From assembly GCA_964019425.1 (NCBI GenBank), contig OZ025800.1:62001-126000 (forward strand): a DNA stretch of 64,000 nucleotides. Reading direction: 5' to 3'. Each line of letters opens with the position of its first letter. The first letter of the stretch is position 1. The notes beneath the pieces are model-generated. The model searched no databases, had not been told where the DNA came from, and saw only the letters and a list, made by a program, of their open reading frames with translations. A program made the position numbers and the translations under genes. Shown here piece by piece: positions 1 through 64,000 of this stretch. The DNA comes from Flectonema sp. DT1601 (lineage: Eukaryota).

Positions 1-3000
1 CCTTGAACAACTTCGCCATAAACTCTTCTTGAGGAATTAAATTACTTTTTGGATCAACGTGAAGATCCATTCGACGAATGGCAGCTTCAATCTTATGTTC
101 AGATCCTTTCATCCCGAGAGGTTTATCAATACTAGTTAAGAAACTTGGGACATCAGATCTACGGATTCCGAAAGCACCTCTGTGACCAGGAACTGCCTGC
201 ACAACTGAACTCCAAACAGCTTTTACTTTATCCATATACTCTTCAGTGCACACATTTGCATTTGCCTCTCCAAGTTGTGTAAAAGCATCCAAAATGATTG
301 CAATAAAAAGATTCAACAAAACATACATCCCAGCCAATGTGAATGAACAGAAGTACAACACCGCTGTTAACTTCTGACCACATTCCCCAAGATGGTTGTC
401 ACAGTCAGGAGGTTGAACAGCAACGTTATTCAGAATAGCTTGCCAAGCCTCACCAGTAGTCATTCTCAGCAGCAGTAGTAGAGCCACAAAGAATGTTTCA
501 AAATTAACAAGTGGACCCATGTCAGGTCCCCTTTTTACTTTTGCGAATAGTTTAACACCCAACACAGCGTAGATAAAAAACATCAACGACAATATCCCAG
601 CTACGTTTACTAAACTTGGAATCGACAGATAAAGAGTTCGTAAAATAATTAAAATATCCTTCGCTTTCTTAATCATTCGAAGAAGACGAGCTAATCGGAG
701 AACTCGAAACATTGAAACTGCTGGACCAGCTGAAAGCACAGCCTGAATGATTAGACCAACAGAGGATAAAGTAACGATGAAGAAATCAAATCGATTCCAA
801 ATATCTGTAAAGTATCCTTTGAATCCTAAATCCATTACTTTTAATAGGAACTCAACTAAAAATATTAAATAGAAGACGAGATTCAATGTGTCGAACGTAA
901 CCGTTCTAGCATCACTCGGAGGGTAAAACTCTGCAGCCATTACTAACACGTTCAGAACAATACAAGCTGTTATCACTATTTCAAACCAATGACTTCCAAC
1001 AACCTGATGCAGTAGAGTCCCTTTACCAATCACTACTTTCACAGGTCTGTGTTTGTATGTTATCATCGTCATCATCTTTGAGTGATGCTCAACCCACTTC
1101 TTCTGATCTTCATTGAGGTAGATACCTGTTCGTTTATGTTCTGCTTTCTCTTTCTCAGTGTAGTAAGTATCAATCAGCACTGATATGAACATATTTATAA
1201 TAAAAAAAGCACCACAAATAACGAAAACGATAAAGTAAAGTGCCATCGCTGGGTTACTATTCTTTCTAGGAGGTTCATCAATAGAGACGGCATCCATCCC
1301 GAGGTTCATGACGGTGACCCATCCCTCTAAAGAAGCCATCTCAAAAAGATTAAGAAACGCTGCAGGTAGATTGTCGAAGTGAGAAACGTTGTTCAGCCAT
1401 CTGCATTTCACACCATCGACGTCTATTGTTTCACATAAATCTCTTGTGTAGTTAGAACAGGGAGTGTCATCTGCGTACTCTTCTAGGCTGCATTGATAAA
1501 ACTTTCCTTGAAAAATCTGAACACCCAAAATCGCAAATATAATCCAAGTCAACAACGAAATCAACAAAACATTCAAAAGTGGTTTTATACTCATCACTAA
1601 TGCTCCAACAACAACTTTCATTCCTTCACTTTTGTTAATAAATCGAAGAGGTCTCATTGCTCTCATTATTTTCATTATTTGAAATCTTTCAGCTCCAGGT
1701 ATGATTAACGACATAATAGAGCTGACGACAATAATAAAGTCAAGAACGTTCCAACTCTCACTTCTAAGATATGAGGTAGGATGCATCACGAATCCCATCG
1801 CAATTATTTTTGATAAACATTCAGCGAGAAAGACCCAAATCATAACATAATTTATTACTCCCAAAGTTACTTCAGTTGGATGGTCAGGTGGTCGCAATGG
1901 GGATTCAATCGCCAAAGTGATTGTTGACATTGCGATTGCGAGAAGTACGAGGAGCTCAAATCTATTCGATTCGGTAACCTTAGTCATCGCCTTCCGTAAT
2001 GGGTTATCTTTCTTGAGAAAGAACATCGATGTTTCTGATTCTTGTAATCGAGTGAATAAATGATCGCCGTGAACAATTTCCTTCCTCTTTCTCGGAGATG
2101 CGATATCGTCTTCCGTTGCCGTTGATTTGCGTTTGCTCTTTCGTCGTTTGAAAGAAGGTTTCTTTTCATCGCCTTCACCTAACTTGTTCCAACTAGCTCG
2201 AGGAGAATCTGCTTCCAATTGAATATTATTGCTAGTGATCATTTCATTTAATAAAAATGGATCCTCTTCTGCTTCTTCCTGAAGCCCTTCAATTTCCTCC
2301 AATTCTTCTTCTTCTTCTTCCTCTTCGTCACTTCCAGCGACGGATTCGTTACTCTCTTCAGGCATCAGATCTCTGTTTGCGAGTAAGACAGCAATGAACA
2401 AATTTAACATCATATAATTACCAATTACATAATAAATTACAAAGTAAATAGCAACCCAATCTCCTGTTGCACGCATGCCTGTGTACATAACGATATTCCA
2501 ATCCTCTCCAGTTAATATCTGAAATGAGGTTAGTAACGCTACTCCTAAATTATCGTAGTTTGAACGAGGTAGACCTTCACAACCCTGACCAGTGTTGTTG
2601 CTCAAGTCGAAACCATCAGGAGCTTCCCAATCTGGATCAAGTCCGCAGAAGTTTCCTCCAAATAATTGCATTCCAAGTAGCGATACGATGAACACCATCA
2701 GTCCCAACAGAGATGTTAGTACGGCTGCTGATTTCATCGATTTGAAAAGAATTCCAATCCACTTTTGAAGCATCGGAACCTTTGTTGCTAACTTGACTAC
2801 TCTGAATGCTCTAAAAGTTCTAAAAACCGAAACATTCGTTCCTCCCTCACCCGCAAATAGTAAATCAACTTCAGACAAAATTCCAATCACAAAATCAAAA
2901 CAATTGAAATTATCATTAAAATATGCGACTCCCCCCATCGCATACAATTTTAGAACTACTTCAGCAGCAAAGATATGAGTGAAAATAATATTTGAAACAT

Positions 3001-4654
3001 GAAAGATGTCTGTCATCATTTGAGGTTGATTATGATGTTCAATAGAAAGAGTGATGGTGTTCAAGAAGATGGCTGTCATGATGAAACCACCGAAGATCTT
3101 ATTGGCAAGTGGGTACTTGGATTCTTCTGAAGGTAGACCACAAACTTCCCAAAGAATAAGACGATAGCTTTCACGTTGAATAGGAGTACCACGCTTTCGT
3201 TTCTTTTCAAATAAATTCCAAAAGTTTACCCAAATATTTGATATTTGAAAGAATTCGTCTTCAGAATCAGAATCGTCATCGTTTTGAACTGTTTTCTTTT
3301 TATTTCCTACCTTGCCGCTGATCATTGGATTCACTTCACAATATTCGATAAACTCCTTTACACAAACAGTTCCACCATTATCCTTGTCCATGCCTGAGAA
3401 CGCTTTTTCTAATTGAGTTTCTGTTAACTTAGTCATTCCGAGATGTGTTTTTAAAAGTCTGCGAACTTCGTCTTTGTCAAGTTCGCCTCCACCGTCGACA
3501 TCAATTTGTGCGAATGCGTTGCCAAGTTGTTCGCGTTGTTTCTTTTCAAACGCTGAAGTGATTACAACTACCGTTAAATTTAAAATAAAGAATGAACCAA
3601 AAATAATTAAGACAACATAATACGCTGATGCGATAAACGAAGTAGCATCCATAGTGTTGTACATTGTCTCTGTCCATCCTTCGAGAGTGAGACCTACGAA
3701 AAGTGTTAAAAACGCTACCGCCATGTTATCAAAGGAGAGTTTTCCAAAGTGAGGATTTCGATCAAAAAGTGCGCACGTGTAGTTCCAATTGCAGTAATGA
3801 CCTCCGATATCTAAATTTATATTTCTTGAACAGATTCGATCTCCGTCATCAGGTTGCAGTGTCGCAGTGTCTGCGTCCAATACCTGCGGCACTCCATCCT
3901 TGTCGAAGAACACATCTTCGTTGTAAACACACCTCCATCTGAATAGTCCTTGCCATTGTTGGACAGCAATAATACCCATTATTAATATGAAGAAGAAATA
4001 CAACACAAAGATGTTAAGCAGCTTAGGTATTGCACTCAATATCGATTGAATTAAAATACGGACCGCAGGGAACGCTTGGACAGCCTTCAGAGGACGTAAA
4101 AGACGAAAGGCTCTAAGACCAGTCAGACCCGGACCAGTAACTCCAAAACCATATTCTAAGATGATTACAAGAGCACCAGACACAACAATCGTAAAGTCGA
4201 GAATATTCCACTCGTCGCGTATGTAGGAGTCACCACGGTAGTAAAACCCGAGTCCGAGTATGTTTATAATACACTCGATTATAAATAATGCTGTTAGTAC
4301 TAAATCAGCGTAAGTAGTAAACGTGCAGCGAACTGTTTCGCAATTTTTATCAGTCGGGTCTTCCAACGACAATACTATACAATTAACAACAATTACTGCT
4401 AACCAAAATTGATCGAATCTCGGGTCCCCGAGTACTATTCTCCGACATCTATTTCTAAACTCACCCCATTCTGGGACGTAGTCCACCTCATCCCATTCAC
4501 TGCTCACAGATGTTTCGTCTTCATTCTCTTCTTCTTCTTCCTCGTCACTTCCGGGCAACTCTTCGTCATCAGCAAAGTGAACAGATCGGACAGATTGCCC
4601 GTGTGTCTGCGAATACGACTGTGACTTCGGGGAAGTGACAGAGACGACGTCCAT
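1..4654 (-). CDS. Four-domain voltage-gated calcium channel alpha-1 subunit (3' end truncated by window edge)
   Basis: Manual translation from ATG at 4654 (MDVVSVTSPK...) stays in one frame at all checked points. S4 segments include LRAFRLLRPLKA and FRVLRLARLLRMIK. Pore loops are TLEGW (E at 3680-3682), TGEDW (2504-2506), SLEGW (1325-1327) and TGEAW (449-451), giving an EEEE filter. Absent from the ORF track, presumably because no stop lies inside the window. Confidence 0.95.
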   Translation of the reverse strand, partial: MDVVSVTSPKSQSYSQTHGQSVRSVHFADDEELPGSDEEEEEENEDETSVSSEWDEVDYVPEWGEFRNRCRRIVLGDPRFDQFWLAVIVVNCIVLSLEDPTDKNCETVRCTFTTYADLVLTALFIIECIINILGLGFYYRGDSYIRDEWNILDFTIVVSGALVIILEYGFGVTGPGLTGLRAFRLLRPLKAVQAFPAVRILIQSILSAIPKLLNIFVLYFFFILIMGIIAVQQWQGLFRWRCVYNEDVFFDKDGVPQVLDADTATLQPDDGDRICSRNINLDIGGHYCNWNYTCALFDRNPHFGKLSFDNMAVAFLTLFVGLTLEGWTETMYNTMDATSFIASAYYVVLIIFGSFFILNLTVVVITSAFEKKQREQLGNAFAQIDVDGGGELDKDEVRRLLKTHLGMTKLTETQLEKAFSGMDKDNGGTVCVKEFIEYCEVNPMISGKVGNKKKTVQNDDDSDSEDEFFQISNIWVNFWNLFEKKRKRGTPIQRESYRLILWEVCGLPSEESKYPLANKIFGGFIMTAIFLNTITLSIEHHNQPQMMTDIFHVSNIIFTHIFAAEVVLKLYAMGGVAYFNDNFNCFDFVIGILSEVDLLFAGEGGTNVSVFRTFRAFRVVKLATKVPMLQKWIGILFKSMKSAAVLTSLLGLMVFIVSLLGMQLFGGNFCGLDPDWEAPDGFDLSNNTGQGCEGLPRSNYDNLGVALLTSFQILTGEDWNIVMYTGMRATGDWVAIYFVIYYVIGNYMMLNLFIAVLLANRDLMPEESNESVAGSDEEEEEEEELEEIEGLQEEAEEDPFLLNEMITSNNIQLEADSPRASWNKLGEGDEKKPSFKRRKSKRKSTATEDDIASPRKRKEIVHGDHLFTRLQESETSMFFLKKDNPLRKAMTKVTESNRFELLVLLAIAMSTITLAIESPLRPPDHPTEVTLGVINYVMIWVFLAECLSKIIAMGFVMHPTSYLRSESWNVLDFIIVVSSIMSLIIPGAERFQIMKIMRAMRPLRFINKSEGMKVVVGALVMSIKPLLNVLLISLLTWIIFAILGVQIFQGKFYQCSLEEYADDTPCSNYTRDLCETIDVDGVKCRWLNNVSHFDNLPAAFLNLFEMASLEGWVTVMNLGMDAVSIDEPPRKNSNPAMALYFIVFVICGAFFIINMFISVLIDTYYTEKEKAEHKRTGIYLNEDQKKWVEHHSKMMTMITYKHRPVKVVIGKGTLLHQVVGSHWFEIVITACIVLNVLVMAAEFYPPSDARTVTFDTLNLVFYLIFLVEFLLKVMDLGFKGYFTDIWNRFDFFIVTLSSVGLIIQAVLSAGPAVSMFRVLRLARLLRMIKKAKDILIILRTLYLSIPSLVNVAGILSLMFFIYAVLGVKLFAKVKRGPDMGPLVNFETFFVALLLLLRMTTGEAWQAILNNVAVQPPDCDNHLGECGQKLTAVLYFCSFTLAGMYVLLNLFIAIILDAFTQLGEANANVCTEEYMDKVKAVWSSVVQAVPGHRGAFGIRRSDVPSFLTSIDKPLGMKGSEHKIEAAIRRMDLHVDPKSNLIPQEEFMAKLFK

Positions 4655-4959
4655 CGAAGGGACCTGTTAGAAATAATATGAAATGAAAACACCAACTTCA
4701 CTAATATCCGACAAGATGGGATTTCGTAAACAATTCGATTCTATCACATAGACAGTAACCTGTTGAATGAATAATTACAAAGATCACATTCAAGAAGACT
4801 AATTGTAAACCACTCGATGGTGGGCTAGAGCAGTCTCAGAGCTCAATGGCAACAATAAGATAAGACACTAAACAAATAGTATTCCGTACTTGAAGATTAT
4901 CTGGTGAAGTGTGATAATCGACTACCACCATTAAGAGAGTATCGATATTGAAATGCTGA

Positions 4960-7900
4960 CTAGTCAGACTTCCCTTTAAGTTTATTTATTATTTTAGGAG
5001 CCGTACTGGACACGGATTCAGTTGGCTCATCTTCGCCAACACTTCCCCAACTCTTGTCGTCATCTGGTGACAGTGACTGTTCTGGCATGCTGTGAACTCC
5101 ATCATTGCTTCCCCATTCGGAACCGTCGTTTATTTCTGCATCTGCGACTTCTTCTTCTCTGACTTTATCACTACTGCGTGAATCACTATCAGGACCAGAG
5201 CCGTTATCATCTTTGAGTTCATCGGATGCAGGAAGTTGATTTCCTGTCGCTGATTCTGACTCTGCGTCACGTGGATTTTGAACGCCGACAGCAGATGCAG
5301 CCTCTCCGTGTTGTTTGTCCGTGTTCTTAGTTTCAGTAGATTGTACTTCAACTGTCGGATCCTTTACTCGCTCAGTTTCATGTAGTTCTTCATTGATCGC
5401 AACTGATTTATCGACGTCGTCGTTGTTTACATCCCTGCTGGTCTCAGAAGGCGTGTTCTGGTCACTTGGTTCAGATTGTTGTTTCTCACCTGCGGGAGTG
5501 TTTTGGCTATTGTTTCCTTCACTAGGCGACAACTGTTTTTCAACAGCAACAGGAGTTTCTGGTAAGTGATCAATGTTCTCACTTGTTTCTGTATTCGGTG
5601 TTCGAGGCTCAGGACTAGCACTCGTTGTGCTGGAGCCAGCTGTTAGTGTCTTCTTCGACGGCATTGGAGTACCCGGCAGTCTAACTTCACTCAATGTGCT
5701 GGAAAAGGTACGCCAACCTTTATTCCAAGTTGAGGATACCTATTTTATTATTATTCATTATCTGATGACTTGTCCTCCTCTCAGTAGAATGTTACGAACT
5801 CAATCAAACATAAATAACGATACCTGTTTCAGTGCAGACTCAGCCTGACCTGGACTGGATTCTTGTGGAACATCATGTGCGGGAGGTTCAGGAGTTGAAG
5901 GTGGTGGTAGCTCTCCCTTAAACTCGCTGATCTCTCTAAGGATTATGTTTCCCGTCTGTTTTGAATATTTATAATATTGTTACGTAGGTTAAGACTGACC
6001 CAAATTAATAATTCCAATCATACCTGTCCCTGGATTGATACCCAACCTCCATATTCGTGGACCTTACCGCGATTACCCTTGCGTTCAATGACGTGAAGGA
6101 TCTCACCTTTCGAGAGAACAGCAACTTGCTTGGTTCGAAGGTTCACTCCTGCGCGCACAATGGCGCCATCAGCGACACATTCCATTCTCAAGATTGATGA
6201 GCCACTGCCTGTTGATGCTCTCTTAGTCCTACCTCTGATGAGGTCCTCTTGAATTATTTGTCGAATTTGGTGTTCGTTGAGTCGAGTTTGCTGCCTCTCT
6301 TCATTCTCCTCATCGAAGATTTCATTTCTGATGACCGACTCCAACTCTGACAGGCTGTTAATGAAGTCCATCAGTTCGGCGGAATCTCGCCCGTTTCGCT
6401 CTTCGCTGAGAAAGTTGGTTCGGAGAACAACTTCTGCTTTCAGGAATTCAGATCTTATGAAGTCTTCTTCTTTTATTACTTCGTATTGCTCGGCGGTTTC
6501 TCTCTTTATCCGAGCATTTTGACATGACTGAGCCTCAGTGTGTGATGATTTGAATTCCTCAGCAAAACCTTCTCTTGGGTTGCTCTCTTTAATTATTATG
6601 GCTGTCCGCTGTTCCTTCTCTTCGCTTTCAAGAATTTCAACTGCCTTGCGATGAGCTTCCCTTCGCTCAGCGAACAGGGCATCAAGCTGTTTCATTTCTG
6701 AAGTCATCAATGAAATATATTCATAACATTGTTGACTGTGCTCATTTATTATACTTTCACGTACTAATATTTCTGACTGAATGTGAAATCTGAAAGCCTC
6801 TTCCATCAGCTCTGAGACTGAAGTCTTTACAGCCACTCGACACTCAACAGTAATGAAGCGTCTGCAGAATCTTTCATTAAATTTAAATGACCAGATTTCT
6901 GCAGTTGAGAGGAGTTCATTTCTAATTTCCGACTCGTTGATTTCGATTTCGTAAAGGAGTCCTTTGAACTGAGCGATTCGTTTCCCGGCTTCGAAACTAC
7001 TTTTTAAGACTCCTCGTGATCGACGTTCCTCTCGGACAAGAAAAGAACTTTCTGACAAGTATTCACAGAGAGTTGTTGTTTGTGATGCCGCATTAGAGAA
7101 GTAGCGATTATTATCGAATGAATGTGATTGAATTAAAAGACGATTAGCGTCCTCTACGTCAACAAGTTGTTCAGCTGCTATGAAGAATCTGTCACATGTT
7201 TCAGAAGATGACAACAACAGAGTGCTAACTAATTGTAAAGCGTAAAGTCGATCAGCTGCTTCAGAGTCCTCAATTTCAATTCGGTCTCCGTACTCATCAT
7301 TCGCAAGCAGCTTCCGCTGTGGTCTTGTTAAGACTTCGAGTATGCCATCAGTCTCACTTTCTGACATCAACTTTCTAGTCATCACTTCTTGTTTTACTAA
7401 ATTAATTCGATTCTTGTCTTCATCATTTCTCATTCTCCCCCTCTCTTCTTCAAGTAGTGTTTCAAACAGATTCTCTTCACGCAACGTTCTAATGTGCAGC
7501 CACTGTTCTGACTCTTCAGTGGAAATGTTCCCGCGACCTTTTTCTTCCTCATTTGTAACCGTCAGCAAGAATCGAACTAATTCAGCTTCCTCAGATCGCT
7601 TTAGTTCGATTGAGAATTGTCTCATCCACACCCAGCTGGTTTCATTCTGATTGCGGTCTAATTTTAGTCGCTGCTGCTCTTCACTTTCGAAGATGTTGTT
7701 TTGGAGGATGTTGAATTCCAACTCCGTCATCGTCACGGTCTCCGTCTTTGGCTGAGGACGTTGTGAACCTACTGAAGTGATGTCACTTTCCATTCGATGT
7801 AAGTGTGCAGTGAGTGACCTCACTTGAGATAGTGGAAGAGGTTTATTAGGATCACTCACATCAACAGAACTTAGTTCAGAAGGTACCCAAACAAAGTCCT

Positions 7901-8543
7901 GATTGTCTTTCAGAGATGGTCCAAGACCCCCTCCTGTCCACCAGCCTTTTAGTCGCGACTTTCGACTCTTTTTTCCTCCCATGATAGAAGACGTAGAATT
8001 CTGGGGTTGATTATATTGTCCGTCGTAAAGCCAAGTAAATATCTGCCACCGTAATGTTCCGGTACTTCCAAATGGAGGAGGTTGTGTTAATTTTGATGGT
8101 AATATTCGAACAACAATCTGAGCTATCGGCCCCCCTGCTCGAAGTGTTGACGGCCACCACAAGTGCAGCGCCAATAAAATTGCCACTAGAGTCAGTGGGA
8201 TGGCGAGCAGCAGGTTTGGTTTACTCTGTCTCTCATCATCAACGTGGTCAAATATGGATCCACCTTGTCCGATTTTCTTTGTACTTACCTCCTCCTTAGT
8301 GACCTCTGAGATCTTTTTATCTTCTGCTGTAGTAGCGTCTGCTGATTCTTTCTCAGAAGTCTGAAGGACTGTTGACGGTCGAGAAATATTTAATTCATCA
8401 GATGACATCTCCAACTTCTCTAACGAAGGTGATGAGTTCTCTTGTTGCGATACATCTTCTAATTCATTTACTGCTGTGACTTCTTCAACGGCCCCACAGA
8501 GCAACAGCAGTGTCAACACCGACAACCAAAATATCCGTAGCAT
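4960..8543 (-). CDS. 3-exon protein (~1143 aa): signal peptide, TM helix, long E/R-rich coiled coil, SH3b-like domain, acidic disordered tail
   Basis: Exons 8543-6024, 5955-5824 and 5739-4960 are joined by GT-AG introns 5956-6023 and 5740-5823, both phase 0. Splicing completes an SH3-like segment GAIVRAGVNLRTKQVAVLSKGEILHVIERKGNRGKVHEYGGWVSIQGQ|TGNIILREI. Confidence 0.75.
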
Positions 8544-8842
8544 CGCTACTTACTCGGTGGACATATATTAGTTAGCGTAATGAGAGACCCCAAAGTATGG
8601 AATCTGTCTTGGGAACAAAAGTTAGGAAGTTAATCAAATCACACAAACTAATTCACTATCACATTCTCTACGAACTATCATCTAACCATCGACAACGAGT
8701 CCTGTGTGAAGGGAAAAGCTGACCAACAGAAGTAAGAAAAATCACAATACTTGCAGCAAGAAAGAGCTAGGGGGAAAGAATGCCGCAACTTGAAGAGAAG
8801 TATCACCCAATTGGATGGTTGGAGTAGTTGGTTAATAACTTA

Positions 8843-9910
8843 TTAGTATTCTTTACTTAGAATGTTGAGCGCAAACTCAGCTGTCAGACCAAAGTGATCA
8901 CTCGGATATAAATACTCTCTGGGGTCTCGCAGTATGTTTGTACCAACCAGATCACCAGCGCTGCTAACAGCTGCTCGTAAAGCCGAGAATGGGAGAGAAC
9001 CAATCTTTTGATATAAAGGTTTCTTTGTTTTATTATTACACACGTCTGGATAAATAGGAGAATCAGCAAACAGGCTAATTGAAGAATTATGTAAATTAAT
9101 AATTTCACCCGACTGACTTTTCTCAGAAAGTAGAATGCGATCTGGACGGACTCGAATGTCAGACGTCATTTTAAAATGAGGAAACATCTCAAGAATCATT
9201 TTATTACGCAAGCTATCAAACGTATATCCATTATCAGGACTTCGTCTGATTGCTAACCAGGAATCTGTATAGTTAGAAGGGATGGCAATGTTTTCTCTCT
9301 CTCTGTGTAAGTTTAAATCCCCCATTATGACAGACACGTCTGATAATATGTGATCATCACCTTCAGCGAGACCCTGAAGTTCAGCTCTTCTCTGATCACG
9401 GTTACAACCGTGAGCTGATAGGTGAGCATTTGTAATTAAAAAAGTTTTATTATTTATAATTATTTCAATGCAGTCTGGTTGTCTTTTTATTTCAGAAATC
9501 AATTTAATTGTGTGCGCCCTTTTGATAGGAATTCTACTCAGAATTATATTTCCAAAGGCTGCGATATCTTCATTTTGAAGTCTGGAAATCTGATAGCTAT
9601 CGCGAACCCAATCTTCCTTTAAAATACTTGTTATGAGTGTATCAGTTACCTCATTTAAACCAATTACGTCAGCATTCTCATTGTGTAATAACTTTATCGT
9701 TGCTGCTTGTCTTTGTTTATGGCACTGCTTGTGGTTCTCATGTGACATTGGTTTCTTCTTTACAAAAGTATCCGTCGCCACGTTAAAACAAACAATTCGA
9801 ACTTTTGTCATTTCTGTTTTACTGTCTCGTAATTCATTCCACTCAAAGGAAGTCCATTTCTGTTCAGTTTTGTTGTATTCGTGTACAGTGAGTTCTTTAA
9901 ATCGGTGCAT
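8843..9910 (-). CDS. Endonuclease/exonuclease/phosphatase (EEP) family protein, TDP2-like
   Basis: EEP motifs in the expected order: RIVCFNV, DVIGLNEV, NAHL, IMGDLN, DSW, GYTFD, RPDRI, PSDHFG. Confidence 0.85.
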   Translation of the reverse strand: MHRFKELTVHEYNKTEQKWTSFEWNELRDSKTEMTKVRIVCFNVATDTFVKKKPMSHENHKQCHKQRQAATIKLLHNENADVIGLNEVTDTLITSILKEDWVRDSYQISRLQNEDIAAFGNIILSRIPIKRAHTIKLISEIKRQPDCIEIIINNKTFLITNAHLSAHGCNRDQRRAELQGLAEGDDHILSDVSVIMGDLNLHRERENIAIPSNYTDSWLAIRRSPDNGYTFDSLRNKMILEMFPHFKMTSDIRVRPDRILLSEKSQSGEIINLHNSSISLFADSPIYPDVCNNKTKKPLYQKIGSLPFSALRAAVSSAGDLVGTNILRDPREYLYPSDHFGLTAEFALNILSKEY

Positions 9911-10318
9911 CTCACATGCTGTGAAATAGAAATAAATATAAAAACTGAACGCCTTAGACTGTCGTCATGTTCGATGCAAAAGTAAACTGTGAAGTACGAT
10001 AAGATAATAAATACGACCTTCGCAACATAATAATCTATTTCATGACAACCCATGACCCCTCTCTCGGTCATGGTTATCGGAAGCTATTTTTCTATTCTTC
10101 TTTTCTCGACTTATGTGCGAGTTTGTTATTCTAATTTAAGTCCTTCGGTTTCATGACTTGAATGTCGTAATCGGAAATAGTACAACAGAGAAGCTGACAA
10201 GTTCATCTTCAGTGAAAGTCGCTTTTTAAATTCTGGATTTCCCTCCTGTCAGCTGTCAGTGAAGTGTTCACCAGTTCCAGGAACAGTATATTGCACCGAC
10301 CAGTTCCTTAGTCAAGTT

Positions 10319-11450
10319 CTACACGTTGTGTGTTTCCATCGCAGTAGTTGATCGTAAACGTGAAGCTAGAACAGTTCTTTTTTTCTGTTTTTTTTTTTTT
10401 TTTTGTTTGTTTGTTTTCCCAGTCCGCCTATGTAAAGAGTAGCGGTCTGTGTGATAACACAAAGTAGGAACACATACGGATATTGTGAGCTGAAGGTCTC
10501 TCTCTTTTTGAAGTTGTGTTTGCATTAATTGAATGAGTTCAGTCTGCTGTTGAATGACGAGATCCATTTCCTTTATTTTCACAGTCAGTAGTTTTTTAGA
10601 ATCTCTCTCACTAGTCAGACTTGTTTCAAGAGTTCTCAGCTCTGTATTCTTCTTGTTGAGGTCTCGTTCAAGGAGGTGCATGTCTTCATTCATTTCACTG
10701 TGTGTGTGTTATTAAGATATCAATACCAAGTACTTAAATAATATAAATAAACATATTAACATACACTATTTGATGTTCCTTCTGATTAAGACGAGAGCTG
10801 GTTGTTTGAAGACGATGGCGTAGCTCTCTAACTTCTCCATCATCACGAGGTGGTGCCCTATCTCGAGGATGATGATTATCACGTTGATGAGGATCATGTT
10901 GACGTCTTTCATAACGATCTCTCTCAGAGCTGTCTCTCCTTCGCTGATGCTCCTCATTTGATTGATGCTGCTGCTGCTGATGCTGCTGATGCTGTTGATG
11001 TTGCTGTGGTTGTTGTTGTTGTTGTTGTTGTTGCTGTTGTTGTCCTCCATTCTGCTCTGCTGTTACTTGTGATATGAATTCTCTCATGGAAGAGACTCTC
11101 GCTGTCACTTCACTTTTTGTTACTAAAGTATTTCCACTGTCGATAACAGATTGAAGGAATTGTTCAAATTCTTGATCAGTGAAGTTACCATTTGAAATAT
11201 AATCCAATCCGTATTCCTTTGTAATACCTCCATGTTCTAATTGTAGCATCGCTTGTCTTTCTTTTGGATCGATAATACGAAGAGCTTTAACAGATGCAAT
11301 CCTGTAGTACTTCTTAGATGTCGCGTCTCGTACTACAACTCTACAGTATAAACCTCTCATGACTTCTTGAAACTTTGGGTCTTCAAGCCATCTAATGATA
11401 GCATCTCTGCTAAGACGGAGTGAATTGAGGTCCTTCAGAACGATTGACAT
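10319..11450 (-). CDS. Plus3-domain protein with Q/H-rich linker and C-terminal coiled coil (multi-exon; last exon uncertain)
   Basis: N-terminus DLNSLRLSRDAIIRWL...GLYCRV...YRIASV...LDYISNGNFTDQEF resembles the Rtf1 Plus3 domain. Intron 10698-10764 (GTATGT..CAG, phase 2) joins ORFs 10734-11450 and 10319-10693 in frame. A second donor at 10477 has an unresolved acceptor. Confidence 0.75.
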
Positions 11451-13555
11451 GTCGTTTTGTGTTGTGTTGCCCCTGCACCTCCTGTTTGAAAAATAAAGTT
11501 AACAACTCAAAGACAATATTATTCCTATGTCTCGTTTCATTGACTGTTGGTAATTAAGATGACGTCAGCGACTTTAATATCAAAACAAGTAATCCGAACG
11601 GTGCAATCGACAGCCGGAGTAGAAATAAGAATGACAAAAGAAACGAAAAGTGTGGTCGGGGTATTGAGGCATTCACAAGATAATTTATTTATCGAGGCCG
11701 TCACGAGGGGTATAAGAAATTCAAACGAAGAGATTTCGTTTTAAGCAGTTGTCGGAAAACATCGATTCACTCATTGCCTCGGCGGATGAAAGAACGCCTT
11801 GTTATTTTATAACAAGGCATGTTTTCACAACGCCAGACCGTGAAAAGAAGTTTTATTTTTATTTTTTTTATTTTTTTTTATTTTTTCCCTTCATTTTTAT
11901 AATAAATATCGCAGCGCATCACACAATCCCTGCCATTGGCCACTAAAGGCAAAATAGGCTCTCCAACTCGCATGTTTTGAGAAATATTTTAGTATCAGTT
12001 ATTTATCCAACTAAGAGCTGGGAGGAAACACTTTCGTAAAGCCGGTTAGGCGGTCTTTAGAATGCCTGCAAAAGTACATCATTCAATCACTTCCTTTTTT
12101 TTTTTTTTTTTTTTTTTTCCCCATCTTCCCAAAGATAAACAAACCGATGCATGCTGCTGTTATTGTAAAAGGAAAAAGAGAAAAATAAAAAAAAATAATA
12201 ATACAAACAGAAGGACAATCTAAAACGAGTTTTGTACACAAGTTCTCCCAATCACCAGAATTCGCAACGTGAAAGTACTCCGGAAAACTCAAAAAAAAAA
12301 AACGACAGAAAAAAAAAAAAAAAAATTATTTTGCCGCACCATGTTAGATGCATTGAAGCTGTGTATAAAACATTTTTTAAAAGTCTTTTTAGTAAATAAA
12401 AAGAGAAAAGGAGATGTAATATAAAAAAAAAGAACACATGTCGCACACAAGACCAAGAAGATTTAACTAAACTACATAAAGTGGCTTACGACGAGTGTTG
12501 AACTCTACACCAAGTAGTTGAAGAAGCGGTGGGCTGTGTATTAAAGAAATAAAAAAGAGAAGCAACAACAAACCAACATAAGAAATATCGCACAAATACT
12601 TCCCCCTCTCCGCCTGAGAAACAAACCACGTATTCATCAAAGCGTATAATTGACCTCCTCATGATGACGTAACCGATTTCCTCTTCTTTTCCAGTTTCGG
12701 GAACAGAACGCAGAAAATCAACAGATAACCTGGCATCAGAATTATTTAGTTAGTGAGCCACACAACCAACGTAGTTGAAAAAGAAACTATTTAAATTGAA
12801 AGCCGATATTTCCTATGGTCATGACTTATTCCCCGTGCGACAAGATTCTGTCTGCGTTCAACGAAAAACTATGCCAGGAGTTAAGCACACAGACCCCTGA
12901 ATAAGACTGATCTGAATGGTTTTTTTTACTTAAATTAAGTTAATATTTTTTTTTTGTTCACAAGGTTGATAACAAGACGTTGGGGTCATCAGTTATCAAA
13001 GAATATGAGCGAATCAGCATAATATCTAAAACAAAAAAAAAAAAGGGAAAAGGAAAATTCTCCGTTGCTTCCCCAAAACTTTATTTTTCTCCTGCTACCC
13101 AAAAGAACTCTGAACGTTGACCATTCGAATTTTCCGACCTTTTGGTGAATTTCCTTTCCGCTTAATGTATGGCAGAAAAAACTTTTTTTTTTGAGAAACT
13201 TTTTGGGTGCAGGCAACAGAGAAAAAAAGTTAAGGTGACAAGCAAAGAAGAAACAACTTTCTTTGATGTAGGCACCCAAAAAAAAAAAAAAAAACTTTTC
13301 CCACCTTCCATACGACAGTAGATTTAATCCAACACATTTGATGGCACAAAAAATAAAAATGCCAAAAGAGACTAAATAATCGAACCTCGAGTGATATGTT
13401 ATCACTGTTCATCATTCCGAAACATTATAACTAATTAATTCCTTGGACATTAGGATGTAAATATGCTGCAGGATGTTCAAAGCGGCAGTCTAATATAAAT
13501 AATAATAATATTTTTTCTTTTGGAACCAAACATCTAGATTGAGTGTTTTATTTAA

Positions 13556-13822
13556 TTAACTTCTTGCAGCACATCGATGGTACATCCAATCGCGAGATTC
13601 TACGTCAGAAATTGATTGAAAACTATCAGCGTCAGCGAATAACACTTCCTGCATGTGTTCAGGTAGATTCTCTTTTGCAGACCAACGAATTCCTTCTAAT
13701 TTAATTTGATATGATAATAATAACTTTCTAAGTTCTGTTGTTTCTCTTTCGTGTTCTTCGTTCTTAGCTCGGAGATGTTCCGCAATTACTCGCTCCATCT
13801 CCTGAGTCTCTTCGACTTTCAT
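13556..13822 (-). CDS. Small coiled-coil hypothetical protein (88 aa)
   Basis: Protein-like charged composition, unlike the flanking homopolymer ORFs. An AG acceptor (13838-13839) lies 15 nt upstream of the ATG. Confidence 0.55.
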   Translation of the reverse strand: MKVEETQEMERVIAEHLRAKNEEHERETTELRKLLLSYQIKLEGIRWSAKENLPEHMQEVLFADADSFQSISDVESRDWMYHRCAARS

Positions 13823-14190
13823 CTTTAAGAACTTTTACTGTACAAAGATTAATAAATAGTTACTTTACTGAACGTAGTTAACTCACAGAAACTTGTGAAA
13901 TAATAATGTGATAACTATTTCACAAAAAAAAAAGAAAATTTTCAAAAACTATCAAAATGCGTTCGTCAGTATCCGTGGAAAGCGGCAGGAGTCCAGTGGC
14001 CTTATTCAGATTATATATAAAAACAAAACACTCGCGAGACCAAAGGCTGCACATTCAACAGAACAGTTAGAAGCTTGCCGAAGCCAAAAGTAACAGCTGC
14101 AGCACATCACTCAAATGAGAAAAGTAATAAAATATAGTTTCTGTGCGTCACTAAAGAAAAACGTTTGTCAGTATTAGCTAGCAAGTCCAG

Positions 14191-14639
14191 AACTGATGAC
14201 TTCGGGGGTCTGGGTAACCCTCATCAGTTGAGGACCCAATCAAGGAGATTGTGTTTTTATAGCTTCGGCTGGAAGAATCAATTCCCAGCTTTCCACCTTG
14301 CCCAGAGACTAACTCCCCTGAACAGGTTGACAAAAAAGAATGTCCAGGGGAGTGGAGATAGGAGTAATAAATAATTTTTCTTTTTTTTTTTTCCAAATAA
14401 AAAACCGTTCTTCTGGAAATAATCAAACGTGTTTAATGCCGCTATACCACGAAAGAAAAACCCCGTAACATGACGGGGTTCACCCCTAATTGCCCCAAGC
14501 ATTAATATTGCAAGGGACTTGTCGAAGGATTTAAAAAGAAGTACCACAAAACCTGGGCAACACGAATAACTACACCAAGTGTGTTGGAACAGAATCAAAA
14601 AGGAAGCTCAAATGAGACAATCAGTTTTAGATCTTAACT
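14191..14639. repeat. Dispersed repeat A, copy 1 (homologous to 46246-46623)
   Basis: Collinear shared blocks: ggacccaatc, gattgtgttttt, ggctggaa, caccttgcccaga, aacaggttga, ggagtggaga, ataatca.acgtgt.taatg, agaatcaaaa, tcagtttt.gatcttaact. Confidence 0.85.
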
Positions 14640-15046
14640 AGAGATCCATATTGGTAAAAAGAAAAGTAGAGAGCTTTAAAAAGAATTAACGAAACTTCTC
14701 TGTTCTGTCCTCAGAGAACAAGTGGAGTTAAAAGCATCAACAGACCAACACTGTCAGAAGTGAGTAACTGAATGAACATCAGATATATAACTTCAAAGAA
14801 ACTAAAAGCTGTTGACAACTCCTCCGCAAAGAGAACAACAAAACAAGAGTAAAATAAAAGAGCAAACAGGTAGAGGTTCCCCTCTTCATATTAACTCACG
14901 CATTGTTCCAAAGTTTACACACAACTTTATTTCTATAAACCATTTAACAAATTCAATCAAATAAAATAATTTATCAATCAACAGAACCACAGCAGAGGAA
15001 CTATTTAAGAAAATAACAACAACAACTCAATGCTTCACAAACAGGA

Positions 15047-16900
15047 TTAATAAAGATCGCTGTTCATGTCGGGTTCAACTCTTGTGAGTGTGTTTGATGA
15101 GCTGATGGCTTTTACAATCTTGTTGGCAGCCTGTAAGAATTCGATGTCGAGTTTTGATGCGGCGTCGTCATCGTACATCAACTCCTGAGTAGGAACAGAC
15201 TTACCCCAAAGAGTGACTCCAATAGTACGACCACATTCATCTTTACCAACTGGGACTTGTAGTTTTGGAATTGGGAAGTGTTTGAACATACACTGAATGT
15301 GGTAGTTGAAGGTCGCTGCGTTTCCAACTTTTTCAATTTGATAACTTCCATCAGGTTTCTTAACATTAACTGAACAATTACCTTCTAACAGATCAGAAAT
15401 GTCTTGAGAAGTTGAAGTCTGAGTTGGAGTAATAATCACATCAACACCGTTGGTATCAAAGTACTCATTCCAAATCTCACGAGCACTGTTTGCAGCTATT
15501 GCTAAATATCTATTTTGTGTTTCATCACTTCCATTACTGACCCCCATGAAAGCCTTCGGGTTATGACTGAAACCAGTGCCTCTGACATCAGCAATTAGAT
15601 CTCTTGCTCCAACACCCATTACATTAAAGTATTTATTAACCCATTGACACATGTTTCCTGTAATTGAGTGACAGCCAGCTAGAATCGGATCAAAATGTTT
15701 TCCATTCACTCGAAGACCAAACTGTTGTTCGTACAAGACGTTAACTTTACCGAGAGTCTTACTTTCGACTTCTTTGAAATCTTCAGATGTTGTCGCGAAT
15801 TTCGAATCTGTCGAAAGTACTTTTTGAATGGAATCGATCGCATTAACGACAGCGTCATCAGCTCTGTGAGATATCAGACCAAAAGGGTTGTCAGTTGAGG
15901 TGGTCGGAATGTTAAACTCCTGAAAGTACTCTTTTGGAAACCCAACTTTGACAGCAGTAGAAATAGCAGCAGCCTCACTGTGTTGTGACTGGGTAGAGTT
16001 GAGAATAGAATCTATAAAAAGTAAATCATCAACAGTACGAGTGAGTACTCCAATTTGATCATTGAAGTTAGTCATTCCCGGATTACCACCATTTGGGTAA
16101 TGATTTCTTAAAGGATCATATCCAAAGATTCCATTCATTGAAGCAGGGTGTCTAGTTGATCCTCCAGTGTCTTCAGAGACAGCCATTGGAACTAGTCTAG
16201 CAGCTACAGCTGATCCAGATCCACCACTTGAACCTCCAGGTGAGAACTTTGTATTATTAGGATTTCTAGTAACTCCGTTAGTGTGATTCATTGTAACCCA
16301 ACTACATGCGAACTCTGGTACGTTAGTGAGACCCATTATGACAGCGTTTTTACTTTTCAATAATTTAATCATTTCGGCATCCTCAACAGCCTTGTGAGAA
16401 GAGAGAACACCAGATCCACAACCTGATCTAAAGTCAATTGAAGCACCAGTTCCTTTAATCGCCACAGGAAGTCCGTAGAGTGGAGCAACCGACTCAATCC
16501 CATCTTTAGTAACCTTCTCGTCAATAAGAGTTGCTTGTTTAATCATCAGATCAGTTTCATCATAAGTAGTGACCAAGAAAGCATTTAACTTTCTGTAGTG
16601 AAGTATTCTCTTTACGAGTGCGGTGACGTATTCTGTGCAGGTTACTTTCTGTTGTTTGAATGTGTCGACGTATTCGATGCAGTTGAGTAGATAAAGTTCC
16701 TTTTCTCTTGTTGTTGAAGACTCATCAGCTTTCAACTCCGGGTAGTTATTTCTGAACCATTCTGATGTTTTAACATGGTCAATAGGTCTTTGGTTCCATG
16801 CATCAGATCCAACCTTCGCCTCACAGTTGTCTAACAACTCCTTCGGTGGGAAATCGGAGTGGAACTTCGCATCTTTGATATCGTAGACTGCGTTGGTCAT
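15047..16900 (-). CDS. Amidase-signature family enzyme
   Basis: Motifs PLYGLPVAIKG, GLTNVPEF, TRNP, PGGSSGGSG and EDTGGSTRHPA supply the Lys-Ser-Ser triad. Confidence 0.92.
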   Translation of the reverse strand: MTNAVYDIKDAKFHSDFPPKELLDNCEAKVGSDAWNQRPIDHVKTSEWFRNNYPELKADESSTTREKELYLLNCIEYVDTFKQQKVTCTEYVTALVKRILHYRKLNAFLVTTYDETDLMIKQATLIDEKVTKDGIESVAPLYGLPVAIKGTGASIDFRSGCGSGVLSSHKAVEDAEMIKLLKSKNAVIMGLTNVPEFACSWVTMNHTNGVTRNPNNTKFSPGGSSGGSGSAVAARLVPMAVSEDTGGSTRHPASMNGIFGYDPLRNHYPNGGNPGMTNFNDQIGVLTRTVDDLLFIDSILNSTQSQHSEAAAISTAVKVGFPKEYFQEFNIPTTSTDNPFGLISHRADDAVVNAIDSIQKVLSTDSKFATTSEDFKEVESKTLGKVNVLYEQQFGLRVNGKHFDPILAGCHSITGNMCQWVNKYFNVMGVGARDLIADVRGTGFSHNPKAFMGVSNGSDETQNRYLAIAANSAREIWNEYFDTNGVDVIITPTQTSTSQDISDLLEGNCSVNVKKPDGSYQIEKVGNAATFNYHIQCMFKHFPIPKLQVPVGKDECGRTIGVTLWGKSVPTQELMYDDDAASKLDIEFLQAANKIVKAISSSNTLTRVEPDMNSDLY

Positions 16901-17909
16901 TTTTTATTAAATGTGCTGTGAGAATAATAATTAATCAGAATAACGAATATATAACTGTCGTGCCTGTCGTCTTCTTCGTGCATCGCAAAAATAGACAACT
17001 CATGGATCGCGAATAGCAGGTCGGATAATGAGAGTTGGTATCAATCAGTTATGAATCCATTGTTACTAAAGAGAATAGAAGTAAGGATAATATCGACATC
17101 AGAGTTGATAAGTAGAATGAAACTATTTTTTATTTAGTTTCGCTGAATAAGAAGCACTCAAATTCTACAATTCGTAGTCACCTGAGTACCGTAACCTCCC
17201 CTTGAATGATGGCGGTACCCTGACAAACTCTCCTTGCTTTAGATGCGAAGCTCTCTTAGTGGAGTAACACTTAGCTTTCACAACAAACAAGGAATGATTG
17301 TATGGGGGAAAAGAATACAACGCAACGATGTGAATGGCGCGAGACCATCCGAGAAAGAAGTTTATCGGAGATACTGAGATCATCATTCGTGAGCTGCCAA
17401 CATTCAACAATCGATGATGAAAAAGAAAGGGCCAGGCAGTGGAACCCTATACTCGTTCAGAATAATAAAACCGGGTTTTTGGTTTGCGAAAAGCAAATAT
17501 GATTTTAATCCCACGGAACTAGACGAATTGATACTCACACTGCTAACAATCTTTTTTAAAACAATCGATTACTTGAGACTCAGGCAATAATGTTAATCCT
17601 CTCTACGTATGATGTCTGGACCTAAACAAGGGAGCCAGTCAAGTAAACCCAACAACCTTCACCAAACACAGGGCATTCAAGGGTAACGTTTCTTGACGTA
17701 TTTCAAGACCCCGCACGAATAGTTGAATTGAAAGTACTTTAAGGTTTGTAGCTTGCACGATGCAATGAATATAACAAAAGGAGAAAAAAATAGTAAAAAG
17801 AAAAGATAATGAAAAAAGAAAAAGAAACGCCTCCAGCTTCACGTTGTATATGTTTATGAATATCAGAGAGAGACGGAGAGCAGCGGATACGCAGAGTGTC
17901 CGTTGCTGA

Positions 17910-18689
17910 CTACTCAAATATCTGAAAGACGTTTAGAACAGCAGAAGCACAGGCAATAACTAATAATCTTTTACCGTAATTCTTGTAAACAATACTTGTG
18001 CCTAGTTGATTTACTGCTTTAGTGAAAGAAGCTCTAGTGGTTGCTTTCTCTCCTAACTCAGCCATAGCACCAGCAGTAAGAGCTGTGTTATGAATCCATT
18101 GCGTGAGGAATGCAGTACAAGCACCAGCACACAATCCTGAAACAAATCGACAAGCGGTTTCATTTTCCTCACCAAGTGCTTGTCTGACGTAAGGCTTTAT
18201 CTTCGGGCCTAATACTAAAGCACCACCAGTTGCACATGATTCTCTTACAAAACACCATGCGATCCCAGGATATACTTTAGTCCAGTAAAGGGCTTTAGCG
18301 CTCTCTGCCCAAGTGGCTCCGGGATTCCCTGGAGCAGATTTGTTATGAAATTTGTAAATATCGCTGATGCATTTGTTGTATAGAATTGATTGAAAAGGAA
18401 CACCTGTACTTCCATACGAGACCATCGTGTTGAGTGATTTGGTTTCCGGACTGATTTCGTCAAGTTTGTGTTTCATTGTTCTCATCACTGCAAACTGTCC
18501 AAACTTAACTGGTACCTGAAATGGCATAGTTCTGGCTAATATTTTCATTGTTCCCGACGGGGTTGGTATTGGAAGCATACCCTTACTCACAGCGGTCACT
18601 TGCGGGTACGTAAACGAAACAGTCGCTATTGATATTAACGTCGATGCGATCGCTAAATCAGGTATCGCTTCATTAAGTGGTCTCGGCAT
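17910..18689 (-). CDS. Membrane protein, possibly a divergent mitochondrial-carrier-like protein
   Basis: First true ATG is at 18689 (MPRPL). RFVSGLCAGACTAFLTQWIHN and VYPGIAWCFVRE resemble carrier-repeat helices, but the PxD/ExxK/R signature is not clear. Confidence 0.5.
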   Translation of the reverse strand: MPRPLNEAIPDLAIASTLISIATVSFTYPQVTAVSKGMLPIPTPSGTMKILARTMPFQVPVKFGQFAVMRTMKHKLDEISPETKSLNTMVSYGSTGVPFQSILYNKCISDIYKFHNKSAPGNPGATWAESAKALYWTKVYPGIAWCFVRESCATGGALVLGPKIKPYVRQALGEENETACRFVSGLCAGACTAFLTQWIHNTALTAGAMAELGEKATTRASFTKAVNQLGTSIVYKNYGKRLLVIACASAVLNVFQIFE

Positions 18690-18953
18690 TCTTTGATTTG
18701 TACTAAACAATAAGCTCTGAGAAGTAATGTAATGGTAGTGAGACTCAATATATTTCTAAAATGACGTTCATCATCATCATCATCATCATTGTTGTCTGAT
18801 AAATGAATTAAAGAATTCATAACCAAAACATTTAAAAAATAAAAAACTAAAAAATACAAATAAGAAACTAACAATCTGGTTTAAGTGAGTTAATTTTTGA
18901 TTAAGAAAATATTTTTGCCTGCACGTGTAAACTTTTCTCAAAAAAAAAAAATT

Positions 18954-19784
18954 TTAGCTTCTTGGGCTTTCACTGGATATCATACATGACGGAGTTAGGT
19001 TTTTAAAAGTTTCAACTGCTTTTAATTTATCTAAACTCATTAACACGACAGGACAAGTAGCAGCAGAGTGCTCTATGTAATTGAGACCGTTAGTGAAGGC
19101 AACAACAGCTGAGTTGTTAGGGTTGTAGTTCATAAGATAATCTCTCACAACATTACAATTAAAAAGAGTTAGTCTCGGACCTATAATAGAAGACGCAGGT
19201 AGGAACAGCATTCTGACGTCTGGAGAAGTTTCTTCCAATTTAACGAAACGTTCGGTCGAAACGTCGCAGAGAATAATTCCTCTTCCTTGTTGATTGACGT
19301 GTGATAATGCTTTCTCTGGCATTAGATGTTGGTATTTTATAAAGTAAAGACAAACATCTTTTAAAATAGCTGATTTACTAACACCTCCCCAGTCAACAAA
19401 ATACCCCTGAAGTGTTCCACAATTCTTACGCTGTTCAGATAAGTTGCTGAGATCACCTGCTTTGTTCTTTCCAGAGGTATGTTTCTTTCTGATTACCGCG
19501 AGCCTCGAACACACTTCGTTATGTCGATCTGCATGAGCCTCTTTACAAGCCGCACTGCAATAAGCAACTACTTCACATATCGTGCAAAGTTTATTCTCGT
19601 ATCCTTTCTTTCCACATAATTCACAAGGTGGTGAGTAGTGTCTTTGTAATTCTTTCATCATCCGTTCGTCTTCAGACTCACCCCTTCCCATGAAAGCAAT
19701 AATTAAAGACATTATAACAACAATAGATATGACGACAAACCCACCGAACACTAAAACAGTGTCTCCGTCACCAACTTCTTCCAT
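18954..19784 (-). CDS. Membrane-anchored MYND zinc-finger protein
   Basis: N-terminal hydrophobic helix followed by CELC...CTICEVVAYCSAACKEAHADRHNEVC, the MYND pattern. Confidence 0.85.
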   Translation of the reverse strand: MEEVGDGDTVLVFGGFVVISIVVIMSLIIAFMGRGESEDERMMKELQRHYSPPCELCGKKGYENKLCTICEVVAYCSAACKEAHADRHNEVCSRLAVIRKKHTSGKNKAGDLSNLSEQRKNCGTLQGYFVDWGGVSKSAILKDVCLYFIKYQHLMPEKALSHVNQQGRGIILCDVSTERFVKLEETSPDVRMLFLPASSIIGPRLTLFNCNVVRDYLMNYNPNNSAVVAFTNGLNYIEHSAATCPVVLMSLDKLKAVETFKNLTPSCMISSESPRS

Positions 19785-20970
19785 ATTGTTGTGTGTTTTG
19801 TGTTTCTGGAATTGTCAGGTGCGTTAATTGAAGAAAGGAGAACTGTTAAGTCGTAAGAATTAATTAGCTACCAAAACAGCTAGTGGCCCAGTAGTTCGTA
19901 TCACAAATCATGATGGCGAAAGATGATATAAAAGTGGTGCTGTGCAAAGCTTCAGAATTTATCACTTAAAGGCAAACAACATCACATCAGGAGTGGCTCA
20001 CTTGAATATCAATCGATAGCATTTCATTATCAGCTTTCTATTAATAATGAAATAATTTCAAACAACCATCACAATAATAATCTTCATTACTGCTAACAAT
20101 TATTCAAATTCACGTGCAGTGACTTAAGCACCGACATGAGCAGCAAGTAGTTCTCTCGTGAATTCAAGTGACATGATTAGGAAGGATAAAAAAATAAAGT
20201 GGGACTCTTCGTTCTGTTGTATCTGAGAGTTTGTCACACATGCGACGATGTGTTGTTAGTCAGTAAGTTAATACAGATGACTAGTGTGACAAATGTGAAT
20301 TTTTGCTACGTAAGGAACTTTTATCCAGTTACTCAACATAGGTGAAGTATTTAACGTGTTGAGTACGACGGTAACGTGACCACAACCTCAGCACGAAGGA
20401 CTACTAATAACAGACTAGTTGATTATTGAATATCACAATTAGTAACATTTAAAATATTACAGTTATAATCTATAACTGAATTATTTGACTTGCTATCAAT
20501 TATCATTTTCAACATCACAAAGCCACAAGGAATAGAAGCAGACCACCAGTAAGAGAATGGAATACGAAAACAAACAAGGGAATGACGTTAAATGGGGAGG
20601 AAAGAATATTTGACCGACAGGTGAAAGTCCAATAGTAGCAAAGCTGAAGGTTAGAGTCAGGGCATTAGGAGAGATAGCTCGAATAAAAAAGAAACTATCC
20701 TCCTACAAACCCACAAGGAGCAACCCGACACTGGGCTACTTTCGAGGGACCTATCAATAAATATTTCGTCCACCAATTCCGCATTGGGACAATAATGAGG
20801 TGTCAACAGCTAAAAAGCTATTGGGGACTTTTATCACCCTGAATTCAAACAAGATGAATGTTCGGTAAGCCAACTAAGGGAGAGGAGGTTAGAAACACGA
20901 TGAATAACGAAGTTGAAGAACTTATGCCGATTCTGCAACGCTCAAGACTATCGGCATGTGAGTTGATTAG

Positions 20971-20971
<1 letters not shown>

Positions 20972-21046
<75 letters not shown>
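20972..21046. repeat. (CAA)25 microsatellite
   Basis: Perfect 75-nt trinucleotide run. Confidence 0.97.
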
Positions 21047-21048
<2 letters not shown>

Positions 21049-24000
21049 ATTAATAATAGAATCTCAACTCACGCGACTATTAAGAATCGATATCGTCTAA
21101 ATAATAAGGAAACTCAACAACACTTCCTTCGCGTGTTTTCGTACTTAACTTTCATAATAATAAATTAAATTATAAACGCAAGAACAGGTGAAGAAGGAAG
21201 TAGATCTGAATTATAAGAAACCGAACCACAATAAATCTGACTAAGATTATAGCGTTCTTAAACTACCCTGATAATAGTAAGGAATTATGTAGCGCCTGTC
21301 AGCGAGCAACCTGCAGACATTCAAAACAAAACATAACAATGAGCGACACCTAAGAAATACAAAAAAAAAATAACTAAAAAAAGGTTTGCTCAGCTAAAAG
21401 AGTAATTAAAAAAAAAATAAATAAAAAAAAGAATGAATGAATACCCTTGTTCAATATAACGCAGTGCAGAACAGAATAAACAAACAATGAAGTTACCTCG
21501 TCATTTAAACTGTTTGTACACATATGAGGTCTTGCATTCCCTCCCCGTGACTCCTTTATTCAAAAGAAAGAAGAAAAAAAAAACTCATATTTCGTAAATT
21601 TATGAGTTTGTTAACACGTTGTGCACTATCAGGGTACTCGTCTGATGGACGAATGAATACAAAATATTCAATAAAGGTACAGACAGTTCAATAACCCTCC
21701 ACAGCTACAATCTATCCTTTTTTGCTAAAATCTGCAGTTAATCGATTTGCATACTAATCGAAAGGATAATAATTTTTTTTATTTCAAAATTGACAAAAAG
21801 AAAAGGGGAAAAAAAAGATTTAAAAATATAAATTTAATAATGAACAAAACCCTTACGCCACCAATAAATTAAACACAAAACCCCTTCAGGCTACTACAGT
21901 GACTTAGTGGCCTCATAAGTAGACTAGACACAGTCGAAAGAAACTAAACAGAAGGAAAAAGGAAACATGACAACGAAGACCTTTGTTGATGATGAGAAAT
22001 AGTGATTCTCTTTTTTCTTTTTAAACTGATCAACTACACAAACTAAAATGCCCTCACAATATCCAGTAATACGGAAAGCAAATTAGGGTACATAAGAAAT
22101 TTAAGTAGTCGTTTGGAAGAAGTGACTCACTTTACCTGAAGTGTCAATGATGTCACATATTTCCAGTTGAATCAGATTTTCACTACGGGATTCTTCGCTC
22201 CTTCGAAGAGAGATCACTCAAGGTACGAATCAACAATAGAAAACAATTATGACACATCTTACTATTGAAGTGAAGTGATAGAAGTGATTGAAGTCATCAG
22301 ATCACCTCCACAACAATTCAAAACGAACATAGAAACGAACTGCGCTCTTCATTCACAAAGAGTGGAGCCAGCTGCTCTTGTTTCATTTGGTTACTTCTTA
22401 GAAGACAACATTATTTTAATAATAAATTATAATAATTAGAAGACAACAAGCATCCCATTCTAGTAGTAGCGCGTAGATGTCGCGACTCCGAACTATATAA
22501 CTCTGTGTATGAACCACATTATTTTTTTTGCATTTGAGAGCTAAAGAAACTCACGACGCAAGACACTAAAGAACAGCTACCGAATATAAGAAGAAGAACT
22601 AACTCACTTATGAGGCAGATTATATTAACAACCTCCAACAGTAAAATTACTTTATCGCAGTCAGTTCCTGCAAAGAAATAGCTGGGTGGTGCGCAAGGAA
22701 TTTAAAAATAAACTTCTTAAGGGCAGAAATAACACCACAACTTACACGCAAAGATATCCTTTTTTTTTTTTTTTTTTTTTTCCAAAAAACAACGCAAATG
22801 CACTACTAATTAAACACAAACCACTTGTAAGATGACAACAATATATATCGCCGCTACCTGAGAGTAGCGGTGTACAATCGAAAGCTGTCGTTAACTTCTT
22901 ACAAAGAAAACAGAAATTCACATATAGTCAAAATAAAGAGAAATACGACAATAATAACAGCTGTTGTTAACAATACTGATCAAGACAACACAAGAAAAAT
23001 AAAATAATTTTATTGCAGAAAACAGTGAAGCGTAGTCATTTCGTGAAATATATAAAAACTACGAGAAAATAATTACACCACAGAAAACAATGATAGGATA
23101 TTTGCTCTTGGCGATGAAAAAACTTTTCACAACTACTACTTAGCCTTTCAAATAAGAACTTAAACTTGGTAAGGGTTTTGTTTTTCGTTTTCTTCAAAGC
23201 TGACAAGGATATAAACAAAACAAAAAGAACACATTCACGAGACGTAATTTTTGAGACAACTTAGGTAAGCTAGTTAGGTGAAGAACTCTTCACAAAAAAA
23301 AAGAAGAAAAAGAAAAAAAAAAAAAAAACAGGCAGAAATCTGACCCGTGATCTACTTATAGTCCGCTAAGAGAACGATGTGGTGATAATTTTCGATGTCA
23401 GAAAGCAGCAATAAACTTCCCTTCATCTCTTGGGAAAACCTGCAGCTCTTCCCGACAATTACTTGAAGTGAAAACTAACTTAAAAAACAAAAGAAGGGTG
23501 GTAAACTAGCAATCGGGAACGTCTAAGTAAGACTTTCCCTTGATTATATATCAGAAAAAAAAATAAGTATCAGCACCAACATCGACAGGTAATTATTTGT
23601 AATAAAGTACCCATGAAAGCAGCATGTGGTACCGTAGCACTCACTTCAAAAAAAATAAAATAAATAACAACAAGGACAACACGGAAACCTGCGCAAGTCA
23701 TCAAAAAAAAAAAAAAAAGACACCAAGCATTTTTTGCAAGCAAACTAAAAAAAATAGGTTTATTTACAGTCTTAGTGGGAAATGGTTACTTCGGATTCTA
23801 TAGCCAAACATACCAGAAGAAACCAGGGTGGGCAGCTTTGCAAGCCTTCAAAAAAAAAAAAAAAAAAAATACTAAATAATTTCTACGCGAAACAAGGTCA
23901 AGAAGAAAAATACAAATCACGCCCCAAAAAAAAAAAAAAAAAATTATACTGTTGCGATATTTTTTTTTTTTTTTTTTTTTTAGAATGCTCAGTTTGTATT

Positions 24001-27000
24001 GCAAAATAGGGAAAAAAAAACAGCGACACTTAGGGTTTTTGTGATTATCTCTCGACCCTCTTTATAAGGGTAATGAAAGAGTGTACTGATATGAAAAGGG
24101 TATACTGTATTACTTTATTAAGTTAGTTTGTTCCACCATTTTAAAATAGTTTTTTTTTTCTTCTTTTTTTTTTTTTTTGTTTTTTAATAATTAATATCGT
24201 ATGATCACTCGATTGTTTTATTAGTTCAGAATCGTGAGTAGTTGTTTTTTTTTGAGGGGAATAACAACAACACAACCAAAATACAGAAATTAGTAAAAGG
24301 GTTAAAATCAAACAAAAAAAAGGCTGTGACGAAAGGAAAGCGAAGTGAAGTATATTTTCTTTTACGTGACAGATTTCCCATCAATCACCGTTGTGTAGTA
24401 GTTGATTTTATAAGGTACACTTGTTAGGTTTTTCAAATTATTTGAAACATAAAATACGTAACAAAGAATAGAAATAATTTTCCCAACAAAGACAGAAGAC
24501 GTTGACGAGTTCTTTTATTTCAGACTTTATAGTTTCGGCCATAATAAAGTACACTCATTTTCATTTCATTCTATCAAGAATACAGCAAGGGATCTGTTTT
24601 CTAGTTGGATATGAAATGAGAAGTGTTTACGTCAGATGATATGGGTATTAAGATTATTATTTTTTTTTTTTTAAAAAACTTTATTTTTTTTCTTCCATTA
24701 TAAAAAGTAAAATTTAAATCAAACATACTCAATAGAGAACTTGACGCTAATTCCATAAAAGAATCTAAAACAGTAAAGTAAACATCTCACATAATAAACA
24801 AATCAACATGAGTTCATGTATCACTACACTATCATGTGTTGTGAAGTTCTTGTGACTCAAAGTCGAATGGTTGCTTTGCAGTTGAACCCACCAACAGGAA
24901 ATTGTCATCTTCACGTAAATCTTATTAAGAAGATAAAAAAAAAATTAAAAAAAAAGAAACTCCCGTTTCATTTAACACCAGAATATGTAGCGAGTAACCA
25001 ACCAGTCGGTTACGTGGCTCTCACTCAAGAAAATAAGAAAAACGATATTATGGATAACATAGTAATATATCTTTCCTTTTGTAATCCTTTTAATGACCAC
25101 ATATTAAAAACAAATTATCAAAAAAAAAAAAAAAAAAATTATTTTTATTTTTTATATTTTATATTTTTTTTTTCAAAGTCCCAAAGAGAGTTACAATAAA
25201 CTACTAACCCAATAACAACAACTTATAAATACAAACAAAAATAAATAAATAAAAAAAAAAATCTCGACGGCGACCGATAGCGACGTGATGTGTGATTGCA
25301 ATACCGCAAGTAAATCACAAAAAGAAAAAAGAAAAGAGGAGAGAAGGACTAAAAAAATAAAAAGAAATTAACGGGAATATATAATCATTACAAAGAAATT
25401 ATATTGGAATGAACAAATAAAAATCCGCAGTCAGTCACTCTTTGTCTTTGTAAACTGTCTGCCCATCACAGCACAAGTTGTATTTTAGATATACATATGC
25501 AAAGGAAGATTTTACGAAGATAAGTAAAGACTGATGGTTCTCATCGACACAGGTTTTTTCTTTTTAGTTACACAGCTTCTTGAGAGAAACAAAAATAAAA
25601 CAACAATAAAAAAGAAATCTTCCAACTCACGCAATAAGCAGAACAGGTTTGTTTTGTGACCTATTCTATAACATAAAAAAAAAATTAAAAAAATGATGAG
25701 CGTGAACACTGATGAAATAATTCAACAGAATACCCAACAGCTAGGAAATTAAGGAACCAAAAGAATCAGCACATTGGAACAGGTGATATAAGGGATTACA
25801 ATTATTTATTTTAAAGCAAAATAGGAAAAGAAAGCCACAGCGAATGAACAGGAATGTTGCACAACAAAAACAAAAGAAACACTCATCTGGGATGTATGTT
25901 TTTGACGGAATAGCAATTTGGAATCAAAGAATTCCTCCATCAGGAGAGTTCATTACGGTAAATTACTTTCTTTTTCTTTTTTCTTTTTTTCTGAATCACA
26001 CACCAAACATCTCCCACAGCAGCGAGAGCAACATGAGATGTCCTACAACAATCACTTCAGAGAGAGGGATAAGGTTAAAAGGTACAACAGCAGCCATAGG
26101 CTCAGCGTACCAAAATGTTAGTAAGAACCGATGTATAAAAAGTTATTTTATTTTTTTTAATTTTTTTTTTTGAAAAATTTTCTTTTAGGTTTCATTCAAT
26201 ATGAATCAATCGTTAAGAAGAGACCACACTCAACTCACATATATTCGATCGCAATTTGTCTCTTTTGATGAGACTAAATAACTAAAGAAAATAATTTTGT
26301 TAGAAAGGGGAGAGTAGCAGAAATAAACTACGCTAATTACTTAGTGAAAGTAGCCAGCAAAGATAAAAGCAAACACACAACGAATCAATACTAAAATAAT
26401 AATTATTCAATTCTGTGGCGGCTGATGCAGATCTGTAAAAGAATTTCTCATAATGTCAACCTCGTTTCCCAAAAAACTCCATTTCTGTTTCTCAAAGCTT
26501 CTCTGCTAAATTGGTCGTAAGTTGCAGTTGTGTTTCCACACCGCTCTATATGACCTCTTTGTGGTGAAAAGTCACCTTGCTAAACACGTAATTGCTGGAT
26601 GACTCATATCGTGTTCAACGAGCTTACGAATCAAATGGAGGGGGGTTGAGGTACTAACTCACTCAAAATTCCTCTTTATTTCCCATGAGAAAAAGATACA
26701 CATTTAAAAAAAAAAAATCAACGCATCTTTTCACCAACAAAATTTCAACAAAAAATCTCTCAAAATGATACAAATAATAACATAATAATTGTACAACTTC
26801 AGTTGCCAGTTAAACGGCAGGGAATCAATCAAATAGCGACGTCAGTTTGATATTTTTTCTTTATTTTAAATATTGGGTTTGTTAATGTGCATTTTATGTT
26901 GTAGTTTTTTTTTTTTTTTTTTTTTTTTTTTTGATTAAATTAATTTAATTAACTCCAATCAAAGAAAAGACAAACTACGGCAGCAGTCGATCCCAAAACG

Positions 27001-27585
27001 GAATTTTCTACAAAAACTGAAGAAGTAAAAATAAAAATAAAAATAAAAAAAACACCAGCTGTTATTTGTTTTTAGTTATTTATTTGTTTTTGACAAATCT
27101 TAACACTTATATATCTTGTAAGCTTACGGCACAACCCTCAGGTGTGAAGGAAGGAGGTTAACCACTATCGTACTTGAGAATAAGTGAAAATTTAAAAAAA
27201 AAAAAAAAAAAAAATACAAGTTAAAAACAGAAAATAAATAAGAGAAGGGAAGAAGAAAAAAAAAAAGGTAATGCAACTACTGTCACTTTGACGAATCGTA
27301 TTTACCAATAAGCGAGTAAAAGGGAGGAGGGCGAAGGATAAAAGGGTGCGAAATGAAAACTTTTTTTCGACTCATCTTTTTTTTTTTTTTTCCTTTTGCG
27401 AACCTACCTTTGGATAGTGTCTTTATCAAAGAAAAAAAGAAATTTATCGTAAAAAAAAAACTAAATAGTCTTTTCCGTAAATATGACAATTGCACACGCT
27501 GCTCTACGAAGTTCAGTGGCACGTCTTTGGGTTTTAAATAGATCGCACAATTAAAGTATCAGACGAAGTTGAATGAAGTCATCCC

Positions 27586-30162
27586 CTAGTGATATAGTAT
27601 TTGAATTGGTTGATATTGTTGACGAGTACTAATCCATTTTACTATTCGATCTCTAAGTAGATCCGGGTCAGTTAGTTTATTAGAAACGATAGCTGAGAGC
27701 TGTTCAGTTGCAACATCCCAGTGTGGGAATGGCTTAGCAGTGATTGCTTCAAATGCAACGTTCCAGGGAGTCCAAGGATCCTTTTTATTCGATTCTTCAA
27801 TTTGATACATCCATTCCGCATCTTGTGCTTGTTTTGGACCAGCGAGTTCATAAACAACAAGTGCATCATTTGATATCTTTGGGAATAGAATCATATCTAA
27901 ACCCCGAGTACTGTACGAGTCACCAACTTCTTTAACCATCTTCTGGTTCACCACCGTCCTCGCTCCAACTGACTTTGCGTAACGTTCAAGAGCATACGCT
28001 AGAGTGACAACAGGACCAAACATTGAGAACTTTTTCATACCTTCACAACCAAAGTTACCACAAGTAACGTAACCTAAACAAGCTGAAGACGTGACTTGAA
28101 TACAAGACTCAGTAAGGTTTGTATTTATAGCTGAGATACAACGACATGCAGACAGAGGATGTGTAGCAGTCGGTCTGATCGCGTTAAAAGAACAAAGAAC
28201 TCTATCACCACTGAAGGTATCAGGGGTACCATTATTTGTGGTGAATATCTTTAACATCTTTTGTAAAGTAGATGAGAAACTATCAACCATGTCACCATCA
28301 TTATCAAACCTGTTGTGCCAACCAACGAAGTTTGTGATTAGAACTGAGACTCGTCGTTTTTTAACAGAATGTTCCTTAAGTAGTTGTTCAGGACCAGGAC
28401 TTTGTAATGTTGCGTGACTTCCTGTGAATGCTGACGCTGTTGGAGTAGTCAACGAGTTTCTATCAGAACCTTCTTTTGAGAACTCAACGGTACTGTTTCC
28501 ATCACTTTCCATGTTAATTTGATCTAACATAGATTGAGGTAAATAATTTCTATATTCTGATAGCGAATCGTGCATTTTTAAAAACGCCTGTTGCATTTTA
28601 CTCACCTCAGTAAACACACTCATACCAGTAGACTCACGAGTGATTCCGTCAAGATTCATATTCCCAACTTCAATCATTTGATCAGCGAGGTTAGTCAAAG
28701 GGACGATCAGCCTAACGGAAAAGTAAACCGACACCAAGAGCATTACAATAGTTACTACAATAATTATTATTAAGAGAAGTCGTCTATCATTTTCCCTAAC
28801 AGATGCTGTTTTATCATTGTCTCGTTTGATTTCCTTCTGAACGAGAGCAGTACCTGCATCAATCGTTCCCATGACTACTGATCTCGGGATTATTAAAACT
28901 ATTGTTAAGTGAACTGGAGATCCTGTTTTAGCTGTTTCATCTTGAACGACTCCACCTCGTATCCAATACTGAGAATTGTTGTAAGTCCACGTCACTAGAT
29001 TGCTGGTTGAGTTAGAAGCATTTAAAAATATCTGAGAAGTCATGTTCTGTTCCATGCTATAAGAAATGTGATTTCTAATAATATTATCAGTAATTGATGT
29101 CGTGTTGTCAGGTACAGTAATTAATCTCCTTTCTGATCCGTCGTATTCAATTGAATGAGCTCCGTGTGAGACTCCAATTAAAACATTCTCTGATCCAGTC
29201 CACGGATTCCTCTGCATAGCATAGCTTCGAGTACCTTTTATAAAGGTACTTTCTATAAGAATCTTTGAGATAATTGAAGCATCAAGACCACATAATACTA
29301 AATTAAGACCAGGATTACCAACAAAAGGAAGACTTGGGTCTTTTTTTGTATAAGCAAAGGCTGTTAGGGATAGAAGTCTTCCCTTGGCTTCGACAGGTGA
29401 CCAGCCAACTTCATTATTTTTTATATAATTCTCAGCAGGTAAAAACGCTGCTAGACCACCACCTATACTACCAGACCAGGGGCAGTGCCCCGTGTGGTGG
29501 CGTCCATCTGTTAAAGTAGGTGCAGTTAAATTACAAGGGAGTCCCGTGTCGACAACTTGACCAAGTTTATCTGTTGATCCCATCACGATTGGGAGATCTA
29601 CTGAACCCCGAGCTCGAAGTATTTTTAATAAAGGAGCATCGAATTGTAATCCCATCAGTTGATGATGTTCCTCAACACTCCTTCCGATAGTATCTGGATA
29701 ATCAAATTGAATACGATAGGTACCTTCTCCATTAATACCACCGTAAGTATTAAACACAGTTAGTTCTGTAACACCATAAGCAAGGTTAACACCAAGTGTT
29801 TGTCTCATTAATATCGGTGCTGCTGTTGACATGTACTCTCTGTCGCTGGAGTTTCCTTGACCAATTCCATTAGCGTTTAATACATTTAATATTGTTCTTA
29901 CAGTTGCTTTTGGAGCTTGAAGTGCATTCCCAACTTTTGCTAACACTCCGTCCATCGTACTCGTTAGCAGTTCTTTAATTAGTAGTTCACTGTTTTCTGT
30001 TCCAAGTTCAAAACTTTTATTCAAACCATTATTACAGGTAGTTTCAGTCCTGGTTACAGCATTATTAGCAGCCTCTGTTGACAACGCGGTGTTGATTGCT
30101 CCCGTGAGAAGGATTCCAGCAGCGCATAGCGAGATGAACGCAACAGATAGTTTTACGGACAT
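27586..30162 (-). CDS. Receptor-type protein: TM, large ectodomain, TM, HAMP, degenerate class III nucleotide cyclase domain
   Basis: Two hydrophobic helices flank ~430 aa. HAMP-like IVPLTNLADQM...EVSKMQQAFLKM is followed by YRNYLPQS and cyclase-fold motifs VSVLITNFVG, FSGDRVLCSFN and CGNFG...FGPVV. ATG at 30162 follows a pyrimidine-rich AG (30169-30170); the ORF track starts at a TTG at 30207. Confidence 0.8.
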   Translation of the reverse strand: MSVKLSVAFISLCAAGILLTGAINTALSTEAANNAVTRTETTCNNGLNKSFELGTENSELLIKELLTSTMDGVLAKVGNALQAPKATVRTILNVLNANGIGQGNSSDREYMSTAAPILMRQTLGVNLAYGVTELTVFNTYGGINGEGTYRIQFDYPDTIGRSVEEHHQLMGLQFDAPLLKILRARGSVDLPIVMGSTDKLGQVVDTGLPCNLTAPTLTDGRHHTGHCPWSGSIGGGLAAFLPAENYIKNNEVGWSPVEAKGRLLSLTAFAYTKKDPSLPFVGNPGLNLVLCGLDASIISKILIESTFIKGTRSYAMQRNPWTGSENVLIGVSHGAHSIEYDGSERRLITVPDNTTSITDNIIRNHISYSMEQNMTSQIFLNASNSTSNLVTWTYNNSQYWIRGGVVQDETAKTGSPVHLTIVLIIPRSVVMGTIDAGTALVQKEIKRDNDKTASVRENDRRLLLIIIIVVTIVMLLVSVYFSVRLIVPLTNLADQMIEVGNMNLDGITRESTGMSVFTEVSKMQQAFLKMHDSLSEYRNYLPQSMLDQINMESDGNSTVEFSKEGSDRNSLTTPTASAFTGSHATLQSPGPEQLLKEHSVKKRRVSVLITNFVGWHNRFDNDGDMVDSFSSTLQKMLKIFTTNNGTPDTFSGDRVLCSFNAIRPTATHPLSACRCISAINTNLTESCIQVTSSACLGYVTCGNFGCEGMKKFSMFGPVVTLAYALERYAKSVGARTVVNQKMVKEVGDSYSTRGLDMILFPKISNDALVVYELAGPKQAQDAEWMYQIEESNKKDPWTPWNVAFEAITAKPFPHWDVATEQLSAIVSNKLTDPDLLRDRIVKWISTRQQYQPIQILYH

Positions 30163-30455
30163 CTCTGACTGAAGGGAGAATGATAGTTTGATAATACTAC
30201 GAAACAATAATAAACTTTATAATATTCAACATAAGGTCCAGAACCGTTGTCGAATCTGGCAATGCGGTCCCGTAAGCAAAGCAACTAATGTCATTGCGTT
30301 GTTTATAACTCTCATCCTGTAGAATGTGAATGCGAATGACTACAAACATTAACAAACCATAAATCAAAAGTAAAAAAAAAGTAAGAAGGTAATGAGAGAT
30401 GGTATCATTCAAAAGATAAGATGAGAGATGAGCGTCCTCTCAAAGAGACGACTAA

Positions 30456-33400
30456 TTAGAATTCAGACTGCACCACCTCACTAATTCCATTAGGAGATTG
30501 ATAAACACCAATTAATTGATTAGCTCTGTCGTAAAACTGATGTCTTAATGAGATGCAGAGCATTTGAATACCAGACTCTGATAGAAGACATCCTAATCGA
30601 CGAGCCTTCTCAGCGTCTAGAGCCGCATCAATTTCATCAAAAAGATAAAAAGGAGATGGAAATGATTGCTGCAATGCGATAGAAATAGAAGTAGCAGAAA
30701 GTGATCTCTGACCACCACTCAGCTTAGTTGGAGGAAGCCATTCAGAATGTCCTGGTGGACGAACTTTTACTCCAACTCCGCGAACAAACAAAACAGCTCC
30801 TTCCGTTGAATATGTTAGGACACAATCGCTGGATTCTGTTGTTAGTTTTTTATAAAGACTGCTGACACATTTATTGATATCAATCATCTTGTTTTGAATT
30901 ACACACAATCGAACTGACTGTGTCTCTTCTAACTTTAGTTGACATGTATTATAATTCTCAGTTAGGGTATTCAATTCATGAGAGATGTCATCACGTTCAG
31001 CTACTGCTACTAAAAATGATTCTATTTTTGAAGTGTCAATTAGGGCCGCGTTGGCTGTCAGCGATGTTCTCTTCGCATCAAGTAACTGCCTCTCATATGC
31101 GATGCTACTTTTCCACTCTTCCGTTGAGGAATAACTACCAGCGCAGTGTGATAAGTATTCTTCTTTATTGAAGACGACGTCTCTTCGATTGCAAATTTCA
31201 TTTTTTCGTAGATCTTTCTGAAGCCGTTTTCGCTGCTTCTCAGTTTCTGAGATTTCTCCGCGAGCTTCGGAAATGTCCGCCTCCATCGCAATCAGTTCCT
31301 TTTCCATTTTCCCGATGTCTCGTTCCATAATAGATTCTCTACTCTTTGTTGATATTGCTTCTTTTTTCAACTCATCAGATTTCGACCGCAGCTGTGCTAA
31401 AGTCTTTTTGTGCTCCTTCATTCCTCGTTCAACTTTACAAAGTTGTGGAGTGGTTGTAGACATAATTGGTCTTTTCATTAGTAATAGTTTTTGTCGTTTC
31501 TGTTGTAGGAGAGCTTCGTGTTTGTTAACCGTCTTCTGTAAGACTGATATGTCTACGAGAATAGCTGCAGTTGATGAACAGGATGAGAGAATCTCCTTCA
31601 GCTTATTATGATCACAGTCGTCATCGAGAGACAGAGAGATCTTTTTAGTTTGAATGACTTCTTTGAGAAGTTCTAAGGATTTCATATTCTCTAATTGACA
31701 TCTCTGCTGACGTTGAATAGTTTCGTGAATACTTTTAACAACTCTTCTGACTTCTAATTGTTGTTGTTCAGTTGAGTTCTTCTCTTCTTGAAGTACAGTA
31801 CGCTCTTCACGCTGTGCTTGTAATGTAGTTTTTGTTTCTGAAACCTTTTGTTTTAGTTTTTCATACTCACCATCAACTACCACAGAGGATGTTATCACAG
31901 ATTCGGATCCAATAACCTGAAGTGAGCATTCTGCTGTGATCCTCGATACAGAATCACCTCCCGTGTAGACTCCCTTCCGTTGAATCAGATCTCCTGAACG
32001 TGTCACGACGGAGATTCTATATGGAGTACTAACAATGAGATCGTGTCCTGTTTGTAAATCCTCAGCAATAATAACATTTTGTAGCCTCGCCTGAACATAT
32101 GACAGTACAGACAACGAGTAGTTAGGATTAAGAGCAATTGGTGTATTTGGTTTTGAAGGAGACAAGAAGATAAAGCAAGCAGCCGATTCTAGGACCAACT
32201 TCTGTGGAGCGAGTTTTGAAAACTCTGGAGAAGTATGAGGAGGAAGAACAATAGAAGTTATGATACCAATTCGATTATTACGAAAGGATTCCACTACCAG
32301 GTCTGCAGCTTCAGTATTCTTAACGAAAACAGTGTTGGCAATCCACCCAACTGATGAGCTGTTTACAGCGAGAGCATATCGCGCATCAACCTGAAGCCAT
32401 TGGTATGCAAATCCCAGGATGTTATTATTCTTATTCATCAGATGATAAATAGTATCTCGATATCTCACTGCTACTCGAGAACTACAAACTGATATCTTCT
32501 CCGACTGATGATGTAATTGAGTTGTGAACTCCTTCAACTTGGTTTGTGTTTCAGAAAGTACTCGGCTAGCGTTACAAACTCTTTCAGTACAAGAAAGCAA
32601 CCTCGAGTTCAGGTCAGTCAACTTCTGATTTTCTGAAGCTGACTCAGAGTGAAGTTGTTGTAATTCGATTTCCCGTTTTGACTGCAGCTGTTCAGAAGTC
32701 TCGACCTCCTTCTGAAGGATGAGTAACTCTGAAGCTTCCTTTAGGTTAATCGCTGTATCAATATCGTTATCAACTTCAGACTTCTTGTGATAAGCTGCTG
32801 AGCGGTCAGCTAATTCTCTTCTGGTGTCCATCAGCTCTCGTTCAACGATTCGAATTTCATCTCTGCGGGTGTCGATGTTGCTCAATAATCTTTTAGCAGT
32901 TCGCTCTTCTCTTTGCAGCTGTGCAATGCAATCAGTCTTTTCAGTATAGCTCTCTTCTTCAATGGTGATATTGTCGTTTAAAGACTTTAGTTGTTTTGTA
33001 AGTGAGGAGAGTGATTCTCGAATGTTTCTTTTTTCAGAGTAGAGATGGTCTTTTTCTACAATCAGATCTTTGTGATGACGAGACAGTTTACAAAGACGTT
33101 GCTGACGTGTTGTATGAATGCTATCAAGACACAGTTGAGCCTTTAGTATCCAAACAACTTCTGCGTCTGAGTAGTCAGAAAACTGTTCATTGACTGCCTT
33201 CCACTTTGCGATCATCGGAGATGTTAATTTCTGTTCAGCAGATAATGATGACAATCTTAATGTTAACGATTCCTTTTGTTGTTGAATTCTATTTAGTTCT
33301 TCAGATATTTGATTACATTGTTTCTCAAGCAGATGAGTTCCACACAATCTCTCAATGTGTTCTAAAAACGATAATGGATTAAGTTGCAATAGAGACGTCG

Positions 33401-36400
33401 TGTGTTGTTGTAATATAACAAACCTCTGAGGGAACTCAATATCAACACCGAGAACTTTTAATTGTGATCTGACTGTGGTCGCGTCAGAAGGTTTGTTGTT
33501 GAGATAATAAATATTATTTCCTGTTTTAAACACTCGGCGTTTAACAAAAACAGAATCCCCTCCAACAGTAAAGTGAACAGTTACTGAAGCATCTGTATTA
33601 CCATTCTTCGATATTAGATCTGAAAGACGCTTACATCGTAAGAGTTCACTTGGTAGTCCTAATACAAAACAAACCGCGTCTATTAAATTAGACTTTCCAG
33701 ATCCGTTCATTCCGACAATGCAGTTGAATCCTTTTGATATTTGAATAGTTGTTTTTGATGCGAAACTCTTAAACCCATCGAGTGATACCTCCACCAGTGA
33801 TACATTAGATTGGTCTATGTTCTTATTATACTCAGCAAGGTTATGAATTGTTTGCTTAACTTCTGAACTTACTTTGAGAGGAGTCAGTCCCATCTGAGAC
33901 TTCGTCTGATCAATATCTTCAATACATTTCAGTGGTGTTGTTATTCTCTCGTCTGCTGAGATAGTTATCTTTGAGTTGCATTCCCACGGCTGTCGCACCT
34001 CCTCAGACGATAAAAGCTCAGTCTCTTTTCCATGCTGCTCTATTCCCGCATGCTCTGAAGGGAAATCCTTCTCAACCCACGGCTGCTTGACTAAAGAGTC
34101 AGATAATGATTTCAGTTGTTCTTCATCACAAGGAAGGTCTTCGTGTGGAGATGATTTCAGTTGGACTTGGGGATTGATACTGACATTAATATCATTGTGG
34201 TCTTGCCAAGGCTGCTGTACAGGGGACTCATCGAGCTTTGTCTTTTTTCGACAGATTTCTTCCTCCTTTATTGATAAGCGTTCTGACTTTCCAGACTTTC
34301 TAAATGGTCTGACTTCAAGTCTTCGCCCTTTCCTGTTTGACGATGTGGTTACATTGTTAGTGGCTGAGGGTTTGGCTGATGTTGGTATTTCGCTGGTGTC
34401 TCTGCGCACATTCTCGTGAGAATGTACTTTCCCTCTTGCTCGGAACTTTGCTTTCGAATTCTTTCGCGGTAAGACGACAGTCTCAATATCACTGTTGGTG
34501 TCCATCTGCTCACGTTTTACTTTACACTTGATCGATGGACTCTTTTTGAACATTATTGATTCATTATCACTACTGCTACTACCAGCGCAGGTAATCACTT
34601 TACGCCTTGTGTTGGGTTTTGAAAGTTTCTTATCTTTTTTGTGAACTTTCTCCCCGGACCTGATTTTATTTAGAGACTGCCTCGCTTGATTAGAAACTCC
34701 AGAGAGATGTTTCGACTGTTTATTCTCCTGAGCACCTTGAGAGTCTTTGAGCTCTTTGTGGAGGACTACTTTCTGACGAGTGACTTTGCCAGACGTTGGG
34801 CTCTCTGACTCATCGTCAGGAAACCGAACTTTCTTCTTCGATGCACTCGACCGGTACTTTGGAGAACCGCTTCCCTTTCCCGCAGTTGGCAGCAGAATAG
34901 ACGCAATCTTCTTAGGTGTCGTTACATTACAAGGTGAGCATCCCTCTCTCTCCTCGTCTCGAATTAGATTGTCGTTGTGAGTTTTAATAATTGCTGCAGG
35001 CTGAATAATTTGCACTGGCTTTTTAGCAGCACTGCCTCCGTCCTTTGGGTGCTTTTCAAAAACTGCTTTTGCATCACTCTCGACACTGAAAGGCACTGAA
35101 CTCTCATTTAGTGTCTCTGCTTGTTGAGTAACAGCAGCAGGCTGAAGAACCTGCACAGGCTTCATAGAAACCTTCGTTGTAATTGTGTCACACAACTTGT
35201 CCGGAGCTGCAGGCTGAGGAACTTGCGCTGGTGTCTTCGCAGCAGACCCCTGTAGAGCTGCTGGTTGGAGGATTTGTGGTTTCTTAGGCGTTTTCTTATT
35301 TACATTCGGCAGATCACTTGGTAAGTCTACATTGTCATGGACAGTATTAGTAATTTGAGTATCTTTGGGTTCGCTTAAAGTGTTGAGGGCTGAAGGCTGT
35401 AGAATTAGACGAGTTTTTCTGGGTGTTGTTCGTTTCATCTGTTCCTCCCTGACCTGAGAAGTGTCTTCAGCTGTGAGAGGAATTGATTGATTAGTTTTAA
35501 TACTCGCAGAAGGCGGAGGTACTATTTGATGCTCACAGAATGATTGCACTCCGAGGGAGGGCTGCAATAGTTTCCTAACCTTCTTAGATTTCTCTGTGGA
35601 TACACTCTCAATTGGGTTAACAGGAGAAGATAACTGTTCGATGGGTTGAGCAACATCACCGCCTTCTTTACCTTCCGATTGAATAGAGTGATTGATAATA
35701 ACAGAAGACAAGCTATTCACTTTCTGCTTATCTCCGTATGACTCCGATCCGAGATCTAGTCCTTCCTGTGTAGACATCACTGAGCCTTCTGTTGCAATAA
35801 TTGTATCCTGCGGCTCTATTTTGATTACCTGAGGAGTCACATCTTCACTAAAAACAATACTTCGATACGAACTCTGAAGAGGAAGGTGTGGCGGGACAAT
35901 AACAATATCTCCGTCCGGTTCCGGAGATGTACTCGCAGCTGCTCCGCTTGCTGAGGAAGAAGTGCAGCTAACGTCCCGCAGCAGCTGTTCTCGTAGCCTT
36001 CCAAAAGCTGTCGATGAGGACTCTGGAGTGCTTCCATTTGTCAGTGCAGGTGCAGGAGATGTAGTTGACGGAGGTGTTACAGAAGAAGTTGTGCTGACAT
36101 CTCTGAGAAGCTCCTGTCGGAGGATCATAAAATCATCCATCCTCCTACTCTCTTCGATTGCCGCTCGACTGGTTGGAGACGCACTTAGTTCGTTACCACA
36201 ATTACTACCTCCCTTAATTGGTTTCATCCACTGACGAGGAGGCTTGTGAGGACTTCTCCCGTCAGTCATATCGGAACTCATAAAACTTACATCATTTTGT
36301 CGAACAGTGCCACTCGCAGGAGTAGTGTCTGCTCCAGTTGTAGTAACAGAAGTTGTTTGAGGAGATTGTTGTGAGTCATGTTTTGATTGCTCAGAGTGTT

Positions 36401-36755
36401 CTACAGACCATGAACTCTTCCTGACCGCCGCAGTTATGATTTCTGAAGTCAGTCTTGTTGAGTATCCACACTCAGTAGATAATCCACTCTCAGCTGGAGT
36501 AACACTTCGACTGAATAGTGAGAACGTCTCTTCAGACTGAGCTGGTGACTTTTGCCCAATCTCCTCATCAACTTCCTCCTTCAGTTGGATGTTATTTTCT
36601 AATTGTTCTATAAATACCTTTCCTGACGGAGTGGTATTCTCCCAGCGTATTATTTGAGAGTCGTTGGAGCATTCTGAAGTGCTGGCGCTTGGACACGAAG
36701 GCGGTTCCCTCCCTTCGTAAGGCAGCTCGAACAGCTTTCGACATATCCGCGGCAT
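30456..36755 (-). CDS. SMC: SMC-family ATPase (SMC1-4-like, subfamily unclear) with ~980-aa N-terminal disordered extension
   Basis: GFKSF, Walker A GMNGSGKSN, Q-loop FVILQ, hinge G-x6-G-x3-GG (GDLIQRKGVYTGG), signature LSGGQ, Walker B/D-loop FYLFDEIDAALD, and coiled coils between them. Confidence 0.92.
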   Translation of the reverse strand: MPRICRKLFELPYEGREPPSCPSASTSECSNDSQIIRWENTTPSGKVFIEQLENNIQLKEEVDEEIGQKSPAQSEETFSLFSRSVTPAESGLSTECGYSTRLTSEIITAAVRKSSWSVEHSEQSKHDSQQSPQTTSVTTTGADTTPASGTVRQNDVSFMSSDMTDGRSPHKPPRQWMKPIKGGSNCGNELSASPTSRAAIEESRRMDDFMILRQELLRDVSTTSSVTPPSTTSPAPALTNGSTPESSSTAFGRLREQLLRDVSCTSSSASGAAASTSPEPDGDIVIVPPHLPLQSSYRSIVFSEDVTPQVIKIEPQDTIIATEGSVMSTQEGLDLGSESYGDKQKVNSLSSVIINHSIQSEGKEGGDVAQPIEQLSSPVNPIESVSTEKSKKVRKLLQPSLGVQSFCEHQIVPPPSASIKTNQSIPLTAEDTSQVREEQMKRTTPRKTRLILQPSALNTLSEPKDTQITNTVHDNVDLPSDLPNVNKKTPKKPQILQPAALQGSAAKTPAQVPQPAAPDKLCDTITTKVSMKPVQVLQPAAVTQQAETLNESSVPFSVESDAKAVFEKHPKDGGSAAKKPVQIIQPAAIIKTHNDNLIRDEEREGCSPCNVTTPKKIASILLPTAGKGSGSPKYRSSASKKKVRFPDDESESPTSGKVTRQKVVLHKELKDSQGAQENKQSKHLSGVSNQARQSLNKIRSGEKVHKKDKKLSKPNTRRKVITCAGSSSSDNESIMFKKSPSIKCKVKREQMDTNSDIETVVLPRKNSKAKFRARGKVHSHENVRRDTSEIPTSAKPSATNNVTTSSNRKGRRLEVRPFRKSGKSERLSIKEEEICRKKTKLDESPVQQPWQDHNDINVSINPQVQLKSSPHEDLPCDEEQLKSLSDSLVKQPWVEKDFPSEHAGIEQHGKETELLSSEEVRQPWECNSKITISADERITTPLKCIEDIDQTKSQMGLTPLKVSSEVKQTIHNLAEYNKNIDQSNVSLVEVSLDGFKSFASKTTIQISKGFNCIVGMNGSGKSNLIDAVCFVLGLPSELLRCKRLSDLISKNGNTDASVTVHFTVGGDSVFVKRRVFKTGNNIYYLNNKPSDATTVRSQLKVLGVDIEFPQRFVILQQHTTSLLQLNPLSFLEHIERLCGTHLLEKQCNQISEELNRIQQQKESLTLRLSSLSAEQKLTSPMIAKWKAVNEQFSDYSDAEVVWILKAQLCLDSIHTTRQQRLCKLSRHHKDLIVEKDHLYSEKRNIRESLSSLTKQLKSLNDNITIEEESYTEKTDCIAQLQREERTAKRLLSNIDTRRDEIRIVERELMDTRRELADRSAAYHKKSEVDNDIDTAINLKEASELLILQKEVETSEQLQSKREIELQQLHSESASENQKLTDLNSRLLSCTERVCNASRVLSETQTKLKEFTTQLHHQSEKISVCSSRVAVRYRDTIYHLMNKNNNILGFAYQWLQVDARYALAVNSSSVGWIANTVFVKNTEAADLVVESFRNNRIGIITSIVLPPHTSPEFSKLAPQKLVLESAACFIFLSPSKPNTPIALNPNYSLSVLSYVQARLQNVIIAEDLQTGHDLIVSTPYRISVVTRSGDLIQRKGVYTGGDSVSRITAECSLQVIGSESVITSSVVVDGEYEKLKQKVSETKTTLQAQREERTVLQEEKNSTEQQQLEVRRVVKSIHETIQRQQRCQLENMKSLELLKEVIQTKKISLSLDDDCDHNKLKEILSSCSSTAAILVDISVLQKTVNKHEALLQQKRQKLLLMKRPIMSTTTPQLCKVERGMKEHKKTLAQLRSKSDELKKEAISTKSRESIMERDIGKMEKELIAMEADISEARGEISETEKQRKRLQKDLRKNEICNRRDVVFNKEEYLSHCAGSYSSTEEWKSSIAYERQLLDAKRTSLTANAALIDTSKIESFLVAVAERDDISHELNTLTENYNTCQLKLEETQSVRLCVIQNKMIDINKCVSSLYKKLTTESSDCVLTYSTEGAVLFVRGVGVKVRPPGHSEWLPPTKLSGGQRSLSATSISIALQQSFPSPFYLFDEIDAALDAEKARRLGCLLSESGIQMLCISLRHQFYDRANQLIGVYQSPNGISEVVQSEF

Positions 36756-37042
36756 TGAACTGTAAAAATAAATATCAATTTAATCCTTCTTCTTTTCATG
36801 TAGTTCTGTAAAAGAAAATAAACCAATAAAATTAATAAATAATATCCGTACCTGTACTTGTCCTGAACAGTCGAGGAAGGGAGCTAGTCGGATCCCCAAC
36901 AAGGAAGTTGGAAATAAAACATAAAACACTATTTGTAGTATTCGTCCGTTACAACTGCGCGAGGTTAGTTTTGGAAAGAGGACACTTTTTTTTTTTTGTA
37001 ATTTCTTTCATTAAATTCTGTATCTTAAATACCTTTTTATCA

Positions 37043-39967
37043 TCACTCGCTCTTTATTTTATATCTCAGAAGTGGAAGCTCACCGAGGTAGATGTCATCA
37101 GATACCTTTCCCTTAATCACGAATTCGATACAGTTGCCGATATCTTCAAGAGAGCGAGACGTGACTTTAGAAACTAATTCTGCGACGGGTTTACTAAAAC
37201 CCATTTCCTGAAAGAGATCTGATGTGTGGAGTGGATTAAATTCACTGAAGATAATATCACCGTTAGTAGTAGCAAGCTGACTGATACTAATTCCATAGTT
37301 TGCTTCAACAGCAGAAAATAGTTGTCTGAGTGTGGCATCACCCTTACTACTAATTTCAAGACGATCCCAGGGAGTCCAGGTTTTCTTTTGCAGAATGTGA
37401 GACTTAAATACAGCACTTACTCGCTTGTCTCGTTCTTCCTTTCCAGGACCAACTTCACTACCGGAAACATCAGTTAAGTACAGTTTAGGAGTTGGTGGCT
37501 CTGGATCACTTGACATCATCTGAGGTACAGCAACATTAATCCAAGAATTACAAAACTTCTCGAGAGGCAAGTCATCTTGTAGTAGCTTTAAAAACTCAAC
37601 ACACACTAATCCAGTTATTAACGCAGTGGTAGTCACCATTGCCGGTATTATCCTTCCACTTATCTTCTTTACTTCAGCATGCGTTGCCAGTGGTATGCCG
37701 TAACAGTGAGATCTTAGATTAGCTGCAGCAGTAATACAAGCAATGTGTCCCTGTGTGTTTTCATCTTTATCGAACTCAATAGCAGATAGAGTGATGGATG
37801 AGGCTTTGTGTTTTACTTTATCCCATTCAAGTAATAATAATGCTTGATACTCGTCAGATGTTTGATCAACCGGAGGTGGACTTAGTGAGTTATATTCACT
37901 CAAATCAACAGATGACGTAAAAGTATCATATTGTGATAAGTTTAAACAGAACATAGCTGCTCTCACTCTTCCAACAGCCTTCACAAATGATGAATGCATT
38001 TCATTAGTCGGATCAAACTCAACAACACGAGGGGCCTTTAACTTCCCTGACCAGAATGGTTGTCCTGTTTTATCATCAACTTTATCAATTGGATGTTGTT
38101 TTAATATTTGTTTCATTGAATTCGTAAAGTTTATTTTGAACTGTTCGATTCCCCATCTGATACAAGTCTCTGGAGTTTGTTCTTCCTTTAAACAGCTAAT
38201 TAAGTTCGATAGTTGTGATTCTTGTTCTTTTCCAAGAGTGTCACTTCCCTTTACACCATCCATTAATGAATAAGTTGCTTCAAAAGAACCACCAAACCAA
38301 TCTCTAGCCCACGCTATTGTGTGTTCCTTACTATTTGGAAAAAAGTGTAGTGTGCATTGTGGGATATCTTTTTCAGGTGGGTCGCGTTGGGCTCCATAAT
38401 TCTCAGTTTGCTTTGGGATTACTACTTGAGAATGAGCCTGTGGACCAAGAGTCCCTGAGTCTATCATCTTCTTTGAAAACTGAAGAGCTTTCGTATCAAC
38501 GTATAACCTTGCTTGAACATTATCCAAAGCAGTTATTAATATGTCTTGTTTATTCCAGAATCGATCGTTGAATAGTTGCTCCTGTTCCGTTCCGACTCGA
38601 GATGTTTTAGCCATCATTTTCATTGTTGGGTTAATCCGCTTAGCTGACGACTGAGCAATCTTTGATTTGAACTGACCGACATGCTCATTTCTGAATAAGA
38701 ATTGTCTCGTGAGGTTTGATCGCTCGATTTTGTCAGGGTCCGTAGCCGTAAGGAACCCCTTTGGTCCAGTGCCGATACCAAGACAAGCAAAGTTCTTTAT
38801 AAATTCACAACCCAAGGCTCCACATCCGATCATAAACACTTTATTATTCTTTAGACGAGTTGTTACTTCAGTACCAAGTACAGCTGTGGTACTGCAATAA
38901 CGATCCTTTTTACCAGAAAAGTGAGTGCTGTTAGCCTCGATAATCACCTTTGGAACGACATCCCTTCCGTCGTAGTAATACAGTTGATGAATAGGACTAT
39001 ATTTACCAGTACATGCCTTTAGTACCTCCTGTGCTCCAAGTCCACCAATGTAACATGTGATTGGGTTAAATGATGCTTGTAGATACATTGCTTGTTCACT
39101 ACGACTTTCATCAAACAACTTCCTCATGACGGTGAGATCTGTCGTGAGGTCTCCAGCTGCAATTCCTGAACACGGATCCCGCTGAAGTGCTTCTGCTAAC
39201 GAAATGAACGGAAGCTTTTTTGGAATCTTTACCTGTGTCAGGTACCCAGGATTCCCACTTGTCAAATCAACTGCTGGGGTGAATGCAAATGAAGAAGCAC
39301 TGAGAATCTTCTCTATTCTAAAGAGAGTATCAGGGATAGAATCGAATTTAATTGTATCATCAGGGTACAGTAGTAGTTGGTTCTCGTCATCAACGGTTAC
39401 TTGAGATGTTGATATTTCTGTTACGGTGTGAGTCACTGGATCGATTCCTGTGTCATCTAACACAGTGTGTTGGGGACCAAAATCATTAAAAATGAAACCA
39501 GCAACACCACGAGCTTCACACCAAGTCATTTTAGTAGTTGATCGAATAGCGTTATTGATATCAATGAGATTTGATAAAGGATACGTTTGATCGCACCATA
39601 TTACTGAATCGTACTTCTGTAACTCTGCAGCAGTATTCGGTACCTCTGAAAGAACTGTAAGTGGAGCTCCAGTTGGATGTAACTTTGACAGCTCTCTACT
39701 TGCAACGGCTGCTCGTGGCTGTCCGACATCTTTTTCATTCGCAACAAACATTGAACCCAAATCCCACATGCTGGTCTCGTCTCTGTCTGCGATTGTAAGT
39801 TTTCCAACTCCCGTTAGTATCAAATTCTTAGCTACCTCACAACCGAGACCACCCATTCCAATAATTAATACCGTACTCTCAGTTATTTTTCTCATTGCTT
39901 CTTCTCCTAAAGCGTACTGAACTCTGCTGTACAGATCATCATCGATCGCTTTTTTCTCTGACGACAT
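37043..39967 (-). CDS. UBA1: Ubiquitin(-like) activating enzyme E1, UBA1/UBA6 type
   Basis: LYSRVQYALG, two GxGxxG Rossmann motifs, DKIERSNLTRQFLFR, ALDNVQAR, catalytic Cys in PQCTLHFFP, IIPAMVTTTA and a C-terminal UFD-like region. Orthology to UBA1 versus a paralog is untested. Confidence 0.9.
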   Translation of the reverse strand: MSSEKKAIDDDLYSRVQYALGEEAMRKITESTVLIIGMGGLGCEVAKNLILTGVGKLTIADRDETSMWDLGSMFVANEKDVGQPRAAVASRELSKLHPTGAPLTVLSEVPNTAAELQKYDSVIWCDQTYPLSNLIDINNAIRSTTKMTWCEARGVAGFIFNDFGPQHTVLDDTGIDPVTHTVTEISTSQVTVDDENQLLLYPDDTIKFDSIPDTLFRIEKILSASSFAFTPAVDLTSGNPGYLTQVKIPKKLPFISLAEALQRDPCSGIAAGDLTTDLTVMRKLFDESRSEQAMYLQASFNPITCYIGGLGAQEVLKACTGKYSPIHQLYYYDGRDVVPKVIIEANSTHFSGKKDRYCSTTAVLGTEVTTRLKNNKVFMIGCGALGCEFIKNFACLGIGTGPKGFLTATDPDKIERSNLTRQFLFRNEHVGQFKSKIAQSSAKRINPTMKMMAKTSRVGTEQEQLFNDRFWNKQDILITALDNVQARLYVDTKALQFSKKMIDSGTLGPQAHSQVVIPKQTENYGAQRDPPEKDIPQCTLHFFPNSKEHTIAWARDWFGGSFEATYSLMDGVKGSDTLGKEQESQLSNLISCLKEEQTPETCIRWGIEQFKINFTNSMKQILKQHPIDKVDDKTGQPFWSGKLKAPRVVEFDPTNEMHSSFVKAVGRVRAAMFCLNLSQYDTFTSSVDLSEYNSLSPPPVDQTSDEYQALLLLEWDKVKHKASSITLSAIEFDKDENTQGHIACITAAANLRSHCYGIPLATHAEVKKISGRIIPAMVTTTALITGLVCVEFLKLLQDDLPLEKFCNSWINVAVPQMMSSDPEPPTPKLYLTDVSGSEVGPGKEERDKRVSAVFKSHILQKKTWTPWDRLEISSKGDATLRQLFSAVEANYGISISQLATTNGDIIFSEFNPLHTSDLFQEMGFSKPVAELVSKVTSRSLEDIGNCIEFVIKGKVSDDIYLGELPLLRYKIKSE

Positions 39968-40033
39968 TTTTTGCTGTCCTGCTGCTGAGTACGAAACAGT
40001 TAAGTTTTTGAAATATAATAATAATTAGAATAT

Positions 40034-41815
40034 GAGGACATGTCAAAAGTCTGGTACCGTTTTGGTCAACGGTAAACTGTGGGCATGTACAACTCAATCG
40101 AGTCCCAACCCGGTCTGAAACATGCCCCAAAAAATTCAATTCCGGGTGTGGGATCTCACTTTACTCGTAATACTTGTAAAAAAAAAAAAAAAATCCTGCA
40201 TTTTTTGCTTGTGGCTTACAGAGAACTGGCTTGTGGCTACAGAGAAACCCAAATATTACATATGCAGCCTTGCCAAAAGTATCATCCCCCAAATCTATAT
40301 TCTAATATTTCATTATAAAAATAAATGGAATTATCAGTAAAAATAATACTTTTACTGTGATAATTATTATTAGTTTTTAGCACCACGTTCTACACTTTTT
40401 GCACTTCCTTTGGACGTAGTCACATTCTGATCGAAAGCCCTGAGTAGAACCCTCGGAAGAGTTACCATCAGTTTTGAGTTGATTTGTATGCGTCAAAAAA
40501 AAGTCAATTTGTCGAGTCTCATTGTGCAACTTGAAATGCATAGTTATACCCAAACTGTACTTCTCCTGCTGCTAATAATGTGATGATGACTCTTGTGGTA
40601 AGGAGTCTTCTCCTTAGGTACCTGTGGCAAGGTACTGAAGGAGAAGACTCTTTATAATCAAGTTTTATAATTAAATCATCTCCGTATCAGAAGTGTTTTC
40701 TGAATAGACTGCATTCTGTCTCATAAACTCTTCTACATGATAATGAACCTCAACAAGTCTGTTGTATCATTATAATGAGATGGCAGCTGGTCGTACACCA
40801 GCTGCTATGACTGGTAAGCCACCCTTACTGGACACTATTGTCAGCTCACTGGCATGTGCAGCATTCCAAACGGTTAATGAACAGTTACTGAGTAACCATT
40901 CTGTCATTCAACACTTGCTAAGTAGTTTTGACAGTTTCTTTCTAATTGTCTGTCCACACGGCAGTAGGAGCAGACACCAGTTCACAGCGCAAGGTGATGA
41001 TATTCATTCCCACGCATACGATGGTATGTAGATTCTGATATCAGATTTCGAATACTGCTGACTTTATAGATAGATTTAAATGTCCCCCAAGGACACCCTG
41101 CAACGTAACAGTCTCACCTCGTTGACTTTTTGATACCATTGAAGTCGGACGAGGCTGCCTTGAGCTCGTTCTCACTTGACTGCACAACTTCAGGAAGATC
41201 TTCATTGGTTCTTATACTTATGGGCACGTGGATTCTAGCATCCCAGGCCTTTCTGCCTATTTTTAGCCCAGCTTCTTCTAGAAAGCTTAACTTCCATCCT
41301 ATTCTTCTAGACACTTCTCGCCTGTCACCCGTTTCCATGCTCACAATTGTTTCATTTACTACTGAAAGGACAATTGACACCATTCCACAGCACTGCTATT
41401 CCCACAACCCTCACGGGGCATAGCAGTAACATCACCACCCCCAGAAAGGCATTCTAGCAGTTTTGCACGTTTACCTTCCAAGGTTTTTGAACTCCCATTG
41501 AACTTTTTCCTGTCACTCCACTTCGGAGGGTCTCGCATCTTGTCAATCAGTAATTGCAGTTGCTCAATTATCGCTTTTGTGGTCATATTTTGCTTTTGTT
41601 ATGCTTGGGGCTCTCTGTAACAGCTTTGTTACCGGCTACAAGCAAAAAATGCAGGAATTTTTTTTTTTTTTACAAGTATTACGAGTAAAGTGAGATCCCA
41701 CACCCGGAATTGAATTTTTTGGGGCATGTTTCAGACGGGGTTGGGTCTCGATTGAGTTGTACATGCCCGCAGTTTACCGTTGACCAAAACGGTACCAGAC
41801 TTTTGACATCCACTC
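40034..41815 (-). mobile_element. Decayed cut-and-paste DNA transposon with ~180-bp TIRs (Sola-like)
   Basis: Near-identical inverted repeats at ~40034-40215 and ~41635-41815, termini GAG...CTC, ATAT on both flanks (40030-40033, 41816-41819), and an interrupted transposase-like frame inside. Confidence 0.85.
40376..41586 (-). pseudogene. Disrupted transposase remnant
   Basis: Frameshifted, stop-interrupted segments: GWKLSFLEEAGLKIGRKAW, ISESTYHRMRGNEYHHLAL*TGVCSYC, HVEEFMRQNAVY, LIIKLDYKE (candidate first catalytic Asp at 40657-40659), QESSSHY*...LGITMHF...IDFFD, and terminal CKKC. Confidence 0.6.
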
Positions 41816-43638
41816 ATATTAAGAAGTGTACCAAATCAGAAAATATAAAAAAAAGGAAAGTTAAAAATTCACAATTGTCCTCCGGATTGGCATCTCACTC
41901 CCGCCGTCGTCAATACGCCAGTAAGGGAAAGTCACAAAAACCTTCATTTTTATTGTTTTGAGTTCCTATTTAGAAATAGATAAGTGTACTTTGTGAATCA
42001 CAACTAAAACCCAATTGAAAGAAACGAGTGAAATAACAAGTTCCTTACGACTAACGAAGTAGAAATAGGGCAACGATGGCAACCAACTCGTATCGGATAT
42101 GACTTACGAAGACCACCAAACAAGCAAAATTTCTGTGACCCAAATATATTCAGAAAATAATATCGTCTTTGGAATGTGTCGCGAAGTTCTATGACACTAT
42201 TTAATATTTAACACCAGAAACATCACAAGAATCGTGACAGCATCAAGCGATACATATCACTTTACAATGTTATGTAAACTATTTCTTGGGATCACATATC
42301 AATAATATTCTTGTGAACGATACGAAACTAACAAAACCAAAGCACGAAGTGATAACGACATTCTAAAAGAAAGGGAGGCTACAACCAGACTACTTTTTGG
42401 GGGTATGAAAGAAAAACAAAGAAAGCCTTTTAAAACGTTTTAAAAACCTTCAAGCCGACCCCTGACGCTAACCGGGAGGGACTACTATTATTTGCAGATT
42501 TAGAAAAAAACCTCTATTTGATAATTCAGGCTGCATTACCCATTTTCATGCTTTTTGCAAAGAACAACGTTTTTTTTGGATATAATATCATAGCAACAGC
42601 AAAAAAAAAAAAAAAAAAAAAAGAAATCATCAGCCAAAAGTGACAGAAAGCTCTTTGGTGTCATCCGCAAGGTTTTCTTTTTTTAAAATTCCAGGAAGAA
42701 ACACATATGATAGTTACGAAAGCCACTTCCTTAATTAGTAGGCATAGCATGTTGTATTAATATATATACATGAGATATAAGGGATAAAAACAAATGTATA
42801 CTAGCTTTATATTTTCGTTGAACGCAGACGGAATCTTGTCACATAGGGAAACTAGTCATTGTTTATAGGAAGTATCGGTTTTTAAATCTGAAGAGTGTTC
42901 TTCGTCGGTATTAAGAAAAAAAAAAAGAAAAAAGTTTTTTTTTTGTCACATATATCGAGTGGTGGAACCAGACATGAATTTAAAGGGTACATTGATGGAA
43001 TTGAATTTTTTTAAAAAAAAGAAATTTCTCAAAACGAATATTTCAGCATTCCTACTTGAGATGATTATCAGAAACTTCTGATGTCTTTATTTTTTTTCAA
43101 TTTTTTTCATCAATAGACAAACGGGGGTTTTTTCAGAATTATTAAATTAATAATCCTCAGACATAACCTCCGCCAAAAAACAGTATGGACACGACACTAA
43201 TTCAAAGCTACTTTAGTAAATGCACTTTGACAGTTGTTGCCTTTATTTCTTTTTTTTTTTTTTTTTGCTTTTTAAAAGAAAAAACAAAGTTGGCAGTGTA
43301 AGAGACGCATTCCACGATAGCTGCCATTTCCAAGCGACTAATCAGATACGCTCTGCTCCTTGGATTTATTTGTTGAATGAATATATACTTCGCGGGGTTG
43401 ATAGCAAAAAGAATCCTGGGGAACACCCTCCAGGATCAGGGTTAATTAGATATATAGAATTGGAGTCAATTTTTTTCATAGTCAGTGAAACAACGCTGCA
43501 ATACGCGATACTAAAGTTTATGAAAACTAACTCACAACTTGATACAATCACAGATCAATGTATTTAACTTATAGACAAAGCTTGTTAGATATGTGTGTTG
43601 GGCACCTGCACCATCAGAAAACTAGAGAGGAGGAAAAA

Positions 43639-43822
43639 ACAACAACAACGCATAACAACAACAACGCATAACAACAACAACGCATAACAACAACAACGCA
43701 TAACAACAACAACGCATAACAACAACAACGCATAACAACAACAACGCATAACAACAACAACGCATAACAACAACAACGCATAACAACAACAACGCATAAC
43801 AACAACAACGCATAACAACAAA
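43639..43822. repeat. Minisatellite, 11 perfect copies of ACAACAACAACGCATA (16 bp) plus a partial copy
   Basis: CGCATA recurs every 16 nt from 43649 to 43809. Confidence 0.97.
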
Positions 43823-46245
43823 AAAAAAAAAAGATAGACACACACACAAAATAGATTATTTTCATTTTCTCCGAGTGACAACCCAAGGAAGGGAAACCTT
43901 CTGTTAGAAGATGAATAGCGTCAAAAAACGTATGCGTCGATTACTTGACCAGCGCAATACGTTCCTTAACAAGTGTAGCACGTCAAAGTGTTTCCAATCA
44001 AACACCCTGGGACTGACTACCCTAAGATGAAAAGGTTTATTTTGAGCTGGTGTTCTGAAAAATGTGTAATTTATATACTTTTATAGGAAAGCGAAAAAAG
44101 AAAATAAACCTTTCGTACCGTTTGTACAAAAATTTGCTACAAACAAATAAGTTGTCGGTTTTATGAACAATTCTGTTTTCCTAAAACAGGGATTTTGCCC
44201 AAATTCTCTTTAAACAAAACGACGAAATGCGATTGGTCAGACTACCTTCTGAACTACATTCGTAATCAGCATTCAGTCAGCTTTTCTATCACACAATTAC
44301 TGATAATAAAACTTAAAAAAAAGCAACCTGAAAAAAAAAAACGGATAACAAATATTCCATTAACTTACTTCTTTAAGCATCTATGCATGGCTCTGAAAGA
44401 GCAAACTATGGAGCATCGCATAAACTTGAAAATAGCGCTAAACGCATGACGGAATTAAAAAAAAAAGAGAGGGGAAAAAAAAAAACAGAATGAAACTTGC
44501 AACAAATACAGTATCATAAGGGTTTTTTTTTCCCTTCTTTTTTTTTTCGGGTACAGATATCTGTTGGGAAAATATTGAAATAAGAAAAAGGAAAGAACAA
44601 AGAATACGTGCGCCAGCCAATGAGTGCATGTAACTGAAACACCCCAGCCAGAAATGTGAAGGGAAGAGCGAACAACAGACCACTCTTATGCAAGAATAAA
44701 CAAAACAAAACAAAAAAATCTTCTCAGCGAATTAGGAAAGGTGCACAAGTGCAACGGCGCTATCGGTATTTTATTTTATTTTTTCTCCTAGTCGGGTTGT
44801 TTGACACATATCAAGGTTTAACACACAAGAGTTGGCTACTGTCTAGGTAATATACTCAGAGTTGCGAGTCCAACAAGCCACCAAGAACCAACCATAGGTA
44901 TCAAGGAACTCTTTCGGACTACATCCCTTCCTTAAATTGGGTTAGTTAGTTAGTATTAGTTTTATTTTATTAGTTTCGACACGAGGAATACCAAAGCAAG
45001 AGATCAGTACTTCTCAGTGCCTCCACCTTAACCGGATCATTAGCAGGAAAGAAATTGAAAATATATAATCATTATAAAAAGTGTTCAGATTAACGGGAAA
45101 ACAGAATGGAAAGAGAATGAACCAAACAAACCATGCAAGACGAGACAAAGCTTGCGAGCCACATAATGACTGAACAAATATAATATTTTATTATTGGAAT
45201 ACTCGCTGTGACTCATTATTTTTTTTTATTTTTTTTTAATTGAACTCACGACAATCGACGTTCAGAAAATGAAAAACAAAAAAATATTAGAAGACACGGA
45301 AACGACTCAAACTTTTCGTTGCTATTTTTTTTGACATCTAGTGCAACACTGACGCGATTAAAGAAAAATAAACAACAGAAAGGGAAATAGGAAGTAATTC
45401 TATTGGAATAACAAAAGGAGATGATTAAAAATATTTTTTGCTTTGATTTTTTTTCTTTTTGCGCAAACGTCAATCTCTTAAAAAGTGAAGCAAATCCCCT
45501 TAACCGAGTGGTTTTGCCTGGAAATAAATCCAATAACAAGAATGACCAACAAAACAGAACAGGTACAAGAAAAACAGCTCCTCTCATGAAATCTTCATCA
45601 ATGTTAGTTTACTATGCTGGGTCTCAACAAACATTCAATATCGGCATTGGGAAGGATCTCAGCAAGCAGAGTTGTACGACAGGAAGACACTTGCAGGGTA
45701 TAACAAACGAACCCAACAAAAATATTGAATAATAATAAACTTAACCTAGACGTATCTTATGGAGCAGGTTTTTTTTTTGAAAAAAAAAAAAAACATAAGT
45801 AGCTACTGGTTTTTCGAAGAATTTCGTTTCCCAACGAAGAGGAATTCAGTCAGTAAATAACAGAATTAGCTGGGTGAAACCACGACAACAACAAACAGAC
45901 AAGTCAACAAAGTAAGATACAAAAAAAAAAAACTCACAACTCACACATTATAATAAAAGATAACACGATAGATTTTTTTTTTTTTTTTTTTTTTCAGACA
46001 TCAGGGAAACACTTGTTAAACAAGCAGCATGAGAAAGGTTGCAGTGCCGCCAGTAACAATCTAATTCCCAAATGACGAGAGCTCTTCAAGTAAGGAGGAA
46101 TCACAAGAACTAAAAAGGCACGCCACTATTCAGAAAAGTTTGTTGACAAAGACATGTGCTATTATGTTTATTTTTGCAGGAAACGAGTAACGTTTTTTTT
46201 TAACTGTGGTTAAAATTAAAAAAACAAAAAAAATAATAATTTCAA

Positions 46246-46623
46246 AACTGATAACTACGGGGACCCAATCACAGGGATTGTGTTTTTAGCTTTGGCTGGA
46301 AATATTAACTCCCAGCCATTCACCTTGCCCAGACTAACAGGTTGAAGAAGAAAAAAAAAAAAAAAGGGGGGGGAAATGATCAGTGGGAGTGGAGAGAGTT
46401 AACAAATAAAATATCCTTTCTATTCGATAAATAAAACCTTTCTTTTAATAAAATAATCACACGTGTCTAATGACAAAAGAAAATAAGAAACTCGGAACAG
46501 GACCCCGTTAGCCTAAATTGTTCAAATCACACTGTAAGGGGATTACCGAAGGCCCTACAGAAGTATCTAAGAAATAGAATCAAAAGGAAACTTAAATAAG
46601 ACAGTCAGTTTTGGATCTTAACT
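46246..46623. repeat. Dispersed repeat A, copy 2 (same orientation as copy 1)
   Basis: Collinear similarity to 14191-14639 with indels. Confidence 0.85.
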
Positions 46624-47800
46624 GTTCCGGTACGATGTGCTAGTTAACCAACTAAATATATATAAAAAAAAAACGAAGAGAAAATAAGTAAATTAAATAA
46701 AACACAGAATAAGGTGGCTCTTTTTTTTCTCAGATAGATATCTCTGACAAACGGAATCATGAATACCTAAAGAATCTTTCTACAACACCATTTTTTATTT
46801 CTTTTTAAACTTAGTATTAATGGCCATCAGTCAATCAAAAAAAATCAACCAAAATGCAAAAATTTACCTCAAGACAGTCAAGTGTTTATATTTCGGGTTA
46901 TTAAGTATTCCAAAAAGCACTGGCTTTATCTTCAACTATACAGAAAATAATGATATAACGCTGTGATTTTTTGTTTGTGCACGAAACCGTGAACCGACTT
47001 AAACTGATAAAGCTAAAGGAGGTTTACGTGTGCTGCCCAACATTCTTTTTCGTTCTTACAATACTTGTTAAATGCAAAAAAAAATATAAAGATATATAAA
47101 AAAAAAACCAAACGTGTTTATTTTCTTATTTAATTTCCCACTGGCAATTACACGAGGTAAGTCACGAGGTTGGGAAATACGCAGAGAGACTAAGAGAATA
47201 AAACCGCAGAAAAGGCATTCTGCCGCAAGCGAATAAATCTTTTACAAAAAGTCTTTAAAGACAAAAATAAATAAATAAAAAAAATAAAAACAGGGGGGAG
47301 AATTGTTTTGAGCACATTTATAAAGACATAAATATATTGTATTGTATCAAAAAGTTAACTAATGTAAACAATTAGTAATTTATGATATGGCAAAAACACT
47401 CTGCAAATGTCGTACAATGCTAGCGTTTGTCAAGAATTCAGTTAGAAAACGTGAAGAGATTGCGTCCGTTCAACAAATAATGTTAGGACGTCAAAAAGGC
47501 GGGGAGGGAAACACTAATTCGTGTCAATTTAAAATTTAAGTTGAGGAGCAACAAAAATAAATTGGTCAAAACTACATAGCGTGCCTTCTTCCCCCACCTG
47601 TAACACGGAATACTAAATAGTGTCAGCAGTTTGGAACAGCTTATAAGCCAACTTTCTGTCTGAAAAAATAAGAAAAAAACCTTTTTTTGGTTTATTCCCG
47701 ACAAAAACATTGAACATTTATTATATTTGTTTATGCGCGAACCCAAAAGAGGAGAATGTAGAAACAGTAATAAGAATGAGGAAGGGGAAAAAAAAAAAAA

Positions 47801-47945
47801 AAAAACAATTCAGATAAGCCTTATATTTTGTTGATCGCAGACACTAACAGGAACATTTGAACATAATAAATAAACGGCTCTTAATCTGAATAGTTTCTTC
47901 TCCGACTTTGTCGGTGCAAAAAAAAAAAAAAAAAAAAAAAAAAAA
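47801..47945. repeat. Dispersed repeat B, copy 1, ending in an A28 tract
   Basis: Shares attcagata, atcgcagac, atctgaatagt, tcttctccgactt.gtcg.tgc and a following poly(A) with 60110-60233. Confidence 0.75.
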
Positions 47946-48191
47946 GATTAATCAAAAAAACGGAAAGTAAAAAGACCCATTAGTTGCAAAAGGCAAACCT
48001 GCACCCACGAATTACATCAAAAAAAAAAGAAAAATATCGATGCAAATAATGTGCCATAAATTACTTTAAGTAAGTGATAGAAAACTACAACAGGAAATGC
48101 CAATCACGGAGGGTGCTGACAACTGTGCAGTGCAAATATCTGAAGTTGATGGAGAGAATAAGAGGGAAAACAGATTTCTTTTTTGCTCCAC

Positions 48192-48224
<33 letters not shown>

Positions 48225-48569
48225 GAAACGAAAAAAAGAAGAAAAAACAAAACTCACGCGTCGCAAAGTTTGGCAATATTTTCTTTATGCCAAGAGTGTT
48301 TGAGAGCTGACAGAATTAAATATTTAAAAAAAAAAAAAAAAAAATCAGCCAAAAAATTGTGTTCCTGACGACAGATTCTCCGGCTGACATTTATATTTAA
48401 GAGATTGACTTCTTGGTTAGAGCTCAATCTCAATGCGACAAATGAATGACGAGAATGTATCGTAGACTTACCAATAGAATCATCTACTTGTGCTGTACTT
48501 GACCTCTCCTCCTATATAATGAAGAGGGCTATTTTCTTTCATGTGATCGCATTGTCTGATTGCTAACAA

Positions 48570-51500
48570 CTACGGCTGAGGAGAACACAACTTCTCTGCG
48601 TCACGAGATGGGCGCCTTCTATTATTACTATTACTAGCCGGGCTAAACATAAATATGTTTACCTTTATGCCGGATGACAAAGCAACAAGCGCTGCAACAA
48701 CAGCAGCATGTGGTGTTGCGTACAGATCTTCACAGCAACCACTAAATGGTAATGACCTCGATATTCTAACAGGAACATAACATTGCTTAGCGTAGGATTG
48801 AATAAGAAGAGATTGGCGATCATCAGGTTGAGTCACAAGATGATTATTAATATCGTCGAGTGCTCTGTCAAAGTTTCGAGATAGTAAGAATCTCCACGCT
48901 GATTTATATAAAGGAAATGGATCATCTTTTACTTGATCATACATCCAATCTTCTGTTTTCACTCCTAGAATTCCTTCAAAAGAAAAAACGTCACTTCCAT
49001 TTGGATCAAAAGCACTTCCGTGAATCCGATCAACAGGTCTGACTGCTGCGAACATCTCAAACTTCACAGCCAGTGTTCGACAGCATAAGACTCGACACTT
49101 TAAAGCTCCCGCAAGCCTGCTGAAGATGTTCGCTCTTTCTAAGGGTTCTCCAGCACAAAAATTGCTTTTCAACGATGTGGTTCCTACATTACCAGTAACA
49201 GCAACACCAGCACTGAGACCTACGCAGATTGATCGCTCCTCGATGAGATCGTCCGCAAAGCGTGCTGCTAGTCTATGTGCACGTGGTCCTTGCCAAGTGA
49301 TGACAGCACTTCCACAACTAATTGATTGAACAATTCCATTATGACAGGCGCTGAGTGTTTTATCATTCAGAGACTCCAGAGCTGCTTCTAATGTGGAAAC
49401 AAGTCGAGTTGTGAGCTTATAAGCATCCTCAGTATTCCTAATTGGTATATGACATTCTGCTACTACAATACGACGCTTTCTCACACCGAGTCCAATAGCA
49501 CGCTGTATGTCCAACAGTTTTTCATATCTGTGATGTGATTTTGTTTAAAGTGATTGATAGCAATTAACAGCTACGATATAATTAAATAAATATCATACCC
49601 AGATGTCTGCGACTTAGAATAAGAAGTAAAGGTTCCAGTTGCAATGGGAAGTGTTGGACCTGTTATGGCGTCAGGAGAGTCACCCTGATCGCCATCAATA
49701 AAACTGAAGATCGAATTAGGGAGGAAAGGTTTAAACAATCTCAAGTTTGATATAATTGTCCCGAGAGACGTTCTCATTGAAGCAAGTTGGTCAGCTTGCT
49801 GACCTGCTACAATTGAACGGTCGATGTAAGCCTGGGTAGCATCAAGATCGAACTTTAAAAGAAGTTCGGATACATTCTCTACTAACGATATCGATGACGC
49901 AGCTCTTTCTCTTTCAGCTTCCAACTTCTCAACGTAATCGTATGAAAACGCATTGTGCTCACTCCTATCAAGTCCACGTAGCTCATCTATTTCTCGAACT
50001 CGTAACCCCAATGTGTATTTTAAAAACAAACCGATTGAAACAGTAGTAATAATAGCCCAACATATAGCAGACAAAACACCAATTCCTTGTACTACAAATT
50101 GACCATGATCAGATCCAGTAAGAAGCCCATATGACTGTCCTAGATTACTATTATTAGTAGCAACCTTTATTCGAGTACTGTCGCAGAATAGTCCAGTTGA
50201 GATTCCACCCCACATACCTCCCCCAAGGTGGACTGCGCCAGCATCAACAACGTCGTCTATGCGAAGGTGGAATCGCAATTTGTGGATGCCATAATATACC
50301 GCAGTTGAAACAACACCAACAACAATTGAATAAGGTGGTGATATGTAGGCACAACCAGCTGTGATTGAAACCATTCCACACAGAGCGCTATTACACAAAA
50401 ATCCGATATCAAAATATCCGTACAGACGGTGGCTGAACACCAATCCACTTACAGTTGCTGCCGACGATGATAAGATGGTGTTCACAGCTGCCAATCCAGC
50501 AGTTTGGCTTCCTCCGTTAGTTATTCCTCCAACAGAACCAGCATTGAATGCAAACCAAGCAAACCACAGAAGTAGAGTACCTGTTTAGTGTTTTATTATT
50601 AGGAAGTTAAATTAAAGACAAAAGGCTATCAAAACTATATAACAAACATACCCGTGGCTTGCTGAAATCTATTGTGAGGTGCGACTAACAATTGTCCTTC
50701 TTCAGAAAACAGATCAATCCCATCAGGTAGGACTCTATTTCCTAACATGAATGCGAGTACTAAAGCTGAAGCACCACCATAACAATGGATAACAACTGAA
50801 CCAGCAAAGTCAAGAACACCATTAGCAGCATAACGATTGTCTGAGAATGGCGACAACCAACCATAATCTGACCATACCCAATGAACTATGGTGGGATACA
50901 CGAATCCAGTAGCAAGAGTTACGAATATATAATACGACAGTAATGACATTCTCTCAGCAACAGCACCACTAACAATAGTAACTGCTGCAGTCATATAAGT
51001 AAATGATAAAAAGAAGTGAGAGTACTTACTCGCATTGGGATCATCAGCATCTGGCCGTAGTGCGTACAAATGTTCGTCACCACCTCCAATAAAAACAGAA
51101 CCACTTCCGTATGCAATAGAGTAACCAACACACCACCACATTAGTGAACCGATAGCACAATCACCAAGATTCTTAAAAATAATATTTATCACATTGCCTG
51201 ATCGAACCGAACCAGCTTCCAAAAAACAAAATCCCAACTGCATAGAAAACACGATAATACCACACGTCAAGGACCAAGTACCATCCAGGTCAGTAGATAC
51301 GCTCGCGAGCTCAGTTTGAAGGGTAAAGAGAAGATCCTGTTTTTTTTTTAGATTAGTTTTGTCATCTTTTGATATCATAATATTGGTAACTAATAAAAGT
51401 CAAAGCATCTGACAAAAAGAATCGGCCAACTTCACTTTTTACTTTTTTACTCAACACTTTTGGAGCACAATCGGGAAGGTTGGTTACGCTGCCACAATTC

Positions 51501-53408
51501 TCATTCTACCGAACAACGGGTTTGTAGGTACAAAATAGAACAAAAAAAAAATACCTCTACTTCCTCTTGTGTAATATTACTATTGGCTATCGAGTTGGTG
51601 GAACCACTGTTACCGTCTACTGCCGCGGTGACTACTGTAATAGAAGTCAAGAGAGCAAAGTATGTAAACAGTCGAAGTACCATCATAAATCCAGATCGAT
51701 TAATGTTCTTAAGGAATTCAAGAAGTGAACGAGAACTGAGATTTGAATAGGTAACAAAACTGTGACTTTTAAAAGCCGGGTCTGTGACAAGAGAAGAAGC
51801 ACTTTCCTTACGATCAATGAGAACATCTTTATCACACTGAAACATTCTCGTCATATTAACACCTGGGATGAGTGTTGATGCGAACCTTGCTGCGATATCT
51901 GCGGGTATTCTTATCAATTCTGAAGCACTCTTAACATCAATAAATTCAGTCGCCAGACTTTCAGTATCAACTAACTCATCAGTTTCTACAGCATATGTTC
52001 CCATTTTAATCTCTCTGAGAGTAGATATTACAGAGTGCTCTTTGAACGCTTTAAATGCTTCTTTTGAGGCAACTAGTGGAGCGACTAACCAGTTCGTATA
52101 ATCGCAATGGGTTGCCCCGTGATCAGAGTGGTCTTGATCAGTACTTGATGTTATGACAGGAATCACTTTTGATAATTGACAAAGTAGAATTATAACAGCA
52201 AAAGAACAAAATACTCCCCAAGCAATGATGCAAACTATTGCTAAAAGATGAGAAGAAAATATCTCACCCCTAGACGGTGTTTCCATGATGCTTCCGTCTT
52301 TAAAGGGAACGAACTTTAACTGTGATAAGTCAGCAAGTAATGGAGTCATCAGTGTTGATACTAACGACGACATGAAATAATTAGCAACTCCATCAAGAGG
52401 ATCGTGAACTCCCAACTTCGTCTCAAGAATGTAAATCGAACAATAATAACAAACAGTTGCTGCTACTCCCATTAACGGAGCGTATGCGAGAGGTATGTAG
52501 AAACCAGAACCACAAGACATCACAAGACCTGATATCGTACAGCTGATTACTGATTCTAAAGTAAAATATCCCAACAGCTCTCTGCTTACTACAAATGTTG
52601 TTAAGACTGCGAATGAACAGCAGATTGTTGAGAATAGAGCAACAGCAGACACGGCATTTACCGAAAAAGGAGTCTGACCAGATTGACTGTATCCAATTCC
52701 ACACATGTGAAGACAGTATTGTCCCATCCACATGAAAATCAAACCAACCGTTTCAAAAAACCTATTATGTCCAATTTTCGGCATTGCACTAAAACACCCA
52801 AGTTGAACATACCGAGATAGACACAATGCGAATGTTGACGGAAGTAAGAATAACAAAACAGGAGATGACGCTGCTAAAACACCTCCACCAACTTTATCAT
52901 TTGACCAAATTGCGAGGAATCCATCAGCACCCCAAACCCAATGTGCTGCAATAGGGAATATTATTCCTGAGAATAAAATCACAATAATACCGTAAGGAAT
53001 TAAGCGAAGTCTTCCTACTGAGACTCCAGCAATTGGAGAGTATGCTGTTGTTACGATCATACAGGTAGCAAATAGAAGTGGATAACCCTCAGAGTTGGTC
53101 TTTGAGTAGTCTTCTGGTCGTGTTCCAACAATACTTCCTTCGGAGAATGCTATTCCAAATCCAATTAAGTACCAAATAATCGCTGTTAATACTGTTTCGA
53201 TAATTGTACTGGCAGCACCCGATAACACCATAGTACATGATGACGATCCTGCTTTATAGAAAGCCGATCCGATTTGTGACATAAAGAAGAAGATTCCACA
53301 AATCAATAACCACATTCCTCTTAAATCAGACTTTAATGTGATTGCCGCATCTAACGTTGATGTTAAATTTTTTATAAAAGTCTCTTCGTAAATAAGAGAG
53401 GCTGACAT
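48570..53408 (-). CDS. AMT: 4-exon fusion (~1490 aa): degenerate AMT, linker TM, intact ammonium transporter, HAMP-like helices, degenerate class III cyclase
   Basis: Exons 53408-51555, 51336-50652, 50580-49599 and 49527-48570. Introns 51337-51554 (phase 0), 50581-50651 (phase 1) and 49528-49598 (phase 2) are all GT-AG and phase-compatible. Splicing restores ATG|TLLLWFAWFAFNAGS. AMT motifs: MQLGFCFLEAG, SGAVAER, HWVW, LDFAGSVVIH, DDVVDAGAVH. The extreme C-terminus may contain one more intron (donor at 48662). Confidence 0.82.
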
Positions 53409-54657
53409 GTCACCTTTAAACTTTGATGGGAAGAGAAAATAAATATAACAACCGAAGGACTACTAAAATTATTTTCTAAATTTTAACGATGAGTTTCGTG
53501 CTTGTTCTGTTGAGGGAAAATAAATCATTTAATCATCTTCAAAAATAGCGACACATCTTACTGAAGTGTAAAGTTAGGAGAACTGTAAACTATCGCTGCT
53601 GAGAAAAAGTTTCGAAATCGATTCCTCAGTCCTGCCTCCAAAAAAAAAAAAGAAAAAAAAAAAAAAAAAAAGAGAACAAAATAATAAATAAAAAAAAGGT
53701 TTTTTGTTAAATCCAAAACGTTTCGTTGTTCTAATCATTGTGAGATTTTTTTCTTTTTTTTAATATCATCGTCGAGAGGTTTCGTTTAACTTCGATAAAT
53801 TAATTACGACATCGTTTTTAATGACAACAACACATCTCTATATCAGATTCCATACTGTGATGGGGAAGTAGTTTAGTTCGACTAACATCTTCATCTGATC
53901 CATTCAGTGAACTTTTAGAACACAAAACAATATTTATGTTATGTCCTTTACGAAATAATACATCCACTAATCAATGCGTCTTCTTTAGTAGTATCAATAC
54001 GACCTTCAACGTGTTGCATTCCTCTCGTGTGAGAATTTCGTACCTTTATAGATGACGGCATATTATGTAACGAAATAAGTGTACTGATGGGTTGAAGGGA
54101 GTATTTTAAAAAAGATTTCCCCCCCCCCTCTTTTTATTTTTGCTAATCTATTATTCAACACCTTATCCCCTCACCACTTTACCCCGATTTAGTTGTTGTT
54201 TTTTTTTTGTCGATAAAAATAGAAATAAAGTGTAATAATCAACAAAATTTAAAAAAAACAGATATGAAATAAATAAATACAGGGGAAAAAGAAACAAGAA
54301 AGCGCGACTTCTCTCAGCAGAAGGCTGCAGGGGAAGATCATCGGAAAACCAAAACTGAATAACATCACAAAGTTTAGAAATATAAATATGACAAGCATTA
54401 ATACCACAGTGGGCATGCGCCTTCGATAAACAAAAAGATGGCACCACAGAACAGAATGCCTTAATAATGAAACAGTTTACACTCAATTCACTCCCTTAGT
54501 AGTATTTAAGAGAAGATAGACTATTATTAAAAAATATGAATTATTACCGTAGTCCATACAGTAATAGGCTTGGATTTATACGAAATTTTTATGGTCGAAA
54601 AAAAAAAAAAACGAAACAAAGCAATAATCTAATAAGCGAGTTCCGTAGTCAGATGAA

Positions 54658-56068
54658 TTATTTCTTATTGCCTGATGGCTCTTCTGGTGCTCTGTTGTTA
54701 TTTTAATTATTTATGCATGTTGAAATGAATTGACTAAACCCAATTACCTAATAGTACCTATCCATGACAAGTACTACAAGGATAGAAAATATAGTTAGCA
54801 TACCCGAAAGGACGATCAAGAGGGGCTGGGGGTTCTTGTAGGGCAGCAGGTACTGTTGCTTCAGCAACAGGATTATAATCACCTACTCGGTAATGAGACA
54901 CTCCGGAACCACCACCTGCTGGTCTAGCGTGTGTACTTCCAACTGTTTTCGTTTGTTGATTGCGACCACCAGGCTTTCCGTATATTGACATCCCCTTTCC
55001 TTGTCTGTCACCAGCACCACCTACACCACCTCTTCCTAGTACACTACCATTAGAGCCACCAATACCACCAGCACCGTTTACACCTCCATCAAGAATAGGA
55101 TTGCCGTACATATCGAGTGGTGTACCATCTGGTGCATATGAATGAGGTTGCATCTGATTTCGACCTGGAATAGGATTCCCGTACTCATCTAACACCATGT
55201 AACCAGCGTCTGAAGCATCTGTCTCACCAGGTAGTCTGCTTAATTGACTATTTGGGTATCTCGATTTCACTGTTCCTCCGTACATCCCAGGATTGTCAGC
55301 TGGTGTTCGTTGCATCCCCAGATTAGTTGTTTGAGTTGGTTGACGAGGAGCAGTGTATTCACTGTAGCCGCTTTCTGATGGTGGGACGCGGTATGACTGA
55401 ACTGGAGGGGAGTTGTACTGTTGGGGAGGCTGTTTGTAACCGCGAGATTGTTGCATTTGTGAAGCGAAATCCTGAGCAGACATAGGACGTTGTGATTGAA
55501 TTGGTTGGGCAGGAGCGGGATGTTGGTAGCTGCGATGCTGTTGCTGTTGCTGTTGTTGTTGTTGCTGTTGAACTGGATACCCTCTTCTGCTTGCAGATTG
55601 TAATTGTGATGCAAAGTCTTGGGAAGTCATTTGCTGGTGTTGATGTGGAGGTGGAGGGTAACCAGAAGATGATGTTACACTTTGAGTATGAGGATTTCGT
55701 TGTTGATATCCAACAGACTGATAATTGTTACCTGAACGTGGTGCAGTAGAGTAGTGTTGTTGTTGTAAAGGAGATGGTTGTTGTCTCATACTTTGTGGTG
55801 GGGAGATCGTATTATTCGGAGCTCCTGATCTCTGCCCTCCAACGCTACCAGCGGCAGACATTAACATGAAATCATCAGCTGTCACCTTTCTACCTTTTGA
55901 ACTGTGATCATGATATCCTGTTGAACCGTCTTTGTGGAAATCAGTTTCTTCATCTCTATACTTTGCGTTATGAACACTCATTGATCCTCCTGCCATGGCT
56001 CCAAGATATCGAGGATTCTCTCGACCTTCTTGTCCTAATTTCACATAAAGGTTTGGATTGTATTGCAT
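54658..56068 (-). CDS. Q/P/G-rich low-complexity protein, 2 exons
   Basis: Exons 56068-54804 and 54691-54658; intron 54692-54803 is phase 2 and gives ...RPFGAPEEPSGNKK*. Internal repeats M(T/S)xQDFASQ x2 and LDxYGNPI x2. Confidence 0.75.
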
Positions 56069-56282
56069 TGTTATTAGATCTGACTTGTTAATAGAAATAA
56101 AGAAATTATTAAAACTAACAACACAAAACGTTGGATATCACTCGAGGATTTCCATCTCCTTCATTACGACTGATGTTCTGGGTCAGAGGGAACGTCAGTC
56201 AGTTTTAAACACTTTCAAGTAGATAGGAATACGAAACTTGCAGACATCACCACCATAAGGTAGTACCTTGACTCTTGTGTAA

Positions 56283-57218
56283 CTATTCAGCGCTGATTGT
56301 TATCTTTCCTTGCTTAACAGATAAAACCCTTCCAAGGAGAGGTTCAAACACTACAAACCCACCTGCAAGGATCGCAGTAGTTATTATGTTTGTGAAGTTT
56401 TTGGATACAAAAGTTTCTTTCTTGGACTTGGGAAACAGTTTTTCAAATCTTTTTGTCTTTCTGACAACCCGACCAGCAATACGAAAGAAAATACGAACCA
56501 CACACCAACTAGTGTAGACACCACAACCAGTAACTAAAACAGCATGATTGTTAACATCGAATTGAATTGGGTTACCAAGTTCTACAGACCACCACGTGTG
56601 ACTGACTAACATAGTTGACAGCAATACCTGTCCTTGAAGCATTATTTCACCAAAAGAATTAAAGTTTTCCATCCCAATGACTTTAGGTGCAAGTGCCGAA
56701 GTGATGCACATTGAGATTGGAGCGCAAGACAGAAGTATTTCTGTTACCGATTCACCAATATTCAAAGCTAGAATGTGACCAAATAATACAGAATACGTTA
56801 CTAAGACCATAGGCTTTACTAATCCAAGTTTTGAAAGTAATGTTATAATCCTTCCTGATGAGTACCCAAATAGAGTAAATCCAGCAAGTGGAAGCATTCC
56901 GAATTCATTGTTTCGTAGGGTTGTGAATATTGTTTCCTTACATTTAAGAGCGTGGATTACAAAAGGAACAGGTGTTAATAGCATTACAACTCCTGATGGT
57001 ACCACTCTCGGTAGTACTTCCCACAGCTTGGCTCCAACAAGAACAGCTGTAGCTCCAGTTGCGGCTTTCATATAAACTTTTGATCCAAAAACAACACCAT
57101 CAGTGAGTCTTGATTCTTCTCTTCCTTTCAGACAGGAATTCACAAATCTAAAACCAAAGTACGCACACCCAGCCATCCCAACTCCAGATACAACCTTTGC
57201 AAGGGATGGACTTTCCAT
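56283..57218 (-). CDS. Multi-pass membrane protein of unknown family (weak resemblance to Bax-inhibitor/GHITM-type proteins)
   Basis: 311-aa ORF with many hydrophobic helices. FDVNNH...VRIFFRI only loosely recalls the TMBIM C-terminus. Confidence 0.6.
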   Translation of the reverse strand: MESPSLAKVVSGVGMAGCAYFGFRFVNSCLKGREESRLTDGVVFGSKVYMKAATGATAVLVGAKLWEVLPRVVPSGVVMLLTPVPFVIHALKCKETIFTTLRNNEFGMLPLAGFTLFGYSSGRIITLLSKLGLVKPMVLVTYSVLFGHILALNIGESVTEILLSCAPISMCITSALAPKVIGMENFNSFGEIMLQGQVLLSTMLVSHTWWSVELGNPIQFDVNNHAVLVTGCGVYTSWCVVRIFFRIAGRVVRKTKRFEKLFPKSKKETFVSKNFTNIITTAILAGGFVVFEPLLGRVLSVKQGKITISAE

Positions 57219-57868
57219 TTTGTAGATAAGTTTGCTATTTGAATGGATTTAAATATTTATATTGTTTCTCAACTTCAGTGACTACCTAACACACAAAGGA
57301 TACTTTACGACTCCTTATCACCACTGAGACGAAGGCGAACTATTTCTCGCTTCCAGAGCCTAAAAAATTGGAGGGTCCCAGTGTATTGAAAATACCAACC
57401 TGTGAAGGGAAAAAAAAGAAGAAACTAATAACAAAAAACAAAGCACAACTACATAATAAAACGCATCGACCATGAGGCCTGGTGTGGTGGGCATTACATT
57501 TTTAAGAATCGATAGAAGGGGAAAACAGGTTAGATAAATAGTCCCTGTTGGAGACGGGTCACCTCTTCTCTCTCCTGCAATCAAATAGCAGGACTCGGTA
57601 GACATCTTAAATCGTATTTATAACAGATGGTGAAGTACAGATAATTATTATTATTTTTCTTCACAACTTAATTAAGAGAACAAATACCAAGACTGTACCT
57701 TCTCCTTCATCAAATAATAAAAGACGTACAATAGTTTATACTTCACTATTGGGTTTGTGTTGGACTACAATTGGAGATTGGGGGTTTGAGGGCTCCCTTT
57801 TGCTAATTCTAAAGTACGCAAACTAATAAAACGACACTAAGGTCCCGTTAGGTGCTTCAAAGTCTGTC

Positions 57869-59641
57869 TCATGTTCTGATGTTTTGATTTCTCAATGAGA
57901 GAATAATCAAAGCCAAATAAGGATAAATAACCCACTCTGGTACTGTCGCAGCCCCCAGGGTGCTGCCAGCTACAGTTCCAACGATCGAACTCGCCCAATG
58001 AGAAGTGGATTTAACGAACTCAATATCAGCTCCCGAACTCGACCAGTACGGAAATCCAAACTGAGAACCAAATGCTCCCCCGAGTGACGACCCAATCACA
58101 CTTCCAATATAAATAGAAGAAGACTTCTTTAATGATTCCAGAGCGTGATAGACGTGGTTCGATATAGTTCGTGGTTTCCAATCATTGGCGATATATTTAA
58201 TTACTTTTGAGAAGACTACTAAAGCTGCCATACGAGGACCAGATATTTTCTTTTGACCAGTGCAAGTTAGTAAGTCTGCTACCGACTCTGCTATCGCAAG
58301 TGGAACTGAAGTACCACTGCGAACGCCTTCTATAATTCGAATGACAGCAAAAAGTAAAGGATGGACTTCTTCAAGCCATGAGCGAATACCTGCAGAGACA
58401 GCTATTTTAATCTTTTCTTTGTATGTTATCTTTTCATCGTGAAGTTGACCTAATAGTACACCAATAGCTACTAACATATGAGGTGATAAAGTGTGTATTT
58501 GATATTGAGAAACATGATCGCTATCTGATACCCCAACACTAGTAAACAACACACCACTGTATCTATTGACTGATACTAAACTTGCTCTCCCAGTTAAACT
58601 ACGAAGAGTTGTGACTGATGAAGTTCCAAGGAACTTATACGACGCAATCGTAGAACCAATTTGAGTTGCATTGTCTGCTGAAGTTATTGGTATAAAGTTA
58701 GCCATGTCATGGGGATGCTTAGTCTTAGCCCTTTGAGAGTAGAATCTTTCTTGTCCAACTGGAAATCTAAAATTGCTAATTAAATCACCACAGATCTTAT
58801 GAGATACAATATTATCTCCTGTTTTCAAAGATAAATCTTTAAAATTATGAATTCCCCCATCGTTGAAGGCGTGAACTGATACATCCCTCCTCGCCAATCC
58901 CAACTCAACAACTTCAGCTCCACCTTTTGAGTGTCCAGATGCTAGTCGTATAAAACCAATCGGTTTTGCGTATGAGATTACTTCCTTCTCTCCAAAGCGT
59001 CTTCCTTTTGGAATCAGAACAAAGTCACTCTTGCCGACTTCACTTTGAAAACCGATACAGTTCGATATATTTGTGCATCTTTCAAAAGCCTCTGATACGT
59101 CAGTAGTGGTACCTAAATCATTTAATCCCCTAATTGAAGTATCCCATCCTCTACCTGGTTGAACAGTATAACCAGATAAAGTATCCGCGTTGTGAGAAGT
59201 TTTAGAACAGTTCACGTCGTGGAAGTTGAGCAAGTCTTTTGCGTGAGGATTTAATTCAGGTGTCCCAGCTAATAAATATTTTAAATCCAACCATATATCA
59301 TAGGCTGTCGCTGTACCACGAGACACAGTCCAGGTTACTAAATGTGGTGTTGTAAGAGATGCAATAAACGCGAACCTATCAGTGACGTCTAATACGATTA
59401 GTTTTGGTAATGTCGAGTCTTGTTCTATTTTAGTTTGTAATACTGTCTTTCTTTCACTTGCTGGAAATTTGTTTAATTGGTATGCTAATTTTGCAAGTTT
59501 GGCACCAGTTGCCGCACTCGTATAAGGATCAACACCAGCCTCTAGCGATTGGAAAGTTTCAGGAGGCAGCATATCAATTTTAAAGAATCCATGATCCTTT
59601 ATTATTGAGTTGGTCTTTGTTATGTTCTCTTGACGAGCCAT
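57869..59641 (-). CDS. Class 3 lipase-like alpha/beta hydrolase with hydrophobic Gly-rich C-terminal region
   Basis: VSRGT...DIWLD, nucleophile elbow GHSKGG, HAFN, GDLIS (Asp) and PHDMANF (His). Confidence 0.78.
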   Translation of the reverse strand: MARQENITKTNSIIKDHGFFKIDMLPPETFQSLEAGVDPYTSAATGAKLAKLAYQLNKFPASERKTVLQTKIEQDSTLPKLIVLDVTDRFAFIASLTTPHLVTWTVSRGTATAYDIWLDLKYLLAGTPELNPHAKDLLNFHDVNCSKTSHNADTLSGYTVQPGRGWDTSIRGLNDLGTTTDVSEAFERCTNISNCIGFQSEVGKSDFVLIPKGRRFGEKEVISYAKPIGFIRLASGHSKGGAEVVELGLARRDVSVHAFNDGGIHNFKDLSLKTGDNIVSHKICGDLISNFRFPVGQERFYSQRAKTKHPHDMANFIPITSADNATQIGSTIASYKFLGTSSVTTLRSLTGRASLVSVNRYSGVLFTSVGVSDSDHVSQYQIHTLSPHMLVAIGVLLGQLHDEKITYKEKIKIAVSAGIRSWLEEVHPLLFAVIRIIEGVRSGTSVPLAIAESVADLLTCTGQKKISGPRMAALVVFSKVIKYIANDWKPRTISNHVYHALESLKKSSSIYIGSVIGSSLGGAFGSQFGFPYWSSSGADIEFVKSTSHWASSIVGTVAGSTLGAATVPEWVIYPYLALIILSLRNQNIRT

Positions 59642-59813
59642 CTGTTGGAGTTGACCCTTTGTTCTGTATGAAATAAATTAATGAAATGAAGAAGGAATAA
59701 CAGTCTCTGAACAGATATTATAATAATGTTATAAATCTATAGAATAGTCTAATCAAAAGACTTGTTGGAGTTCGTAAATGTAATCAGCCGAAGGAAAGTA
59801 AAAAAGGGAATTC

Positions 59814-60366
59814 TTATGAGTCGGCGTCATTGGTTTCCTCCTTATTTTTTGTTTTTTGAATTCGCTTTCGCAGTACTTTCTTTTTTTGTTGTTTTGCGGA
59901 GGACTTTTCTTTTTCTTCTTCTTCTTCAACTAGCCGAGCGAACCATCCTTTTCTTTCAAACTGTGGGACAGCAGGTAAGTAGGCGCACATACACTCACGA
60001 AGGGTTTTTACCAGAAAACAGAGTCCAACTAACCCAATTTGGTTTGGGATGTATCCAAGATTGGCGCTGTGGGTAATTTGCTAATAAGAAGACCAACCAA
60101 CTTGACTACAAAAACCATTCAGATAGTAAACAGTAAGCTCTATATCTAATCGCAGACCGTAATAGATCTGAATAGTCTTCTCCGACTTCGTCGTTGCTGA
60201 AAAAAAAAAAAAAAAAAAAAAAAGAAAAAAAAAGTATTTCATACCACGTCACCAGAGTCACTGATACGATAGTAACAAACACCCACCACTTTTGCTTCCG
60301 AGGTAACTCCTCTGCTGTCGGTTTGGGAGGTCGAGGAGCCACCTTTTTACTCAGCCACATAAACAT
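59814..60366 (-). CDS. Hidden 2-exon gene for a 124-aa two-TM protein with a charged tail
   Basis: Exon 60366-60245, intron 60067-60244 (GTATGA..CCCACAG, phase 2) and exon 60066-59814 give MFMWLSKK...WWVFVTIVSVTLVTCANLGYIPNQIGLVGLCFLVKTL...EEEEEKEK...NDADS*. Confidence 0.7.
60110..60233. repeat. Dispersed repeat B, copy 2 (inside the predicted intron 60067-60244)
   Basis: Similarity to 47801-47945 including the terminal poly(A). Confidence 0.75.
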
Positions 60367-60730
60367 TTTAGAAAGTGTTTGACTGCCCTGTTTGAATGAG
60401 CTACAATATAATTGATCAAAACAAAACTATTTCAATCAAATCCTCCCTAAAGAATAATTACGTTTAACGTGTGAAAAAAAGTAAAAATAATATTAATAAT
60501 AGTTTAATAAAGCTTATTTATTAAACTTAAATAATAAACTTTTAGTTACTATTATTATGTAAGGCTCAAATGAGAAGGCTGAAAATTTATTTCAAAAAAG
60601 ATTTTCAGCCTTCTTATCTAAGAAACGTGTATAAAAAAATGTTTAAATGAGCAAAAAAACAATAAAAAAAGAGGGTTAAATTTTTTTAATGCAATTAACA
60701 AACAAATACTAAAAAAGAACATTAGAAACA

Positions 60731-62823
60731 CTAATCTATCTTTATATATGAGTAAATCGAGACGATGAACATCCAAGAGGCAAAAAATCCACAAATCGCC
60801 ACCAATATTGTTAAAGAAAGAGCACTAACCAAACAGAATGAGCAATAGACTATAAAGCCAGTCCAAGAACTAACTTTTAAAACAGTGCAGTAATACGACA
60901 CACAATAAGCTAGATAATAAATACCCATTCCTGAAGACGCAAACATGCTTCTCCACCACCACTGATGATCTTCATTAAGTAACAAATGATAAATATAAAC
61001 AACAACAGTAAGAGCTACTGTCACAATAACGACAGCGAACACAAGAGACAAGAACCCGAACACATAATAAACCTGACCCTGTTTTTTTTTTTTTTTTTTG
61101 ATTATTTTTCTTTATTTTTTGACCTTCTTTTTTAATCAAACGAGACATACCTGCCAAATTGCCCTCATCAAAAGACGGATTTCGACGTGTGCAGCAGCAT
61201 ACGGAACTAGTCCAGGAAGCTGTTTTTTTATTTAAGTAAAAGAAAGCCATTCGTTCTTTGTCAAATAAAATAACTAAAACAAGTCATACGAAAATAGTCG
61301 GAATAATGTGAAAGATCCATTTCCGAGATGGAATGCGTCGTTCCAGTTCATTAAAACGTAAAGGGATTTCTACTGGTCGACGAAATGCGTAAGCTGCACC
61401 GAAAAAAGCAAGTGGAATACTTGTCCCAAACCACGACAGCAGAATTACAAATGCAACTTTCAGTGTGACAGCGTTCGATGCACCGTGCACTGATAGAAGT
61501 ATTTCGCAGAATCCCCAAATTACAAAACAGAATCCTGGGAACACCGTCGCTGATTTGACGACTGTCGGCCAAGACTTGCAATGGAAGAGAGCCAAGAATC
61601 TTCCAGTTGTGTATCCATTTAGTATAGACATTGCGACAAACAATGAAATAGTTGTAGTCACAACTGCTCCTCTGTAAGAAGGAGATAAGAAACCGAACAT
61701 AGCAGCAGAGAGTACTGTTCCTCCCATCCCAACTAGCTGCGCACCAGTTCCTATTATTCCAGCAAACAGTTCCGGGTGAGGAGGTGGTCTGAAAACATCT
61801 CCTGCAATCCACTTCCATCCAGTCACGTCTTGATCTTCACCGTCTTCATGATATCTGTTTTATTAATATATTTATGTGTTACAATACCTTAAGAAGACTC
61901 TCTAATAATACATACCTGTCAATATCTCTACGTAGTGTTCTCATAAGTATTAATATGACCATACTACTTAAACATAACAACACAAGAAGTGATTGAGTTA
62001 TTAATCTCCAATGAGGAGCTGCTTCCGAAGCAGCACCAGTGTTTTGAAGATAATAATCCCAACGAGTTCCCCATGCTGATGCTGGTTTTTCTATCCAAGA
62101 TACGGAGTAGGTCCAGTGGATTTGTTTTGAAGATGTTGTGTTTGAGTCAACAAAGAGACGACCAGTGTTTTTAGAACAGTCTGGTTTTCGAATAGAACGA
62201 GGGAATACTTCAAACCCAACGATAATGATTGAGTCGTTGGAAATATAATTATAATGAATACTAAAGTCATGATGATTATGTAAGAATACTTTATCATCTT
62301 CACATCCTCCAATTGAGGCTCCGCGAACTTCCGGTGCTGATCTCAACGGATTTCGATCATCTTTACAAAACTTTTTGATAGCCATTCCTCTCGCGGCATC
62401 TGAAGCTATCAAAGGAAGGTTATCCAAGACCATATTAGTTCTGTATCCTCTTCTTATAAATTCATTGAACTTTCTAATTGATGCAGCAGATAATATATCC
62501 TCACCAGGAGAACACGTTAGTTTCTTACAACTTTCATTCTTCATGATGTTGAATTCATAAAGAGAGGACTCAAGAAGATCACCTTTTAACATCATTCCGA
62601 CATTCACTTTTGACGAGTCTCTTTCAAGTTGATCAGCTCTGCAATATTGTAAAGAATAGTATTCGAAAGGAATGATAGCGTCAACGGATGTGAGTGAGTT
62701 TACTTCTGGTATTGCGATGTGTTTTCCAGTGATGTTCCATGTCTTTAATTCCATTACCGAGTACCCAACACCTTGATTGGGTAGGACCACCACCAACATT
62801 ACTGTTGTTAGTATTGAATACAT
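60731..62823 (-). CDS. TM9SF: Transmembrane 9 superfamily (nonaspanin/EMP70) protein, 4 exons
   Basis: Exons 62823-61916, 61854-61290, 61219-61151 and 61078-60731, all in phase. Motifs PFEYYSL, MVLDNLP, WGTRWDYY, RTLRRD, GWKWIAGDVFRPP, EDHQWWWRS and C-terminal IKID. Confidence 0.93.
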
Positions 62824-63058
62824 TTTATTTTATATCTTTGTTGTTGTTGTTGTTTTTTAAAACAAAAGTAATTCACAACTACTTTACAAGCATTTCCGTT
62901 AACTAATTGGTAACAAAAAGGTTGTCTGGAGAGTCAGGTCAGGGTGAGAGATTGACTCACGTTTTGAGCAAGATAACAAGATAGTTATTTTATTGAGAGA
63001 ATAAGAACGAAACAAAAGATTTATTTTTCCTAACAAATAATTTTAATAAGAACACCGA

Positions 63059-63985
63059 CTAATTCAGGACAGCTCCATTAGCTTTCAGAATCTCAACTAG
63101 CTCTTCGTGTGACTCTTCTTTAGCTATGAGGATTGGTTGATGATTTCCGAGAGTGTTATTGACGTCAGCCTTGTAAGAAATTAACAATTCGACTATCTTA
63201 CTGTGATTGTATTTTGAAGCAATACAGAGAGCAGAGTTCCCACTATTATCAATTTGATTAACCTTAGCAGACTTCTTAAGTAATAATTCAACCACCTCAA
63301 TGAAACCATTCTCAACTGCAAATAGAAGTGCACTACGACCTTCATCATTAAGGAAATCAACAATAGCTCCATTCTCAATTAGCATTTCAACAGCTTCCAG
63401 TCGTCCGTTAGTCGCAGCAACTTGCAATGCTGTTACTTTTTGAACCACATAATTCACATCAGCTCCAGCCTTAATTAGTTCTTCCAAAATGCTAACGTAT
63501 CCCAATTTAGATGCAGCGACTAGTGGAGTACAAGGAACAGATCCTCCGTAGTCAGGTTTAGCACCACTTCTAAGTAGTTCTTTAACCACTCCAACGCTAG
63601 AAGCCTGAGATGCTATTAATAAAGGAGAATAACCTTCTATATTCATTCCATTAACGTCAGCTCCTCCTTCAATTAGAATCTTGAGAGCTACTTCATCACC
63701 ACCTGATGAGGCAATCGTTAGAGGAATACCACTGTAGTATACCTGCTGGTTTGGATTAGATCCGTGTGCGAGTAATTGTTTTATTATTTCATGTCTCCCT
63801 TCTTTAACAGCCATCGCCAATGGAGTGAGGTGTATTCTGGTATCAAAATCGTCAGGTTCGACTCCCGCATGAATATACGAGATCACTAAATCTCCTCCAG
63901 CTTTAACCTCTGCTACCAAATTTGCTGAAGTTGGTTCTTTGTCACCAAGTCTTCGTAAGGCAATTGCTTTTTCCGATTCCTCCAT
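63059..63985 (-). CDS. Ankyrin-repeat protein
   Basis: About 8 repeats of the TPL/SAL-xxA...G...V..L...GA.VN pattern. Confidence 0.92.
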   Translation of the reverse strand: MEESEKAIALRRLGDKEPTSANLVAEVKAGGDLVISYIHAGVEPDDFDTRIHLTPLAMAVKEGRHEIIKQLLAHGSNPNQQVYYSGIPLTIASSGGDEVALKILIEGGADVNGMNIEGYSPLLIASQASSVGVVKELLRSGAKPDYGGSVPCTPLVAASKLGYVSILEELIKAGADVNYVVQKVTALQVAATNGRLEAVEMLIENGAIVDFLNDEGRSALLFAVENGFIEVVELLLKKSAKVNQIDNSGNSALCIASKYNHSKIVELLISYKADVNNTLGNHQPILIAKEESHEELVEILKANGAVLN

Positions 63986-64000
63986 AGTAATTTGATCATT

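Follow-up and report, generated by a model that had tools for sequence, protein, structure and literature searches.

A predicted diplonemid fusion of tandem Amt domains with a degenerate cyclase fold as a candidate ammonium receptor

With sensor and output usually kept apart, it is an open question how eukaryotic Amt/Mep proteins relay an ammonium signal. In Flectonema sp. DT1601, a gene on the minus strand of the window (the 64-kb stretch of DNA analyzed here) is predicted to place both in one chain, raising the question of whether this protein senses ammonium and what its output domain contributes.

Gene model and domain order

The predicted gene consists of four minus-strand exons totaling 4479 nt, which encode 1492 residues plus a stop codon with no internal stops. 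Exon 1 (51555..53408; residues 1-618) contributes the start codon, a degenerate Amt domain, a cytosolic spacer, and an extra hydrophobic helix. The N-terminal half of Amt domain 2 is encoded by exon 2 (50652..51336) and the C-terminal half by exon 3 (49599..50580), which continues into a helical linker, an LP motif, and an S/T-rich spacer. Exon 4 (48570..49527) adds a cyclase-fold domain, a WMY motif, a TPR-like hairpin, the tail, and the stop codon. The predicted domain order is a degenerate Amt, a signal-peptide-like extra helix, an intact Amt, a helical linker, a class III cyclase fold, and a TPR-like hairpin.

All three introns are of the GT..CAG type. Intron 1 (51337..51554, minus strand; 218 nt, phase 0) has the least certain ends of the three, while intron 2 (50581..50651, minus strand; 71 nt, phase 1), located within Amt 2, is the only one fixed exactly, its removal giving a gap-free alignment to relatives. 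The placement of intron 1 and of intron 3 (49528..49598, minus strand; 71 nt, phase 2) is based on intron type and linker length. GC content is 0.24-0.33 in the introns versus 0.39-0.43 in the exons, and the introns contain stops in all three frames. A control was provided by the neighboring EMP70 gene, in which three short introns of the same GTATG..ACAG type lengthen the frame from 316 to 631 aa, the first of them bringing consecutive Pfam halves together. The sequence-only reading had joined four fragments through three phase-matched introns at junctions 51555/51336, 50652/50580, and 49599/49527; these are the exon ends of the present model, and the single frame holds.

It is most improbable that exon 4, or exon 1, is instead a separate gene. 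The model is predicted from DNA, and with 30, 8, and 18 frame-preserving GT/AG pairs at junctions 1, 2, and 3, introns 1 and 3 have many alternatives. However, the first Met of the exon-4 frame is residue 158 of 318, past most of the fold, and two relatives (P0009 and P0010) align across nearly all 1492 aa at 31%. Transcript-derived diplonemid proteins also carry the Amt-cyclase fusion, with the same domain order in complete ORFs.

The extra hydrophobic helix (about residues 575-599; 51612..51686, minus strand) resembles a signal anchor or signal peptide, occurs before Amt 2 in 14/14 double-Amt members of the family described below, and would reset the topology for Amt 2. A product that works as two chains, generated by signal peptidase cleavage at this helix or as a single-Amt isoform from M574/M575 via an internal trans-splice site at 51708, is compatible with our preferred reading and possible, if somewhat unlikely. 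An uncleaved signal anchor accounts for the topology equally well, but the hydrophobic core ends in small residues 24-44 residues before Amt 2 in all of these double-Amt members, a comparable N-terminal helix is seen in P0013 and P0015, which have a single Amt, and the AG at 51708 shares third place among 301 sites ranked by the pyrimidine content upstream of them.

The second Amt domain and its ammonium site

Pfam Ammonium_transp matches exon 1 at nearly full length (E 4.8e-31) and exons 2+3 with E values of 2.4e-43 and 6.9e-51. Although 11/11 helices of Amt domain 1 (residues 25-443; 52080..53336, minus strand) align, the twin His, the D160 equivalent, the Phe gate, and the N1/N2 ligands are all lost, making it a pseudo-Amt; helix-by-helix conservation of the pseudo-Amts gave no clear interface signal. 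Amt 2 retains the Trp/Ser, Phe gate, and twin His of the Amt fold, with Tyr732 as the first gate residue. Relative to AmtB, F107 corresponds to Y732, W148 to W773, D160 to D794, H168 to H802, F215 to F858, S219 to S862, and H318 to H964 (the last three encoded, with N910, by exon 3), which confirms the residue mapping proposed earlier, including the Tyr at F107.

The N1/N2 ammonium site of bacterial receptors has been defined previously (PMC11152129). Every N1/N2 ligand is present in Amt 2 at the published spacing (Q651, E658, N674, D677, T738, and S741, all from exon 2), together with the receptor switch Lys/Tyr (K673 and Y753) and the exit-narrowing Asn (N910). The same residues are kept in the window's protein and in 19/19 complete C-terminal or single family Amt domains. 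The literal published signature of ammonium receptors (AmR), which none of the family domains matches, fails here at the F/T position after Asp (C678); the equivalent residue of Sd-Amt1, Phe-49, is no ligand. The Tyr and Ser lining the open exit of assimilatory Amt/Mep proteins are absent, with E658 and N910 in the positions that Tyr and Ser hold in AmtB. In PDB sequence searches, exon 2 scores best against the two receptors of solved structure (E about 1e-26 for Sd-Amt1 and Ks-Amt5, versus 1e-13 for AmtB), whereas exon 3 scores best against AmtB and not against the receptors. The conserved N1/N2 site lends support to the earlier idea of an ammonium sensor, and the exit-blocking Asn points to a receptor. 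The site itself is neither diagnostic nor proof of a receptor because plant AMT1 proteins carry the signature yet transport (PMC11152129).

Characterized bacterial receptors include Ks-Amt5, an Amt-histidine kinase (PMC5764959), and Sd-Amt1, an Amt-HAMP-diguanylate cyclase (PMC11152129). The window's protein shares with them an Amt domain having pore residues, N1/N2 ligands, switch Lys/Tyr, and exit Asn, followed by helices to a cytosolic signaling fold. Unlike them, it is eukaryotic, carries a tandem pseudo-Amt and an extra helix, and ends in a class III cyclase fold with its catalytic residues missing, rather than in HisKA or GGDEF. Fungal Mep2 transceptors and plant AMT1 also employ the Amt fold in ammonium signaling or transport, and to our knowledge neither has a fused signaling domain. 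AMT1 shares the N1/N2 residues, and Mep2 is without them (PMC11152129).

A degenerate cyclase fold in a diplonemid family

The helical linker (residues 1063-1136; 49712..49933, minus strand) ends in an LP-containing motif and resembles a cyclase transducer element; of the 107 non-Amt cyclases retrieved for comparison, 96 have a linker of this kind. Behind it, the predicted structure of exon 4 shows the fold of class III cyclases at about residues 1186-1364 (48957..49493, minus strand; Foldseek E 2.2e-9; VIA Z 18.1, rmsd 2.9, 166 aligned) and a TPR-like helical hairpin (about residues 1375-1425; 48774..48926, minus strand). The hairpin's Z of 8-9, across some 50 residues, is a weak score for a helical bundle. 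In the Atlas, exon 4 scores 0.93-0.94 to cyclase clusters. Sequence searches with exon 4 returned no Pfam match (including Guanylate_cyc), nothing better than E about 1 in the PDB, no match in a word-indexed search of longer proteins, and seven relatives by HMMER beyond the window's own protein. The proposal of a pseudo-Amt, an Amt, and a cyclase-like domain in one polypeptide is thus upheld for the Amt domains by Pfam and for exon 4 by the fold model, although not by Pfam.

Class III cyclases rely on two metal-binding Asp, a base-specifying Lys/Asp pair, and a transition-state Asn/Arg pair. In the window's domain, H1200 and G1246 replace the metal Asp, and the remaining positions read S1242, F1297, E1304, and I1308, so that 0/6 catalytic residues are kept in a register that is approximate, being based on a weak profile alignment (probability 17.8%, E 0.0003) and alignment A1. 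Across the 22 rows of A1, conservation is seen at none of the six positions. From its sequence, the exon-4 domain is therefore probably a pseudo-cyclase. On the other side, E1198, R1305, and N1307 lie close to canonical catalytic sites.

This degenerate subtype, marked by the WMY motif and the TPR-like hairpin, is also present in Naegleria and Peranema proteins and hence is old rather than freshly decayed. Simple deletion of an active cyclase at intron 3 is disfavored, the window's domain grouping with a different subtype (98), a grouping made partly by construction since its non-Amt rows were chosen by likeness to the window; P0003, P0009, and P0010 entered the comparison via the Amt exon.

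The family identified here comprises 20 proteins, and all named members are diplonemid, bearing out the expected protist context with a likely diplonemid source. Artemidia and Lacrimia supply complete transcript ORFs with the fusion, and Diplonema papillatum supplies gene models. The window's protein belongs to this family by its Amt 2, which falls in the family clade (SH-aLRT 99-100), its helical LP linker, and its cyclase-fold tail. Family Amt domains separate from 23 non-family rows (SH-aLRT 99) in a quick tree that sampled 22 of the 62 non-family matches plus AmtB, some of them unnamed and with no named single eukaryotic AMT1 among them. Behind the same linker, the output is an intact cyclase in 12/20 proteins, a degenerate one in three, a pseudo-cyclase only in three, a pseudo-cyclase plus kinase in one, and none in one. 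Such swapping of outputs is as expected of a sensor module.

Two D. papillatum proteins (KAJ9448406.1 and KAJ9470023.1), whose annotation goes no further than 'putative ammonium transporter 1 member 5', are direct family members with the same Amt 2 and linker (44% Amt 2 identity to KAJ9448406.1). They carry an intact cyclase followed by a degenerate one, whereas the window's protein has a single degenerate domain of another subtype. In the model of a D. papillatum relative, the cyclase matches T. brucei 1fx4 (E 3.6e-12), of the trypanosomatid receptor adenylate cyclases (ESAG4/GRESAG4 type). Those enzymes have one membrane helix and a large ectodomain in place of Amt domains, and in contrast to them the window's own cyclase domain is degenerate. 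A precedent for this kind of fusion is the P4-ATPase-guanylate cyclase of alveolates and stramenopiles, a protist transporter-fold module joined to a class III cyclase (PMC13466520), which differs in having a flippase in place of Amt and an active guanylate cyclase.

The Amt-cyclase architecture is already present in public protein collections and hence is no one-off. No literature description of the fusion was found in a search that extended to sources other than Fig. 7B of PMC11152129. In the Atlas, the D. papillatum Amt-cyclase stretch had only 0.78 matches, which is uninformative on novelty. A metagenome scan (34/64 parts) gave three loci, none with a cyclase at the frame end as judged by eye.

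A candidate receptor and its alternatives

We consider it narrowly probable that the 1492-aa predicted protein serves as an ammonium receptor in the membrane, with a cyclase-fold output domain that is predicted to lack catalytic activity. This reading draws on what sequence and models show: the order of the domains, pore and N1/N2 residues that are intact in Amt 2 but lost in Amt 1, the fold of a cyclase, and the absence of its catalytic residues. NH4+ would enter Amt 2 as far as the twin-His site and from there turn aside into the N1/N2 pocket, N910 constricting the exit in the manner of Asn-269 in Sd-Amt1. The K673/Y753 switch would shift the C-terminal helices and the LP transducer-like element, and this shift would reorient or dimerize the pseudo-cyclase/TPR tail. 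The tail may then act on partner proteins, for which the active cyclases of this expanded family are the likeliest candidates, and would inhibit rather than complement them because neither half of an active site is present; no partner cyclase was found within the window. The pseudo-Amt, in turn, may serve structurally within the Amt trimer as a subunit without a cyclase tail and could lower the number of tails per trimer from three towards two, the number that a cyclase dimer needs. The partner and pseudo-Amt steps are the two least supported. A trimer-versus-dimer mismatch has been noted for Sd-Amt1, and the tandem pseudo-Amt provides an answer to it that can be tested.

The protein could instead be mainly an ammonium transporter, or a true transceptor, with transport regulated by the dead cyclase-fold tail, for instance through nucleotide or partner binding. 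We regard this as unlikely: all pore residues are present, with Tyr replacing F107, and the N1/N2 residues are common to AMT1-type transporters (PMC11152129), but the exit carries the narrowing Asn in the absence of the assimilatory Tyr/Ser pair, and the corresponding place in relatives is taken by intact cyclase or kinase domains. An active, noncanonical nucleotidyl cyclase making cAMP or cGMP on ammonium binding is very unlikely. The class III fold is complete, an LP transducer-like element precedes it, and the register is uncertain by a few positions; against these stand the loss of all six canonical residues, their lack of conservation in A1, and the missing Guanylate_cyc match. The earlier proposal of a cyclic-nucleotide output is accordingly unsupported for the window's copy, given its degenerate subtype, and fits the 12/19 relatives that have an extra intact cyclase domain, which the window's gene lacks.

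Under the preferred receptor reading, the window's copy would be a natural enzyme-dead family member. Taken by itself, the claim that the intact-cyclase members are NH4+-regulated cyclases is reasonably likely. A broader scheme, which we put forward tentatively and with low confidence, is one-component ammonium signaling in diplonemids: Amt-fold receptors would drive cAMP or kinase activity, a pseudo-Amt freed at the internal signal peptide would set two tails per trimer, and members such as the window's would be ammonium-gated inhibitory decoys of active cyclases. These findings suggest how an abundant marine protist group may sense nitrogen. Because sensor and output share one chain and D. 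papillatum members retain an intact cyclase, ammonium-to-cAMP coupling is directly assayable. Within the family, AU tests of a single origin for the pseudo-cyclase-only tail gave p values of 0.105 and 0.535.

Splicing and surroundings of the Amt-cyclase gene

The four minus-strand frames that the sequence-only reading had joined into one gene (53408-51555, 51336-50652, 50580-49599 and 49527-48570) are all found in the window's frame listing. The intervening introns (51554-51337, 50651-50581 and 49598-49528, minus strand) each run from GT to CAG, are AT-rich and hold stops in every one of the three frames; splicing yields an ORF of 4479 nt (1492 residues plus stop). A minus-strand scan for short AT-rich GTA.G..CAG segments retrieved 13 candidates, introns 2 and 3 among them, and all five tested as a splice control from the other 11 lengthen an adjacent frame. 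Three of these five (61, 70 and 72 nt) extend a frame of the EMP70/TM9SF gene (62829-61079 and downstream, minus strand) from 316 to 631 aa. The gene is real, and its transcript is predicted.

Frames of at least 150 aa lie almost exclusively on the minus strand (20 of 21), and the adjoining genes are eukaryotic housekeeping genes unrelated to the Amt-cyclase gene. In Diplonema papillatum, too, genes form unidirectional clusters and have canonical introns (passages of PMC10161547). Possible trans-splice sites upstream of the gene comprise a poly-T tract with AG at 53636 followed by a pyrimidine-rich AG at 53421 (53670-53421, minus strand), and a candidate 55-nt 5′ UTR intron occupies 53561-53507 (minus strand). 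Three frames further upstream (459, 321 and 602 aa; 54758-59677, minus strand) gave no Pfam matches, the nearest being Q/P/G-rich. A 2107-aa open frame at 30456-36779 (minus strand) has no Pfam match over its first ~990 residues; its SMC domains do not begin until about residue 995.

Tandem Amt domains and a cyclase-fold tail

Both Amt domains match Pfam Ammonium_transp. Compared with E. coli AmtB, Amt 2 has the pore residues previously proposed (Y732 in place of F107, W773, D794, H802, F858, S862 and H964). Of the corresponding residues, Amt 1, the pseudo-Amt, keeps the Trp alone: the Asp and Ser are gone, as are the two His and the two gate Phe, with 11 of 11 helices still alignable and hydrophobic. 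The N1/N2 ammonium site was defined in the bacterial receptors Sd-Amt1 (Amt-HAMP-diguanylate cyclase) and Ks-Amt5 (Amt-histidine kinase) by Pflueger et al. 2024 (PMC11152129, in part). Amt 2 carries every N1/N2 ligand, together with the Lys and Tyr of the switch and the Asn that narrows the exit. In the family, here defined as diplonemid Amt-cyclase fusions, the full set is present in 19 of 19 complete Amt domains that are C-terminal or single. The site is lost in 11 of 14 first domains, including Amt 1. Between Amt 1 and Amt 2 lies one extra hydrophobic helix, found in all 14 double-Amt members, which would bring the chain back outside, the orientation Amt topology requires.

The linker after Amt 2 ends in an LP motif resembling the cyclase transducer element (available parts of PMC13466520 and PMC5995499), a likeness of motif and position only. 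Exon 4 gave no match in a Pfam profile search, hence none to Guanylate_cyc. The proposed class III cyclase is supported as a fold and probably not as a catalyst: a structure model built from a 22-row alignment (pLDDT 76.8, pTM 0.61) matched the fold by Foldseek (E 2.2e-9) and VIA (Z 18.1, with 166 residues aligned at rmsd 2.9; every one of the top 25 rows a class III cyclase fold), an Atlas comparison agreed, and the catalytic residues appear to be missing. A TPR-like hairpin follows the fold in this model. The six canonical class III catalytic positions are Asp, Lys, Asp, Asp, Asn and Arg; exon 4 reads H1200, S1242, G1246, F1297, E1304 and I1308, where single positions may be off, five having been placed by a weak profile alignment (probability 17.8%, E 0.0003) and the first by the 22-row alignment. 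The domain is probably enzyme-dead, and the protein falls outside the active class III cyclases.

A putative ammonium receptor and its alternatives

From the observed architecture and residues we infer, at slightly better than even confidence, an ammonium receptor whose output is non-enzymatic. Binding of ammonium at the N1/N2 site of Amt 2 would set the linker in motion, and the pseudo-cyclase/TPR tail would alter its grip on a partner; the most plausible partner is an active cyclase, which the tail would inhibit. The pseudo-Amt would act as a trimer subunit without a tail. Such a mode of working would resemble that of the bacterial ammonium receptors (AmR; PMC5764959 and PMC11152129, both in part), whose sequence features all recur here except at one non-ligand position and whose defining trait, ammonium-regulated output, is putative for this protein.

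Two observations count against a receptor: the literal published N1/N2 motif fails at the F/T position in all family domains, and plant AMT1 transporters also have the site (PMC11152129, in part). The best PDB matches divide between the two receptors (exon 2) and AmtB (exon 3). A transporter with a regulatory tail is an unlikely alternative. An active, non-canonical cyclase would share the class III fold; none of the catalytic-position columns is conserved over the 22 rows, and we hold this explanation to be quite improbable. Frame continuity is not enough to locate the three junctions, because 30, 8 and 18 GT/AG pairs, respectively, preserve it. Intron 2 is placed by gap-free alignment to eight of eight relatives, intron 1 gives a helix-to-Amt distance of 34 residues, as in relatives (24-44), and intron 3 sits within a low-complexity linker; exon 4 is hardly a stand-alone gene, since its first Met is residue 158 of 318. 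A wrong gene model is very improbable. Processing into two chains, compatible with the receptor reading, is doubtful yet conceivable: cleavage at the extra helix is possible because the helix, judged by eye, looks like a signal peptide. A pyrimidine-rich AG at 51708 (minus strand), about 20 nt upstream of M574/M575, could give rise to an isoform that has one Amt and starts with a signal peptide.

The family and its variants

Searching long proteins with exon 3 returned 77 matches, comprising 15 close relatives (nine with Guanylate_cyc) and 62 others, mostly Amt fused to histidine kinase, GGDEF or SpoIIE domains. Among close relatives of the Amt part, every one that bears a species name is diplonemid. 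With at least four further members among the 120 listed of 701 matches in a second search, the family numbers at least 20, the window's included. A cyclase with all six residues precedes a degenerate one in 12 of 20; in three the first cyclase domain is itself degenerate, three (the window's, P0009 and P0010) have a degenerate domain only, P0003 (Artemidia) has a Ser/Thr kinase in addition to its degenerate domain, and in one (P0005) the chain stops after the linker. Complete transcript ORFs (Artemidia motanka, Lacrimia lanifica) and two D. papillatum gene models are included. A structure model of a D. papillatum member displays an Amt, a linker of three helices and a pair of alpha/beta domains (cyclase match 1fx4). 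Amt 2 of the window's protein groups with D. papillatum and Lacrimia and not with Artemidia (SH-aLRT 91), and the host of the window is probably a diplonemid.

The linker occurs in 96 of 107 non-Amt cyclases among the matches listed and in none of the 62 other long Amts; Amt is therefore one of many inputs to an expanded diplonemid cyclase module. The probably dead domain of the window's protein falls into one group with the corresponding domains of P0003, P0009 and P0010, all chosen via the Amt exon, and with proteins lacking Amt from Artemidia, Namystynia, Peranema and Naegleria, which were chosen by likeness to the window, so that the grouping is partly by construction; the second domains of two-cyclase members lie outside this group (98). 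With that reservation, the grouping points to a non-catalytic module of long standing and not to a recent loss of function.

A 2009 survey reportedly covered Amt fusions. The suspected novelty of the architecture survives as to description and not as to databases, which already hold family proteins: no eukaryotic Amt-class III cyclase or tandem-Amt form was found described in the accessible full-text literature (Fig. 7B of PMC11152129, on domain organisations by kingdom, and most subscription papers lie outside this scope). The D. papillatum genome paper lacks "ammonium" and "cyclase" in its main text and "ammonium transporter" in seven supplements; in their available parts, the Euglena genome paper does not mention Amt in its cyclase passages, and that of Symbiodinium describes an Amt expansion and no Amt-cyclase fusion. 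The family makes ammonium sensing by eukaryotes directly testable.

Several further architectures were encountered. P0003, one 1841-aa ORF of an Artemidia motanka transcript, joins a double Amt, pseudo-cyclase and Ser/Thr kinase and is a candidate ammonium receptor kinase. Tandem Amt folds exist outside the family too: a 928-aa frame at L004:126-2910, a locus outside the window, combines a single Amt with another stretch that is Amt-like but matches weakly, and no cyclase was seen in it. P0079, P0117, P0133, P0166 and P0196 fuse cyclase or pseudo-cyclase modules to cytochrome b5, b561 or peroxidase domains and are possible haem or redox receptors. In P0076, Amt is fused to PF04960 and PF17959, which we take to be glutaminase-related families.
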